A stretch of 61,025 nt of DNA, filler included, from Bipalium vagum (taxonomy: Eukaryota), in NCBI GenBank assembly GCA_037834085.1. It is 3 parts of 3 records of this genome, joined end to end, with 100 filler letters (N's around TTAATTAATTAA, not from the genome) between each part and the next. Parts side by side here need not be neighbours in the genome. Positions count along the whole stretch, not along the records: positions 1 to 25,423 come from JBBMKC010194386.1; 2 more parts are not named here. One strand, written 5' to 3'. Shown piece by piece: positions 1 through 61,025 of this stretch. The translations under genes were made by a program, and so were the position numbers. The stretch's first letter is position 1. Each line of letters starts with the position of its first letter. The notes under the pieces were generated by a model. It ran no database searches, was not told the DNA's origin, and worked only from the letters and a program-made list of their open reading frames with translations.

Positions 1-449
1 TATAGTTGTATTTGAGAATTACCAATTAATTAAACCGTTAGAAGAATTTTCGAGATTGTAGAGAGTTTTTAATTTTTAAAAAAGGTTGTTAGAAAATTTT
101 ATGAGCTTCATTATCATTATGATTAAAGGTTTTTTTTAGTTAATTATTCCGTCTAAATTATGAATTTTATTAAAATAAGTATTTACAAGTTTTAAAGGTT
201 ACCAATTGAAACTTGAAGCGAGATTACAATATTAATGATTGAGGTTATGCTTATTTAATATTAATAATAATAGTCTATTATGTATATTTCTAAACCCCGA
301 GAAATAAATAATACACAATATTTATAATTATGTAATTAAAAACCTAAATTTAATGAATATTAATATAATAATAATAATAATAGTGATACTTACTATAGTA
401 TATATAATAATAGAGATAAAGATACTATTAAATAATTAGGTTATCCCCG

Positions 450-840
450 TCATCCTACATATTGTAGGTAAATATGATATGATTGCGCGATAACAGACGC
501 AATCATATCGGTTGATAACCTATGAATGTCCATCTCCTTGAAGCCAAGTCGACGGAGTACGTTATCATTCTCTGGATTCCAGAAGCCGAGGCACCCGAGA
601 CTAATCGTCCAGATATCGATTTTGTTGCGGGTTGCAAGTGCCATTTGTTGAGAAAGTTCCTTATATTTCTTCTGGTTTCTCTTTCTACCTTCAGAAAATT
701 TCGAGCATTCGTCATATGGCACTTTTAGGTCGATGAGACTAATAACATTTGAAGTCTGGTCGTAGCGTGGTTTGCACCTCGTGTGGACATACATCCATAT
801 CTACGTTCAATCCCGAGTCGTTCTCATTATTGCGTCTCTT
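450..840 (-). mobile_element. 5'-truncated non-LTR retrotransposon 3' end with a restriction-like endonuclease (R2/NeSL/R4-type RLE) domain, frameshifted
   Basis: The minus strand reads ...VQTTLRPD in one frame. A second frame reads ...SLIDLKVPYD...RNQKKYKEL...ISLGCLGFWNPENDNVLRRLG...IAQSYHIY, matching the PD..D-x-K / KxxKY / GxLGxW motifs of RLE endonucleases. No RT domain is present. Confidence 0.8.
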
Positions 841-1741
841 TACTGTAAGAACAATAGAACACCAAAACTACAATTTGTATTTGTATTACAATAAGATTAT
901 AACCATAAGCAAACAGTGAACATTCAAGCAAATAGAAAATGTCAAGATAATAATAATTCAAACATCAAATCGCATGTTAAGTTGTTTCAAATAATAGTCA
1001 CAATAGCAGTTACTTAATCAAAGCGAATTAATAAATCAATGATGGTATAAATGAAACGAAAATTCGTTTATTATTATTAAATAATTATTAACGAGTTAGA
1101 AATAATTAATACCGAAAAGAAATCAAGAAACAAAGAAAATACTGTTACTAGTGAAAATGAGTCCTTGGATTGTTAGTCAGGCCATTATGGTTTGCTCCAG
1201 GACAATCAAACTACATAGAATCCGATTGTAATCCAAAATCCCTGAAAACAAAAGAATGTGAATACTTTTAAAAAAACAAATGGATCTTCGAATACTGTAA
1301 TTTGTGCTGTTGGGTGAATCTACTCAGTCACCTTTCGATTTACGCTTCGGTGGTACGATGCTAAATTTTTGTGAACACTTCCTATTAATTCTTGAGTATT
1401 TCCACTAAAGAATCGATCATTTTTGGACAATTTTGATGGGAAAAAAACATTAATTATAATTAACTTTAGGAAAAAGCTTTTTTATTATAATAATTATGCA
1501 ACTTTTGTGGCTCTTAACAGTCGGTACCATTTATGAATCCAAAAAAAAATATTATTAATAAAAAAATGGAAAGTTTGCATAGTTTAGTCCTAAAGTTCAT
1601 CTACTACTACCAAAATTACTTTTCTATTCTTTTTGAAAAATACTTTATCGTTAAATAACTTTAGTAAAACAATGTATTAATTTAAATACAAAACAATTTT
1701 GAGATAAAAATTAGTAAAAAAAATTATTTTTTATCAAGTTA

Positions 1742-2275
1742 CAGGTTTATGCAGAAATATATAGAAAATTTTTCAGAAATATATAGAAAAAATATTCTGT
1801 CTCAAGAATTTTCGTGTCATGACTTATTCCAGAAAGCGATTAGTCAGAGTTCCCAAAGAGAGAAATAATAGGAAAACCATTGAGGCTAGACAGTTTTATG
1901 CGAGGGACATTGAGTACATTAACATTGTAAACTGGTTTTTTAAAGATGAAACAGGAGTCAACTTACACCAAACCAGAAGTTTTTGCCACCATACTCGTCT
2001 CAATTAAATCCGATCGAAGAGTTTTTCAGCAGCTTTAAGTTGCAAATATCTTTCTTTATGAGAACCATTATAGATCGGGACCATTTAAAAGAATTGATTA
2101 CCCAAGTACTCATGCTTGACGATATCTATTTAAGTGATTATTTTCGCAACATAAAGCCTTGGCGAGACAAGAATTTAGTCCCGTAATGTTTTATTGTTTG
2201 TATATGTATATTTCCACTTGTGTATTTGTTATGATATATTTTGAATATTTTTCTATATATTTCTGCATAACCCTG
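1742..2275 (+). mobile_element. Internally deleted IS630/Tc1-type DNA transposon with TIRs and TA target duplication
   Basis: Left end TA|CAGGTTTATGCAGAAATATATAGAAAA and right end TTTTCTATATATTTCTGCATAACCCTG|TA are inverted repeats. Internal fragments are SRKRLVRVPKERN...FKDETGVNL (first catalytic D) and LPPYSSQLNPIEEFFS (C-terminal E motif). Confidence 0.85.
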
Positions 2276-2578
2276 TATAATGTTACAGTTTATAATTTTT
2301 CTGTAAAATAATTATAATATTATTTTAAGAAAACGTTAATTATATTGATTTCTACTTCCCTCATTCTGTGAATAATTTCCAGGCTTCATCTTTTTAATAT
2401 TAATAAGAATAAACATTTTTCGTTATCAAAATTAATCAGTAATACAGAAAATTCATTTGTGATTTTTCGAAAATTCTTACTTTTTTAGTTTCTTAGATAA
2501 ACTTTAAATCTCACTTATTTAAGATCCGTAAGATCAATTTCTGAAACTTTTTAATCTGTCTGATTATGAAATATTTTA

Positions 2579-3259
2579 CAGGGTGTTTCATAGTTAGCGC
2601 AAAACTCTTAACTTATTTTAAGAAGTCAAAGTAGCAAGCAATTATATTTTTTTATAACATAACAACAAATGAAAAGGGGAATTTAACATGATGTTATAAT
2701 AGATTCTCAATCAGTCCACTTTCTTCCTCCACAGGACTTTGAAGACGAAATGATAAAATTGATAGTACAGTCAATATTTCTTCACATGTGACTTTAGCAG
2801 AAAACGCGTGATATCGGAATATTAGTTTTGGGTGATACGTCTCGTACAGATGATGTTAGAATACTGTTCAACGACTGCAAAGGCTGCAATGCTTTGGCAA
2901 CTGCTCCAGAGCTGTCATGTTGGATGCTTAATCTGCCTTGACCTTTCTGCCAACATACTGAGCCAATCCTTTCAAATTTGACAACCAGACGTGTGATTGT
3001 TGATATTGAGAAAGGATCTTTGCGCAGGCCATGTTTGACTTTGTAGACACATAGTTGCGCTTGGACTTTCTCCAGAATTGTAAAAAAGTCTAACAATTTT
3101 CATACACGTTACAGTATACATCTAAAATTAAAAAACCGAAAGAGTAATGATTATTTATAACAATCCCATATATTGATCTGTATTTTGAGATATACTTTGT
3201 ATAATATCACGTTTGATGCACTATTGTTAAAATAATATCATTTTTTATGAAACACACTG
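2579..3259 (-). mobile_element. Deleted Tc1/mariner-superfamily element (DD41D/rosa-like N-terminal HTH, DUF4817-like)
   Basis: Inverted termini TA|CAGGGTGTTTCATA ... TATGAAACACACTG|TA. ORF 2794-3096 contains STITRLVVKFERIGSV...GQGR...SSVRDVS, typical of this transposase N-terminus. Confidence 0.75.
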
Positions 3260-3309
3260 TATTTTAATATTTTATCTTAATTTATGTTATTCAAAAAATT
3301 TTTTTCTAG

Positions 3310-3747
3310 ACAATCGATTGATTTTTGAATTTCAAGTGAAATTTTATCCACCCGAAATAGGAATGGTTAGCGAAGACCTGACCAGATATTATTTAACTCT
3401 CCAAGTTAGACAAGACCTAGTGTGTGGAAAGTTACCATGTTCATTTTATGTATATATTATTTTGGCTTCTTATATAATTCAATCAGAAGCTGGAGATTAT
3501 GATCCACAAAATCACCGTGGTATAGATTACATAAAAAATCAGCCATTAGCACTAAAAAAATTCCAGACAACAGAATTTATGGAAAAAGTTGTAGCATTAC
3601 ATAAGTTACATCGGTAAATTTTTAGTTATAATTTTTTATTAATATTATTTTTAATCAAGAGGCCAAACTCCTGAGGAAGCAGATAAAAATTTTCTGGACA
3701 ATACCAGAAAGTTAGCCTTATACGGAGTTGATGTTCACAAGGCCAAG
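3310..3747 (+). CDS. FERM central (B) lobe exons of the 4.1-like gene (3310-3613, 3660-3747)
   Basis: The supplied ORF 3318-3617 continues after a 46-nt GT-AG intron into GQTPEEADKNFLDNTRKLALYGVDVHKAK. Confidence 0.92.
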
Positions 3748-6700
3748 GTAAGTATGTTAAAAATGCAGTTATCATAAAAGTTTAACAAATGTTCTTAACT
3801 TAAGTCTAAAATTACTAGATTGCGTCATATAAAATATTCTATTTCATTAGTTAAATTTTGCAAATGTTCTGCTGACATTTAGAGAAAAGCTGCAGAAATA
3901 AATTATTTTGCACTTTAAAATCCTCTTTCTTTTACGTTTTTACATTTTTATGGTAATATATGGCAATGTCGATTAAATTCAAATCAAACCGTTCGGGATC
4001 TTGCTAAAATGTCCACTTTTAGTCGCAAGACATTTGAAAGCGTTTGGTATGTTAGAAAGACATCTTTTTCATTTTTATCTATTTTTATGTAATCAGACGA
4101 TTCATATGAAAACGTAATAGTATCACAAAAACTATCTAGTTAATATAATAAAATGAAAAATTCTGAATATTTATATATTTTATATATTAATAATATTATA
4201 TATCAGTAAAGTAAATTGAAAATATTCTTTCATGTACATGCAATCTTTCACAAAGGTTATTGGCTCTTCATTTCTATTCAAAATAATTTGATTTAAAAGA
4301 AAAAAAGATTTTCGCCTCTTAGTGATTGATATTTATAGCTTATGATTATGGTATTAGATAGCTCATTATCATAACTGAACTGAATACTTTGAATTCCAAG
4401 GCAGTAGTATTTTAAATATTTGTAATTCCAATAAATTAGAGGTACTAAGTTATTTTATCATCATATACATTAGAGACCTGAGTGTTGGATATTCAAATAA
4501 TGACTTTATAAACTTACTTTTAAAACTCAAAAATAATATTCTTAGAATATCTCACCATTAAAGAATTATTTTTAGAGCTTCACAATTCACAAATTGTTTT
4601 AATTTGTCTCATACATTAATTTTATGAATTTACCGTTGCATTACCTCCGAGTAATGTATTATTTTCCATGATATCAAATCGAAAAGATTAATCTTAATAA
4701 ATATTAAAATACAAGCAATTTCACATTTCTACTATATCGGAATGATTAGATTAAGAAAAATATATGCTTATTATGTAGTGACCAATAAGCATAATTTTAA
4801 ATACCTATTAGTCGACTTTATAACTTTGAGTTCGTTAAATTTTCTATAGCTTAATTTTAATTCGGTTCATATTTTTATCTTTTGATTAATATCAAATTCG
4901 AAAATACAATCCCCGCCAAAAGTCTTTGGTCACTCTTAAAATTCTAGAAACAAGCATTTATATGATTCTAGTCATTAATATTTATTAAGTACAAATGTAA
5001 AGAACGTTAACGACATTAGAAAATATTATTAAATCATTAATCAAAATTTATCAATAAAAAAATAAATAACTAAAAGATAAGCTAGGCTTTTTTACATGGT
5101 GGCCAAAGACTTTTGGCGGGGACTGTATATAAAATGCCTGATTAACCGACACTTAATAATGACATCACCATATAAAGTTTGTGTGGATTACTGATATAAA
5201 TGGATTAAGTATGTATAAATAAATTTAAAATGGTTTTATAATGAAATTTTATATTTCGTCTTTATTAATTTTCTTTGAATTGATTATTTCCTCTAAAAAT
5301 TTATAACTTTTAAAATCCAAAATTTTTATTGATAAAAATGTATTTAGAGCATGTTTGCTCTATGAATTCAAACTTGGGTTTATTACTTCAATACATGTCG
5401 TAGGATATGATTCCTTGAAGGAGAGAACATATCAAAAATGGTTTGCAAATTTTTCGAACGGTGATGAGTCTCTTGAAGATGAGTCTTTTTGAACTCATCT
5501 CTCTTCTCCGTGGGCTCAAGTCTCCGGGATAACAGGAGCTTTTTGTAGTGGTGCTTGAGGTTCTCTATGATTCTTTGATCCATTGGTTTCGAGTTGGTTT
5601 TAGTGTTGGGTTTGAAGAAGACTAGTTCAGTGTTGCTCATCTGGCCAGCAAAGTTATCTAGACAGATCATCACTCTGCACCCATGCTGGCTGAGTAGTCC
5701 GTCCCCCGTACACGCTATCTCCTCGAGAAGCTTTGTTGTCATCCATGTCTTCAAGTTCGCCTTTTACTTGATCGGGATCTCCTTCTTCTTGAAGGTAAGA
5801 GGTCTTTTGGAAGCGTCAATCACCAGAAGTGGAAACTTCTTGCTGCCACTCATGTTTGCGTCAACTAGTAGAGTGATCTTTTGTTTGCTTTTCTTTCCTC
5901 CTATACACTGCTCTTAAGGCAGATTATCATAAAGATATCTGTTCAGTATAAGATTATCAAAAGAAAGGAGTAAGGTAGGTCCATTAACAAAAAATAAATT
6001 TCCCTTACAAAATTTTTTAGTGTCTGTGTCTATCAATTCTGAAGAATATTCATCTCAGTTAGCAGATCTTAAGGTTACCACCCATTCCAAACGACTTGAA
6101 TTGACTAAATGGAGGGCGTTGTTTTACATCATAATAATGACATACAACACGTTTTATTGGTTTTGCGCAAGTAGTCCGGTGTTTTCATGGATTGGACTTT
6201 ATAATGCATTCATCATACTTAACATTGTGTGTTGTGGTTATCATTTATTCCGACCACCACATAAATTAAGCGGAAGAGATTTTGATTCATTTGAGGCCAT
6301 CAAAACGTAACTAGATGATTCTCTTCAGTCAAACAATTTCCATCAGCTTGGAATTTTTCAGTTGTGTGATATAGCGAAGAATAATTCATAAGGGATTATA
6401 TTTTGATTAACAAAATTGTTAAACTTCTTATTTGAAATCGAAAGGACTTTGCGGTTGACCTAATAATAAATATTTATCATAATCGTACTTTATGTGCAAA
6501 ATATTTTTTTCAATATGTTACTGTTGAATCTTCATTTCTTTTCAGAACTTTTATTATTTGAGACCTAACTGACATTCTATTAATTAAAATAATATCTCAT
6601 CAGTGATGAATTATATAATTTCAAAAACTAATCAGCTTTAAGAACATTAGCATTTCTTGAAATCGACACCAGCTAATAGATTAAAATATACTCAAACTTT

Positions 6701-9700
6701 ATCTTTTCTTTTCCTGATTTATATCACAATCATTTTTTTAAACTAATCTTGATCCAAGTAAAAACCACCAGCTTAAACTTAACTTTTCTCTTTGGTTATT
6801 ACCAAATCAAAATTAAATTTAATATCCGAGAAATTGATTATTGATAAATTTTTCCTTTTCAGAAAGATTTTCTATAGTCAGTTATTCAATGTTTATTTGT
6901 AAATAATGCGAAATAAATAAATAAAATAAATAATAAATATAATTAATTAAAAGTATTTTTCAGATTTTACCGAAACAAAACTGTACCGGTTTTCGTTTTA
7001 TTTCATGATCAGAATAATGTTGAATTAAGATTCGAAAAGTAACACGATCAACTATTGATTTCTTATTTATCAATTATTTGAATATCAATCATGTATAATT
7101 AACTAAAAATGGTACATAAAATATTCTCATTATTTCCTAAACAAACACAAGCTTGATATCATCAATAATTTTCCAATGGTTTGTTGATTAAGTGAATGAG
7201 AATTATCTACACATATATAATTTTTCAGCCTTTTGCTTTCGTTATATTCAACTGCATAGATACATAATTTGTAAATAAAACAATAGATGTTTTATCTAGT
7301 CATTACAATGACGAGACAGTCATATTTTCCCTTTATTTCTAATTTATGAGAGTCGATTTTGAGCTATTTTCAAATAACATGTGAAAATATTATAACGTGA
7401 GTGTCGATATTTAATATTCTCTATTCGTTATTTTTAATCTTCTCAACACATATTTTTTGTTATCGTGAGTTTCATACCTATTTCTAGAACTCAGATGGAG
7501 AAGAAATATTAATTGGAGTTTATTATGGGGGAATTGTTCTCTACAAGCAAAAAATAAGAATAATTCGTTTTTCGTGGGCGCGATTAATTCAAGTGAGTTA
7601 CAAGAAAAAGAGACTGATAATCACAGTGCGAGGTGTTAATAAAACAGATTCTAAAAAGGAACTGATATTCAAATGTTCAGATATTAAATTAACAAAACGA
7701 TCTTACAAAGCAATTGTCGATCATCATTATTTTTTCAGGTAATTTTTTTAAAAGATAACACAATTAGTTTTTGCGTTGCGGCTTGAGTTTTGGCTTTACT
7801 TTCATATTTTGTAATCGGATGATCTCACAGCTCATTAAAGCACATCAAATTGATTTTTTTACAAAATTTAAATCTAAATTGTTTTTTATATGTTCGAGAC
7901 TGGATGCCTTATTGCGTGTTTTCTGATAATTAACACTTTGTTCCGTCATAAAGTTTTTATTTCAGCCCACACTTTTTTTTCCTTTCAATATTCTTGAAAT
8001 AATATTGGATGGAACTCTTGCATACCTTTAGAGTTTATTTTACACACCTGAAGATTTTACCCATATCTTTGTAAGCTTCAGCCACATCAACCATAATTAT
8101 TTAATAAATTTAGTTTGAAATGGGAGCAAGAATAAATTTAAGTCAATAAAATATTTGAATTATTTAAAAAAATCATTTTAAATTGAAATTATTGATTTAA
8201 ATATACCAAAATTAGCATAAGAGCTGCATATATCTTCGTGCATGATAAGAAACTTTAAAAACTAAAAATTATTTTTGTAAGTTGACAAAAATTTTAGGGT
8301 GCGGAAAAAAATTTTGTCGCGCTATATTTTAGATTTCCAAAAGTTGGTTAAGTGTTCTTTGATTATATTATAAAAAATAATAAAAGCAAAATATTTTTCT
8401 TCGGAGAGGTTTATTATGAAATGTCCATGAATTTGAATAAAGTTAAGAAACACGTGTGACAAAGGATTTATTGGAGAAATAAAAAACTGACACCAATAGT
8501 CAAAAATATATGTTGAATTCTCATTGAATTAGAAACGACATTAATGAAGTTTTGTTGATAGTGACATTTACACAGATCTTAACATTTATTATTAACTTTT
8601 ATTTATTATCAGTTTGATAAATTTTATCTAATTGGTAATTTAGAAGTTAGAAATTGATTTTATCACTCAAAATATTTAAGTAGTTTGTTCCACCAAAGTT
8701 AAGATATTTAAAATTCAATTATTCTAATTTATTTCAGACTTTAAGAAGTTTGTTTTGGATTTTTACGACAATTGGATTATTAAAGACTTTCCGATGCAAT
8801 ACAAAACTTAGAAATTTTTAAATTCATTTAAAATCTTTATAAATGTAATTCATGAAGACACGCTGATTAAATACTTTCATACAATACACAAAATTGATAT
8901 TCAATTGGTTTTTAAATAAATGTTATTTAATAATATATCACATTTTAAACAGTATGGAAAATTTGTGTGACCTGTTGAAAACAGAGATCTAAAGAAATAT
9001 ACCTTTGTCTTCTTTGAACTTCTTTATACTAAAAGAAAATTATTTTCCGATAATTACCGGAGAAAATTAATTTTTTATATTAGAGTACTACAGGTAAGTG
9101 CAATCAAAGAATTAAAAAATCAATTTTTTAACAGTCTTGCAAAAATAATTTTATTTAAAAATGTTTTATTTATATTTATTTTTTATATAAATGTATGGTC
9201 TGCTGACATTTAAAATGCATTGATGAATTAAATATTATTAATAAAAATTATAAAAAAATAATTATAGTAATAATAATTAAATAAATATTAATAATAAATA
9301 AAAATTGCAAGGAGTTTAATTTTTGTTGATTTCATTAGAATATATGTAACATAATTTTATTAAATTTAACTATTTCGTAAAATAAGCATGAAATTAAAAT
9401 TTTTAGGAAAAAATTGTTTTATTATTAATATATTGTTTTTATCTTAAGTTAAATATTTTTAATAAATTAATAATTCATAATAAATGAAATATATGCTGGT
9501 GCAATATGTTTGTAGACAAGGTAATATAATTACTAAGCCACTTTTATTACACTCCCGGCTAATATTTTGTTTTCAATCGAATTATTGATTCGGAAAATCC
9601 TTTGAAAATATAAATATAAATATTAAAGTAAAAATACAAAATCTTTAAAAGGTTAGAAAATACTAAATTTATCTAAAAACGAAATTTGAGTAATTCATAT

Positions 9701-12700
9701 AATAATTAACAGACTGCCTTCTCTTAGTCACTAATTGTTTGATATCCAAAATATAAAATTGGATTTGGCAGAAATATTATTGTCTACGAAAAAAAAGTTG
9801 ATTTAAAATTCTCATCAGTTAAACTAGGTCAACTGTGAGGTAGAAAGATATTTCATAATATAAAATTTTCTATGGTTTTCAAAATATGTAAAAATCTTAT
9901 TGGTTTCGGGGAATGGTTTTTATCGTTTACGATAAACTTAGAAATTCAATTGTGATAAAAATTGATATTCTTTTGGAAAATTAAGTGTTAAGATTAATAA
10001 TAAGAGGCTTTTTTAATTATTTATATATTATGAATATATTTTATCACGAAATTTAATAATTAATATTAAACTTTATATTTCAATTATGATAAGTATTTAT
10101 TTTGTTAATTTTAAACCAAATTTTTTTTGTGAGAATAATTAATGTAATGCTCCTGAAGTTGGAAATGTTCAAAAGAGAATTTTATATTCATTTATGTAAG
10201 AGTATTATTTTCAAGGCTGCTGTAAATATCAAATTTCGTGATGACATGAAATATTAAAAATTATTTTATTTGTATAATAACAAAAAAGAGTTACTGCGTC
10301 ATCCAATAATCAATATCATACAAACAGATTCTGAATTATTTTAAAATAGAATGATTGAATTCGGAATTCCGAAAAAACCAAATCTGCAACCAGGTTTTCA
10401 CACAAGAAAATATTATAAAACACCAACATCAGCTTCTCCAACAATGGGTGGGAAATTCAATTATGACAAACCAGCCGGTTCTAAAATTAAACGATTGCCA
10501 CCTGCGAGAAAAGAACAAACTGACGATGGTAGTTTTTTGAATTAGAAACATTAAAATCATTTAAAAAAACCTTTGCTTATATCCCAATCATTATTAATCT
10601 TCGATTTCATTACTATTATCTTAAAAGAATTCTTAAGTTTCATATTTTTAGGTTGGTACACGTTACCCATGAAAAATGGAACAATCACTAAAGATGGTAA
10701 ATTTATGTTTTATTCCGATATTATATATAAAGTATAATCGGGATTTATTATCTTATAAACATTACGAATTTAAATTTATGTAAATATATATCTGAATTGA
10801 GAAAGATTAAGGATTTTTTCGTTTGAGTCGATGGTAATTTATAATTTATATATACTTTCCCTGCTTTCCTGTAATCAGAAATAATTAAACTATGAAGTGA
10901 AGCTGACAAACATTGATTAATATTATTTAATCCGGGAGCTTTAGAACTGTGGACTAAAATGAAGTAGTTAGTCCAATAATTATTTCAAAAATAAACTTAT
11001 TTTGATTATTATCTATGGAAATTCAAAGACTGTCACAGTTTCCTATCGTTTGTCAATCATTTGCAATATTTTCCCATTAAAATAAAAGTACGTTTTGATA
11101 AAAGAAAAATTTGTTTATAAATCATCTTATAAAGGATATTTGCTAAGACTTTGTTGAAGATTCGTCCGTATTTTTTAGAAAAATGAGAAGTGAATTTAGT
11201 GCAATTGGATATTATTGGAATTTGAAGTCATTTTTGGTCTAATTTCTATATTTCAATGTCTTATTCAAGATTTCTTAATAAATGTTTTGAAAAATGTTTC
11301 CCAGCAATAAGAAACTTTAATTTGCTTGATTTATTTTTTGACATTTCTGATAATTTTTAATCCTTTGAATTAATAAGATTCAGAAATTTTCATTAGTTGT
11401 GATACTTTCAAATTTAGAAGATTTTTCAAAAAAGTTTTCTAACACTGAAATCTAAATTCAGCTACAGGAAATGTCAGAAGTATAAATATTTAGGATTAGT
11501 TTTGTTTCATATTATTAAAATATTTTAATGGATATACTAAAATTAAAAAATAAAGAATGTTAAATGTCAGATTTTTCATGCTAAATAACTGGTTTAATGT
11601 TTTGCAGCAGGTACTACTAGTTCTTCATTAGTGATGAATACCAATCATTCTACGCAATATTCTCCAAAAGCACAAAGAAAATCAAGCACAACTAATTATC
11701 AACAATCACAAAAAATACCACTAAGTTTAAATGAACGTCCAACATTACCTCATCTTCAATGGAGAATGTCGCCAGCAGATTGTACTCTGAGTCTTGGTAT
11801 GGACGACAAAGGTCTGGACATCGCATCTCAACATGGGGCAGGATGGCAAGTAAATTACTTTTCATTTTTAATCAATAATTTAAAAATATATTTTTATAAA
11901 TAAATATATTATTCAAATTTCATTAATTCTTATTTGATTTTATTTTGATTAATTTTATTGATTCATAAAGGAATTTAATATTTCGTTAATGATTTTATCT
12001 CAACTAATTCTTTTTTAAATACTTATAGTTAAAAATACCACTTGGATTTGGAAATTTCTGTTTTGATATTTAATTAAATTTATGGTATTACTTTCGAACC
12101 TTGTTTCTTATAATAACACTTATTTTAAAAATCAATGACTTTTAATTTTAATGCTATTATTTAAAATCACTCCCTATTAAATTAAGAATTATTATTTATC
12201 TTTGAGTAAATCGATTCTAAATTGAAACCTAAAATAATCATATACGTTTTTTAATTGTCAATGCCATTTTAGATTATTTATTTAAGTTTTATGTAAATTT
12301 CTAAAACGGCATTAATATTAATTTCATTCAAAACAATTTATTGAGTCATTTATTTGTAGACAAATATCTAAAAATATGTATAAATGAGATGAATGCTTTA
12401 TCCTTAGTTTATGCGATTGTTTTAAATAAATTTTATAATATTTGTAACATCTGTCAAACTATTTCAATCTTAGAAATATTTTTTACAATGCTTAATGAAG
12501 TAAAAAATTTAAATTATTTCTTTTTATTATGAGAACTTAATTTTAGTATTTTTGTTAACTGGACAATATTTCAATATTAAACCAGTTTTTTTTATTTTTA
12601 AAATTCCTTTTTATAATATAATTATTTAAATTAATGAACATTTTTATATTTAATATTTTGATAACAAAGAAAATGTTTTCTTTTAATTTTTTAAAATTTA

Positions 12701-15700
12701 CAATAAAAATTGATTTATTATTAGTAAGTTAATTGATTAATTTTAATTAAATCGATTCCAAAAGTATTTAAAATTCTTTCAGATTGCTTCAAATTTCTTT
12801 CAAATTACGAACAATGAAAAATATTTTTTAGAAAAAAATTTAAAATTACCACAGCACGAATTATTATTTATAATCGCATGAAAATTATTTGATTTAATTA
12901 GGTTATGTAATATTCATAATGATATAGTTTTTTACTTTGATTCGTTAATTTTAGGGATGTCGTTCTAACAAAGGTGTTAAAACACCTGGTGAATATTTCT
13001 ATGAAGCAAGGGTGCTTGAAGATGGGTTTGCAAGAATAGGTTGGGCCACAAATGATGGTAATTTAAGACTTGGTACTGATGAAAATGGGTATGGTTATGG
13101 TTGTGATGAAAATGGAAAAGGTTGGGGTGATAACGTCAACGGAATTGCAATGCACGATAACAAAACTAAAGAATATGGAAGTGGTATAAACGTTGGAGAC
13201 TATATTGGATGCCGAATAAATCTTAACAGTGGTGAATTGGTCTGGTATAACAATGGGAAATCTATGAATGTCGCATATAAAATTCCGGAACAGTTCCGCA
13301 AGGAACCAATGTTTCCAACACTAAGTGTCAAAGATGGTCGAGTTGAATGTAATTTTGGAAATTCACCTTTTGCATATCCACCATCAGATTCCGAAACTTG
13401 GATTCCTGTATGCCAAGCTGGTGAAACAAACGAGGTTCCTAATAAGTTTATAGGATGGAAACTAAATGCATATGATGCAACAAATTCATTAGATATTTCA
13501 CCAGAGGGTCTAATGATTCAATCACAGTTTAATAAAGGCTGGCAGGGATCAAGGTGTAACAAGGTTAGTTTTAAATTATTAAAAAATTTAAAAGTTTATT
13601 GTTTTGATTTATTTTGTAAAAAAAAGTATTACATCTCCAATTATGTTTGTGGAATAATTTCGAAAATTAAAAAGAAATCAAATAATAAAACGTTGCTAAT
13701 CCTTATTAAAAGCCAATCAGTTTTTAAAATTTTTCTGTACATAATTTTATCAACAATGCAAATTGTCTCTTGACGATATTATCAAAAACGGAGCTTTAGG
13801 AATTTTAACGAAATCATGCTAAAATCGCATAATTTAAATATTACACCAAGTTTCATGATAAACACTCTTATTTATCAGGATTCAGAGACTGAGTGAAAGC
13901 AATAGAAAGCCAATCATTGAGTAAAATTTTGGAAGATAAGTATTTGAAATCTTTATGAAAATAAAAAAATATATATATTTTTTTATATATAAATAAAAAG
14001 CATATTAAAGATAAAGTTGTGATATCGGTTACGGAAAACGATTTTAATGTGGGTATGTAATATTCAAATGTAAAGTTGTTTTTTTAGTACGGCGAATGTG
14101 TGTCGGTTAATTCTATAGGGTGCGAAATACGGTTTGCCCCACCATTATTTAGTGGAATAATAAGAAACATAGAAGATCTTCATTTGAAAAACTTCATTAA
14201 TTTTAAAAAAATCTGATTTTTATATAAAATATTAAAAATTAAATATAAATTTCAAATTTCTAACGAAGATATTTTTAAAATTCATAAAACGGGGCCAAGT
14301 ATAAAAAGATCTGTTACAAATGGATTCAGAAAATTTAAGCTTTTACCAACAAAAAAAGATTTTAAAAAATAAAAATAATATTTATTTGTAATATTTTGCC
14401 TGCATCCCGTTATTTAAAATAAAACCGTAAATGCGTTGAGGTATAAATTTAGCAAGGTTCTCCAGTATTTAATATTTAGTTATTATTTTTTTGGATTGTT
14501 CATCATTGCAGTCTATACCCCTTAGGAATTGATTACACCATAAATTATCTAGAGGGTAATCGGTAGCCATGGTAGATCGTAATTATAGAATTTAGATATC
14601 TATCAGTGTTGTGTATAAATTTTAAGGAGGTCTGTTCTTGATTCTTTCGGATTGAGATATTAATTAAGTTTTATTAACATTGACATTATTTTTCACCATT
14701 TAAACAATACTCGTTTTCAAGTTAGACTTGAATTTTTACAAATTTTAGGTTTTGAAATTTGATTTTTAAAAACTACGTTTATGTAATGAAGTTCAAATTA
14801 ATTCAAAATTTGTATAATTATGATATCAACAGCAATGTTAAGATTAGGGATTAGATTAAAAGATTAGTTAACTTTGATCTGGGACCCAAATATAATCATA
14901 TTACGAGTAAAATCAATTCTTAACTCAACCCGAACTCAAAATGTTCACTACAACCAAATTCAGCCAAAATATTGAATAGATTACATTAGTAAAAGTTTTA
15001 ATAAAATTAGGAATATTATTAATACGGTAGAATTAATTAATGTTTATAATGAGAGTACCTATAATAAATTGAATTAAGCAAAATGTCAAACAGCAGATTT
15101 TATCAATAAAGGGAGAAAAAAATTCATAAAATTTGAAAGACATATCATATTTTTGAACAACTTGTCTAAGTTCCATTACATTCTTTCACTGAATATTATG
15201 TAGTTTATGTTTGGTATTTATAGTTGTCATTTTGACACAAACTTTTTTCAAACAATTGGTTATACAGATATGTAATTAGCTTAAGTATGTGACTCTAAAA
15301 ATCTACAATTACTTTTTAATTTGTGGGATTGTTTTTAGTAACGAATAGTGTGGGCTGGTTCTTAGTAGATAAAAATTATATTCATATACATAATGTCTGA
15401 TAAAAGGCAATATTTTAGCACGTTAACATTCAAATATATCTCTTCGAGTCTTTAACTAATGCAAATGAGATATGTTGCTGATATTTCTTTGGATGATGAC
15501 AAAACCAACCAAAAATTATGAAACAATTTCCTTTAACTTCATTATTTATAAATTGCAGGATCAGTTGAATAAAATTCTTACTTACCCTTTTATGCGATAA
15601 TGTAAAAGACATTTTCTTGTATTTATTATTAATATTAATACTGAAATTTTATTTATATTAAACTTAATTTCATAGGGTGTGAAAGAGCGCGGTAAATATT

Positions 15701-18700
15701 ATTTTGAAGCAAGTCCTCTAGAAGATACCGGGTTTATTCGAGTTGGATGGTCTACTGAATTGGGAAGTTTGGATTTGGGAACTGATAATAATGGATTTGG
15801 ATATGGAGCTGATCCAGACGGATATGGATTGACAGGTAACCAAGGTAAGAAGATGTTCAATAATGACATTGAAAATTATGGAAAGGTAATTATAATTAAT
15901 AATTGTAATAATTTAACCAAACATGAAGTCTTTTGAGAAAAATGATGTCATAGGATGCTTTCTTGATCTCGATGCTGATAGAGTACAATGGTCATTAAAT
16001 GGAGAAATATATGGTCCTGCGTATTCAATACCTTTTGAATTAAAAAATGGGCCTTCAGGGTTTTTCCCGACTATTTCTCTTAAAGATAACACAGCAGAAT
16101 TTAATTTTGGAGAAAAGGCATTCAAATTTTATCCAGGAGTAAGATTTTTCTTTAAGTATTTTATAGTAATTATTTTATAAAAAGTCAGGTAACCATTATA
16201 CGAAATAGTTTTTTGTTAAAAATTAGGAAAGATATAATTTCAAAAAACAATTTTATAAAAAAAGATTCAAAAAAATTGTGTTTATCACACTGTATGTGGT
16301 AAGAGTAATCTACAGAATTACCAAAAATTCGAATGTAAAAGTAATCTAAAGCCAAGTAAATGAAAAAGCTTTTATTATTAAATTAGAATATAGGTTCTTA
16401 GCGTTCTTTAATTGAAGTAAAGTTTTGTAAAACAATGCTATTGTTATGTATAAATGAATGGAGTTTTTCATCGATAGTAACTCTAACTTCATAATCATGA
16501 AGCGAACCATCAAGTTGATGTCGGTACAATAAAGCGGTTGTAAGATACGCATGATGACAGTCTGTTCCAAAAAATACCTATGTTATTGTGTAATATAAGG
16601 TTTGACGTTATAGTGGCGAAGGTTCCTCACCGATACCAGTCATATTTTGCAGGGAGTCAAAATAAAGATTTTTTTATTTTTAGAAATTATAATTCAAAGC
16701 AAGAAAGACAATTTGCTCAGTAAAGAAATTTCGTTCCTAAAAGCACATTTGTTCGAGCGTTGGTTAATAATAAATATCTATTATGAATAAAAGCAACTTA
16801 ATCTCATTTTAAGGGAAAATATATATATTAATCAGTTATAATATATAAGAAGCGAAAGACGTTCTAAAAAATATTTAATGAGAAATAATATTATAATCTT
16901 TGATAATATAAATCAACAATGGAAGAAGTTAGAGCAATTTTATTCATGGATACAATCCTATAGCAACTATTATTTATTCATATAACACGATTATTTATTG
17001 AAATTACTCCTATTGTAAAAACTGATTGAATTAACTATTAAGTCATTTTATTGAGTTTATTTTTATAATAACCATTATATCACACTTTTGTATAAAACTA
17101 GAATGAATGGACACCACTTACATATACACCAGAACAGTTCTTGAAACAATCGCGGAAAAGAGGTCCTGAGGTAAGTTTCATTTGAAATGTATTTGATTGA
17201 TAATTTTCCCAGCGAAAAGTAAAAGCGTGGTCCTATATAAATACAGACGACAACCAGGAAATGAAATCAGGAAATGTAAGAATAACATTAAAGTTCTCTA
17301 TTAATTTATGCATTTAAAAACGTGATTTCTTATTTTGTCGAAATGAATTTTAGTTCTCTGAGAAATCTAATGCAAATAAAGACCAAAGTGTCACTAATGT
17401 AAACAATGTAATGACATCAACAAATTCGAGGCTACCAAGAATAACAGATGAACATGAAATTGAAGACTCATTTGAACCAAGTTTCGTTAATAGGACCGGC
17501 ACTCGCACCATCACAAACGGTGAAGTGACAGTATGGTTCTAAGGAAAGACGAAATTTTCATTTAATTTTTTTATTATTTAGGAAATAAGGACTGGTGAGC
17601 CTAATGTTGAGACAGAGTCCTATATTGATGAACACGGAAATCTAGTCAAAAAGATTATTACTCGAACAAAAAAGGTGACAAAAACAACTAAGACCATGAG
17701 TGAATTTGTGACTGAAAGATCAGAAAATGATGTAAGGAGTTTTATAATTTTTTAATGCCTTACCTTATGGTTTTTATTAATATTATTTTATGAATTCAGT
17801 TCTTAGTTTCTAGGTGTTAGAAAGAAATCTAAAAGATTTCTCTAAAATCATATGAGAATTGAAAAAAATTATATTTTATACCTTTATCAATTTCATGTTA
17901 TACAGTGATAAATACTATTATATAGTTGTTTTTTTGCATAATCCTAATTTCTGAAATATTTTTCTTTCAATAATTTTTGCAATATTTTAAAAATGTAGCA
18001 GTTAGTTGGCGAAAGGTATTGGGTATATGGTGAATGAGGCAGGGATTCATACCCCAACTAATTTAATTTCTATAAGGTCGGTTTTGCCAAATGCGACACG
18101 GGTTGACGCTTTCTATTGACAGATGATGGATGTTGTCGAAGTTTCCAGAAACTGTAATGAATGCAGACCACCTATTCGTCATTATTATCTTTATAATGTA
18201 GATTTTGTTTTAGACAATGTTGTGTAGCTTGATCATGGTCAAATCATTGAGCTGAGCGACACAGTTGTCATATATAATCTCCTTTTCATCGCACGTCATA
18301 ATACTTTAATATTTAATAAAATTGTGACTGTTACAAAATTATTTTTGATTATTTATATTTTTCAAACTTCACTTTTTCTAAGTTTTATTTTAATTTTCAA
18401 CTCATCAAGATTTTTATAAAACAATTTTTTGAATAGAAGTTTAAAGACAAAAGCATTGAATATTATTTGGAAATCCTTAAATAATCGAACTGTCAGCTAT
18501 TAATGACTTTCTTCAAAACAGAAGACTTGTCGTTAAATTTGTATCTATTAAAAAATTCGCGTTTCTTAATTCAAAAATGAAATTCCATTGATTACAATAA
18601 ATAGTGAGTCTCATTTTTGAGTCTTGTCAAAATGTCCTTAAAATTTAATATTACTTGTCTCCCTTTAATTTTAAAGTTTTCTAGGAAAATTTATTCTTTT

Positions 18701-19414
18701 CAGTTACTGTTAGAATCCTAAGACCACACAATATCTGATTTTTTTCTTTGCGCTTTTATACATCTAAGTAATTTGTGGTTAAATATTCTGGGTCCAAAAA
18801 TACTAGTGAATAGTCTACTGGCTCTAAAGTTCATACCATTGACATTTTAAAACATTAATTGGTAGACTATTTATTTGATTTTGTTGATTTCAAAACACGG
18901 AACTGTGGATTAATAAAAAGAAAATGAATGTTAGATCAGCTGGCCCATAAGGGAAAGGAAATAGCTTTGCAATTAAAATTTCTTTATTATCAGCCAATTT
19001 ACTTTGTCAATTAAAATTTCCACTGGAGCCCTTCTCTGAATAAAAAATTGTAATAATTTTTGAAATTCCTTTTACCAAACTATCCTTTAAATCGTGACGG
19101 TCATTCAAACGCAAATTTAAGATAAATATTTTTGTTTTTCATAATTTGAATCATTTTAGGTTGAGACAACGAGAGCAGAGAAAATATTGAGAATCAGTCG
19201 AAATGAAATTGAAGATTTTGATGATGAGGTGATCAGTGATTCTGATTTTTCCCATTGTATAACATCAATTGTGTTTCAGTTGTTAAGGAACGCCATTCTT
19301 GCTGTTACAAGCATGAACAGTAGCGCAGCAGTCCTCAACGATTATGTCGGGTCCCTAGAATTTTCCGCGACTGAAAACAGAAATGCATCAAAATTAATGG
19401 AAAGCGAAATATAG
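3310..19414 (+). CDS. Protein 4.1/Coracle-family FERM protein with two internal DDX1-type SPRY domains and a 4.1 C-terminal domain (5'-partial, 15 exons visible, about 932 aa)
   Basis: Phase-consistent GT-AG exons: 3310-3613, 3660-3747, 7488-7738, 10350-10528, 10652-10696, 11608(or 11611)-11849, 12955-13563, 15676-15885, 15929-16138, 17102-17170, 17213-17275, 17354-17530, 17582-17731, 19160-19228, 19280-19414 (TAG). FERM motifs: FQVKFYPPE..EDLTRYYLTLQVRQDLVCGKLPCS, GQTPEEADKNFLDNTRKLALYGVDVHKAK, VDHHYFFR. These are followed by two SPRY repeats and a C-terminus VETTRAEKILRI..DFDDE/LLRNAILAVTSMN resembling the 4.1/Coracle CTD. Confidence 0.85.
4907..5125. mobile_element. Tc1-type MITE (about 220 bp, TA TSD)
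   Basis: TA|CAATCCCCGCCAAAAGTCTTTGGTCAC ... GTGGCCAAAGACTTTTGGCGGGGACTG|TA form a near-perfect inverted repeat of about 27 bp around non-coding DNA. Confidence 0.85.
5383..5917 (-). mobile_element. Tigger/pogo (CENP-B-like DDE_1) transposase relic
   Basis: The minus strand reads CIGGKKSKQKITLLVDANMSGSKKFPLLVI...*KANLKTWMTTKLLEE...CLDNFAG...FFKPNTKTNSKPMDQRIIENLKHHYKK, matching the WMT, LDN and PxN..QPxDQG motifs, with a stop and deletions. Confidence 0.85.
6050..6464 (+). mobile_element. Mariner transposase 3' relic with 3' TIR
   Basis: YHLFRPPHKLSGRDFDSFEAIKT*LDD..GIFQL resembles the mariner C-terminus. It ends in ...GGACTTTGCGGTTGACCTAA|TA, a mariner-type TIR. Confidence 0.65.
7488..7738 (+). 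CDS. FERM C (PH-like) lobe exon of the 4.1-like gene
   Basis: TTTCTAG|AAC start, then NSDGEEILIGVYYGGIVLYKQKIRIIRFSWARLIQVSYKKKRL...KRSYKAIVDHHYFFR|GTAATT. It is absent from the ORF track but in phase with the flanking exons. Confidence 0.9.
12955..13563 (+). CDS. Exon encoding most of SPRY repeat 1 and the start of SPRY repeat 2
   Basis: GCRSNKGVKTPGEYFYEARVLEDGFARIGWAT...LGTDENGYGYG...GDYIGCRINLNSG..NG...MFPTLSVKDGRVECNFGNSPFAYPP...WKLNAYDATNSLDISPEGLMIQSQFNKGWQGSRCNK, with canonical AG/GT ends. Confidence 0.9.
15676..16138 (+). CDS. Exons encoding SPRY repeat 2 (15676-15885, 15929-16138)
   Basis: GVKERGKYYFEAS..GFIRVGWSTELGSLDLGTDNNGFGYG..GKKMFNNDIENYGK | SFEKNDVIGCFLDLD..NG..FFPTISLKDNTAEFNFGEKAFKFYPG, joined by a 43-nt intron. 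Confidence 0.9.
17990..18300 (-). mobile_element. Mariner transposase relic in an intron of the 4.1-like gene
   Basis: Minus strand MTCDEKEIIYDN (TCDEKW motif) and LGYESLPHSPYTQYLSPTN (degenerate HPPYSPDLAPSD). Confidence 0.75.
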
Positions 19415-22400
19415 AAGCTGTTGATCAAATTAAAATTTCGTGCCCATTCAGAGTTTCAAACAAAAATATTGTAAGTGTTTTGTTTCAGACAATACTAAAA
19501 TGTTGAAATAATAAAAAGAGAGTTAAAAATGAAACTGTTGCGAAACATTGATTTAATAAGAAATTGACGTTGAATTTAATGACTTAAGTGGAATTCTGAG
19601 GCAAGTTATAGATATTTATTGAAGTCGTGTTGTATTGACAAGCGTGCCAATTTGTTTGGATTAAGACACACACACGCCCTCATAAATTTGAAATTCGTTA
19701 TTGGTTAAATTGGCTCATTAATTCAATCAATATTGTCAAAATTTTCCGTTCATTCTTCGGTTTGCAAAATTTGTTTCTTTACCACACAAACAGTGGCTCA
19801 ACTTTTCCTTTGATTTGGGTGAGCTGCTTAGTGAAATACTCATCATTTCCGAACTGCATTTTTAAATTATCGAGACTCAACTTTCGATTTGTTATTATCA
19901 TTATAGATTATAAAATCAAATTGAAAGAACGGTCGTTATACTAATTTCTTTTTTCTAGGTGGATTTAATAATATTGTAATGATAATTATGATAATACATG
20001 TGTTATAATACAGTGTAGTAGGAACAAATAGAAAATCAAAATTATTTTTTAAATTAATTAAAATATTTTTAAAATTCTCATTTAATCGCATTTCATATGA
20101 TTCTTTTTCGGTTGGCTAAGTCCTTATTCTTTTACAAATAACTAAGACAACTAAATTTTATATATATTATTAATATTTCGAAAAAAGCTTTATTTCGACT
20201 TTTATTTCATTGTGGTTAGGTTCCATGATAATCCTATTAGCAAAAAACCTGGCACTGTAAAACAATAAAATTTATTATACTTCAATCAAATAACAATACC
20301 AATACGCACAACACATTAATACTATTTACACAATATTCCCCAATCAATTATAAATTAGTCAATGCCTTCAAAATCGTAACTATCATCAACACGTCGATTT
20401 TCGCAAATATAACGACAACAATTCACAGCTCCCACGTCTTGACAAACTCTCGCCCAAGAAATCTAATGACAATAATACGGAATAATAATGCGAAGCTGAT
20501 TGAAATATTAATGATATTAATGGTAAAAGGTAGCGATGATCTTAACAATATCAAAATATCAACGATAATGGTATTAAGGATATCAATAATAACATAACTC
20601 AAATTTACTGACGATAAAAAATAAATAAATTATAAATTAATTAATTAAAATTATTACTGATGTCAATGTGAAAATTAGAAATAATGAAAAAGGAAACAAA
20701 AATGACTAATCTCACCATTTAGAGTCAGATTTTTATTAATCAACCATGATTTTTTAAAAAAATCAACATTTACTTATTTTAATAGATTTTTTTTTTCATC
20801 ATCTTTCGTACTAGGTTTTTAATATTCTAATTTTTTTTAAGAGCTTCTTTTCTACCCTCTGGATGACATTGTTTTGTGTTGCATTGGCGTTGAGCTTGTT
20901 TTTCACCACTCATCGGCTATTGTTGGCACTGCAATTCCTTTTTGCCAATCATCAGCAAGGTAGGGGTTCGCTTAAACGAAAAAAGAAACAAAAGAAAATT
21001 AACCTCATTTCGCCATTCTTCGGCTGCGTATATCTTCTTTCTTCACTTACCTTACGCCAATACCATCCAAAACATCAACAAACATATAAAACTTATCTGA
21101 CTCCGGAGGGTGTATTTCCCAACTTTGTTTATTCCGAGAGAAAAACCCTATCCCTTAACTTACAAAACAAAATAAAGTATAAATAAGACCTTAAAATATT
21201 TCTCAGAACCAACTAAAGGTGTTGTAATACGTGTATGGCTTTTAGGAATTACCTATCAGAAAAATTACTGGTCCGATCATAACTGATTGAGATCCATAAA
21301 CCCGAGTATCCTTGAATAACGTGATGGACATACTTTTACAATTTTTTCTCCAGAATTTTTTTGCTAAGCATCTAAATAATTTCCAGCCAATTCTGAGAGC
21401 AACTTTATATGACCAACGACGGCTATCCAGAGCTCTCCAGAACCGAGATCTTATTCGCTGCCCAAAAACTACAAATATACTAATTTGTTCAGACAACATC
21501 CGTTGCTGTCACAGAGTAGAAAATGTTTTTGATCTTGTCTTTGATTAATCAAAAACAAAGGCAATTTGCACAAAAATAAAAATAATTTTACATTAAGTCT
21601 CTAAGACTAATGGATTTTTTCTGATAGATAAGTTATCTAAACAATATTTTAATTATATTTTTTGGTTACTATATTTATTTTAATTAATATTTTATTATGA
21701 TTAATTTTATTTTTATTAATATCTATTTGAGAAATTATTCAACAGAATACATTTAATTCTTTAAAGATTCATTAAAAATCAATACTAACAATCAAAAATC
21801 ATGAACTATTCAAGTCAATAAATTAGAATAATAATGTATTGGAAATGATCAAATAAAGATCAAAGTAAAATAGAAATTTAAAAAGTAAAGGAAAAGTAAA
21901 AAAAGTGTCTTCATTAAAATAATTAATCAGTTCTCACTTTTCGGACGTTGGAAAAATAAATTTAATTAATATGATTATTATTCATATCCTTATTTATTTT
22001 ATCGGAACCTGTTTGCCCTACTTTTACCCAATCATATTATTAAAAAACAAATTAATTAATTAATTTGCTAAAAGTAAATACATAAAACTTTAAAAATAAA
22101 CAGTTAAAAAGGTAGTAATAAATCCAATATAAAGTAAAATTAAGTCAGGCGATAAAAATAAGACTAGAAGACAACGTCAAATCAAAACTGCGAAAATATT
22201 TTTACATTGATACATGTTAATTTTTATTCTCTTAGATTGACTAAAACTAATTCTAAGGAATTTATTTTTTTTCGTGTGAAGTAACCATAAAAAAGGCATA
22301 TTTTAAGAAAACGGAACTGATGTAAATTTCAAATTTTAATGAAATCAATTAATCAATATTTTTAATTTAATATTTAAAATACCCAATCGTTATCCGAATC

Positions 22401-24108
22401 AATTAAAGAAAAATTTATTAAACTGTGTTTGAAGGAGCTAAAAATTTGCATGATAAATACACATGAAATAATAATATTGTTAATGAGGTTTCAAATTGTA
22501 CTCTGAGTATGGTGATAATAGTAATTATAAGAATAAACTAATAATAATAGAATACTAATATTACTACTAATACTAATAATAATAATGCTACTTTATGCTC
22601 AAAATTTATTGCCCGTTTCACTTAATGTTATTAATGTGTCCAAATATAAATGAATCAAAATAATCTCAAAACATTTATTTGGATCAATACAATATTCTCG
22701 CTAAAAATCACAGCATCACCAAGTCACACAATGATACCGAGTTTAAATTGTCATGATGATCAAACCGTCAAAACCAATTAAATAATTAAATTCACCAAAT
22801 CAAGTAATCGAATATGATTTTCTGCTAATAAAATGATCACGTTTCTCGAGCAGAAAATCAAAGAAAATAATTGAATTTCATTAAATGACAAATGTAAATA
22901 ATTTAATTTTTAAAGAACAATAATAATCACTGATTAATTAAATTGATTTTAAAGAAACGGTAATAAGTTAATTATATAAAAAATAAAGAAGTCAACTACC
23001 AACCGTGGAAAATTGGTCTCTGATTCATCTGAACTAATCTTAGATATTTCATGCTATTGAGGAATGTTATAATATTTGATAAACCCCAGGAATTTCTGAA
23101 ATATATGTTAATTATGAAATAGAAGACTTGGATTTACAAATAAGAGAAAAATGCCATTGTTATTTTTTATTAAGTCATTTCAATAATTTGAATATCTTAA
23201 AATATTAAACGTCTTGATTACAGTTAACGACTGGTGCATGTCAGATTTTTCATACTTTTGCACAATTCTTATGTAAATTTAATTGTGGTAGGTAATGTTC
23301 GTATAATATGATTAAACATTAAAATTGAGATTTGTCTACATTGCAAAATTTTTCAGATTGTCTTTAAAAATTTTCCAGCTTCCTAAATAAATGCTTGTCA
23401 TAACGTTAAACCAATAGAAAATTGATTTTCTTAACTTTCTCACATCAATATTATTTTTTAAAAAATCCTATTTTCAGATTATTTCTGGATGTGTCAGAAG
23501 GCGAAACGCCGCTGTGTTGAGTTTTGATTTATGGTTTTCTTATTCGATATATTTTTGTTGAAATTTAGTTTTGATTAATCTAATCTTTATATATGATAGT
23601 CATGGTGAGTTTTCTTTTCGAATGATTTTAACTTTCCAAGAATCTGTTTCAGTTAAAGTTTCATAAAATAATTTTCTTTAATTCTGTAATTATGATTGAG
23701 ATTATGTAGATACTATCAGGTCACTGTGAAGCAACAAACGATTCTATTGTAAAAATTTATTTTATTATTTATGTAATAAAGTATTTTCATGATTCTCTTA
23801 ACTTTTAAAATTCTTTGTGTACTAATTTAAAATATTTTACACGTTTCCTTTTGTGCTTTATATATTTTTTTAGTATTTTGGGAATAAAACACTTATTCTT
23901 CTTAACTTTTAACAATTTTAAATTATCACTGTGAGAGAATTGAAAAGTTTGACTTAGTTTAAGCAATCTTTCAAAAGAAACAATCATGTTTGTCTCATAA
24001 TGAAAGTGTTTTCCTTGTATAAATAGATGAGTGAAACAAATTTTGTTTTTATTAATTTTGATAAAAAGTTTTGTAATATACAATGTGAGATAAATTGAAA
24101 ATTATTCG

Positions 24109-24158
24109 GTGGATGTAGCTCAGCGGTCAGAGCAATCCATGCGCATGTGAAAGGTCTC
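24109..24158 (+). pseudogene. tRNA-Ala-like 5' fragment (tRNA pseudogene or SINE head), no T-arm
   Basis: GTGGATGTAGCTCAGCGGTCAGAGCAATCCATGCGCATGTGAAAGGTCTC resembles the eukaryotic tRNA-Ala 5' two-thirds (A box TAGCTCAGCGG). There is no GTTCRA B box or 3' acceptor strand. Confidence 0.55.
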
Positions 24159-25423
24159 TAATATACAATATTTTTATTAAGTACATCAACGTATCGCATT
24201 TTGATTTCATAATTGTGTGTATATTTTTAATGTTCAATTTAAAAATATTAATAAAAATACTGTTTTATTTTAAAATGATAACGTTTATTAAAAAATTCTT
24301 TGCTGAGTTCGAACTAATAGATGATTTAGAGTTAACCATAGAATAATAATTAATTAAAGGATATAAAGCCGAAGAAAATGAATGATAAAGGGAAAGTGTA
24401 ACATTTTTTATTTAAGTCTACTGAGAAGAAGATTATTAAAGAACTATTTTTGCATTTTCATGGCAAGAATAAAGGTTTTTAAACCAACAAAAATCTACGG
24501 ACCTTTATGATCATCGTATTTCTATTAAAGTTTGTTAATAGCCTAGCACCCCTTTTTTTCTGCTCTTCCTCTTTGAATTTTCAACCAAACATTCTTAATC
24601 ATAAACCTTGTTTAATTGTCTGTAGTCTTTCTTGCATAACGCCCAGAATCTTTAATTGGTTGTTTCTTACGTATTTCAGGTGCATGTTTTTCATTTTACC
24701 ATAATCGATTTTCTGTTGATCAAGTTAATCTCAGAAAAATTGTGAATAATCTGAACTCGCCATTACAGACCAGGGAATAATATCATGGTCTGGTTTCAGT
24801 TTGATGATGAAAGGCTCTAGATATGTTTTAGATGCATTCTTCAGGATAATTTGTTTTTTTCATCGCACTTTTAGTGATATATTGTTCAGATACTTGGCCA
24901 TCTTGGGAAATTTCTCACCTTATCAAATAATTAGGATGAAACTTTAATTTTCGATTTTGTTTTAAAACTAATATTAACTAATAATTTCGTCATCCTCAAC
25001 ACCATTGTAGGTCTCACAACCTAATATTTGACTTGAATTAACCGGAAAAGGGTTCTCATCATCAATTACAAAAATTTTCTCGTCAACTGAAAGAACTGAG
25101 ATTTATTTATATTATTTTATAATAATACTAGATAAATTGGATGTATATGACTCTTTGTGATGAGTTGGTAACTCAGAATTCTCAATAGTTAGCATTAATT
25201 AACAGTATTTTATTAATAAAATTGAAAGAAAAAAAATATGAACAAAAACACTCGGGTGTGCAAGGAGACATTACTGACGAAGTAAATTTATTTGAAGAAG
25301 AGGGATTATTAATGGATTCTGTAAATCTTTGCACATTGAGGAATAGGAAATTATTGATGAGAATCTCCAGGTTTTTGACATTGGATCCGATGAAAATTGG
25401 GAGGAAAACATCTTAAATCCTCC

Positions 25424-25523
25424 NNNNNNNNNNNNNNNNNNNNNNNNNNNNNNNNNNNNNNNNNNNNTTAATTAATTAANNNNNNNNNNNNNNNNNNNNN
25501 NNNNNNNNNNNNNNNNNNNNNNN
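25424..25523. other. Assembly gap with artificial spacer (44N-TTAATTAATTAA-44N)
   Basis: Exactly 100 nt. The central 12-mer has stops in all six frames and is identical to the spacer at 44917-45016. Confidence 0.97.
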
Positions 25524-26303
25524 GTCTTATTACAAAATCAATGTAAAATAAATAAACCCGAATATTCTGAGCCTTAACTAAACATCTCTGGAAATTCTTG
25601 CAATGATAAATAATAATAATAAAATAATAGTAATAATTTGATTTCAAATAGCAGCTCGGTCGTGAATATTTCTGAAAAATCTCTGTTCATGAAAGCTGTA
25701 TTGGTTAATGTTTTAAAAACCAGTTGGATTAATATTGGAATTCATTTACAAAAATCAATACTGTCTCAACACTCCCTAGGTGTTTATAATAAAATCAATA
25801 ACATTTTTTGAATATTGTTTAGAACAATGAATAAATGTTAAATAAAATCAGTCAATACAGAGATATACTTTGCCCATAAATTAAAATCAATGTTACATTT
25901 TTAGTACATAGAATTTAATTTTTTAAAAGTTTTATTCCCTTAATAATTAGGTTTTGATATAATATAGGCAACAATTGTTATTTTTTATCAAATTATTATT
26001 ATTAAAAAGAAAATATTTAGGTGAATTAAAAATATTTTATAGAAAGTTAACATGTTTTTTTTTGTTATAAACAGATTCCGGAAAATTTATTTTAAATAAT
26101 ATAATAAAAATGTTTTCACTTTTCAGAAATGCAATATATATTGATATTGTCGATTGTTCAAATTATTTTTTATCATTTATATTGTCAGGCAGTCCATGTA
26201 ATAAAATATTACGAATGTTGTCACAATAAATCTACATTTTTGCACTGACGATATTATATTAATTAGAAACATTATTCATTGGAAAAATAAAAATTATTAT
26301 TAC

Positions 26304-26839
26304 CTGTTTTATATGTTTGACCAATAAATTAAATTCGCAAGGTGGTGGAAGACTGATATCGCTGTCAATATTATTTTGTGGAACCATTTTGGAATTTCCT
26401 TGCTTCAGTAACTAAACCGTTTTCAATCAATGATCAGGTCACAAAAGTTTAGAAAAGAAACTTGTCTAAGATCAAGGTCGAAAAAGTAAACATCTGATGG
26501 CATTTTAAAATTTTTTCTGACTGACAAAAAGCTAGATGGAATGCCAAAAATAAAAGGAGAGGGAGCAGTAAAAAGCTGGATAATAAATTATATTAAAATA
26601 AATAGAAATTCAGTGAAAAACTTGTTCGGCACTTGGCATGTGCGTTGGTAATAGAGTACTTATTGGAAACATATATTCTAAGGGATAGAGAAGAGCTTTC
26701 AATGCAAGTATGGATGTTGAGAGAACATTATAATTTTTAGATTGAAGGATAACCTGGAAAAGTAATTTATTTTTATTAAAAAATTATTATTCATCTTTAT
26801 AATTAAATTACAATTATTATTATTATAATTATAATTATA

Positions 26840-26904
<65 letters not shown>

Positions 26905-29900
26905 TTAATTTATATTAAAATCTAAGATACTTTAAAAATCTTAAATCGCTTACAGTAAACCTTTTAACATTATATGCAAACTAGAACCTTTCACAATGAA
27001 TAGAATATTTTTCATATTATCAATGCAATTTAAGTAATGCTATCATCAATACTAATTAAGCATAATGGCTTTATAGTATTAATGTGATTTTTGTTTGTTA
27101 AATAGTACAATTTTTTTTAATTAAAATATTAAAAAAATAAATTTGGGTTAAAATTATTGTGATTATTCTTTATTTTTAAAATAATATTTTAAGTAATCAG
27201 AGAACACACTGACAATTCATTAGTTTTTACTTTTTTCTATTTAATATTAATACCTGGTTGCTGTTCTTTCATTAATAATGACTCATATCTTTCGTGAATC
27301 ATTATTATCGAAATTGTCATAATTACTTATAATCCTTCTGTGTTACCTTTACGTTTTTCCACAACACATTCTTTGACTGGTCTAAGATTTTACTTGTTCT
27401 GCTAATTGCGAATGCTTGCTAATACATACCTTGAGATGATGCTGTCTCCCCCATGTATAGACATTACAGCCAGAAGATTTAAGTTGATAGACAATATTAA
27501 CTTGCAACATTAAAGGGGTTGGTGTTTTAATTTTTAAATAGCTCTTTGTTTTCGCTGTAATTAATTTTTAAATATTCACTTTCTACAGCTTTTCTACTAC
27601 ATTCTTGAAGTCCGTAAACCATATTGAAAATGATATTTTTCGTACCTTCTTGTACTCATCTTATAATTTCTTTTGAATTTGAATTGCTTTTCTTCACATT
27701 TTTTATTTATTAATTTGATGATTTTTTATTTATGATCTTTCTATTTGGATAAACGTTTCTAGTAACCTTTCTTTAATAATATTCAGTTCTTTATCTATTT
27801 CTTTATAGTCTTTTTAGGCGTGAGTTCCTTATTTTTAAAAAATTCAAGAAAACTAATTGTTCGAACCACTCCTTATATATTGTAATTAATATTTTATTAC
27901 TTCATCAAATTATTCTTAATCCCTGAGTTTTCAAAAAGTTAAAGATAATCATCATACTCAAGTTTTTTATTATTAAAATTCAATCAGTATGAAAAACCTG
28001 ATTTATTATTATTATCGATCGATCAAAAACATAAAATACTAAGCCCTTTTGTAGTCCATATTTACAGACATAATTTATCTAATCGAGCCGAGAGATTAAA
28101 TTTCAATTGAAAATTCAATTTTAATAATTAAAATATTTAACAAACTTTATTCTCCAAAAGCACAGCAATGAATAACTTGAGAGAAAACTCAACGCCGATA
28201 AGTTCAAAGATGGTATGGAGAGGAAAGTCTACCAGAGGAAATCGATCACTGTCCGGCAGAGCAAATATTATTGGCTTCATTACGGTTTCTGGCAACAGAC
28301 TAAGCTGTAATATTAAAGTAAAATCTTTTTTCAGAATTTGAAAAATTGATATTAATGATTTAAACATTTGGTAAAAGACACGACCTTTTGAAACCTCCGA
28401 ATTAGACTCCATTTAAATAATAATAAAAAATCTAAATTTTTATCTAAATAACCGTTTTCAACGTATGTAATCAATAATGTATTTTTGTATGTTGGTTAAG
28501 AATTTGTTTAATTATTATCATCTTTTGTCTTAAAGGAAACGGAAAGGTCATTGTGTACAAAGCGTGAATAATTTATGGATAAAATTATTAATAATTACAC
28601 AATTATTACATAACAAAAAAAACATTCAAAGATTAAAAATTTTGGAAAAAATCGATCCTTTGGTGAAACACGAATCAAACTCTTCTAAATTCAATTTATA
28701 AAGTAAAAGAAAACATTTCCTGTTTCATACCAAAATATTGCAATAAAACCGATTTATTTTTAATGTTTGTTGGTGAGAACTTCATGGATTGATTGTTTCA
28801 TAATCAAAGTTATATAACATTTCTTCAGTGACATGAAGATAGAGTAAACGTTAGTTTACTCTGTTGAAATTTTTCCAGAATTTCATAAAACATTTTTGGA
28901 TTTAGCAACATTAACGATTTCAGCAAAATTCAGAAAGCTGTGAAGAATGAGAGCGGTAAAAATCACTAAGCCGGTAATCATAATCTTCTTAGGGAGCAAT
29001 ACTGATCTTGGAAATTATAGAAAAAATTCATCAAGATACAACCATTGAGCAAATTTCCGCCGCTGGTCGTACGCTAAAAACGATCATGAAATGAATTGTT
29101 TCTGTTATGAAGATGTCTGGAGCATTTCTTTAAACTCGTTCCATTTTTTTGTGGAACAACTTACTCGGTTTTTAAATTTTTTTTCAACTTTAGAAATGTA
29201 ATATTTATGATTCACATTGATGTTTTTGAAACTTCAATATGGTTTTCCTTCGAAATGTTCGATAATTATAATCAACTGAGAATCATCAATTTCTGATGGA
29301 CTTTCATGACATTCTTCATCTTCCAATATGATATTACTGATAACAGAATTTTGAAACCATCCACTACTGGATGTCGTTTCTTGTCGGATTACAGAATGGC
29401 GATAATGTTCCAATTCATGTAACATTAAACGATTTTTGGGTTTTCGAAAGCATTTCTAAAATTGTTTACAAATTAGCGCATTTAAACAAATAACTATAAG
29501 ATTATTATACCGAAAATTTGTTTTAAATTTATATGTATTTCAATATATTATTTAATCTGAAAGGACTTCTACAGAAACACAATAAATTAATAAGTTTAGA
29601 AATAGCAACTATTTCTGAAGCATTATTTTTTTCATTGAACCATAATCATTTCAGAATTACGAAAAATTTTACAAAAAATTCACAACCTACCTCAATTTTT
29701 GTAATACCCGCAACAGGAACTGGGGAACTCAGTAGCCTAAAAATCCATGTTTCTATCTCCATAACATCATGATGTATTATACTGTTTGTATTTTCAACAC
29801 CTGATCCCAGTAGGGTTGGCCAAATAGAATCTCTAAACAAATTTAAAAATCAAAACTTAGACGTTAATCAATAACTTTCGATTAAACAAATATTACTACA

Positions 29901-32900
29901 ACAGACAGTATCTAAGAAGCATATATACCTATTTGCAATAAAAAAATCACTTCTTATTATTTTAATGACCCATATCGGAATTATAGCCTCTGGTGTTAAA
30001 TCAATCTAATATAACCAGATTTAATTTATTCTAATTTAACCTAATTTAACCTAATTTAATTTATCCACATTTTCGTATGTGTATTATTTGAAAAGATAAG
30101 CGAGTAATAATGAATGAAAAGTACTCATATTACATTTAGCAATATGAGTGGAATAAGAAAATTCAAATTTTATCCAACTATCGGACTTTGAAAGAGGCCA
30201 AACGGTAGGACTTCATGAAGGTGGAATAAGTTTTAGAGAAATTATCAGATGTTAAGAAAGAAATCATTCAGCTATTTATTGGCATATAATGCGTTTTATC
30301 ATGAAGGCTTCATCATCGTAGCAGTGGATTCGATAACATCAACGCAATAAAGAACGTGAAGATAGACACCTTCATCTCCCTTGCTGTTAGAAACAAAATT
30401 GTTAGACAAAATTGGCATAAATCGGAAAGTAATTTCAGAAAAAGTTTCCCTCAGCAGTGCATATTGAAGATTTTGTATTATTGATCAGTTATCATACCAT
30501 TCAAAGCGTTGTTTACTATTGACATCTCACCATAAAGCCGCAAAACTTAGTTGATGTAAGGAAAGACAATAAATAAATAAATCTTCTAACTAATATGATG
30601 CGAAGACTCCAAGACTGTGTGGTAAGGTTCTATAACATGACCTACTATTGATATATCTATATGATCTCCATATATATTTATTTAATTCATGCATTTGATA
30701 AAATAGATTTGATTTGATTTTTTTCAGTTTATTCTTTTAGCGGTGTGTTTTCATTGAAAATGAGTGATATTTAATATTATCCTAAATAAATTCTTTTCTT
30801 AATACTTTCATTAATATTTAACCATTATATGATTTTAATTAAAATTATGTAATTATAATTGTCCTTTATACAACTTTACAATTCTTACAACCACTTCATA
30901 ATTTTAAATGAAATTAAGTTTATACCTGTTTCACATCAAAATTTTAAAAACAATATATATTTTCTTTATTAGCGTTAATAATAGTTTTAGATGGAAAATG
31001 TATGGGTACAGATAACACATTGTTTTTACAAGACGACTAAACAGATTAAATACCTTTACCAAATACAAATATGGCGTTATCCGAGAAATATATAAGAAAA
31101 GTGACGTCATTAATCTTTTTTTTAAAAATATTTAATTATAAAATATAATTTTTAGAGAAACTGAATAAAAGATTTTTTAAATTATGTATTTCATTTTTCT
31201 CATTTTAAAATTGCATATATAGAGATTTTAGGAAGATAGATTCGTTAGATAAATAATTCTAACAATTTATTGTAAAAATTGCCAAAATTTGAAAGAAAAA
31301 TTTTTCAAAAAAAATTATATTATAAAGTTTAGTTTATGAAATATGAGATTTCGGTTATAATTTAATTAATAATGCAGGATATGAGTTTTCAATGACAATA
31401 CTGTATAAAGTTGACATATTTGAGACCAAGAGAGTCTGTTTATGAATATATAATGATAGTGAGTTATTATATAATATCTTAATAATAAATCAAACAAAAC
31501 CTGGTGGCTAAATAATGATATATTTAGTTTTTATGTGTTGATTGAAAGTTTTGTTTATTAAATAAAAATTGAAAACTAAATGAAACTTGATAGAAATGAA
31601 TAATTTAAAAAGATTTAGAACTGAAAAAAACTCATACAATTCTTATTCTAGCAAAATTGTAATGTCTTATTTTTATAAATAAATTTCAAGATTAACTTAA
31701 AAATAAATAAATTATATTTAATATTAATCATTAAAATTTTATTAATTATGTGGTCCCAACACGTCGTGCATCGTAACATAATGTAAACATATGGGGTAAG
31801 ATGTTCAACCTTTCAGACTATGTGAACTTTCCTAACCTATCGGGGTTCGGAATCAATGATTGTAACTCGTTTTAAATAATTTATTAAATGATAAAGAAAT
31901 GCACAATATTTTAAAAGATTTAAATATATCACCAATTTTTTAAAACCTTTAAATCTTAATTATATATATAAAAATACTAAACCTTATTAATTTACTTAAC
32001 TTATTCTTTTCTTTTATTAAATTAATTTCTATAATAAATTCTATAATAAATCAGAACATTAAATTAACTTCCAAAATAGTTTTAAAGTTTATAAACATTC
32101 ATTAATTAAAAAAAACTTCATTATAAAGGTAAATATGATTTTAAAATTAAAAATCCCCGTGGTCTGATCAGTCTCTTTATGAAAAATAATACTGTTTATT
32201 CCAATTTCGTAATTTATCAACGATATTTCCGATTAATAAATTTCTTCAAAACACAATTTACTTACACTACATTCAACTACATCAAAACTTGAAATTTGTG
32301 GTACATTGTTTTTAAGACAATCGATTAATTAAAACAAATGATATATTATTTAGTTACACATTGTTAAATTGTAGAAATTTTATTATGTGAAGATCTGAAA
32401 CTTGATTTCCATTTCATTTATTTCATGTATCACAGAATAAGTATTTTTAAATCATATTTTAAAAAATTAATATTTAAAGGTTACAATTAATAAAAATGAG
32501 AAAAAAAATAGTCATTTTATTTTATTATTAGGTCTTTCCGAAAGTCACTTCGCTTTTTTATAACTATCTTTAAATCTTAATTTTAAAACACCTCAGTCAT
32601 TTGAGGTTGAGATATTCAAATTGCCTGGTAGATGGCAGAAGGTCTTGGAACAAAAATAAAAAAATACATCATGGATTAAAACTTTTGGTTTTACTTTTTT
32701 ATAAAAAATGCGAAGTGACTTTCCGAACAAAACAATACTATATAAATTTTTGTTTACTGTTTTCTTTTTCCTTTTAATTCTAAAGTTATTGAATATGATA
32801 CTAGATACCGAAAATAATAATCACAATTATACCAATAGATGGTTTGTTTTATTGAAATGTTCAAGAATTGTTTTTTATATCAATCAGAATAGGATTAATG

Positions 32901-35368
32901 AATGATGACTGAAACAATTAATTAAAAATACATAAAAAGACAATACATTAAGACAAAATAATGCTCGATAGAAATATTTTTAAAATATTTATAAGTAGAA
33001 TGATGAACTCGTAAACTACTTGAACAGACTCGGAACACTGATTTCACATCAATTACATATTAACATAATTTTCATTGTGCACGGTATACATATGACAGTT
33101 TATTTTACAAAAATAATAATTATTAAAAAGAACTAAATTCAAGTTAATGATTTTGCGTAACTCTTTTATGGATAAATAATTTATTTTTTTAATACACATT
33201 ATTATCATCATGAATATTTTAAAATAATCCTTCTTTCATTAAGACTTAATTATTATTTTTGAATATTGATTTTCTGCGTTTCGCATTTAATGCACGGAAC
33301 GCGATTATTTGTAATCCGCTCAAGATTGAACTAAAAATATTCATTATCCGATATAATAATTATTTTTCTGTAAGTACTTTTATCAATTTTCAAAATTGAC
33401 CTTACCAAAACAATATTCTTCTCTATCTTTTTTCTACTTATTAAAAATATTTTTAAGTAAAATTGTTCCGAACACTTGACAGGATGTGAATTTATTTTAC
33501 TATTATTATTATTATTATCAATTTAAAAATAACCAATTGAGTAAAGGTTGTAATGAAAGTGATGAAAACTATATGTATAATAAAATAATTTTTCTTCAAC
33601 CTAATACAGCATATATTGTTATATAATAATAATATCACTGGTCGAACAATTAATCTTGAAAGAAAGCGCTTAAAAGCTGGAAATTCTCAACCCAGGTTTT
33701 TTCTAACAAATTCCTATTTCCAAAATCGATTATTACAGTATAATAATAATTTTTCTTCAATTCCAAATGCTGAATATTAAATACATGTCAAATCTTCAGA
33801 TCGTCAATATTTCTCTCATAAATCCGATCATTTTATTATTTAAAACATATTGAAATTTTTTTTTAATAAATTCCTCCTCATTTCATGTTTTATTAATAAT
33901 TCACGACATAATTATATTTTTATGAGATCCGAGCTCTTGAACGCTAATTTAATTACACGTGTCTGAAACCGATAATTATGCTTTCAAAATTACATTTCAT
34001 TAAAAAAGCATCATTGAACTGTTTTTTGTTATTTTTCATTCATTTTTTTCAAGAAATTTTTTTTTCTACTTGTTTATCAACATCGTTTAAAATTTCCCAG
34101 TCGTATCAAAACAGAATAAAAAAACTGAAACAGTTATTATTAATATTATCTTTTTGGAACTGTGTAATAATATATATTAACAAGAATTATTAATATATAA
34201 TTATTTTTATTTATAAAAAAATTAATTTAGAAGTTTAATTAAAAATATTAATTAATTGATGTTAGTTAGTTTTATTAAATAGAATATTTTTTAAATTTAT
34301 TTAATCTCTCAAGTTATATAAAAAATTCATGAAATTTAAATTCATAATTTTTCATGGGTATAGCAATTAAATTCAAAAATTGTAATTAACAATTTTATTT
34401 AAGATATAAGAATCAGTTTTAATTTAATAAAATTTTTTAATTTTATTTTTAAAATTTTAATTTAATAATTTTTCAAATTATCAATGAAAAATTGAACAAG
34501 TTTGTTATGAAGTTTGCAATAATAAATGTTTAATCATCCTTGTATTGAATATTTAATATAATAAATTCTTTTCTTATTCTTTAGTTCTAAATAAAAAAAT
34601 CAATAACTTAAGTTCAATTTTTCTTATTGATCAGAAATTATCAGAAAAACAATATATTTATTCAGGCTAAAAAATCACCTGATAAAGAATTAAAAAATCC
34701 GCCATGTGTTAATTAATTAAATAAATTAAGTATTGAAAATAAACAAATAAGAAAAGAAATAGAAATAAAACATTTATATTTAACTTTATAAAAGCTCACT
34801 TGCCATCAGTTCTTCGCTTTGTTCTTTCTTCGAATTTTTCAATAATTTCCCTTAAAACCGAGAGACACGTTTGAAAACCTTTGAAACACGGATGATGACT
34901 GACGAGCAATAGAGACGTTAAAGTATGGGTTCTTGGTCTTACTCTTTTAGTTTTACGACATCCTGAATCCTTCAAATAGTGAAATGTTGACATTTCTACA
35001 CTACTAGCACTTCCTAGTGGTTCATGAGATATTTTAGTGACTTTTACTGGACTTCGACGTTCTATCGGTCGTAAGAAATTCAAGCAAATTCCATACCTTA
35101 CTCGCCCAGTTTCTTTATCTGTAAGTGTAAAAACGAAGGTATTGCCTTCTTTAGCTGCACTTCGTGAAGAACAAGAATTAACACAGCCATCAGGTTGACA
35201 GAAATACACTACGTCATGAGGTAAAGCACCGTTTTTATGATCGTTATGAGGATAACGTCTTAATAATTCCGGAACAATGCTATTTTTGTGACCGCTTCTG
35301 TTCGGATTTCTCAAACCCACTATTGCCAAATAGTCGATTAAGCGTGGGCAAATACTTTCATTGGTCAT
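26304..35368 (-). CDS. MADD: MAP kinase-activating death domain protein / Rab3 GEF (AEX-3), N-terminal uDENN-cDENN part, 3'-partial (about 408 aa visible)
   Basis: Exons 35368-34800, 29832-29691, 28304-28146, 26753-26622, 26575-26462, 26411-26304, all GT-AG and in phase. Motifs: [115 protein letters not shown] 5'-UTR acceptor (TTTTAG) lies at 35406. Confidence 0.93.
26812..26903. repeat. (ATT)n microsatellite in a MADD intron
   Basis: Long ATT/TAT run with TAATTA variants. It produces the spurious poly-Asn ORF 26699-26905. Confidence 0.95.
27240..27870 (-). mobile_element. Penelope-like retroelement relic (RT thumb plus GIY-YIG endonuclease) in a MADD intron
   Basis: Minus-strand fragments [27 protein letters not shown], then [24 protein letters not shown] / YMGET / [10 protein letters not shown] ... 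YESLL..RE / QPGIN. This follows the PLE VY..C..C..YIGET..L..R..EH...E...I....P.LN pattern with several frameshifts. Confidence 0.7.
29060..29450 (-). mobile_element. Mariner N-terminal HTH relic
   Basis: [27 protein letters not shown] resembles the mariner WF..F..G..LEDEERSGRPSE.D.DQL motif. Confidence 0.6.
30143..30570 (+). mobile_element. Tc1-type transposase N-terminal relic
   Basis: [23 protein letters not shown]... followed by REDRHL (Tc1 HTH and 'REDR' motifs), with stops. Confidence 0.7.
32528..32735 (+). mobile_element. Short mariner derivative (MITE-like) with imperfect TIRs
   Basis: TTAGGTCTTTCCGAAAGTCACTTCGC ... GCGAAGTGACTTTCCGAACAAAACAA|TA. The internal [14 protein letters not shown] is a mariner C-terminus. 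Confidence 0.7.
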
Positions 35369-36191
35369 TTGAAAATAATAATCGTTTCATTTAATGATTT
35401 GAATCCTAAAAGTCATTAACAGTTAGAGAATTATGAAAATCAATAAATAAAAATTAAATCAGAAAAAATCAAACCAAAATCATATCAAAATGTGAAGAAT
35501 TACTTTAAAATATTTTATCATATATTTAAAATAATAGAACTATTTTATCAAACATCTAATAACAACTGAGCTAGTAAAACAATAACATGAAAAGATAATA
35601 TTAATGTATTTTAAAAATAACTTTAATATGGTTATTATCTTTTTACCGTTTAAATATTAATTTTTCATTGAATAAGATCTGATACAGAATTATCAGAAGA
35701 TAAATCAATAATTATCTTAGATATCAAATTAAATTCCCTTAAAATATTCATATCATAAGTTACAAGTATTAATTCAACATCCGACCAGATGTCATATAAC
35801 TTCAGTCTTAGAATTTGAATAAAAAATAAAATAGTCCTTAAAAACCAATAAGAAATGATATATATTAAAAGAAAACAAAAAATCACTAATAAGAGTTAAA
35901 TAGAAATATGACATGTTATTTGGAAGGTTAGTTTTTGGTACATATTATTTTCGTTTTGGACTATTTATTATATATTTGCAACCAACAATTCAATCTATAA
36001 AATTATTGTTTAATTGATAAATCAAATTGGTTATTATTATTGTTCCCATGATTATTAACAGTGATACTATTTTGTCTTTTATTAAGATATTGGACAGATG
36101 TCAATATTTTCATAATATTTGTATTTAAATTGTTACTATTATAACTTAACAAGTAACCTTCGCTCGTCTATAAAAAATTCTCACTTTAATG

Positions 36192-36971
36192 TGTCACGTT
36201 CTTAATTCTATTGTTGCTGCACAAAGGTACACTTGATTTGAATCAAAACCTCCACAATAATACTTTATCCGCACCCTATGAACTGAATCAAAATTTCCAT
36301 AATAAAACTTTATTGACAAAACACAATCACAATTAAATATACTGATCACCAAAAGTCACTCAGTAAATCACTATAATAAGTCCAAAAACTGAAAATAAAA
36401 ATAAATAATGATAAAAATAAACATAACTACTATTATAATGAAAGAGATGAAAGAAATGATCACAAAGAAGAGTTTTCGGAAAATAACAAAAATAAATAAA
36501 ACGATCTCACTAAGAGCGACAAGGGTGTCGCCCTCTAGGCCCTTCTCAGGTTGCCTAGGGGTTCCAAAACTCGATGGATACCCTTGTATTCGTTTGCATA
36601 ATCATAGCGTTGAGATAAAATTACTGTAAACTGAAATCGTCTTCGGCAAAAATATTCTTGATCGTCTTCGGTGAAAATATCCTCAATAGTCTTCGGCAAA
36701 AATAATATTCTTCATTGTCTTCGGCAAAAATATTCTTGACCGTAGTTTCTGGCAAATTTCTGGGAATAGCCTTCTCTTCATATAGTCATAGAGATTGTTC
36801 TAGGATCACCAATCCCTACGCTTAGAGACGGCTATTTTCCTTAATAGCTATTTATCAACTCTATCTCCACGTCGAGATCAATGCTAATGGAAACCTGTAG
36901 TCCACCCGAAAACGACTGTCAGAGAATCCATTAACCTAATATGTCAAAATCCTCACAGACAATTTTTGACA
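36192..36971 (-). mobile_element. Candidate LTR (3' LTR of the adjacent gypsy relic)
   Basis: TGTCA...TGACA termini. On the minus strand a TATA-like CTATATGAAG (about 36785) precedes 25-bp tandem repeats and AATAAA (about 36312). It lies 3' of the integrase relic in the same orientation. Boundaries are uncertain and no partner LTR is visible. Confidence 0.5.
36637..36740. repeat. Four-copy tandem repeat of about 25 bp (GTCTTCGGCAAAAATATTCTTGA core)
   Basis: Directly visible units: tcgtcttcggcaaaaatattcttga / tcgtcttcggtgaaaatatcctcaa / tagtcttcggcaaaaataatattcttca / ttgtcttcggcaaaaatattcttga. Confidence 0.9.
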
Positions 36972-37459
36972 TAAGGCTTTTAAAAAAATCTTTTTTTAAA
37001 GAAAATTTTATTTTTATTATTATTAATTAATAATATCATTATTAAGTATTACTTTTATAGTTATTATAATTATTATTATTAATTCAAAAACCCAACAAAA
37101 TGAATCAACAAAATAAAAGTATCAGAAAAATATAAATATAGAACCCACTTCCAACAACCTATAACAGTCGATCTCTAGGAAAGCAACAAGCTAGATCACA
37201 TCAGTTTAACTGCTACTCTATTCATTGAAAAAATTTCCAGAAGTTTAGTTATATTTAATCCTAAGGTCGAGCAAAACTAAATAAACATTTGAATTTTTTG
37301 ATAAACAATGTGTTCCATTTAAATCCGAACTCCACAAACACAATATTTGTATTTGTTCGTTAATGATAACATTGTAAAATGGGACTCAACAAGTTTGGGA
37401 ATCCCTAGGTGACCTGCAAGGGACCTAGAAGGTGACTCGGGGACCACTTATAACCTCTG

Positions 37460-39260
37460 GAGAGGCTATTCTTGATTTCTTTTTATTTTTTTGTGTTCTT
37501 AATTTTTAATATTCTTTTGAACTTCATTGACATTAAATATTATTCTTAATCCTAAATTTTTTAACGTACATTTGTGATAAATTGATTTTCAGACAGTTGA
37601 TCAGTTTTGACTTTCATTCATCATCCCAAATGTCCATAAGCTGTGTTTCTTCTTGATGTATAATTATACAATGATTATAATCATTGAAGAGAGATCAGGT
37701 TGATTCTCAATGAACATGAGTTTTTTGTCGTTTGTTAATAGTTTCTTAAAACTTTGAACCTTACCCATAGATACTTGTTTTAATATAAATTCATTGGCAT
37801 TATTCTGAGTTTGCATCACTGTTGATTGTCTGAAATGATACAGGAAAACTACTTCTATGGCAAACCAGATTTATTTTAAAGTAATTGTGTAATGTAATGT
37901 AATTGTGTAAAGTAATTCTATCACTACACTATGACGAATCTTTATTGTAGATGTCATTGCAGGATAATTGAGTTTTCTTGGCAACGATTTCATTCGTATG
38001 ATGTAAATCAGTCGTTGTTTTGTAAATATGCCAAATTACTAATGTCTATGTCACTAAGAGGTTCTGGTGCGATGTTTAGCACTTCCAGAGTATCTTCTAT
38101 ATTGCATGGGACTACGATTTTTACTTTAAGAACTTATCAGCTTGCCTGCGGTCTAAATTCTCACCCAGAGAGTTGTTAAGGTCTTCTTCTCATACCTTTG
38201 TTGGTCCTTCATTTACCTCGACATGATGTCTCATGATTTCCTTGACAAAATAGAAAAAAACTCAGTGCTAATAAGATATCTGGCAATGATACTTACTGCT
38301 TCCAAACATTGGTGTTTAAAAATAATACAACTTGCTGGACAGTTTTATAATATGTAGTTAATAAGTTTTATTGCCTTTGTTTTATTGCAGTTGTTTTTCC
38401 AGGTCTGTATGTGGTGCTGGAATATAATTGAGAACAATAAACTTTATTATTTGTGTCTTCAATTGCAATCACTCTTTGGAGAACGGTTATTTCAAAATAA
38501 TTTTATTGTAATGACCGTTAAATCTGAATACTTCAACCCTCTAGCACGAATAGTCACATCATGTTTGTATATGTTTGGTGGCTTACTCATGCGAAAAAGT
38601 GATTCTCGCTGTTAAGGAGAAGAATTTTCATTAATTGGCAATCAAATTTTGGGTTTGAATTGTGGTTAGGGCAACTATTGTCTGTTTGATATCAGTGACA
38701 TTGGTGCATTCCTTTTAAGTAGTGATTAGATGAGCTCAAAAAATTAATCGATTGGTTGATTGGGTAGATTTTTGCTGACTTTTATTATTAATTCTTGATC
38801 ATCAAAGGACATTTGTTGCTCGACCTCTTGGTTATTGTAAAAGTTCTAGGAATAGTGAAGCAAGGGTTTTGATTTTTTCATTTTAGAGACTGTATCAGCT
38901 TTGTAATCTTTAATGGGAAAGGCATTCAGCCATTTCGTCAAATACTCGTCAAAATTAATTTTTTGATAGGTAATTGATCTACAATGTCCATAGAAATTGA
39001 GTTTATTGGAGCTAATGGCACTGGTATTGGTTTAAGAGGAGATTTCATTTTCGTACCAGTATTTTGGCACACATTGCATGTTTTACACCATTTTTTACAT
39101 CTACTAACCTAGACCAAAACTAGTTTTGTTGTGATTTTGTTTCCCGGTATGACAAGAGGACTCCTAGAATGCCATCATGATATTCTGGTACAGCTTCTTT
39201 ACGTTTGCGAACAAGAGATAAATGGTTTTTTATTCATTCAAAACATTTAATTAGTTTCAT
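37460..39260 (-). mobile_element. Decayed Ty3/gypsy LTR retrotransposon internal region (integrase; possible env-like region downstream)
   Basis: Minus-strand fragments YHDGILG...FWSRLVDV / KWCKTCNVCQNT...PLKPIPVPLAPINSISMDIV... / DEYLTKWLNAFPIKDYKADTV match the H2C2 zinc finger and rve core start of a gypsy integrase. Many stops and frameshifts. Confidence 0.75.
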
Positions 39261-42200
39261 TTAATCTTGATTAAGTATATAACTACAAGAATATTTATTT
39301 TATAACTATCATAATCATTACATTAAACTTTTTTAATTAAATACAGGTCCTATTTAATGAAAAGTTACAATACACTCAATAAAGTTTATATAAAATAACG
39401 ATCAAATACTTGACGTTCGATTATGTAAACGAATGTAAAAGAAGCAAAACGAACTTAAAGTCATTAAATTTTCAAAAATATAGCCAAAGCTTCATTACTT
39501 CATACTAATTACTTCTTTATTGTTTTACATGTTTTTACTTGTTCATACTTGAAGAGATGAAGTTTAAATATACTCAGGAAGGAAATAGATTAGGCAAATT
39601 TCCTTAATAACCACAAAACGTTTTTTGAGTATGGATTCATATAACTATCATTCATAAAAGTATCTCTGGTTTCAATTTCTCATCTGTATAATCTTTATTC
39701 CAATGATTTTAGTATACTATAATCTCCCCAAGGATTCCGGTCTTTACTTCTCCGAAATCCATGTCTTGTGTTAAATCACTTAATCAAAATTTGTGAGTCT
39801 GGGTTATTAAAGTTATAATGGCAGTCAAAACGAAAAATCTTTTAAGCAAAAATATTTCCATCCCACAATTTTTATTTTAATTAATAAAAATAATTATATA
39901 AATTCGTTTAAAATTTTTTATTAAAATTTATAATAAAATAAGAATTTTACAATTTTGTACATAATTTCTATTTTATAAATATATATTATTATAATTACAT
40001 ATTATTTATTATTTTATTAATTATTATAAACAATTGTTTCATATTATTTCAGAGTTATGGTACAAACCTAACAATAGTAATAATAATAAATATGATTATA
40101 TTACACCATCAACTTTTAATTGGCTGTATCACTTTTTTTCATTATTATATATATTAATATTATATATATATTAAGAAATTCAAAAATCGATTCATTTTTC
40201 ATCTTTTACTGTTATAATCATAAGATTAAAAATTTTCTTTATTGAAATGAGCTCTAATATCCAGGTTAATTAGCAAAATTGTCTCCAATATATCCTTACT
40301 ACAAATAGAGAAAGTTTTATAAATTATTATATCTTTTGTCATAAAATAGACAAAATTTAAAGTTTAAAAATAATATTTTTCTTGATCATAATATTATTGT
40401 CTGGAACGTCGTTAGTAAAAAATTTAACTTAGTAATATTAATATTATTTACTGTATTTTTTTAAAATAATTATTCAAGAACACTTTCAAAAAATGACAAA
40501 AAATGATTGTAGTATTTTTAATTTTAAAAATAATTTTCCACCATTACGTTTTGATAAAAACCAATAATTTTTTAAAAAAATTTTTATATAAAAATTTCCC
40601 ACAAAATGAACATATTTTCAACTTTAATATATTATTTAAAAATGTTATTCAACCTTAACATAAACCTACTTTTTCTTTAATATCAATTTATTTATATTAC
40701 TTAAACTATTAATATTCATAATTCTTGTCCTGAATATTTCTAAAGATTGTTTTACTTAGTTTAGAAGAAAATAACAAAGCGTTTTTGTTTTAATTTCAAT
40801 GACTTATCCGTTTCTTAACCGTTCACTCTTGAATTCATAATAAGATAAATACAGTCTTTAAATCTTTTTAAAAGCTTTCGATGCTTTTAGTTCCATGAAA
40901 ATAGAAGAAAAAAATTTCTTATTACATTTTATATAAAGTGAGAAAAGGAGAGAAAAATTTATTTTACTTTTTTTCAATAAGAAAAAGATTGAAAAAATAA
41001 TACCAAAAATTGATATGGTAAAGAAGTCTATTAAAAAGAAAAATCCTTATGAACCCTCCAAAGATTCTGATCATTCATTGTAAGAGCTTGTCAATAAAAT
41101 ATTTTTAGATTTCAAAATTTGAAAAAAATTATTTTTATTTTACAATCAATTACAGAACTTTTAATCGTAAATTATTGCAAAATTTAATTATTTCATATTT
41201 TTTTGATGATCAAAATGTGAGTGATCAACATCCTTATTTAAAATTCTAATATTTATCCTTTACAATTTTATTGTTTTTTCTACAGAAAAACCTTCATCTT
41301 AATTTTAAATTAATTAATCCTTAGCAAATTAATAAATAAATAATTAAGACTTTTTATAAATAAGCATTGACTATTTTATTCTGTAAATATATATTGATCA
41401 TTATAAATTCGATTTATTTATATACAGTGTTAGTCTATAAATATGGAATTAAAAAATTTCTCACACATGCATATGCATGGGACATACATGGTACAATGAA
41501 AGCAGTTGTAAAATTCTACGAGTCAATTATACACGACTTATAATATTTTGTTAAATTTTAAAATAAATGTAGTCTTATCAAAACACTTTTTTGAATAATA
41601 TAAATATAGAGAAAATTTGATATGATTAGTCCGGTGTTTTTTGCCCAAGTTTTGTTTAAGATTATTCAAATATACTTCCATGTTCTGTTTATCAAAATTT
41701 TTCCATCTGCTAGATTGAAGAAATTCCTTGAATGACTTATTGTATGATGCCGGAATCCAAAATTCGAAGAACTCATAAAGTTATGAAGACTGTAAAAAAA
41801 CGAAATTGCGTTTCTTGAGTGTTGATGGCAAAAGGTCATTTCCAAACTACTGATATGATTGTGATTGAATTTTAACTTGCTGGAGTTGGCTCTAGCTAAG
41901 TATTTCTTCCAAATATTATGCGTGTTGATGATCATTCTGATTACACATTTTCCATAATTGTATTGATTTCTGCTTTTTTAACTAAGTGTTCTGACGTCAT
42001 AAAACCATCTGCTACCGAATTTTGGTTTGGTGTCGTGAAGTAGAATCCGGTATTTTACTTGTTCTCCTAGTGTTTACCTCTGACAAAGACCTCTGATTCA
42101 AAGGACTTTTTGACACCAATAATTATGTTTTTTATTCTATTGTTGTCATTTGTATATGAGAATTAAGGTTTTGACCTGAAATTCTCTTTTTTCTATCGAC

Positions 42201-43231
42201 GCATTTTCCATTCCTCATATAAAATAAATAATAGTTAAATATTACTTGAAAAAATTTACATAAAATTTAAATAGATAATTACCCATATTTGCACATTTCT
42301 CATTAAAAAATTAATAAAATTTTAAATAAAATGTGGAAATTATTATTATATATTATTAATTATTTATTAATTTTGTAGAATAAAATTATTCATTAAACTA
42401 AAATACTATTTTCTACAGTCGAAAATTTCAGTTATGTAAAATGTAAGAGATAGAAATCCTAATTTTAATTTTCAATATAGAATGGATTTCGTTTGTGTCG
42501 CAGTAAAAGCAGATAATCAAAAGAAGTTCAATGAAATAAGAAGTCGACAAAGGGTTTTTAATTATAGAACGTTGCATCAATTATAATGAAACAATTTTAA
42601 AGGGAATTGCAGAAGATTACATTTTCTATATTCAATTAAAAAGAATGAAATTCACAAAATAATTTTTATTTTCAATTTTATCATTTAAGGTATGTCAAGT
42701 AACTTTATTGACTAAAATTTCAAAAAATAATACATATATAATTTATTTATAATAGCGAAATTTACATGTTATTTCTCCTTGTAACCATTTCGAAAAAAAA
42801 CGCGTAGAAACCCCATGAAATTAATAATTTAGAATCCTCTGAAATGATTATAATAAAAATAAATATATGATATTTCAATTTTTCCACTAAAATTTAATTA
42901 GTTTTTATTCTGTGTTCAAGGAATAACATATTTATATTCAAAGGTATTCTTTTTAAAAATATCGTTCTTTTTTAAAAAACCAAATTTTTTCAAATATTCT
43001 TAAGTAAAAAATTATTGTTAGAAAAATAAAATTAGAATATAAATTTTAAATAATTGAGAGGGCAAGAAAATTCTATATAAAGTCATTTAACTTCAATTTA
43101 ACTGTATTTTAAATCAAATAATCATTGTTTAAATAACATTAAAAGATAATCGACAAATTTCAATTTCAATCAGTAAGTTGATTTCAAAATGCTTTTCGTT
43201 GCTTTCTTTCGTTTTTTATGTGTGAGTATTA

Positions 43232-43600
43232 ATATGGAAAATCGGAACATGTATCTGATGCATATTTTACTTTTCTATTATCGGAAAGGGAAAAATGCAT
43301 TCCAAACTTGTGAAAAATATAAGTGTGTGAAAAGAATGCCAACATTTGAGAAATCTCGAAGAGATGTGTTTTCACTCAAATATAATCAGCAATCCACTAG
43401 TGTGAAAAACTCTCGAAGTTAAAGACTTAATCATCAAAAAACCACGCGTTACATTGCAAGGAAGTGTAGTGTATCGTATAGAACCATCGAAAGCACATCC
43501 ATAATATGGGCTACTTGAGAAAACTCGATTTATTGGTTTATTAATAACTAAAAGAAAGTCACATTAGATAACGCTTTGAAATCAGCGACTTGGTTATCAA
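43232..43600 (+). mobile_element. Mariner N-terminal relic
   Basis: MENRNMYLMHILLFYYRKGKNAFQTCEK matches the mariner start motif RHILLFYFRKGKNASQA. Confidence 0.7.
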
Positions 43601-44916
43601 ATAGGTATATCTGTTACCACGTTATTCGAAAATATATTCTGTGCTATTGAGACAACATTTCCATTATTAGTTTTTGGTTTATGTGACACTAATATTGTCT
43701 TACCTAAAATCTTGTTTTTTTGAGTTGAAACTGCCATAATTGTTTGCTGAACAACGATTAGTTTGTTGACAGGTGGTCATTATTGTTTTTCAATGTCTTT
43801 AGAATGATATGACCGTCCTTTGTCCTTTAGTCAAAGATATTCATTTTGAAGCTTTCAACTCAACGTTCGCAAGTAAATTGAAATATAAGGCTTGTTAGTT
43901 CGCAAGAAAAATAAAAATTTGATTTTAATTAATCGATTCTAATGTCACCATTCTTGCAAATAGATTATTTTAGACAAAAAATATTATTTAAAGTAGTAAA
44001 ATAAAAATTTAACTATAAAATATAAAATTAAATATTAAAAATTTCTGAAACCAAAAATAATTTATTCATTGCTTCGTAACATAAACATTTATTCATTTCT
44101 TTATTTATTATCAATATTAGTTTTTATGTTATTTTTTAAAAGTAGAAATTCAAGATAAATAAATTTATAGAAAAGTAAAATGGTCATAAATTTTATTGAG
44201 AAATTTTTCCCAATAAATTTTATTAAAGTCAATCGAGATTATTCATTGATTTTATTTAAATTTATTGAAATAAGAACATTAAAGTCTAAATGACTTTAAT
44301 CATAATAAAAGCAAACATAAACAAGTGAAAGCAATTTAATGAAATTAGCATATGTGAATTTTCAGTGAATTAAAACAATAAATTTATTACTGCTTCAACA
44401 AAAATTATGGAATTTATTCAAAAGTACATTTTAGTTTAATTAAATAATTAGATAAAGTTTAAAACTAATAAAATTTAATCAAATTGTTGATATTTTATTG
44501 ACATTTAGACATTTCATCAATCTAATTAAGGTCCATTATAAAATTATTGGGCAATTCTCAATGGAGCTAAATTGTGGCTACTATTTTCAGAAAGATTAAA
44601 AAGAATAATTATATTAAATTTAAATTTTTTCCTAGATGGAACTGAAAAATATTTTTACTGTTTGCTTGTTAAATTATTTTTTGATGTTTATATTAAGCTC
44701 TACACATAAAATAATAATTTGAGAAATTTTCTTCTGAAACTTGATGAAAGAGAATATAAGATTAGAAAAAATACAGTTTAGTTTAAACAAAATAACAATT
44801 TTTTAAAAAAGATTTTCATTAAATATTCTTATAAATAATAAAAATTAATAAATTAATTCATTTTTTAAAAAAAATTTGAATTTATATTTATTGAATTTAT
44901 TTATATTAAATTTATT

Positions 44917-45016
44917 NNNNNNNNNNNNNNNNNNNNNNNNNNNNNNNNNNNNNNNNNNNNTTAATTAATTAANNNNNNNNNNNNNNNNNNNNNNNNNNNN
45001 NNNNNNNNNNNNNNNN
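44917..45016. other. Assembly gap with artificial spacer (44N-TTAATTAATTAA-44N)
   Basis: Same structure as 25424-25523. Confidence 0.97.
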
Positions 45017-45328
45017 ACTTCAAAAAATATTGCGAAAGTTCAATCAAGTGTCGATTCCAATCCCAGAACCTCTCTTCGACGACGTTCCCAAGAGTTGGTC
45101 ATCAGTAAAGGAAGTTTAGTAAGGATTTTAAAACTGAACTTAAACATGAAGCCATCAAAAGAGCAAATGAATGTAAGGCATCTAGAGGAGGCCATCTAGA
45201 AAATATTATTTTCCACGCGTAAATTTTATGTCTAAATAAAGTTTTATAGAAAAAATCTGTCTTGGTTTTCATTTTTATAAAAAGATATTTAAAAAAATAA
45301 AATAGTCAGTTACTTATGAAACACCCTG
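45017..45328 (+). mobile_element. Deleted DD41D/rosa-like element 3' part with TIR
   Basis: NIAKVQSSVDSNPRTSLRRRSQEL.ISKGSL.RILK and C-terminal RANECKASRGGHLENII. It ends TATGAAACACCCTG|TA, the same TIR core as the element at 2579. Confidence 0.75.
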
Positions 45329-45587
45329 TACTTAATTAAAATTATGATAAATAATAAAAGAATATAAAATTTATATTCTGACAGTTAAATATAAAATTTT
45401 CATTTTTGATTCATAAATCATTAAAATGAAAAAGATATTTGAACCATTCAATAAGATAAGTCTTATTTTGTTTTACGTATTAATTTAATTGGCTGTCATG
45501 ACAATTTAAAAAGGTGGGATTTCAATTGATATATGTTATTTGAAAAAAGAGCCCTGTTAAGATTCGCAACAAATCTAATGAGGTAAC

Positions 45588-48500
45588 ATGTCGGAAATAT
45601 TAAATTTTTATTTAAAAAAATATGGAGTCGCTGATAATACAGTAGAAGATTTGAAAATTACTTCCGAAAATAATGCTAGGTAATTTCAATATACTGCGAA
45701 ATATCAAATTAAACACTGATTTATCAGACAAAGATGGGAACTTTTAAGGAAAAGCATTGACAATGTATCAAAATTAATAGAAAAATGTGATTTGAAAAAT
45801 AATAAGATATCAAACGACATAAAATTTAACTTCAGAATAAATCATGAGAGCGATATTGAGCAGGTACCTTATTTCATTCGGCCAGCTGTTATTATTGGTA
45901 TATTATTTAGGCATCATATATGCCAGTGACGAATTTATATTTGACTCTTGATGGCGGCTCGGTAAGATTATTTAGTCCTAACGGCGAACTAAAGGATTGT
46001 AAACTTTATACGGACATAAATACCTCATTCACGAGAATACAACATACAAATTTGAGAGACCGATATATAGCGTGGGCACCAAATACCGAAGAGCTGTCAA
46101 TGTTAGATTCAAGATTTGAAGTAAATCTATACAAACTTTATAAAAAAATATTTGCTTTATCATTATTGATTATTTGAATAATTTATTTTTTTTCTGTAGT
46201 ATTAATAATGTTATTATTGAGTTATCAATGATTTTTTACTTTGTCCTAAAAAGAGTTTTAATGAATTTAATTTAGATTAGTCGTTTTATTTTTATTTTTG
46301 AAAAATTTTGTATTTTGAAATGGTATCTTTCAAGACACCAACAATTATTGGTTATATTGCATTATGATAGATTGTCGATCCAAAATGGAACCCAAATAGG
46401 TAGAAGAATTATGTCACGTTTTCTTAAAGAAAATTTAAAATGATTTTTGTGACTGACTAGTTCCAACGGATACTATTATGAACCAGTCAACTCAATCTTC
46501 TGGGTTAAACATTAATGATCAAGGATTGTTTCATTACTGGAATAAACGATGTTAAAATCGATGTGTAACGACCTGAATGTATGTGGAAAAATTTAAAAGC
46601 AGAATTTTGGTCTGCTAAGGAAGAATCAATAGTTTCTCTCTTTGACACCAAGTATTGAATTATTAACAAGATTATTGTTTCAAGTAGATCTTCGATCTTT
46701 GTTACTCATAAATGATTAATATTGACATTTTATCATGTATATATTTGAAAAATATAAAGTTTCTTAATCCTTTTTTTAAAATTAGTTTTTATGGAATGGA
46801 GTAAGTAGTTTATTTATTTGTTTAATCGTTTGACTTATTATCATTATATTATTATTATTTATTTGAATATTTAATTTAAAATTCTAAAGGTAATTGAAAA
46901 AGTGAATCCAAGTCTATTTTGTGGACCTATCACAGATTTACTATACAATGAAGACAAGAACGAAATTATTTCATCACATACCAATAATTTAGTCATGTGG
47001 CAATTTCGTTATTCCGACCGACATCTGATGCCACGAATGAAAACATCCTTTAACGTTAAAACTAAATTTCCAACTACTTTTGCTATAGAACGAACGCAAC
47101 GAAACTTTCAACGTCTTTTTATAGCCAACGAATACAGTGTTTCAGTTATTGATTTATTAAAAGGTGTTGTAATTGGAACCCATATATCCCTTCATGAAAG
47201 AGCTATCACAGCACTTACATTTTTCAACCCATTAAAAATTTTGGTAACCGGATCTAAAGATGGATCCATAAAAGTTTGGTCTTTTCAAAATGAGAATATT
47301 CAGCTGAAAATGGTGTTTCGAGCTCACACAAAACCTATAAATCACTTGGCATTGTTTCCAGGAGGTTACCAAGCCACGGTTGCCTCTTGTGCTGACGATA
47401 GAACAGTCAGAGCCTGGAACATTGAATTGGGAGATGAAATCGATCATTTGAATTTAGAATATAACTGTAAATCGTTGGGATCATATTACAGTAAATCAGA
47501 TTTTTTCACTCTCGGTTCCAATTTTCTTGATTTTTGGAGTGTAAATCATCTTATTGATGATTTGATGCTTTTAACAGAGCCAATTTTCAGTATAGAACCA
47601 ATTTTAGAAAATCATCAACAAATGGTTGCTCGTTGCAGAAATAACCTTATTTTTTTCTTTCAACCTTCAAAAGACTATCAAATAATAACAAAAACCGTCA
47701 TTGGAAAGGAAGAAGATTTCCTCTCAGATAATAACAAAATTGTCTCTGCTGCTTACTTTGAAGAAAGAAATCTTTTTCTGGTGTTGGTAGAAGTAAGTCG
47801 AATATTTAATTTAATTTAATTGATATACCCTTAATTCTGATTAAAGACGTGTCTTTATACTTATGCAAAATATTTCTTCAATATAAGTCTTAATGGTACA
47901 TTCAAAAGCTAAATTTCTTTACCTCTATTTCTAAAAAACTTAAGAGACAATTTATCATCATCGACATTAAAGACACCATAGATATCTCCAAAAAACATTA
48001 CCTTTTCTTAAATAAAAAAGAATAATATTTCTAAAATGTTTCTTATTTTCTATTAATAATATTATTTATAAACAAAAAAAAATGTTGAAATTCAATTTGA
48101 TCCAGTTTTGTTTAAAGGGACTATTTAGAATTTCGAAAGCTTTTGACTTGAGCGCTGCCGATTGTTATAGAGGATCCATTTCTCTTTGAACTTCACAATG
48201 CAATAGAGAAATGGGTCGTTATTGTTGCGCAGGAATTTTTTAAGATTCTGTCAAAAGTTTTTTCACTTTTCCATTTTTCTTCAAATGTCGGACAACGATT
48301 GATTGGTCAACCCTGAGTTCTTCAGTGACTTCTCGGGTACTTTTTCGAGAGTCAATTTCGTTTAACTTTTTCAAGTTCCGATGGACAACTGTCGTGTTCT
48401 TCATTCTCAAGGCTCTGATTAACAATACGAAATTGTGTGAACCACCATTGCACCAAACGTTCATCAGCAGTATTTTGCCCAAAAGCTTTGTTGATATTGA

Positions 48501-51500
48501 GAGCCGCCTTGGCTGCTTTTCGACCTAGTTTGAATTCAAATAAAATATTGTTTCTTTTTCAGCTTTGCTAAAATGATAAAAATATAACTTTAATGAACAA
48601 CAGTCAAATCATATCCATTATAAAAATATGTAGCAGATTTCAGGCTTTAAATCGAAACATATATTGACATAATTGAATTTAGAATTTATTAAAATTTCAA
48701 TGATAAATTTAAAAAATACGTAAACCGACATTTCTTTTGCATCTATCTTATAAATAAACACGATGAAACTTAGTTTCCAAATTTAATAGACGATGTTAAC
48801 TGTTTTCAAAAAAACATGATCCTTCATTTGAATTTATTATATCATAAAGTATGAAATGAATAGACTTAATACCAAATTTTACTTCTGCCATCTTGTCAGT
48901 AGTTCTGAGATGCCTGGTTTGATATCATCAATAAAGACATTCTGGACAGCCCATTGGGATTGAAAATTTTTCCTTGTAAGAAAGAATGGTAGTTTTTTCT
49001 TTATTTACTTCACGAGTGATTGATTTTGTTATTTATTTATATTTTTCAAGTACTTAATATAAAAATTGTTAAAATTTTGTTTTTTAAAATTTATTTAGGA
49101 CAATAGAATTCTACTGTACAATAGTAAACTTCATCCAATGTTACTTGATTCAAGTGTTCAAATTCAATCACAAGACACCTTGGTTTTGTTAAGAGTTTGT
49201 AAACTCGGTACAGAAACAAATAAAAAATCTCAAAGTAAAACTCTCATTTTATCAGGTTCATCAAAAGGATTTATTAAAATACACAGCAGCTTCCATCTGG
49301 AAACAATAATTTATGAAACTGAAGCCCATGTCAATTCGTCAATAACTTCCATGCTGACGGATCCTTCCAACAGAAAGCTTTTTACAACTGGAACCGATAA
49401 TTGTATAAATGTCTGGATAATTCAACCATATTCATCTGAACCTTTATCGAAAATTAACTCTTTCTTTTCTGATTTTCTACCGGTACATTTAGCTAATATC
49501 GACATATACTTATTCGTAATTTTCGATGATCCAGGCGGTTCTCAATACCCATCTGTAATATACAACATTCAGACTCGTGGACGATATGACCATTCACCAG
49601 ATCACAACCATGTAGAACCAGTGAATTCTATAAGTTCTTGTTGTAAAATGAGATTGTTTCTTTCCTGTTCTTCTGGAACGGAAAATCTTATAAAGATATG
49701 GTCTTGTCACAACGTTCTTCTAAGACAAATTGAGATTTATTTACCGATTAATTACGCTATTTTCTCTTCAGATAGAGCCGATATCATTTTGGCAATTGAA
49801 AATCGCGTTTGCTCAATAGACTGTAAGAAGTATCTACCTGAAGCATTTATTAAAAAGCAAATTCTGATGAACTTCGACAGTTGTTCCAGTGAGAATGATG
49901 ATCAGGTTGAGTTTGATAGCGAAATTTATCAGAATAAATTTGACATTGAAGATCGAATTAAAATGGAGGGTATAAAATTGATATTCAGATATAAAAGTTA
50001 TGCGGACCCTTTGACCGAGAAGGAAATAGCAGAATTGTCCATGATTAGTGAGACCCGAAAAAGGAACTTTGATAATTTGAAGGCCATTGATAATGATATT
50101 GCCAATATTCAGGATGGACAATACCCGAAACACAGTAAAAACTATGAAAAGTTTCTGGAAGTACCACAAAAATCGGATATTTTTGATCATTATGTCTCTA
50201 ATGTCATCAAATACTTAAAAATACCTTTTCCATTAGAAAAAATCATGATAGAAAAAGACGGTGTTAAACTCCAAGAAAAGTATAAGGAATCGAAAAAAGG
50301 TGGTTTTTTCCCATATCCTGAAATCGTGATGGCGGAAATGAGGCCGCCTGACAATATAAGAATAGGGGGTTATATTCCCAATTCGTTAATCTTGCAATCT
50401 TTGTGGCCACCGAAAGTTCTTGAAGAAAAGGCCGATACATGGAAGCCTCCTAAATTCTCGTCTCTGGATATTCAGGAGCTGTCAAAAAAATTTGCCGAAG
50501 ACAACTTTGATGACGAATCAACAACCTTTTTCGATTGGGGATCGGACGAGGAATCTGAAAAGTTTATCATGTCTCCTTCTCCAACAGAAAATGTCCCGGA
50601 AACGCTGTCTGATGATGTTTTAAGTAAATATGGATCTCTATTAGAATCTAGACCTTCAATTACAAAAGAATCAACCGAGAATTTGAAACCGCTGGAATCA
50701 GAATTCACCAAAGAAAGTCTGGATAAACCTCTGGTTAACGTCTTATCAAAATCCAGTTCAAAATTATCTGATAATTCAAGCAAAAAGACCACAATGTCTG
50801 ACAACCGTAAAGTAAGGTTTCCATCAATTGCTGATAGCATTTCAGTTTCGGAACGGCAAAATTCCGATATTTCCATCACACATTCGTCCGGTTTCTTTTT
50901 AACTCAAGTTCCGGACCAAGAAGACGTGAAAATAGATACTGTCTTTTCATTACCGAAGTTTTTGTTGCAATTTAGTCAAGAAGAATGGTTTGTCAAGATC
51001 TGTCCTCCTCCATACCATGAAAAATCGTGTCTCAAACGTTTGCCATCTCCTTTAGATCAGAATTCTTTCATCACGTTCCTTGTACAAATTCTTAACAATA
51101 CGAAAGATGACAACGAAATTTTCGGCATTGTTAAAGCAATCAGTACGCTCTGTTCAAGCGAGAGTATCGAAAAGAAGAATTTGTCCATTATAAACGATGT
51201 GATCGGAAGCAAAATCAGTGAAATGAGCTTGGACAATGACAGAAAAACAGCTCTGTTTAAGACAGGATTACAGCTGATGTCTTCATTGGAAGGCGTCTTG
51301 GATAGGTCTGTGATAGTGATCTGTTTGAGCCGATTCTTTGATGCAGATCTTGAGTTGAAAAAATTTTTGAAATTTCTTCTCTACGAAATGGGTTTGGAAG
51401 ATAACACGGATGTCATTGATAGGGAGTTGACAAATTTTAAGCTGATGTCCATAAAGTCAGGTTCAGAGAGAATTGCAGAATCGGTAAAAATGGTTTCTGC

Positions 51501-54096
51501 CTGGTTGGACAAATGGTTTCAGTCCATGATGATATTTGCATCTGAATGTCGTGAGATTATCGGAAAGGAGCTTCATCTGATTGGAAATAGTCCAGGAAAA
51601 TTGTCGAAAATTGCCAAAGATTATCTGGCCAAAGTGAAATGTATTTTCAATCTTGAAATCGTAACATCAAATGATCTGATGGTCTTAAGTCCTTTGGAAC
51701 AGAACCCTAAATCGATATTGAATAATATTAACTGTCTCAACTTTATAAGGTTTAAGAGATTGCGGAGTCAATCGAGTAAAGCGGTTCCGGAGGAAAATAT
51801 CGGCCAAAAGAAAACCATTGTTGCGTTACCGAAATTAAACCCCAATAGACAATGCTTAGTGAGACTGGGAGAGTTCAACTCTGAGAGTGGCTTGGAATCA
51901 AGATCTAAAAAGGATGTTATAAGTCTGGTAAGTTAATTCGTTTTATTTTTGAGTATTCTTTGGTTAAAGTCTTATTATTCCGTAGTTTTTATTAACCAAT
52001 TAATTTAATTAATAATAGCTGGAAAATCTAAATCAGATGATAAGATAACTAACAAATCAATTGTTCAGGATGGAGAAAAAATTATTTAAAGATAATTAAT
52101 ATTTTTCTAAGCTCTCGACTTTTTAATGGAGATTAAAAAATTTTGCCACTTCTCAAAAATTTTCCATAGACATTCATGTCAGTCGTTAATTGACTTATTT
52201 GGAATTTATTGAATAGAGATCCTTCCAGAAATTGAATTTGGTCTTAATCCTGCACTGCCAACTACAGTGGAAAAAAATCCCACCGAAACGTTGTTTGATA
52301 GAAAGATATATAGAAGTAGACTCTAACAGACACAATAGAAAAGAAGTTCGTGTCAAGGGAATGATAAGGCACAGGAATTTCATAATTGAGAAAAATACTC
52401 TAATAAAAGTCAAAAAGTGACGTAAACAAAACAAAAGATATGACTGACTTTACTTAGTCGTTTAAAAAATGCATGACCAAAGATACTATAAAACACAATG
52501 AGAAGAAATTGTTTTTTAAAAAATTTAAAACGAAGGTATAAAGAGCTTATTTCATATTTGGGGACCTCTTGTTCTCATGAATCATAATTTATATGGAACA
52601 ATTTTAGGAAAATAAACTTTAAAAACAATTAATAAATATTTAACAATAAGTTAAAGAAGTTAAATTAAAAATTTAAAACTTGAGTGAAAAAAAAAATATA
52701 AAATATAAATTAAATCAATAAATTATAAAAAATAAAAATTGAAAATCACAGTTTGATAATTAAATTTTTTGAAAATTCTTATTTGTTGTGAAGAAATAAA
52801 TGCACATAAACCTGGTAATCGTAATGAAGACGTTTCAATTAAAAAAACAAAAAACATCTGGTTCAACTTAAAGCTTTGAAGGTAAAGAATTCCAATACTT
52901 ATTAATGATTCACAAACAAGTAATTATAAAAATTAGAAGTATTGGACGTAATTAAATCAGTTGCCTGTAAACGATATCAATTTTTTTGATATTTCCAAGT
53001 AATTTATATTTACGTGGTTTAAATTATTATTATTATTATTATTATTGTTGTTATTATTATATCATTTTCAAGATGTATTTGTTATTTTGACACAAGCTAA
53101 CGGTATAGATGTTGAAAGTTTCATTCCATAAATAAGCCAGTCTATTGAAAAATATGATAAAGAGAATATCCAAATGCCAAAATCGAATGAAGTAAAGTCA
53201 ACAGTATCAATATTAAAGAACAACGCAACATATAATGGATATTTTCAAATATTGGAGATGCAATCGAACACTGTATTTCTTCAAATCTACGACCATTTGC
53301 ACAAAAAATTTCCTGTCAAACGCCAAATCAAACTTGATGATTTCTTTCTTAAAAATATTTAAACTTTTCACTTCACAAATTATTACATAAACAATATATT
53401 TCTTACATAATTGCCAAAACCGTCTAACTACTTAACACAAACACTGCTATTTTTAGTAACATTCATAAAATTGCTATTTATAGTAACTATATATCATTAA
53501 AATTAAATTATCTTTTCCAGGTTTATCCTGGTTATAAAATGAATTTAAGATTTTATAATTAGTTTTTTTTATTAAAATTTATATTATTATTATTTTTTGC
53601 CTAGATTAAAAAAGCGATTTTAAAGTTGATTTTTAAAATGAAATATAAATTGCAAATGGTATTTTTGCTATTTAATAAAAGGTAACATTGGACTATAAAG
53701 CATAAAAAAATATTTAAACTTATCACGTATTAATTATTATTTTCGAAGACTTCTCAGTCTGTTCTACACCAATAAAAGATTTTGTGAATTTTGGTATTCA
53801 TTTCAATTTTATTTAAATTTAAAATTTCGTCTTCAATTCATTATAAATTTTTCTTTCAGAATTCTATTTCCGATCACACCACTCACCCATCGATGCAGCC
53901 CTTTCATCATTATCAGCTTTCTCTGGGTGGTGGATTTGTTCCATATTTACATCTGCACTTGAAACCGTGTCTGGTAAATCCATTTCCGTCTCCAACGGAC
54001 TATATTGAATGGGAAAACGCTAATCCTAAATCTTTTTTCAAATGTTATAATCGTACGTTCTTTCCCCAATTCTCTTTACCACCGGAACCATTTTAG
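45588..54096 (+). CDS. WDR97: WD repeat-containing protein 97-like (KIAA1875), about 1468 aa
   Basis: Exons 45588-45679, 45728-45863, 45911-46120, 46890-47792, 49099-51927, 53860-54096, GT-AG and in phase. N-terminal ARQRWELLRKSI and LTLDGGSVRLF..RYIAW. WD40 repeats HERAITAL..LVTGSKDGSIKVWS, AHTKPINHL..SCADDRTVRAWNI, YDHSPDHNH.EPV..CCKMRLF..IKIWS..N.LLR. Also IPNS and C-terminal GFVPYLHL..VNPFP. The WDR97 (versus WDR87) assignment is from recalled motifs. Confidence 0.75.
48190..48750 (-). mobile_element. Hsmar1/cecropia-like mariner 5' relic in a WDR97 intron
   Basis: Minus-strand TIR TAAGATAGATGCAAAAGAAATGTCGG resembles TTAGGTTGGTGCAAAAGTAATTGCGG. The protein reads DSRKSTREVTEELRVDQSIVVRHLKKNGKVKKL. 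Confidence 0.8.
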
Positions 54097-55079
54097 TAAT
54101 AAAAACTGTGAAGACATTTCAGATATTTCGTTGAATTATTTGAAATATATTGTCGATTTATTTTTATAATTTTTTTTTCGTTTTTTCAGGGTTATTTTTG
54201 TGAAATAATTTTTTTTATAATTATTGTATATTGTAAATTTATTTTAAAATTAAGGATTATATCATAATGATATAATAAATTATAATAAATAATAAATATT
54301 TAATTTTAATATTTAATCCTTGTAATTTTAAGAATTTTTCAAAATTTTATAACGAGCAATTGAAAAATTACTAAAATGTTTTTAGATTAATTTAATATTG
54401 GGTTAAGGTTAAATACAAGACACTTTAAAATATACATCCTTGTGCAAATTAATTGAAACATAAACATTTTTTTAACAAAATTTTTATACCTCTTCCTGCA
54501 AACAGACAATTTTGAATTATATACATATATTATGACGCCAATGTCTGATAAAATCATTAAGTTTCTCGATATTACATTTTTTTCAAAATAAATTTTTATT
54601 AGTTGTTTCAATTAAGTTGCACAAGGGTGTAAGACATAATTTAATTACAATATTATTAGGTCACAATATCAGATGCTTTATATTTTCTTTAGAACAGAAA
54701 TTCGGCAATATACCCATTAAAATTTTGTCTATTTCAATAAGAATTAGATATTAGGAAATGTTTCAACCTCATCCACAAGTTTTCAATTATTTAGTGATTA
54801 GATCTCGTTTTGAAACATCTCTTAATATTTAATTCTTATATATAACCCAGACAAAGAAAGTCATTGAAAGAAACTTTTTTGTTTCATTAATATAATTTTT
54901 CGTTTATTGAAACCTAGACACGGGTTAGTATTATGATTTTTTTTCTTTGTTTAAATATTGGTCATATTTACTGTAATTTTTAAATTTCATATAAACATGA
55001 AGTAATTTTTGATTTTTTTCTTTCCGGAAAAAGTCAAAGTGAAATTAGTCGATGATTGAATGTCCCAAAACAAACAGTC

Positions 55080-56105
55080 TCTGATGCTATTCAGCGATCA
55101 AGAACTTGGCCATAGTGGTCGGCATCAGGAAGTGGAAGGAAACGGATTATCAATATCTCTTTCAATCTCAAAATCATTAGTAAGAGGATCTAGTAAATCC
55201 CAGACTCTCCATGAGCAAAGTCTCCCGTGAGACGGGGCTCAAATGTGAATCTGTTCAAATGATACAAAAAAAAGCTGCAACTCAGGCCTTATAAGTTCCA
55301 AAAAGTTCAGTTTTTAACGGATGAAAACCGACAAGTAAGACTCCAAAGATGTCGAGTATTGAAACTGCGAGCCACAGGTCGGCGCTGGGATTGAATTCTT
55401 TTCTCAAATGAGAAGTTATTTATCATCAAACAATCCCATAATCACCAAAACGATAGGATATGGTCAGCATAGGCTACTGCGAACTCCAAAACTATAGAAC
55501 ACTGCCAAAATCCAGAATCTGCCATGGTCTGGGGTGGTATCTGTGCATGTGGAAAAACTCCTCTAATTTTCGTGGATAAGGGGGTAAACTTCAACCAAAA
55601 AGTATATCGAGGGGACATATTGGAATCTGTTTACTTCCTTGGTTCAAACAGCATCTTAAAAAAGAAGAATGAATCTTTCAACAAGACTCCGCTCTAGCCC
55701 ATAAGGCCGAAAAGACTTAGGAATGGTGCAAATCCAATTTTCCGGAATTTTATCACGTCTGAAGAATGGCCACCATACTCCCAGGATCTTAACCCGCTTT
55801 ACTACTGTATATGGTCTATTTTGGAGAGCAGAGTATGTGCTAAGCGTCACGAAAATTTGGAAGCACTGAAAAATCTCTGAGTCGAGAATGGGACTGTTTT
55901 TCACCCAAAGATCTGAGACCAATTGCTGAAAATTTTTTTCGGGCAAGCTGTATTCGCAAAAGGAGTAGAGATTTCGAAACAAATTGAATATATAAATTCA
56001 AAATGATTCATTTATTGTTATTTTTCTTATTTTCTTCTTATATTTGTTTTGGTTACAAAATTATCTTTAAAAATGTGTGTCCAGGTGTTTTTTCTGGTCA
56101 CTCTG
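55080..56105 (+). mobile_element. maT/Bmmar1-type (DD37D) transposase pseudogene with 3' TIR
   Basis: PYKFQKVQFLT..RLQRCR..ILFSNEKLF...HNHQNDRIW...MVWGGICACGKTPLIFVDKGV..NQKVY...FQQDSALAHKA...EWPPYSQDLNPL, with stops and frameshifts. It ends ...CTGGTCACTCTG|TA. Confidence 0.88.
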
Positions 56106-56399
56106 TATATATATTTTTGTCTTATATCAAACCTTAACCAAATATATTTAACTTGTTTCATGTTTAAAAAAATATATTCAAAAAATATACTTATTTTCAA
56201 TAAAACACATCACTTAAAAAATCAAAACTGAAAAAAAAGTTTCATCAAATACACATTTGATGAAATTTCATAAAATAAATTAACATGGGATACATGTAGA
56301 GATGTTAATAAAAATATCACCGTGTCTTACAAGACAATATTGGATTCCTATAGTCATAATATTAAAAGGAAAATTTATTTTCTCTTGATGTATGTCGTT

Positions 56400-56950
56400 C
56401 CGTATTTGTTGAAGCTGGTTTTCCTTATTCATTTAATGTTTCAGAGTACGAAGAAAAGACCATAGCCTAGGACCTATTGTATTATTTCTATTTTCAATTA
56501 GAAATAAATGTGGTGAATATACTGTCTCAACTTATGATTCTTTCAAAAACTTTGCTGTCATCTCCGAATATACTGTTATGCATTGCCTTGAAAATTATAG
56601 CCTGGGATTGTTTCCATTAATGAAACAAGTATGGGCCAGAAAAGATTCAAATTACCTCTGATAAGTACAGCATGTGACCGAAACATATGGGACCCCTTAT
56701 ACCATAAATCCAGGCGTAACTCCCTTGTGACTTATTAACATCAATCAAAAATTTTATCGTTCACCAGTTACCTTTTCCTTTCAGGCGTCCATCACTTTGC
56801 CAAAAACAGAATCTTGATTCGTCGCTAAAAATGATGTAATTTCATTCGCCACTCCAATATATTGTAAGATTTCGGTTTTTCTTTTGTTTCACTAAAACAT
56901 ACAACGTGGTCAACGATTATTGTTCTCACTAACTTCCTCCAAGGAAGTTT
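56400..56950 (-). mobile_element. Tc1-type transposase relic
   Basis: Minus strand IIFSDESRFCFWQSDGR...GER...HKGVTPGFMV*G, matching the FSDESRF and GxMVWG motifs. Confidence 0.75.
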
Positions 56951-58959
56951 AAATATCAAAAGATTCATGAATAAAGATTGTAATTAACACAATAAGGTAT
57001 ATTTGTTATCACAGTAAGCAGTCTATTTCAATTTAAGAATATTATTAACAAAAATATGAGTACTATTTAAGAAATTAAATGCCTTTTTGATTTTCTGATA
57101 ACCGAAAACGTCCTGATGATAAAAATACGCATATCATGTCGCCTGGAAAAGGAAACGAGTAAAAACCGAAAAGAAAATATTGAAAAGATTAGTGATATGA
57201 AGAATATCTTTCTATCACTAAATTAAATTAATTTAATCGATCAACAAGAAATGGATTTTGTTTTTGGATTATATAATTCATTATCTTTAGTATTCATGCA
57301 CCTTTAATGAGTCTTTTTTGAGAACAGCTGAAGATTTTTAAGGGCGAATTGTATTGAAATTGTGTCGGTATTTATACTACCAAATTTCACGAATTAAGCC
57401 ATTGACTGTTTTCGTAGGTTCTTTTAGTTTTAAACTTAATATTACAATTTTTAATCGATTCTTTCTATTTATAAACGAGATTTGCTAAATTTAGTAACAA
57501 ATGATATTGGTATTATAAAAGTTTTACTGTTATACTTCATAATATGCCATTAAACAATATATAAATATGAGGTTTCCTCTAAGATCAAGTGGTACAGTTC
57601 TTTAAACTAAGTTGAAATGACATATTTCTTTTAATGTTTTTTTAAAAAATAAATTGATCATAGCTAATATGTTAAATTATGACAGAAAATTAAATTTTTT
57701 GGTAAAATAGAATTATATAAAACATTTTATTGCTTAAATCTCGCGAAATTGACAAATAGCTCTCAAGTAGAACTGAGTTAATAAACTTCATTATTTGTTG
57801 GACAATGTCCCAGTGTGGCTTCCGTGTGCAGTGACGTAGAATACAGTTACGTCTTCTGATTAAATCAGTCTCTCAAAAAACTTAAAAATCAAATACTTTA
57901 AAAATTCAAAAAATTATTTTCAAAGTCATCTTTCTGGAAAGGGTCAAGTAAAAAATTGACACTTAAAAAATATTTAAAATGAATATTTATTTCTGCAATT
58001 ATCACATAGCTAAGCCTATGATAAGTAAAATATTTATTTTCTAAAGTTAAAAATCAAAGGTAAAAATACAAATTTTAAAGAATATCATTTGTACTTAAAG
58101 TTTCAAAAAATCAATTTCTTTTAATATTTAGAAATTGGCAACTTTTCATTTTGCTGAATTTATTCAAATGATGAATTTGTTCTATATATCCTACATCATT
58201 AGATATATACAGGGGCGTAAATGAATCAAATATATCTGTAAAGATAGAACAGATAATCGATACTGATTGTCCTGGATCTATTGTTATGAAAGCTTCCTTT
58301 TGTAAACTTTGATTTTGTGAAGTTTATGTGAATCGAAAAAGCAGAGTTTTTAATACAATTAAGTCTTGTGATGTTAGATTGAATGCCATAAATGAAAGAG
58401 ATTTTATTCAATTTTGTGTAGTTATTTTATTTCAATTTTAGTTTATATTTATATATTATACTTCTAAAATGGCCACCAGCATTAGATGTAGCACGTTGAT
58501 GAATATATTATTTTAAATTTGACATGATAAATAACTAAATATGCTTTTTAAATATGTATTAGTAGTAAAGTATATTTAATCGGAAAATTAAAAAAATTTC
58601 GTTTTAGTGCCGATAATAAGGAAGAAATTTGTTTTATTTTACAGTGATTGTGTTTTTGAATTTAGAGTTAGGTTTTACTCTTCTAATAAAAGTTAGTGAA
58701 GATTGAATGAAATCTAATTTGAAATTATTTTGACTGAATTTAAGAAGAATGCTAAAGCAATAATTTTAAAATCTAAGCGCAGGCTTTAAAGAGTTAATTA
58801 TAATTTAACGTTTAATTACAACGTTAAAGTAAACAGTTAAATCGGAAAATTCTCAATTTAGTTAATTCGATTAAAATTGATATTTTTTAAAACGGATTGT
58901 TTGGGACTGAATGTTTTATCTATTGTAAGCAACTATACACTGTGACTGATTTTTACATT

Positions 58960-59395
58960 AATTTTTTGCGTGATGGTGATAAAGTTAAGCGTCTTCGCTT
59001 TGCAACCTGATTGACGAAATAAGATTCAAACAGTGAAATTTTATGGTCATTTGAATCCAATATTTCACTTGATGGACCTATTCATCGCCATATTTGTTGA
59101 ATTTGATCTACATTAAATCCACAAATTATAAAAACTCAACCTTTACATTACTGCATATAACTGGATTTCAATTGTAAATTTTGTCTTATCCATTTTTCTT
59201 TGAAGGAAAAGTGAATGCGATTCGTTATAAAGATATTTTACAAAACCTAAAACCTGAACTTAAACAAAAACATGCTTTTAGAGGAACAACATTCATGCAC
59301 ATCAAAGTTCAACTGTCCAACATTTTCTAAGCTGAACGTAATTAGTCTAGGATTTGATAATACGTGGTCACCTCGAAGTCCAGATCTGAGCTGCA
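58960..59395 (+). mobile_element. DD41D/rosa-like transposase relic
   Basis: EILWSFESNISLDGPIHRHIC..NPQIIKTQPLH, PFFFEGKVNAIRYKDIL and ISLGFDNTWSPRSPDL motifs. Confidence 0.65.
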
Positions 59396-59399
59396 AAAC

Positions 59400-60035
59400 T
59401 ATGTAAAGTTGATCAAAAACATTATTTTTGCCACCCATTGCTATTATTTTATTCGAGGTCAGAAAGTTGCAGAGGCGGTCCAAGAAATTTCTGATGTATA
59501 TGGAAAACCTGTTTTGGCCTGAACTACTGCAAAGTTGAATGAAAATCTCAATCCTAATCTTAACCTCTAACCCTAGGCCTAACTATAACCATAATCTTAC
59601 CTTAATATTAAAATTTTTTATTGCATTTAAATAAAATTTATAATACTGTAACCATAGCAAATTACTTTTACGCACCATGATAACGCACGACCTCATTCTT
59701 CTCATGTGACATCAGACATGATAGCCAGTTTTCACGTCACAGCCACCGTACAGTCCGGATATGGCACCATCCAATTTTTATTTATTTAGCAATTTAAAGA
59801 GGCACCTAAGTGGGCAAATATTTGATTCTGATGATGCCATAAAATTTCTGTAAAATTATGGTGCAAAATGCAAGACAGTCTTTTTTAGGATAATGCTTTC
59901 ACATCATGAAAAGGTGGCGAAGTTGTGTTGAAACAGAATATATTGACTAATGTAAATACGTAGCTTAATGTCACACTTTTTCATTTTAATTTGTCGGGTT
60001 ATTCCGTAACAGGCATTACTTTTTGAATGACCTAA
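59400..60035 (+). mobile_element. Deleted mariner element with 3' TIR
   Basis: RKVAEAVQEISDVYG, HHDNARPH, PPYSPDMAPSNFYLFSNLKRHLSG. It ends GCATTACTTTTTGAATGACCTAA|TA. Confidence 0.8.
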
Positions 60036-61025
60036 TATGAATTTCTGAATGTTCAAAGACTGAAATGTGGAATTATATAATTTTGACATATTACAGTTGT
60101 ATAAGGGTCAACCAGACACTCAGCTTGGAACATGCTATTTTACTTGATCCCTCAAATTTCTGGACTGTAGTTTATTTTTCAGAAGATTTTGTTGTGAAAT
60201 CTCTTGTATCATTTAAAAAAAGTCTTCTGTAAGGTGATATAGGGTGAAATGGTTATTGTATCTATGAAAATGGCAAAGTTTATAAAATAAGTAATCCAAA
60301 TCGTCAGACAAATTTTTCAATATCAGAATGGATTATGGAGTTAAAGGTTAACAAGTTTTCGATAGTTTTATCAAGGTAATTAAAGGATCATTTGATTATT
60401 CAATATAAGCAACCAAATACATTAAAGGTGTCGAAATAAAGCTTGTAACATTGTAAAAATAATGGTACTAAATAATATTATAATATTATTATCAAAATTT
60501 TAAAACTTTAAGTTACTAAAACTTACTAAAAGATTAAGAAATCTCACCAAAGGTTGAAATCAATTTGTGAAGATAAACTTTTCATGATCATTTGACACAT
60601 TTTAGACAAGTTTAACATGAAAAAACAATACAATTGATCCAAATGACCCAATAATGGAAATATTCCCAATAAATAAACCTTTACAGTTTTAAAGTTCTCC
60701 ATTTGCTTGATCTTTTTTCTTCATCATATACCACAAGTTCCATGTTTTAAGGTTTCACCAATCTATTCTTCAAGACAGACCTGAATATGTATGGGATTTT
60801 TTCTGTTATAAGTTTATATTTTCAATAATACAGGGTGTCCCAAAAGTAAGTGGTAATATAAATGATAAAAATTTCATAGTTTTGAGAACAATATCATGAC
60901 ATATTTTTGATCAAGAACAAGTAGACTAATCAAAGTTTTATTTTATTTAACTTGGTTGCCGTCAAGCTGTATACATTTTACAAGACGCTCAATAAAAGCA
61001 GACATAGCATTTTGACACATATGAA

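Follow-up and report, generated by a model that had tools for sequence, protein, structure and literature searches.

The span between positions 3310 and 19414 of the Bipalium vagum window (the window being the whole stretch of 61,025 nucleotides that was analysed, filler included) very probably represents most of one protein-coding gene, from a flatworm that is probably a planarian and from a branch of the protein 4.1/Coracle family, present across flatworms, that carries a pair of SPRY domains of the DDX1 kind and a tail with the motif of the 4.1 C-terminal domain (CTD). The membrane skeleton and septate junctions depend on protein 4.1 and Coracle for their organisation. The initial annotation knew of no described FERM-SPRY-SPRY-4.1CTD protein. 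Predicted proteins with FERM_N, FERM_M and FERM_C plus two SPRY domains are in fact on record for more than 30 flatworm species, among them trematodes, cestodes and monogeneans, so the architecture is already widespread and annotated. The window gene adds a further member to this family, which spans the flatworms and is unstudied, and is no isolated invention.

The gene lies on the + strand, and its 15 exons are joined by canonical GT-AG sites with matching phases (Table 1). All exons were read and their phases and splice sites checked by script, which upholds the single open frame proposed at the outset. None of the 15 exons contains an in-frame stop, every internal junction has the form AG...GT, the four split codons of the chain encode R, R, G and A, and the frame closes with a TAG codon at 19412-19414. 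The acceptor AG at 3308-3309 places the start of exon 1 where the initial annotation had it, and the first two bases of this exon finish a codon whose beginning belongs to an upstream exon beyond the contig. The only run of N in the window is found at 25424-25467. Domain and homology searches were run exon by exon, and the predicted exon junctions are supported by homology and splice signals. The one public run containing this sequence consists of DNA contigs, which extend through the introns. Transposon remnants lie upstream of the gene and within intron 2, no Rfam model exceeded its threshold in the window, and downstream of the gene the window has two short AT-rich arrays, its only tandem repeats.

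Table 1. Exons of the FERM-SPRY-SPRY gene, in positions of the window.
Exon	Position	Strand	Content
1	3310..3613	+	FERM central lobe (B)
2	3660..3747	+	End of FERM B lobe, behind a 46-nt intron; split codon CGA; GT-AG
3	7488..7738	+	FERM C lobe (PH-like), terminating in DHHYFF(R)
4	10350..10528	+	Decayed FERM-adjacent segment (IPKKPNLQPGFHTRKYY...)
5	10652..10696	+	45-nt mini-exon (GWYTLPMKNGTITKD); GT-AG, phases matching
6	11608..11849	+	Ser/Thr/Gln-rich linker, then SPRY1 N-terminal extension (LQWRMSPADCTLSLGMDDKGLDIASQHGAGWQ)
7	12955..13563	+	SPRY1 core and SPRY2 N-terminal extension
8	15676..15885	+	SPRY2, first half
9	15929..16138	+	SPRY2, second half, behind a 43-nt intron
10	17102..17170	+	Conserved post-SPRY2 segment (NEWTPLTYTPEQFLKQSRKRGPE)
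11	17213..17275	+	RKVKAWSYINTDD..., behind a 42-nt intron; junctions script-checked
12	17354..17530	+	Polar low-complexity linker, final residues NGEVT; open frame, GT-AG
13	17582..17731	+	Conserved tail block (GEPNVETESYIDEHGNLVKKIITRTKK...)
14	19160..19228	+	VETTRAEKILRISRNEIEDFDDE, CTD-like end, first half; GT-AG
15	19280..19414	+	LLRNAILAVTSMNSSAAVLNDYV..., CTD-like terminal motif, stop TAG; preceding 51-nt intron in-frame and stop-free

Three transcript contigs from relatives (L001-L003), 3.5-4.0 kb in length, hold an uninterrupted frame of 1088 or 1105 residues with all of the domains. These transcripts bear on the possibility that two neighbours, one a short FERM gene of 4.1-like type and the other a SPRY-SPRY gene starting from an ATG at 10351 or 11634, have been misread as one. 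An ATG does lie at the very beginning of exon 4, and an older Echinococcus granulosus annotation splits the orthologue into a "Band 4.1-like protein" and a "Ddx1". However, the relatives' transcripts carry FERM and both SPRY domains in one frame, exon 4 continues the orthologue sequence straight after the FERM C lobe, phases agree at all junctions, the tail behind the SPRY domains is 4.1-like, and the identical order occurs at three loci of this genome. We consider a pair of separate genes highly improbable, and the initial view of one gene rather than two stands.

A nuclear mortalin gene gives the genome a planarian look: it is 88% identical to the one of Dugesia japonica, against about 81% for every other named animal. 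The genome holds at least three genes of this kind, since at two further loci FERM, SPRY and SPRY follow one another on one strand and are succeeded by tail exons. The closest paralogue, on contig C49737, aligns with the window gene in exons only, with amino acid identities of 91% in exon 1, 85% in exon 3, 68% in exon 6, 79% in exon 8, and 90% in exon 13; exon 12 shows 50% identity over 38 amino acids, and exon 10 was matched by blastn. The window gene is under purifying selection, with pS of 0.67, pN of 0.10, and a dN/dS of about 0.07 against C49737 (five exon pairs concatenated), synonymous sites being near saturation. A decaying duplicate, or pseudogene, of that paralogue might be suspected from its closeness (77-91% amino acid identity), from the transposon remnants upstream and in intron 2, and from the 5' exons being off the contig, but all 15 exons are open, the splice sites are all intact, the substitution pattern is the constrained one just given, and likely 5' exons are present on another contig, C43870. 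Decay of the locus is very unlikely.

Membership in the protein 4.1 family is indicated by the FERM domain. In Pfam searches of single exons, FERM_M matched at 3318-3614 (1.3e-10; 42.1 bits, cut-off 23.8) and at 3655-3774, with exon 2 covering model positions 86-112, and FERM_C matched at 7488-7739 (2.7e-17; 63.4 bits, cut-off 23). Exon 1 is 53-60% and exon 2 55-72% identical to flatworm orthologues, and exon 3 is colinear with them. No FERM N lobe was found on the gene's contig; exons matching this lobe occur on contig C43870 and are about 90% like those of the C49737 paralogue, and the missing N lobe probably resides there. In the FERM tree, with PTPN3/4 as outgroup, protein 4.1 forms a clade with support of 100, and the FERM-SPRY proteins are nested inside it as one clade (support 99) that includes exon 1 of the window gene (support 95). 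The Pfam matches and this placement support the proposed 4.1-type FERM domain. The same tree alters the original suggestion that the SPRY module had entered "a 4.1 paralog": because all FERM-SPRY proteins are one clade inside protein 4.1, the recipient seems to be the entire 4.1 lineage of flatworms.

Among 763 six-frame segments, profiles built from the linker and tail of the family single out exons 4, 6, 13, and 14-15. The orthologues' FERM-to-SPRY linker profile found exon 4 with an E-value of 8.8e-6 and exon 6 with one of 2.7e-20, and exon 6 was also matched by all orthologues in tblastn. Exon 4 has no Pfam match to the FA domain (PF08736) at E-values up to 1, and the orthologues are likewise without PF08736; a motif in this exon aligns with the GSKFRYSGRT sequence found in true FA domains. 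At the position of exon 5, orthologues show a W(F/Y)TL motif. This mini-exon could drop out with the frame kept intact. The spectrin-actin-binding domain (PF04382) had no Pfam match on any exon scanned. Where the domain content of related proteins was compared, PF04382 was confined to vertebrate 4.1 proteins and missing from those of flatworms, molluscs, and rotifers.

The central region consists of two SPRY domains, for which the Pfam cut-off is 26.3 bits. SPRY1 matched at 12955-13530 (1.5e-15; 57.8 bits for exon 7), and SPRY2 is split over two exons, with model positions 1-60 on exon 8 (15676-15933, 19.5 bits) and 61-120 on exon 9 (15917-16177, 40.3 bits, 3.8e-10). Exons 8 and 9 are 47-60% and 43-54% identical, respectively, to those of orthologues. 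The best sequence match among solved structures is the SPRY domain of human DDX1 (PDB 4XW3), at 3e-26 vs 7e-11 for the next entry, and the same structure was the best Foldseek match for the predicted model of exon 7 (pLDDT 92), at 2e-15 and an rmsd of 1.5 A over 169 columns, with Ash2L at 6e-10. Look-alikes of exon 7 in the ESM Atlas were generic SPRY clusters only. In the SPRY tree both domains fall inside the DDX1-type clade (support 98), and SPRY1 lies within the SPRY1 clade of the FERM-SPRY proteins (support 97). No helicase core was found around the SPRY domains; of five DDX1-like proteins taken at full length, just residues ~117-312 align with the window, and the true DDX1 of this genome is a separate gene on contig C115242. 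The initial identification of two DDX1-type SPRY domains without a helicase is supported. The accompanying proposal that the SPRY module was acquired a single time and then duplicated in tandem is consistent with the trees, where SPRY1 and SPRY2 are not firmly placed as sister domains.

The relationship of the tail to the 4.1 CTD is less straightforward. Of the domains that the initial annotation expected, Pfam recovered FERM_M, FERM_C, and two SPRYs and did not recover 4_1_CTD (PF05902), with no match on the window exons or on any orthologue. A six-frame search of the whole genome with this model was also empty, a result that is uninformative since control genomes were equally without a match. 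That the tail belongs to the family is indicated by the orthologue-tail profile, for which exon 13 was the top and exon 15 the second of the 763 segments (1.4e-9 and 2.6e-4, colinear). Exon 10 matches residues 873-904 of the Echinostoma orthologue P0006, in which the motif of exon 11 also recurs (RKVKGWSYIDPS), and orthologue tails contain NGEVV, comparable to the end of exon 12.

In profile-profile alignment (hhalign), the family tails matched true 4.1 CTDs with a probability of 85-87% and an E-value of ~5e-6 over 25-26 columns. Nearly all family members match the same CTD profile positions at equal distance from the C terminus, and the Clonorchis sinensis tail (P0184) does so over 58 positions (7e-4), with unrelated SPRY proteins lacking such a match. 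The window gene's own last exons are weak against this profile (0.4-1.4; 0.43 for the last exons), exon 14 aligning with positions 19-39 of the invertebrate version (1.4), and a vertebrate-heavy CTD profile gave nothing significant on window segments. The last open frame of the window had only a chance capsid match among PDB sequences, and chain 8I8Y, which covers the 4.1 CTD end, was not matched. The tail of an otherwise real gene could therefore be no homologue of the CTD, its D-x-D-x-AL-x-x-AI...V pattern being independent or too short to call; the missing Pfam matches on window, genome, and orthologues, the weak E-values of the window exons, and the unmatched 8I8Y all lean this way. Set against these are the hhalign result, the constant position of the match in nearly every member, the longer P0184 alignment, and its absence from unrelated SPRY proteins, and we regard an independent origin as rather unlikely, though well short of negligible. 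With the family inside protein 4.1 in the FERM tree, it is simpler to assume that the CTD was retained. What persists of the originally proposed CTD-like end is a terminal motif of about 25 residues in common with true CTDs.

Among the best 150 matches of 1.84 billion representatives, the named proteins with FERM and SPRY are all from flatworms. Their public labels in NCBI and UniProt are "Band 4.1-like protein 3", "SPRY domain containing protein", and, wrongly, "DEAD box helicase 1"; the last is a misnomer, because in full-length DDX1-like proteins nothing but the SPRY-bearing stretch given above aligns with the window. This misnaming in several annotations, together with one split gene model, can distort helicase tallies and protein lists from proteomics. 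No published description of a FERM-SPRY 4.1 protein was found in the literature searched. The sole trace there was a row of a proteomics table listing an S. mansoni "SPRY domain containing protein", only a candidate for family membership.

By analogy with other 4.1 proteins, the product would reside under the plasma membrane, where its FERM domain would bind membrane-protein tails and lipids and its tail further partners. The two SPRY beta-sandwiches would sit where the variable central region lies, which in vertebrates is the spectrin-actin-binding region, and going by what is known of the SPRY family they may offer two extra protein-docking surfaces and thereby a partner set absent from 4.1 proteins elsewhere. 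The SPRY module could have reached an ancestral 4.1 gene of flatworms in one copying event from a DDX1-like gene and then been duplicated in tandem, with both events predating the split between planarians and parasitic flatworms. We give roughly even chances to the broader proposition that Rhabditophora (planarians, trematodes, cestodes, and monogeneans) rebuilt 4.1/Coracle by placing tandem DDX1-derived SPRY domains between FERM and CTD, that the protein went undescribed because it was misfiled, and that its partners at the cortex of epidermis or tegument and at junctions are unique among animals. Such a lineage-wide insertion of two docking domains suggests a different wiring of the 4.1 scaffold in flatworms, which would include the tegument of medically and veterinarily important parasites, and a planarian copy would offer an RNAi-tractable model for the function of the family.

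The closest known systems are the flatworm FERM-SPRY-SPRY proteins themselves, such as those of Echinococcus multilocularis (CDS37228.1/A0A068XYB7, "SPRY domain containing protein"), Schistosoma japonicum (KAH8868653.1, "Band 4.1-like protein 3"), and C. sinensis (P0184), of which no experimental studies were found in the literature searched. They share with the window gene the domain order, the linker motifs PKKP..PGF.TRKY and W(F/Y)TL, the tail blocks PEVE.ESY.DEHG..VKR and D.D.AL..AI, identities of 40-62% per exon, and membership of the same clade in each of the FERM and SPRY1 trees. The named members are all parasitic, whereas the window gene was found in a planarian-like, free-living genome and has a close paralogue within it. 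Compared with protein 4.1/Coracle (EPB41), the window family has the 4.1-type FERM domain (mollusc band 4.1-like proteins show 42% identity to orthologue P0004), what is left of the FA motif, and a CTD-like terminal motif, but its central region is made up of two SPRY domains without SAB, and neither the FA nor the CTD model of Pfam is matched. In contrast to the DDX1 SPRY insert (4XW3), the SPRY domains of the window gene form a tandem pair free of flanking RecA-like helicase lobes, while that insert is their nearest solved structure and in both an N-terminal extension precedes the SPRY core.

The gene is assembled from 15 exons whose junctions were read directly in the sequence and then verified by script, with AG...GT at all internal junctions, no in-frame stops across the 15 exons, four split codons (R, R, G, and A), and a TAG stop at 19412-19414 closing the frame. 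This is the same exon chain proposed in the initial annotation, including the four junctions it had named, and it accounts for about 933 codons of coding content for this gene on the contig. The gene-bearing piece is rich in A+T, with G+C at 20-34% per kb, and the sole run of Ns (25424-25467) lies outside of it. Intron sizes are bimodal, 42-51 nt versus 0.08-3.7 kb, with five in the very short class (3614-3659, 15886-15928, 17171-17212, 17531-17581, and 19229-19279). The last of these, intron 14, is 51 nt long, in frame, and stop-free, so that its retention would add 17 residues within the CTD-like motif, and the 45-nt exon 5 could be skipped with no frameshift; each is a candidate site of alternative splicing. 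Transposase remnants occur upstream of exon 1 (DDE_3, Tc1/mariner-like, 1819-2186, + strand) and in the 3.7-kb intron 2 (DDE_1, pogo-like, 5386-5754, − strand, opposite to the gene). Scanned one at a time with Pfam, the stop-free stretches of the + strand gave the FERM and SPRY domains listed below, with no match in 10345-10542, 11598-11900, or 19160-19411, and two sub-threshold matches only (E above 0.1) in 17582-17752.

Exons and domains of the FERM-SPRY-SPRY gene, and related loci on other contigs of the same assembly (G000)
Feature	Location	Strand	Basis or remark
Exon 1	3310-3613	+	junctions read, script
Exon 2	3660-3747	+	junctions read, script
Exon 3	7488-7738	+	junctions read, script
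Exon 4	10350-10528	+	junctions read, script
Exon 5	10652-10696	+	junctions read, script
Exon 6	11608-11849	+	junctions read, script
Exon 7	12955-13563	+	junctions read, script
Exon 8	15676-15885	+	junctions read, script
Exon 9	15929-16138	+	junctions read, script
Exon 10	17102-17170	+	junctions read, script
Exon 11	17213-17275	+	junctions read, script
Exon 12	17354-17530	+	junctions read, script
Exon 13	17582-17731	+	junctions read, script
Exon 14	19160-19228	+	junctions read, script
Exon 15	19280-19414	+	junctions read, script
FERM_M	3318-3614 and 3655-3774	+	Pfam
FERM_C	7488-7739	+	Pfam
SPRY (first)	12955-13530	+	Pfam
SPRY (second, split)	15676-15933 and 15917-16177	+	Pfam
FERM-SPRY-SPRY paralogue	C49737 (L004, L009, L013, L024, L028)		close
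FERM-SPRY-SPRY paralogue	C21946 (L005, L012, L025)		distant
N-terminal and FERM_N exons	C43870 (L027), ~2026-1389	−	~90% like those of C49737

The only public run containing the sequence consists of DNA contigs in which the introns are covered, and the case for one gene was built on orthologues, transcripts of relatives, colinearity and profile tests, and copies in the same genome, all of which back the single gene claimed at the outset. Searches with the window gene were run one exon at a time. A comparison of exon 7 with 1.84 billion representative proteins yielded, among the best 150, a tight group of public proteins (P0001, P0003-P0011, and later P0035 and P0121) that stood well above all other matches, most of its members carrying FERM_N, FERM_M, FERM_C, and two SPRY domains. 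The family member that diverges most is P0010, from runs SRR28338163/4. Three Logan contigs from relatives, 3.5-4.0 kb in length, are spliced mRNAs with unbroken frames of 1088 or 1105 residues and all of the family domains. The orthologues and the window align in the same order along the gene. In searches of the contig's full set of 763 stop-free six-frame segments with profiles of the orthologues' linker and tail, the FERM-to-SPRY linker profile selected exon 6 (2.7e-20) and exon 4 (8.8e-6), and the tail profile selected exon 13 (1.4e-9) and the frame of exons 14-15 (2.6e-4), colinear in both cases. Homology thus backs all parts of the exon chain.

Two further contigs of the assembly, C49737 and C21946, carry FERM, SPRY, and SPRY on one strand followed by tail exons. 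The C49737 copy is 77-91% identical to the window gene in amino acids, with alignment confined to exons, and the C21946 copy 41-47%. For five pooled exon pairs between the window gene and C49737, pS is 0.67 and pN 0.10 (dN/dS ~0.07), indicating that both copies, with their SPRY exons, are under purifying selection. No match to the FERM N lobe lies on the gene's own contig; a third contig, C43870, probably supplies the absent 5' exons and should abut the window start.

The SPRY domains had been described as DDX1-type without a helicase, and this was borne out. The best solved relative of exon 7 is the human DDX1 SPRY (4XW3; 3e-26, next entry 7e-11), and the segment preceding the second SPRY likewise aligns with DDX1, at the N-terminal extension of its SPRY. 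The predicted model of exon 7 (pLDDT 92) superposes best on 4XW3 in Foldseek (2e-15, rmsd 1.5 Å), followed by Ash2L (6e-10). A tree of 96 SPRY domains places both SPRYs of the family in one clade with those of DDX1 (support 98), with ryanodine-receptor-like and other types apart; the first SPRYs, the window's included, form a clade (support 97), and first and second SPRYs show no clear sister grouping. Full-length DDX1 proteins match the window through their SPRY insert alone, with no match for the helicase parts. The genome's true DDX1 is a separate gene on contig C115242 (L026, 879-2449), with the DEAD N-part, SPRY, and DEAD C-part on consecutive exons, and its SPRY is 33% identical to the window's first.

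The FERM domains of the family are monophyletic (support 99) among invertebrate 4.1 proteins, within a 4.1 clade (support 100) having PTPN3/4 as outgroup, and window exon 1 is placed inside the family clade. Where true 4.1 proteins carry the FA motif GSKFRYSGRT, downstream of the FERM C lobe, family members have PKKP..PGF.TRKY.Y instead, and Pfam FA has no match at this position. The proposed 4.1-CTD-like end stood in part: Pfam 4_1_CTD matches nothing in the window, the whole genome, or any orthologue, and window exons 14/15 have no match to 8I8Y, a PDB entry spanning the end of the CTD, yet family tails terminate in D-x-D-x-AL-x-x-AI-x-x-T-x-L-(D/N)-x-x-x-x-V, the motif that closes true 4.1 CTDs (e.g., mollusc 4.1 DFDHDSALAEAIRAVTELDPNMSV), and profile-profile comparison with these gives a probability of 85-87% (E ~5e-6). 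The CTD profile matches nearly all family members at identical positions (58 positions at 7e-4 in P0184, Clonorchis sinensis) and no unrelated SPRY proteins; window exons 14 and 15 match it colinearly and weakly (E 0.4-1.4). CTD homology of the tail is likely but short of proof.

The architecture had been thought undescribed. However, public databases contain it for more than 30 flatworm species, making the window gene a new member of an already known family; full-text literature searches found no paper describing the FERM-SPRY 4.1 family. The named members of exon 7's match group (best 150 of 1.84 billion) are all flatworms, namely trematodes, cestodes, and monogeneans, and a search with the FERM domain of one orthologue extended the list to FERM-plus-SPRY proteins from Schistosoma, Fasciola, Opisthorchis, Clonorchis, Paragonimus, Echinococcus, Taenia, Hymenolepis, Spirometra, and others. 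Among the database names are "FERM domain-containing protein", "Band 4.1-like protein 2/3", and "SPRY domain containing protein"; the erroneous label "DDX1 / DEAD box helicase 1" is attached to orthologues from Schistosoma haematobium, Clonorchis, and Cichlidogyrus that have FERM and lack the helicase. In an older Echinococcus granulosus annotation, EUB62652 and EUB62651 are one gene split into two; public orthologues with annotation problems are P0258, P0259, P0003, P0007, P0276, and P0229.

A mortalin gene in the same genome shares 88% identity with its counterpart in the planarian Dugesia japonica and ~81% with those of every other named animal, among them parasitic flatworms. Given a genome that is probably from a planarian or near relative, the family would have originated before planarians and parasitic flatworms split. 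The assembly also contains several distinct COX1 sequences (contigs C253947, C246471, C253320, C38971, C246095, and others). Three copies (L014, L015, and L016) are interrupted solely by TGA codons and differ in G+C (27-34%), and other copies have many stops; this variety suggests nuclear mitochondrial copies, a sample of more than one organism, or both.

From what is known of 4.1 and SPRY proteins, the product is probably a cortical adaptor. Its FERM domain would hold membrane-protein tails and lipids, its tail could hold additional partners, and the two SPRY beta-sandwiches, replacing the variable central region, may offer extra docking surfaces for putative partners. The window gene resembles DDX1 in SPRY sequence, fold, and N-terminal extension but differs in having no helicase match. 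Relative to 4.1 proteins, the family differs in its lack of Pfam FA and 4_1_CTD matches, whereas the FERM clade, and probably the terminal motif of the CTD, are shared.
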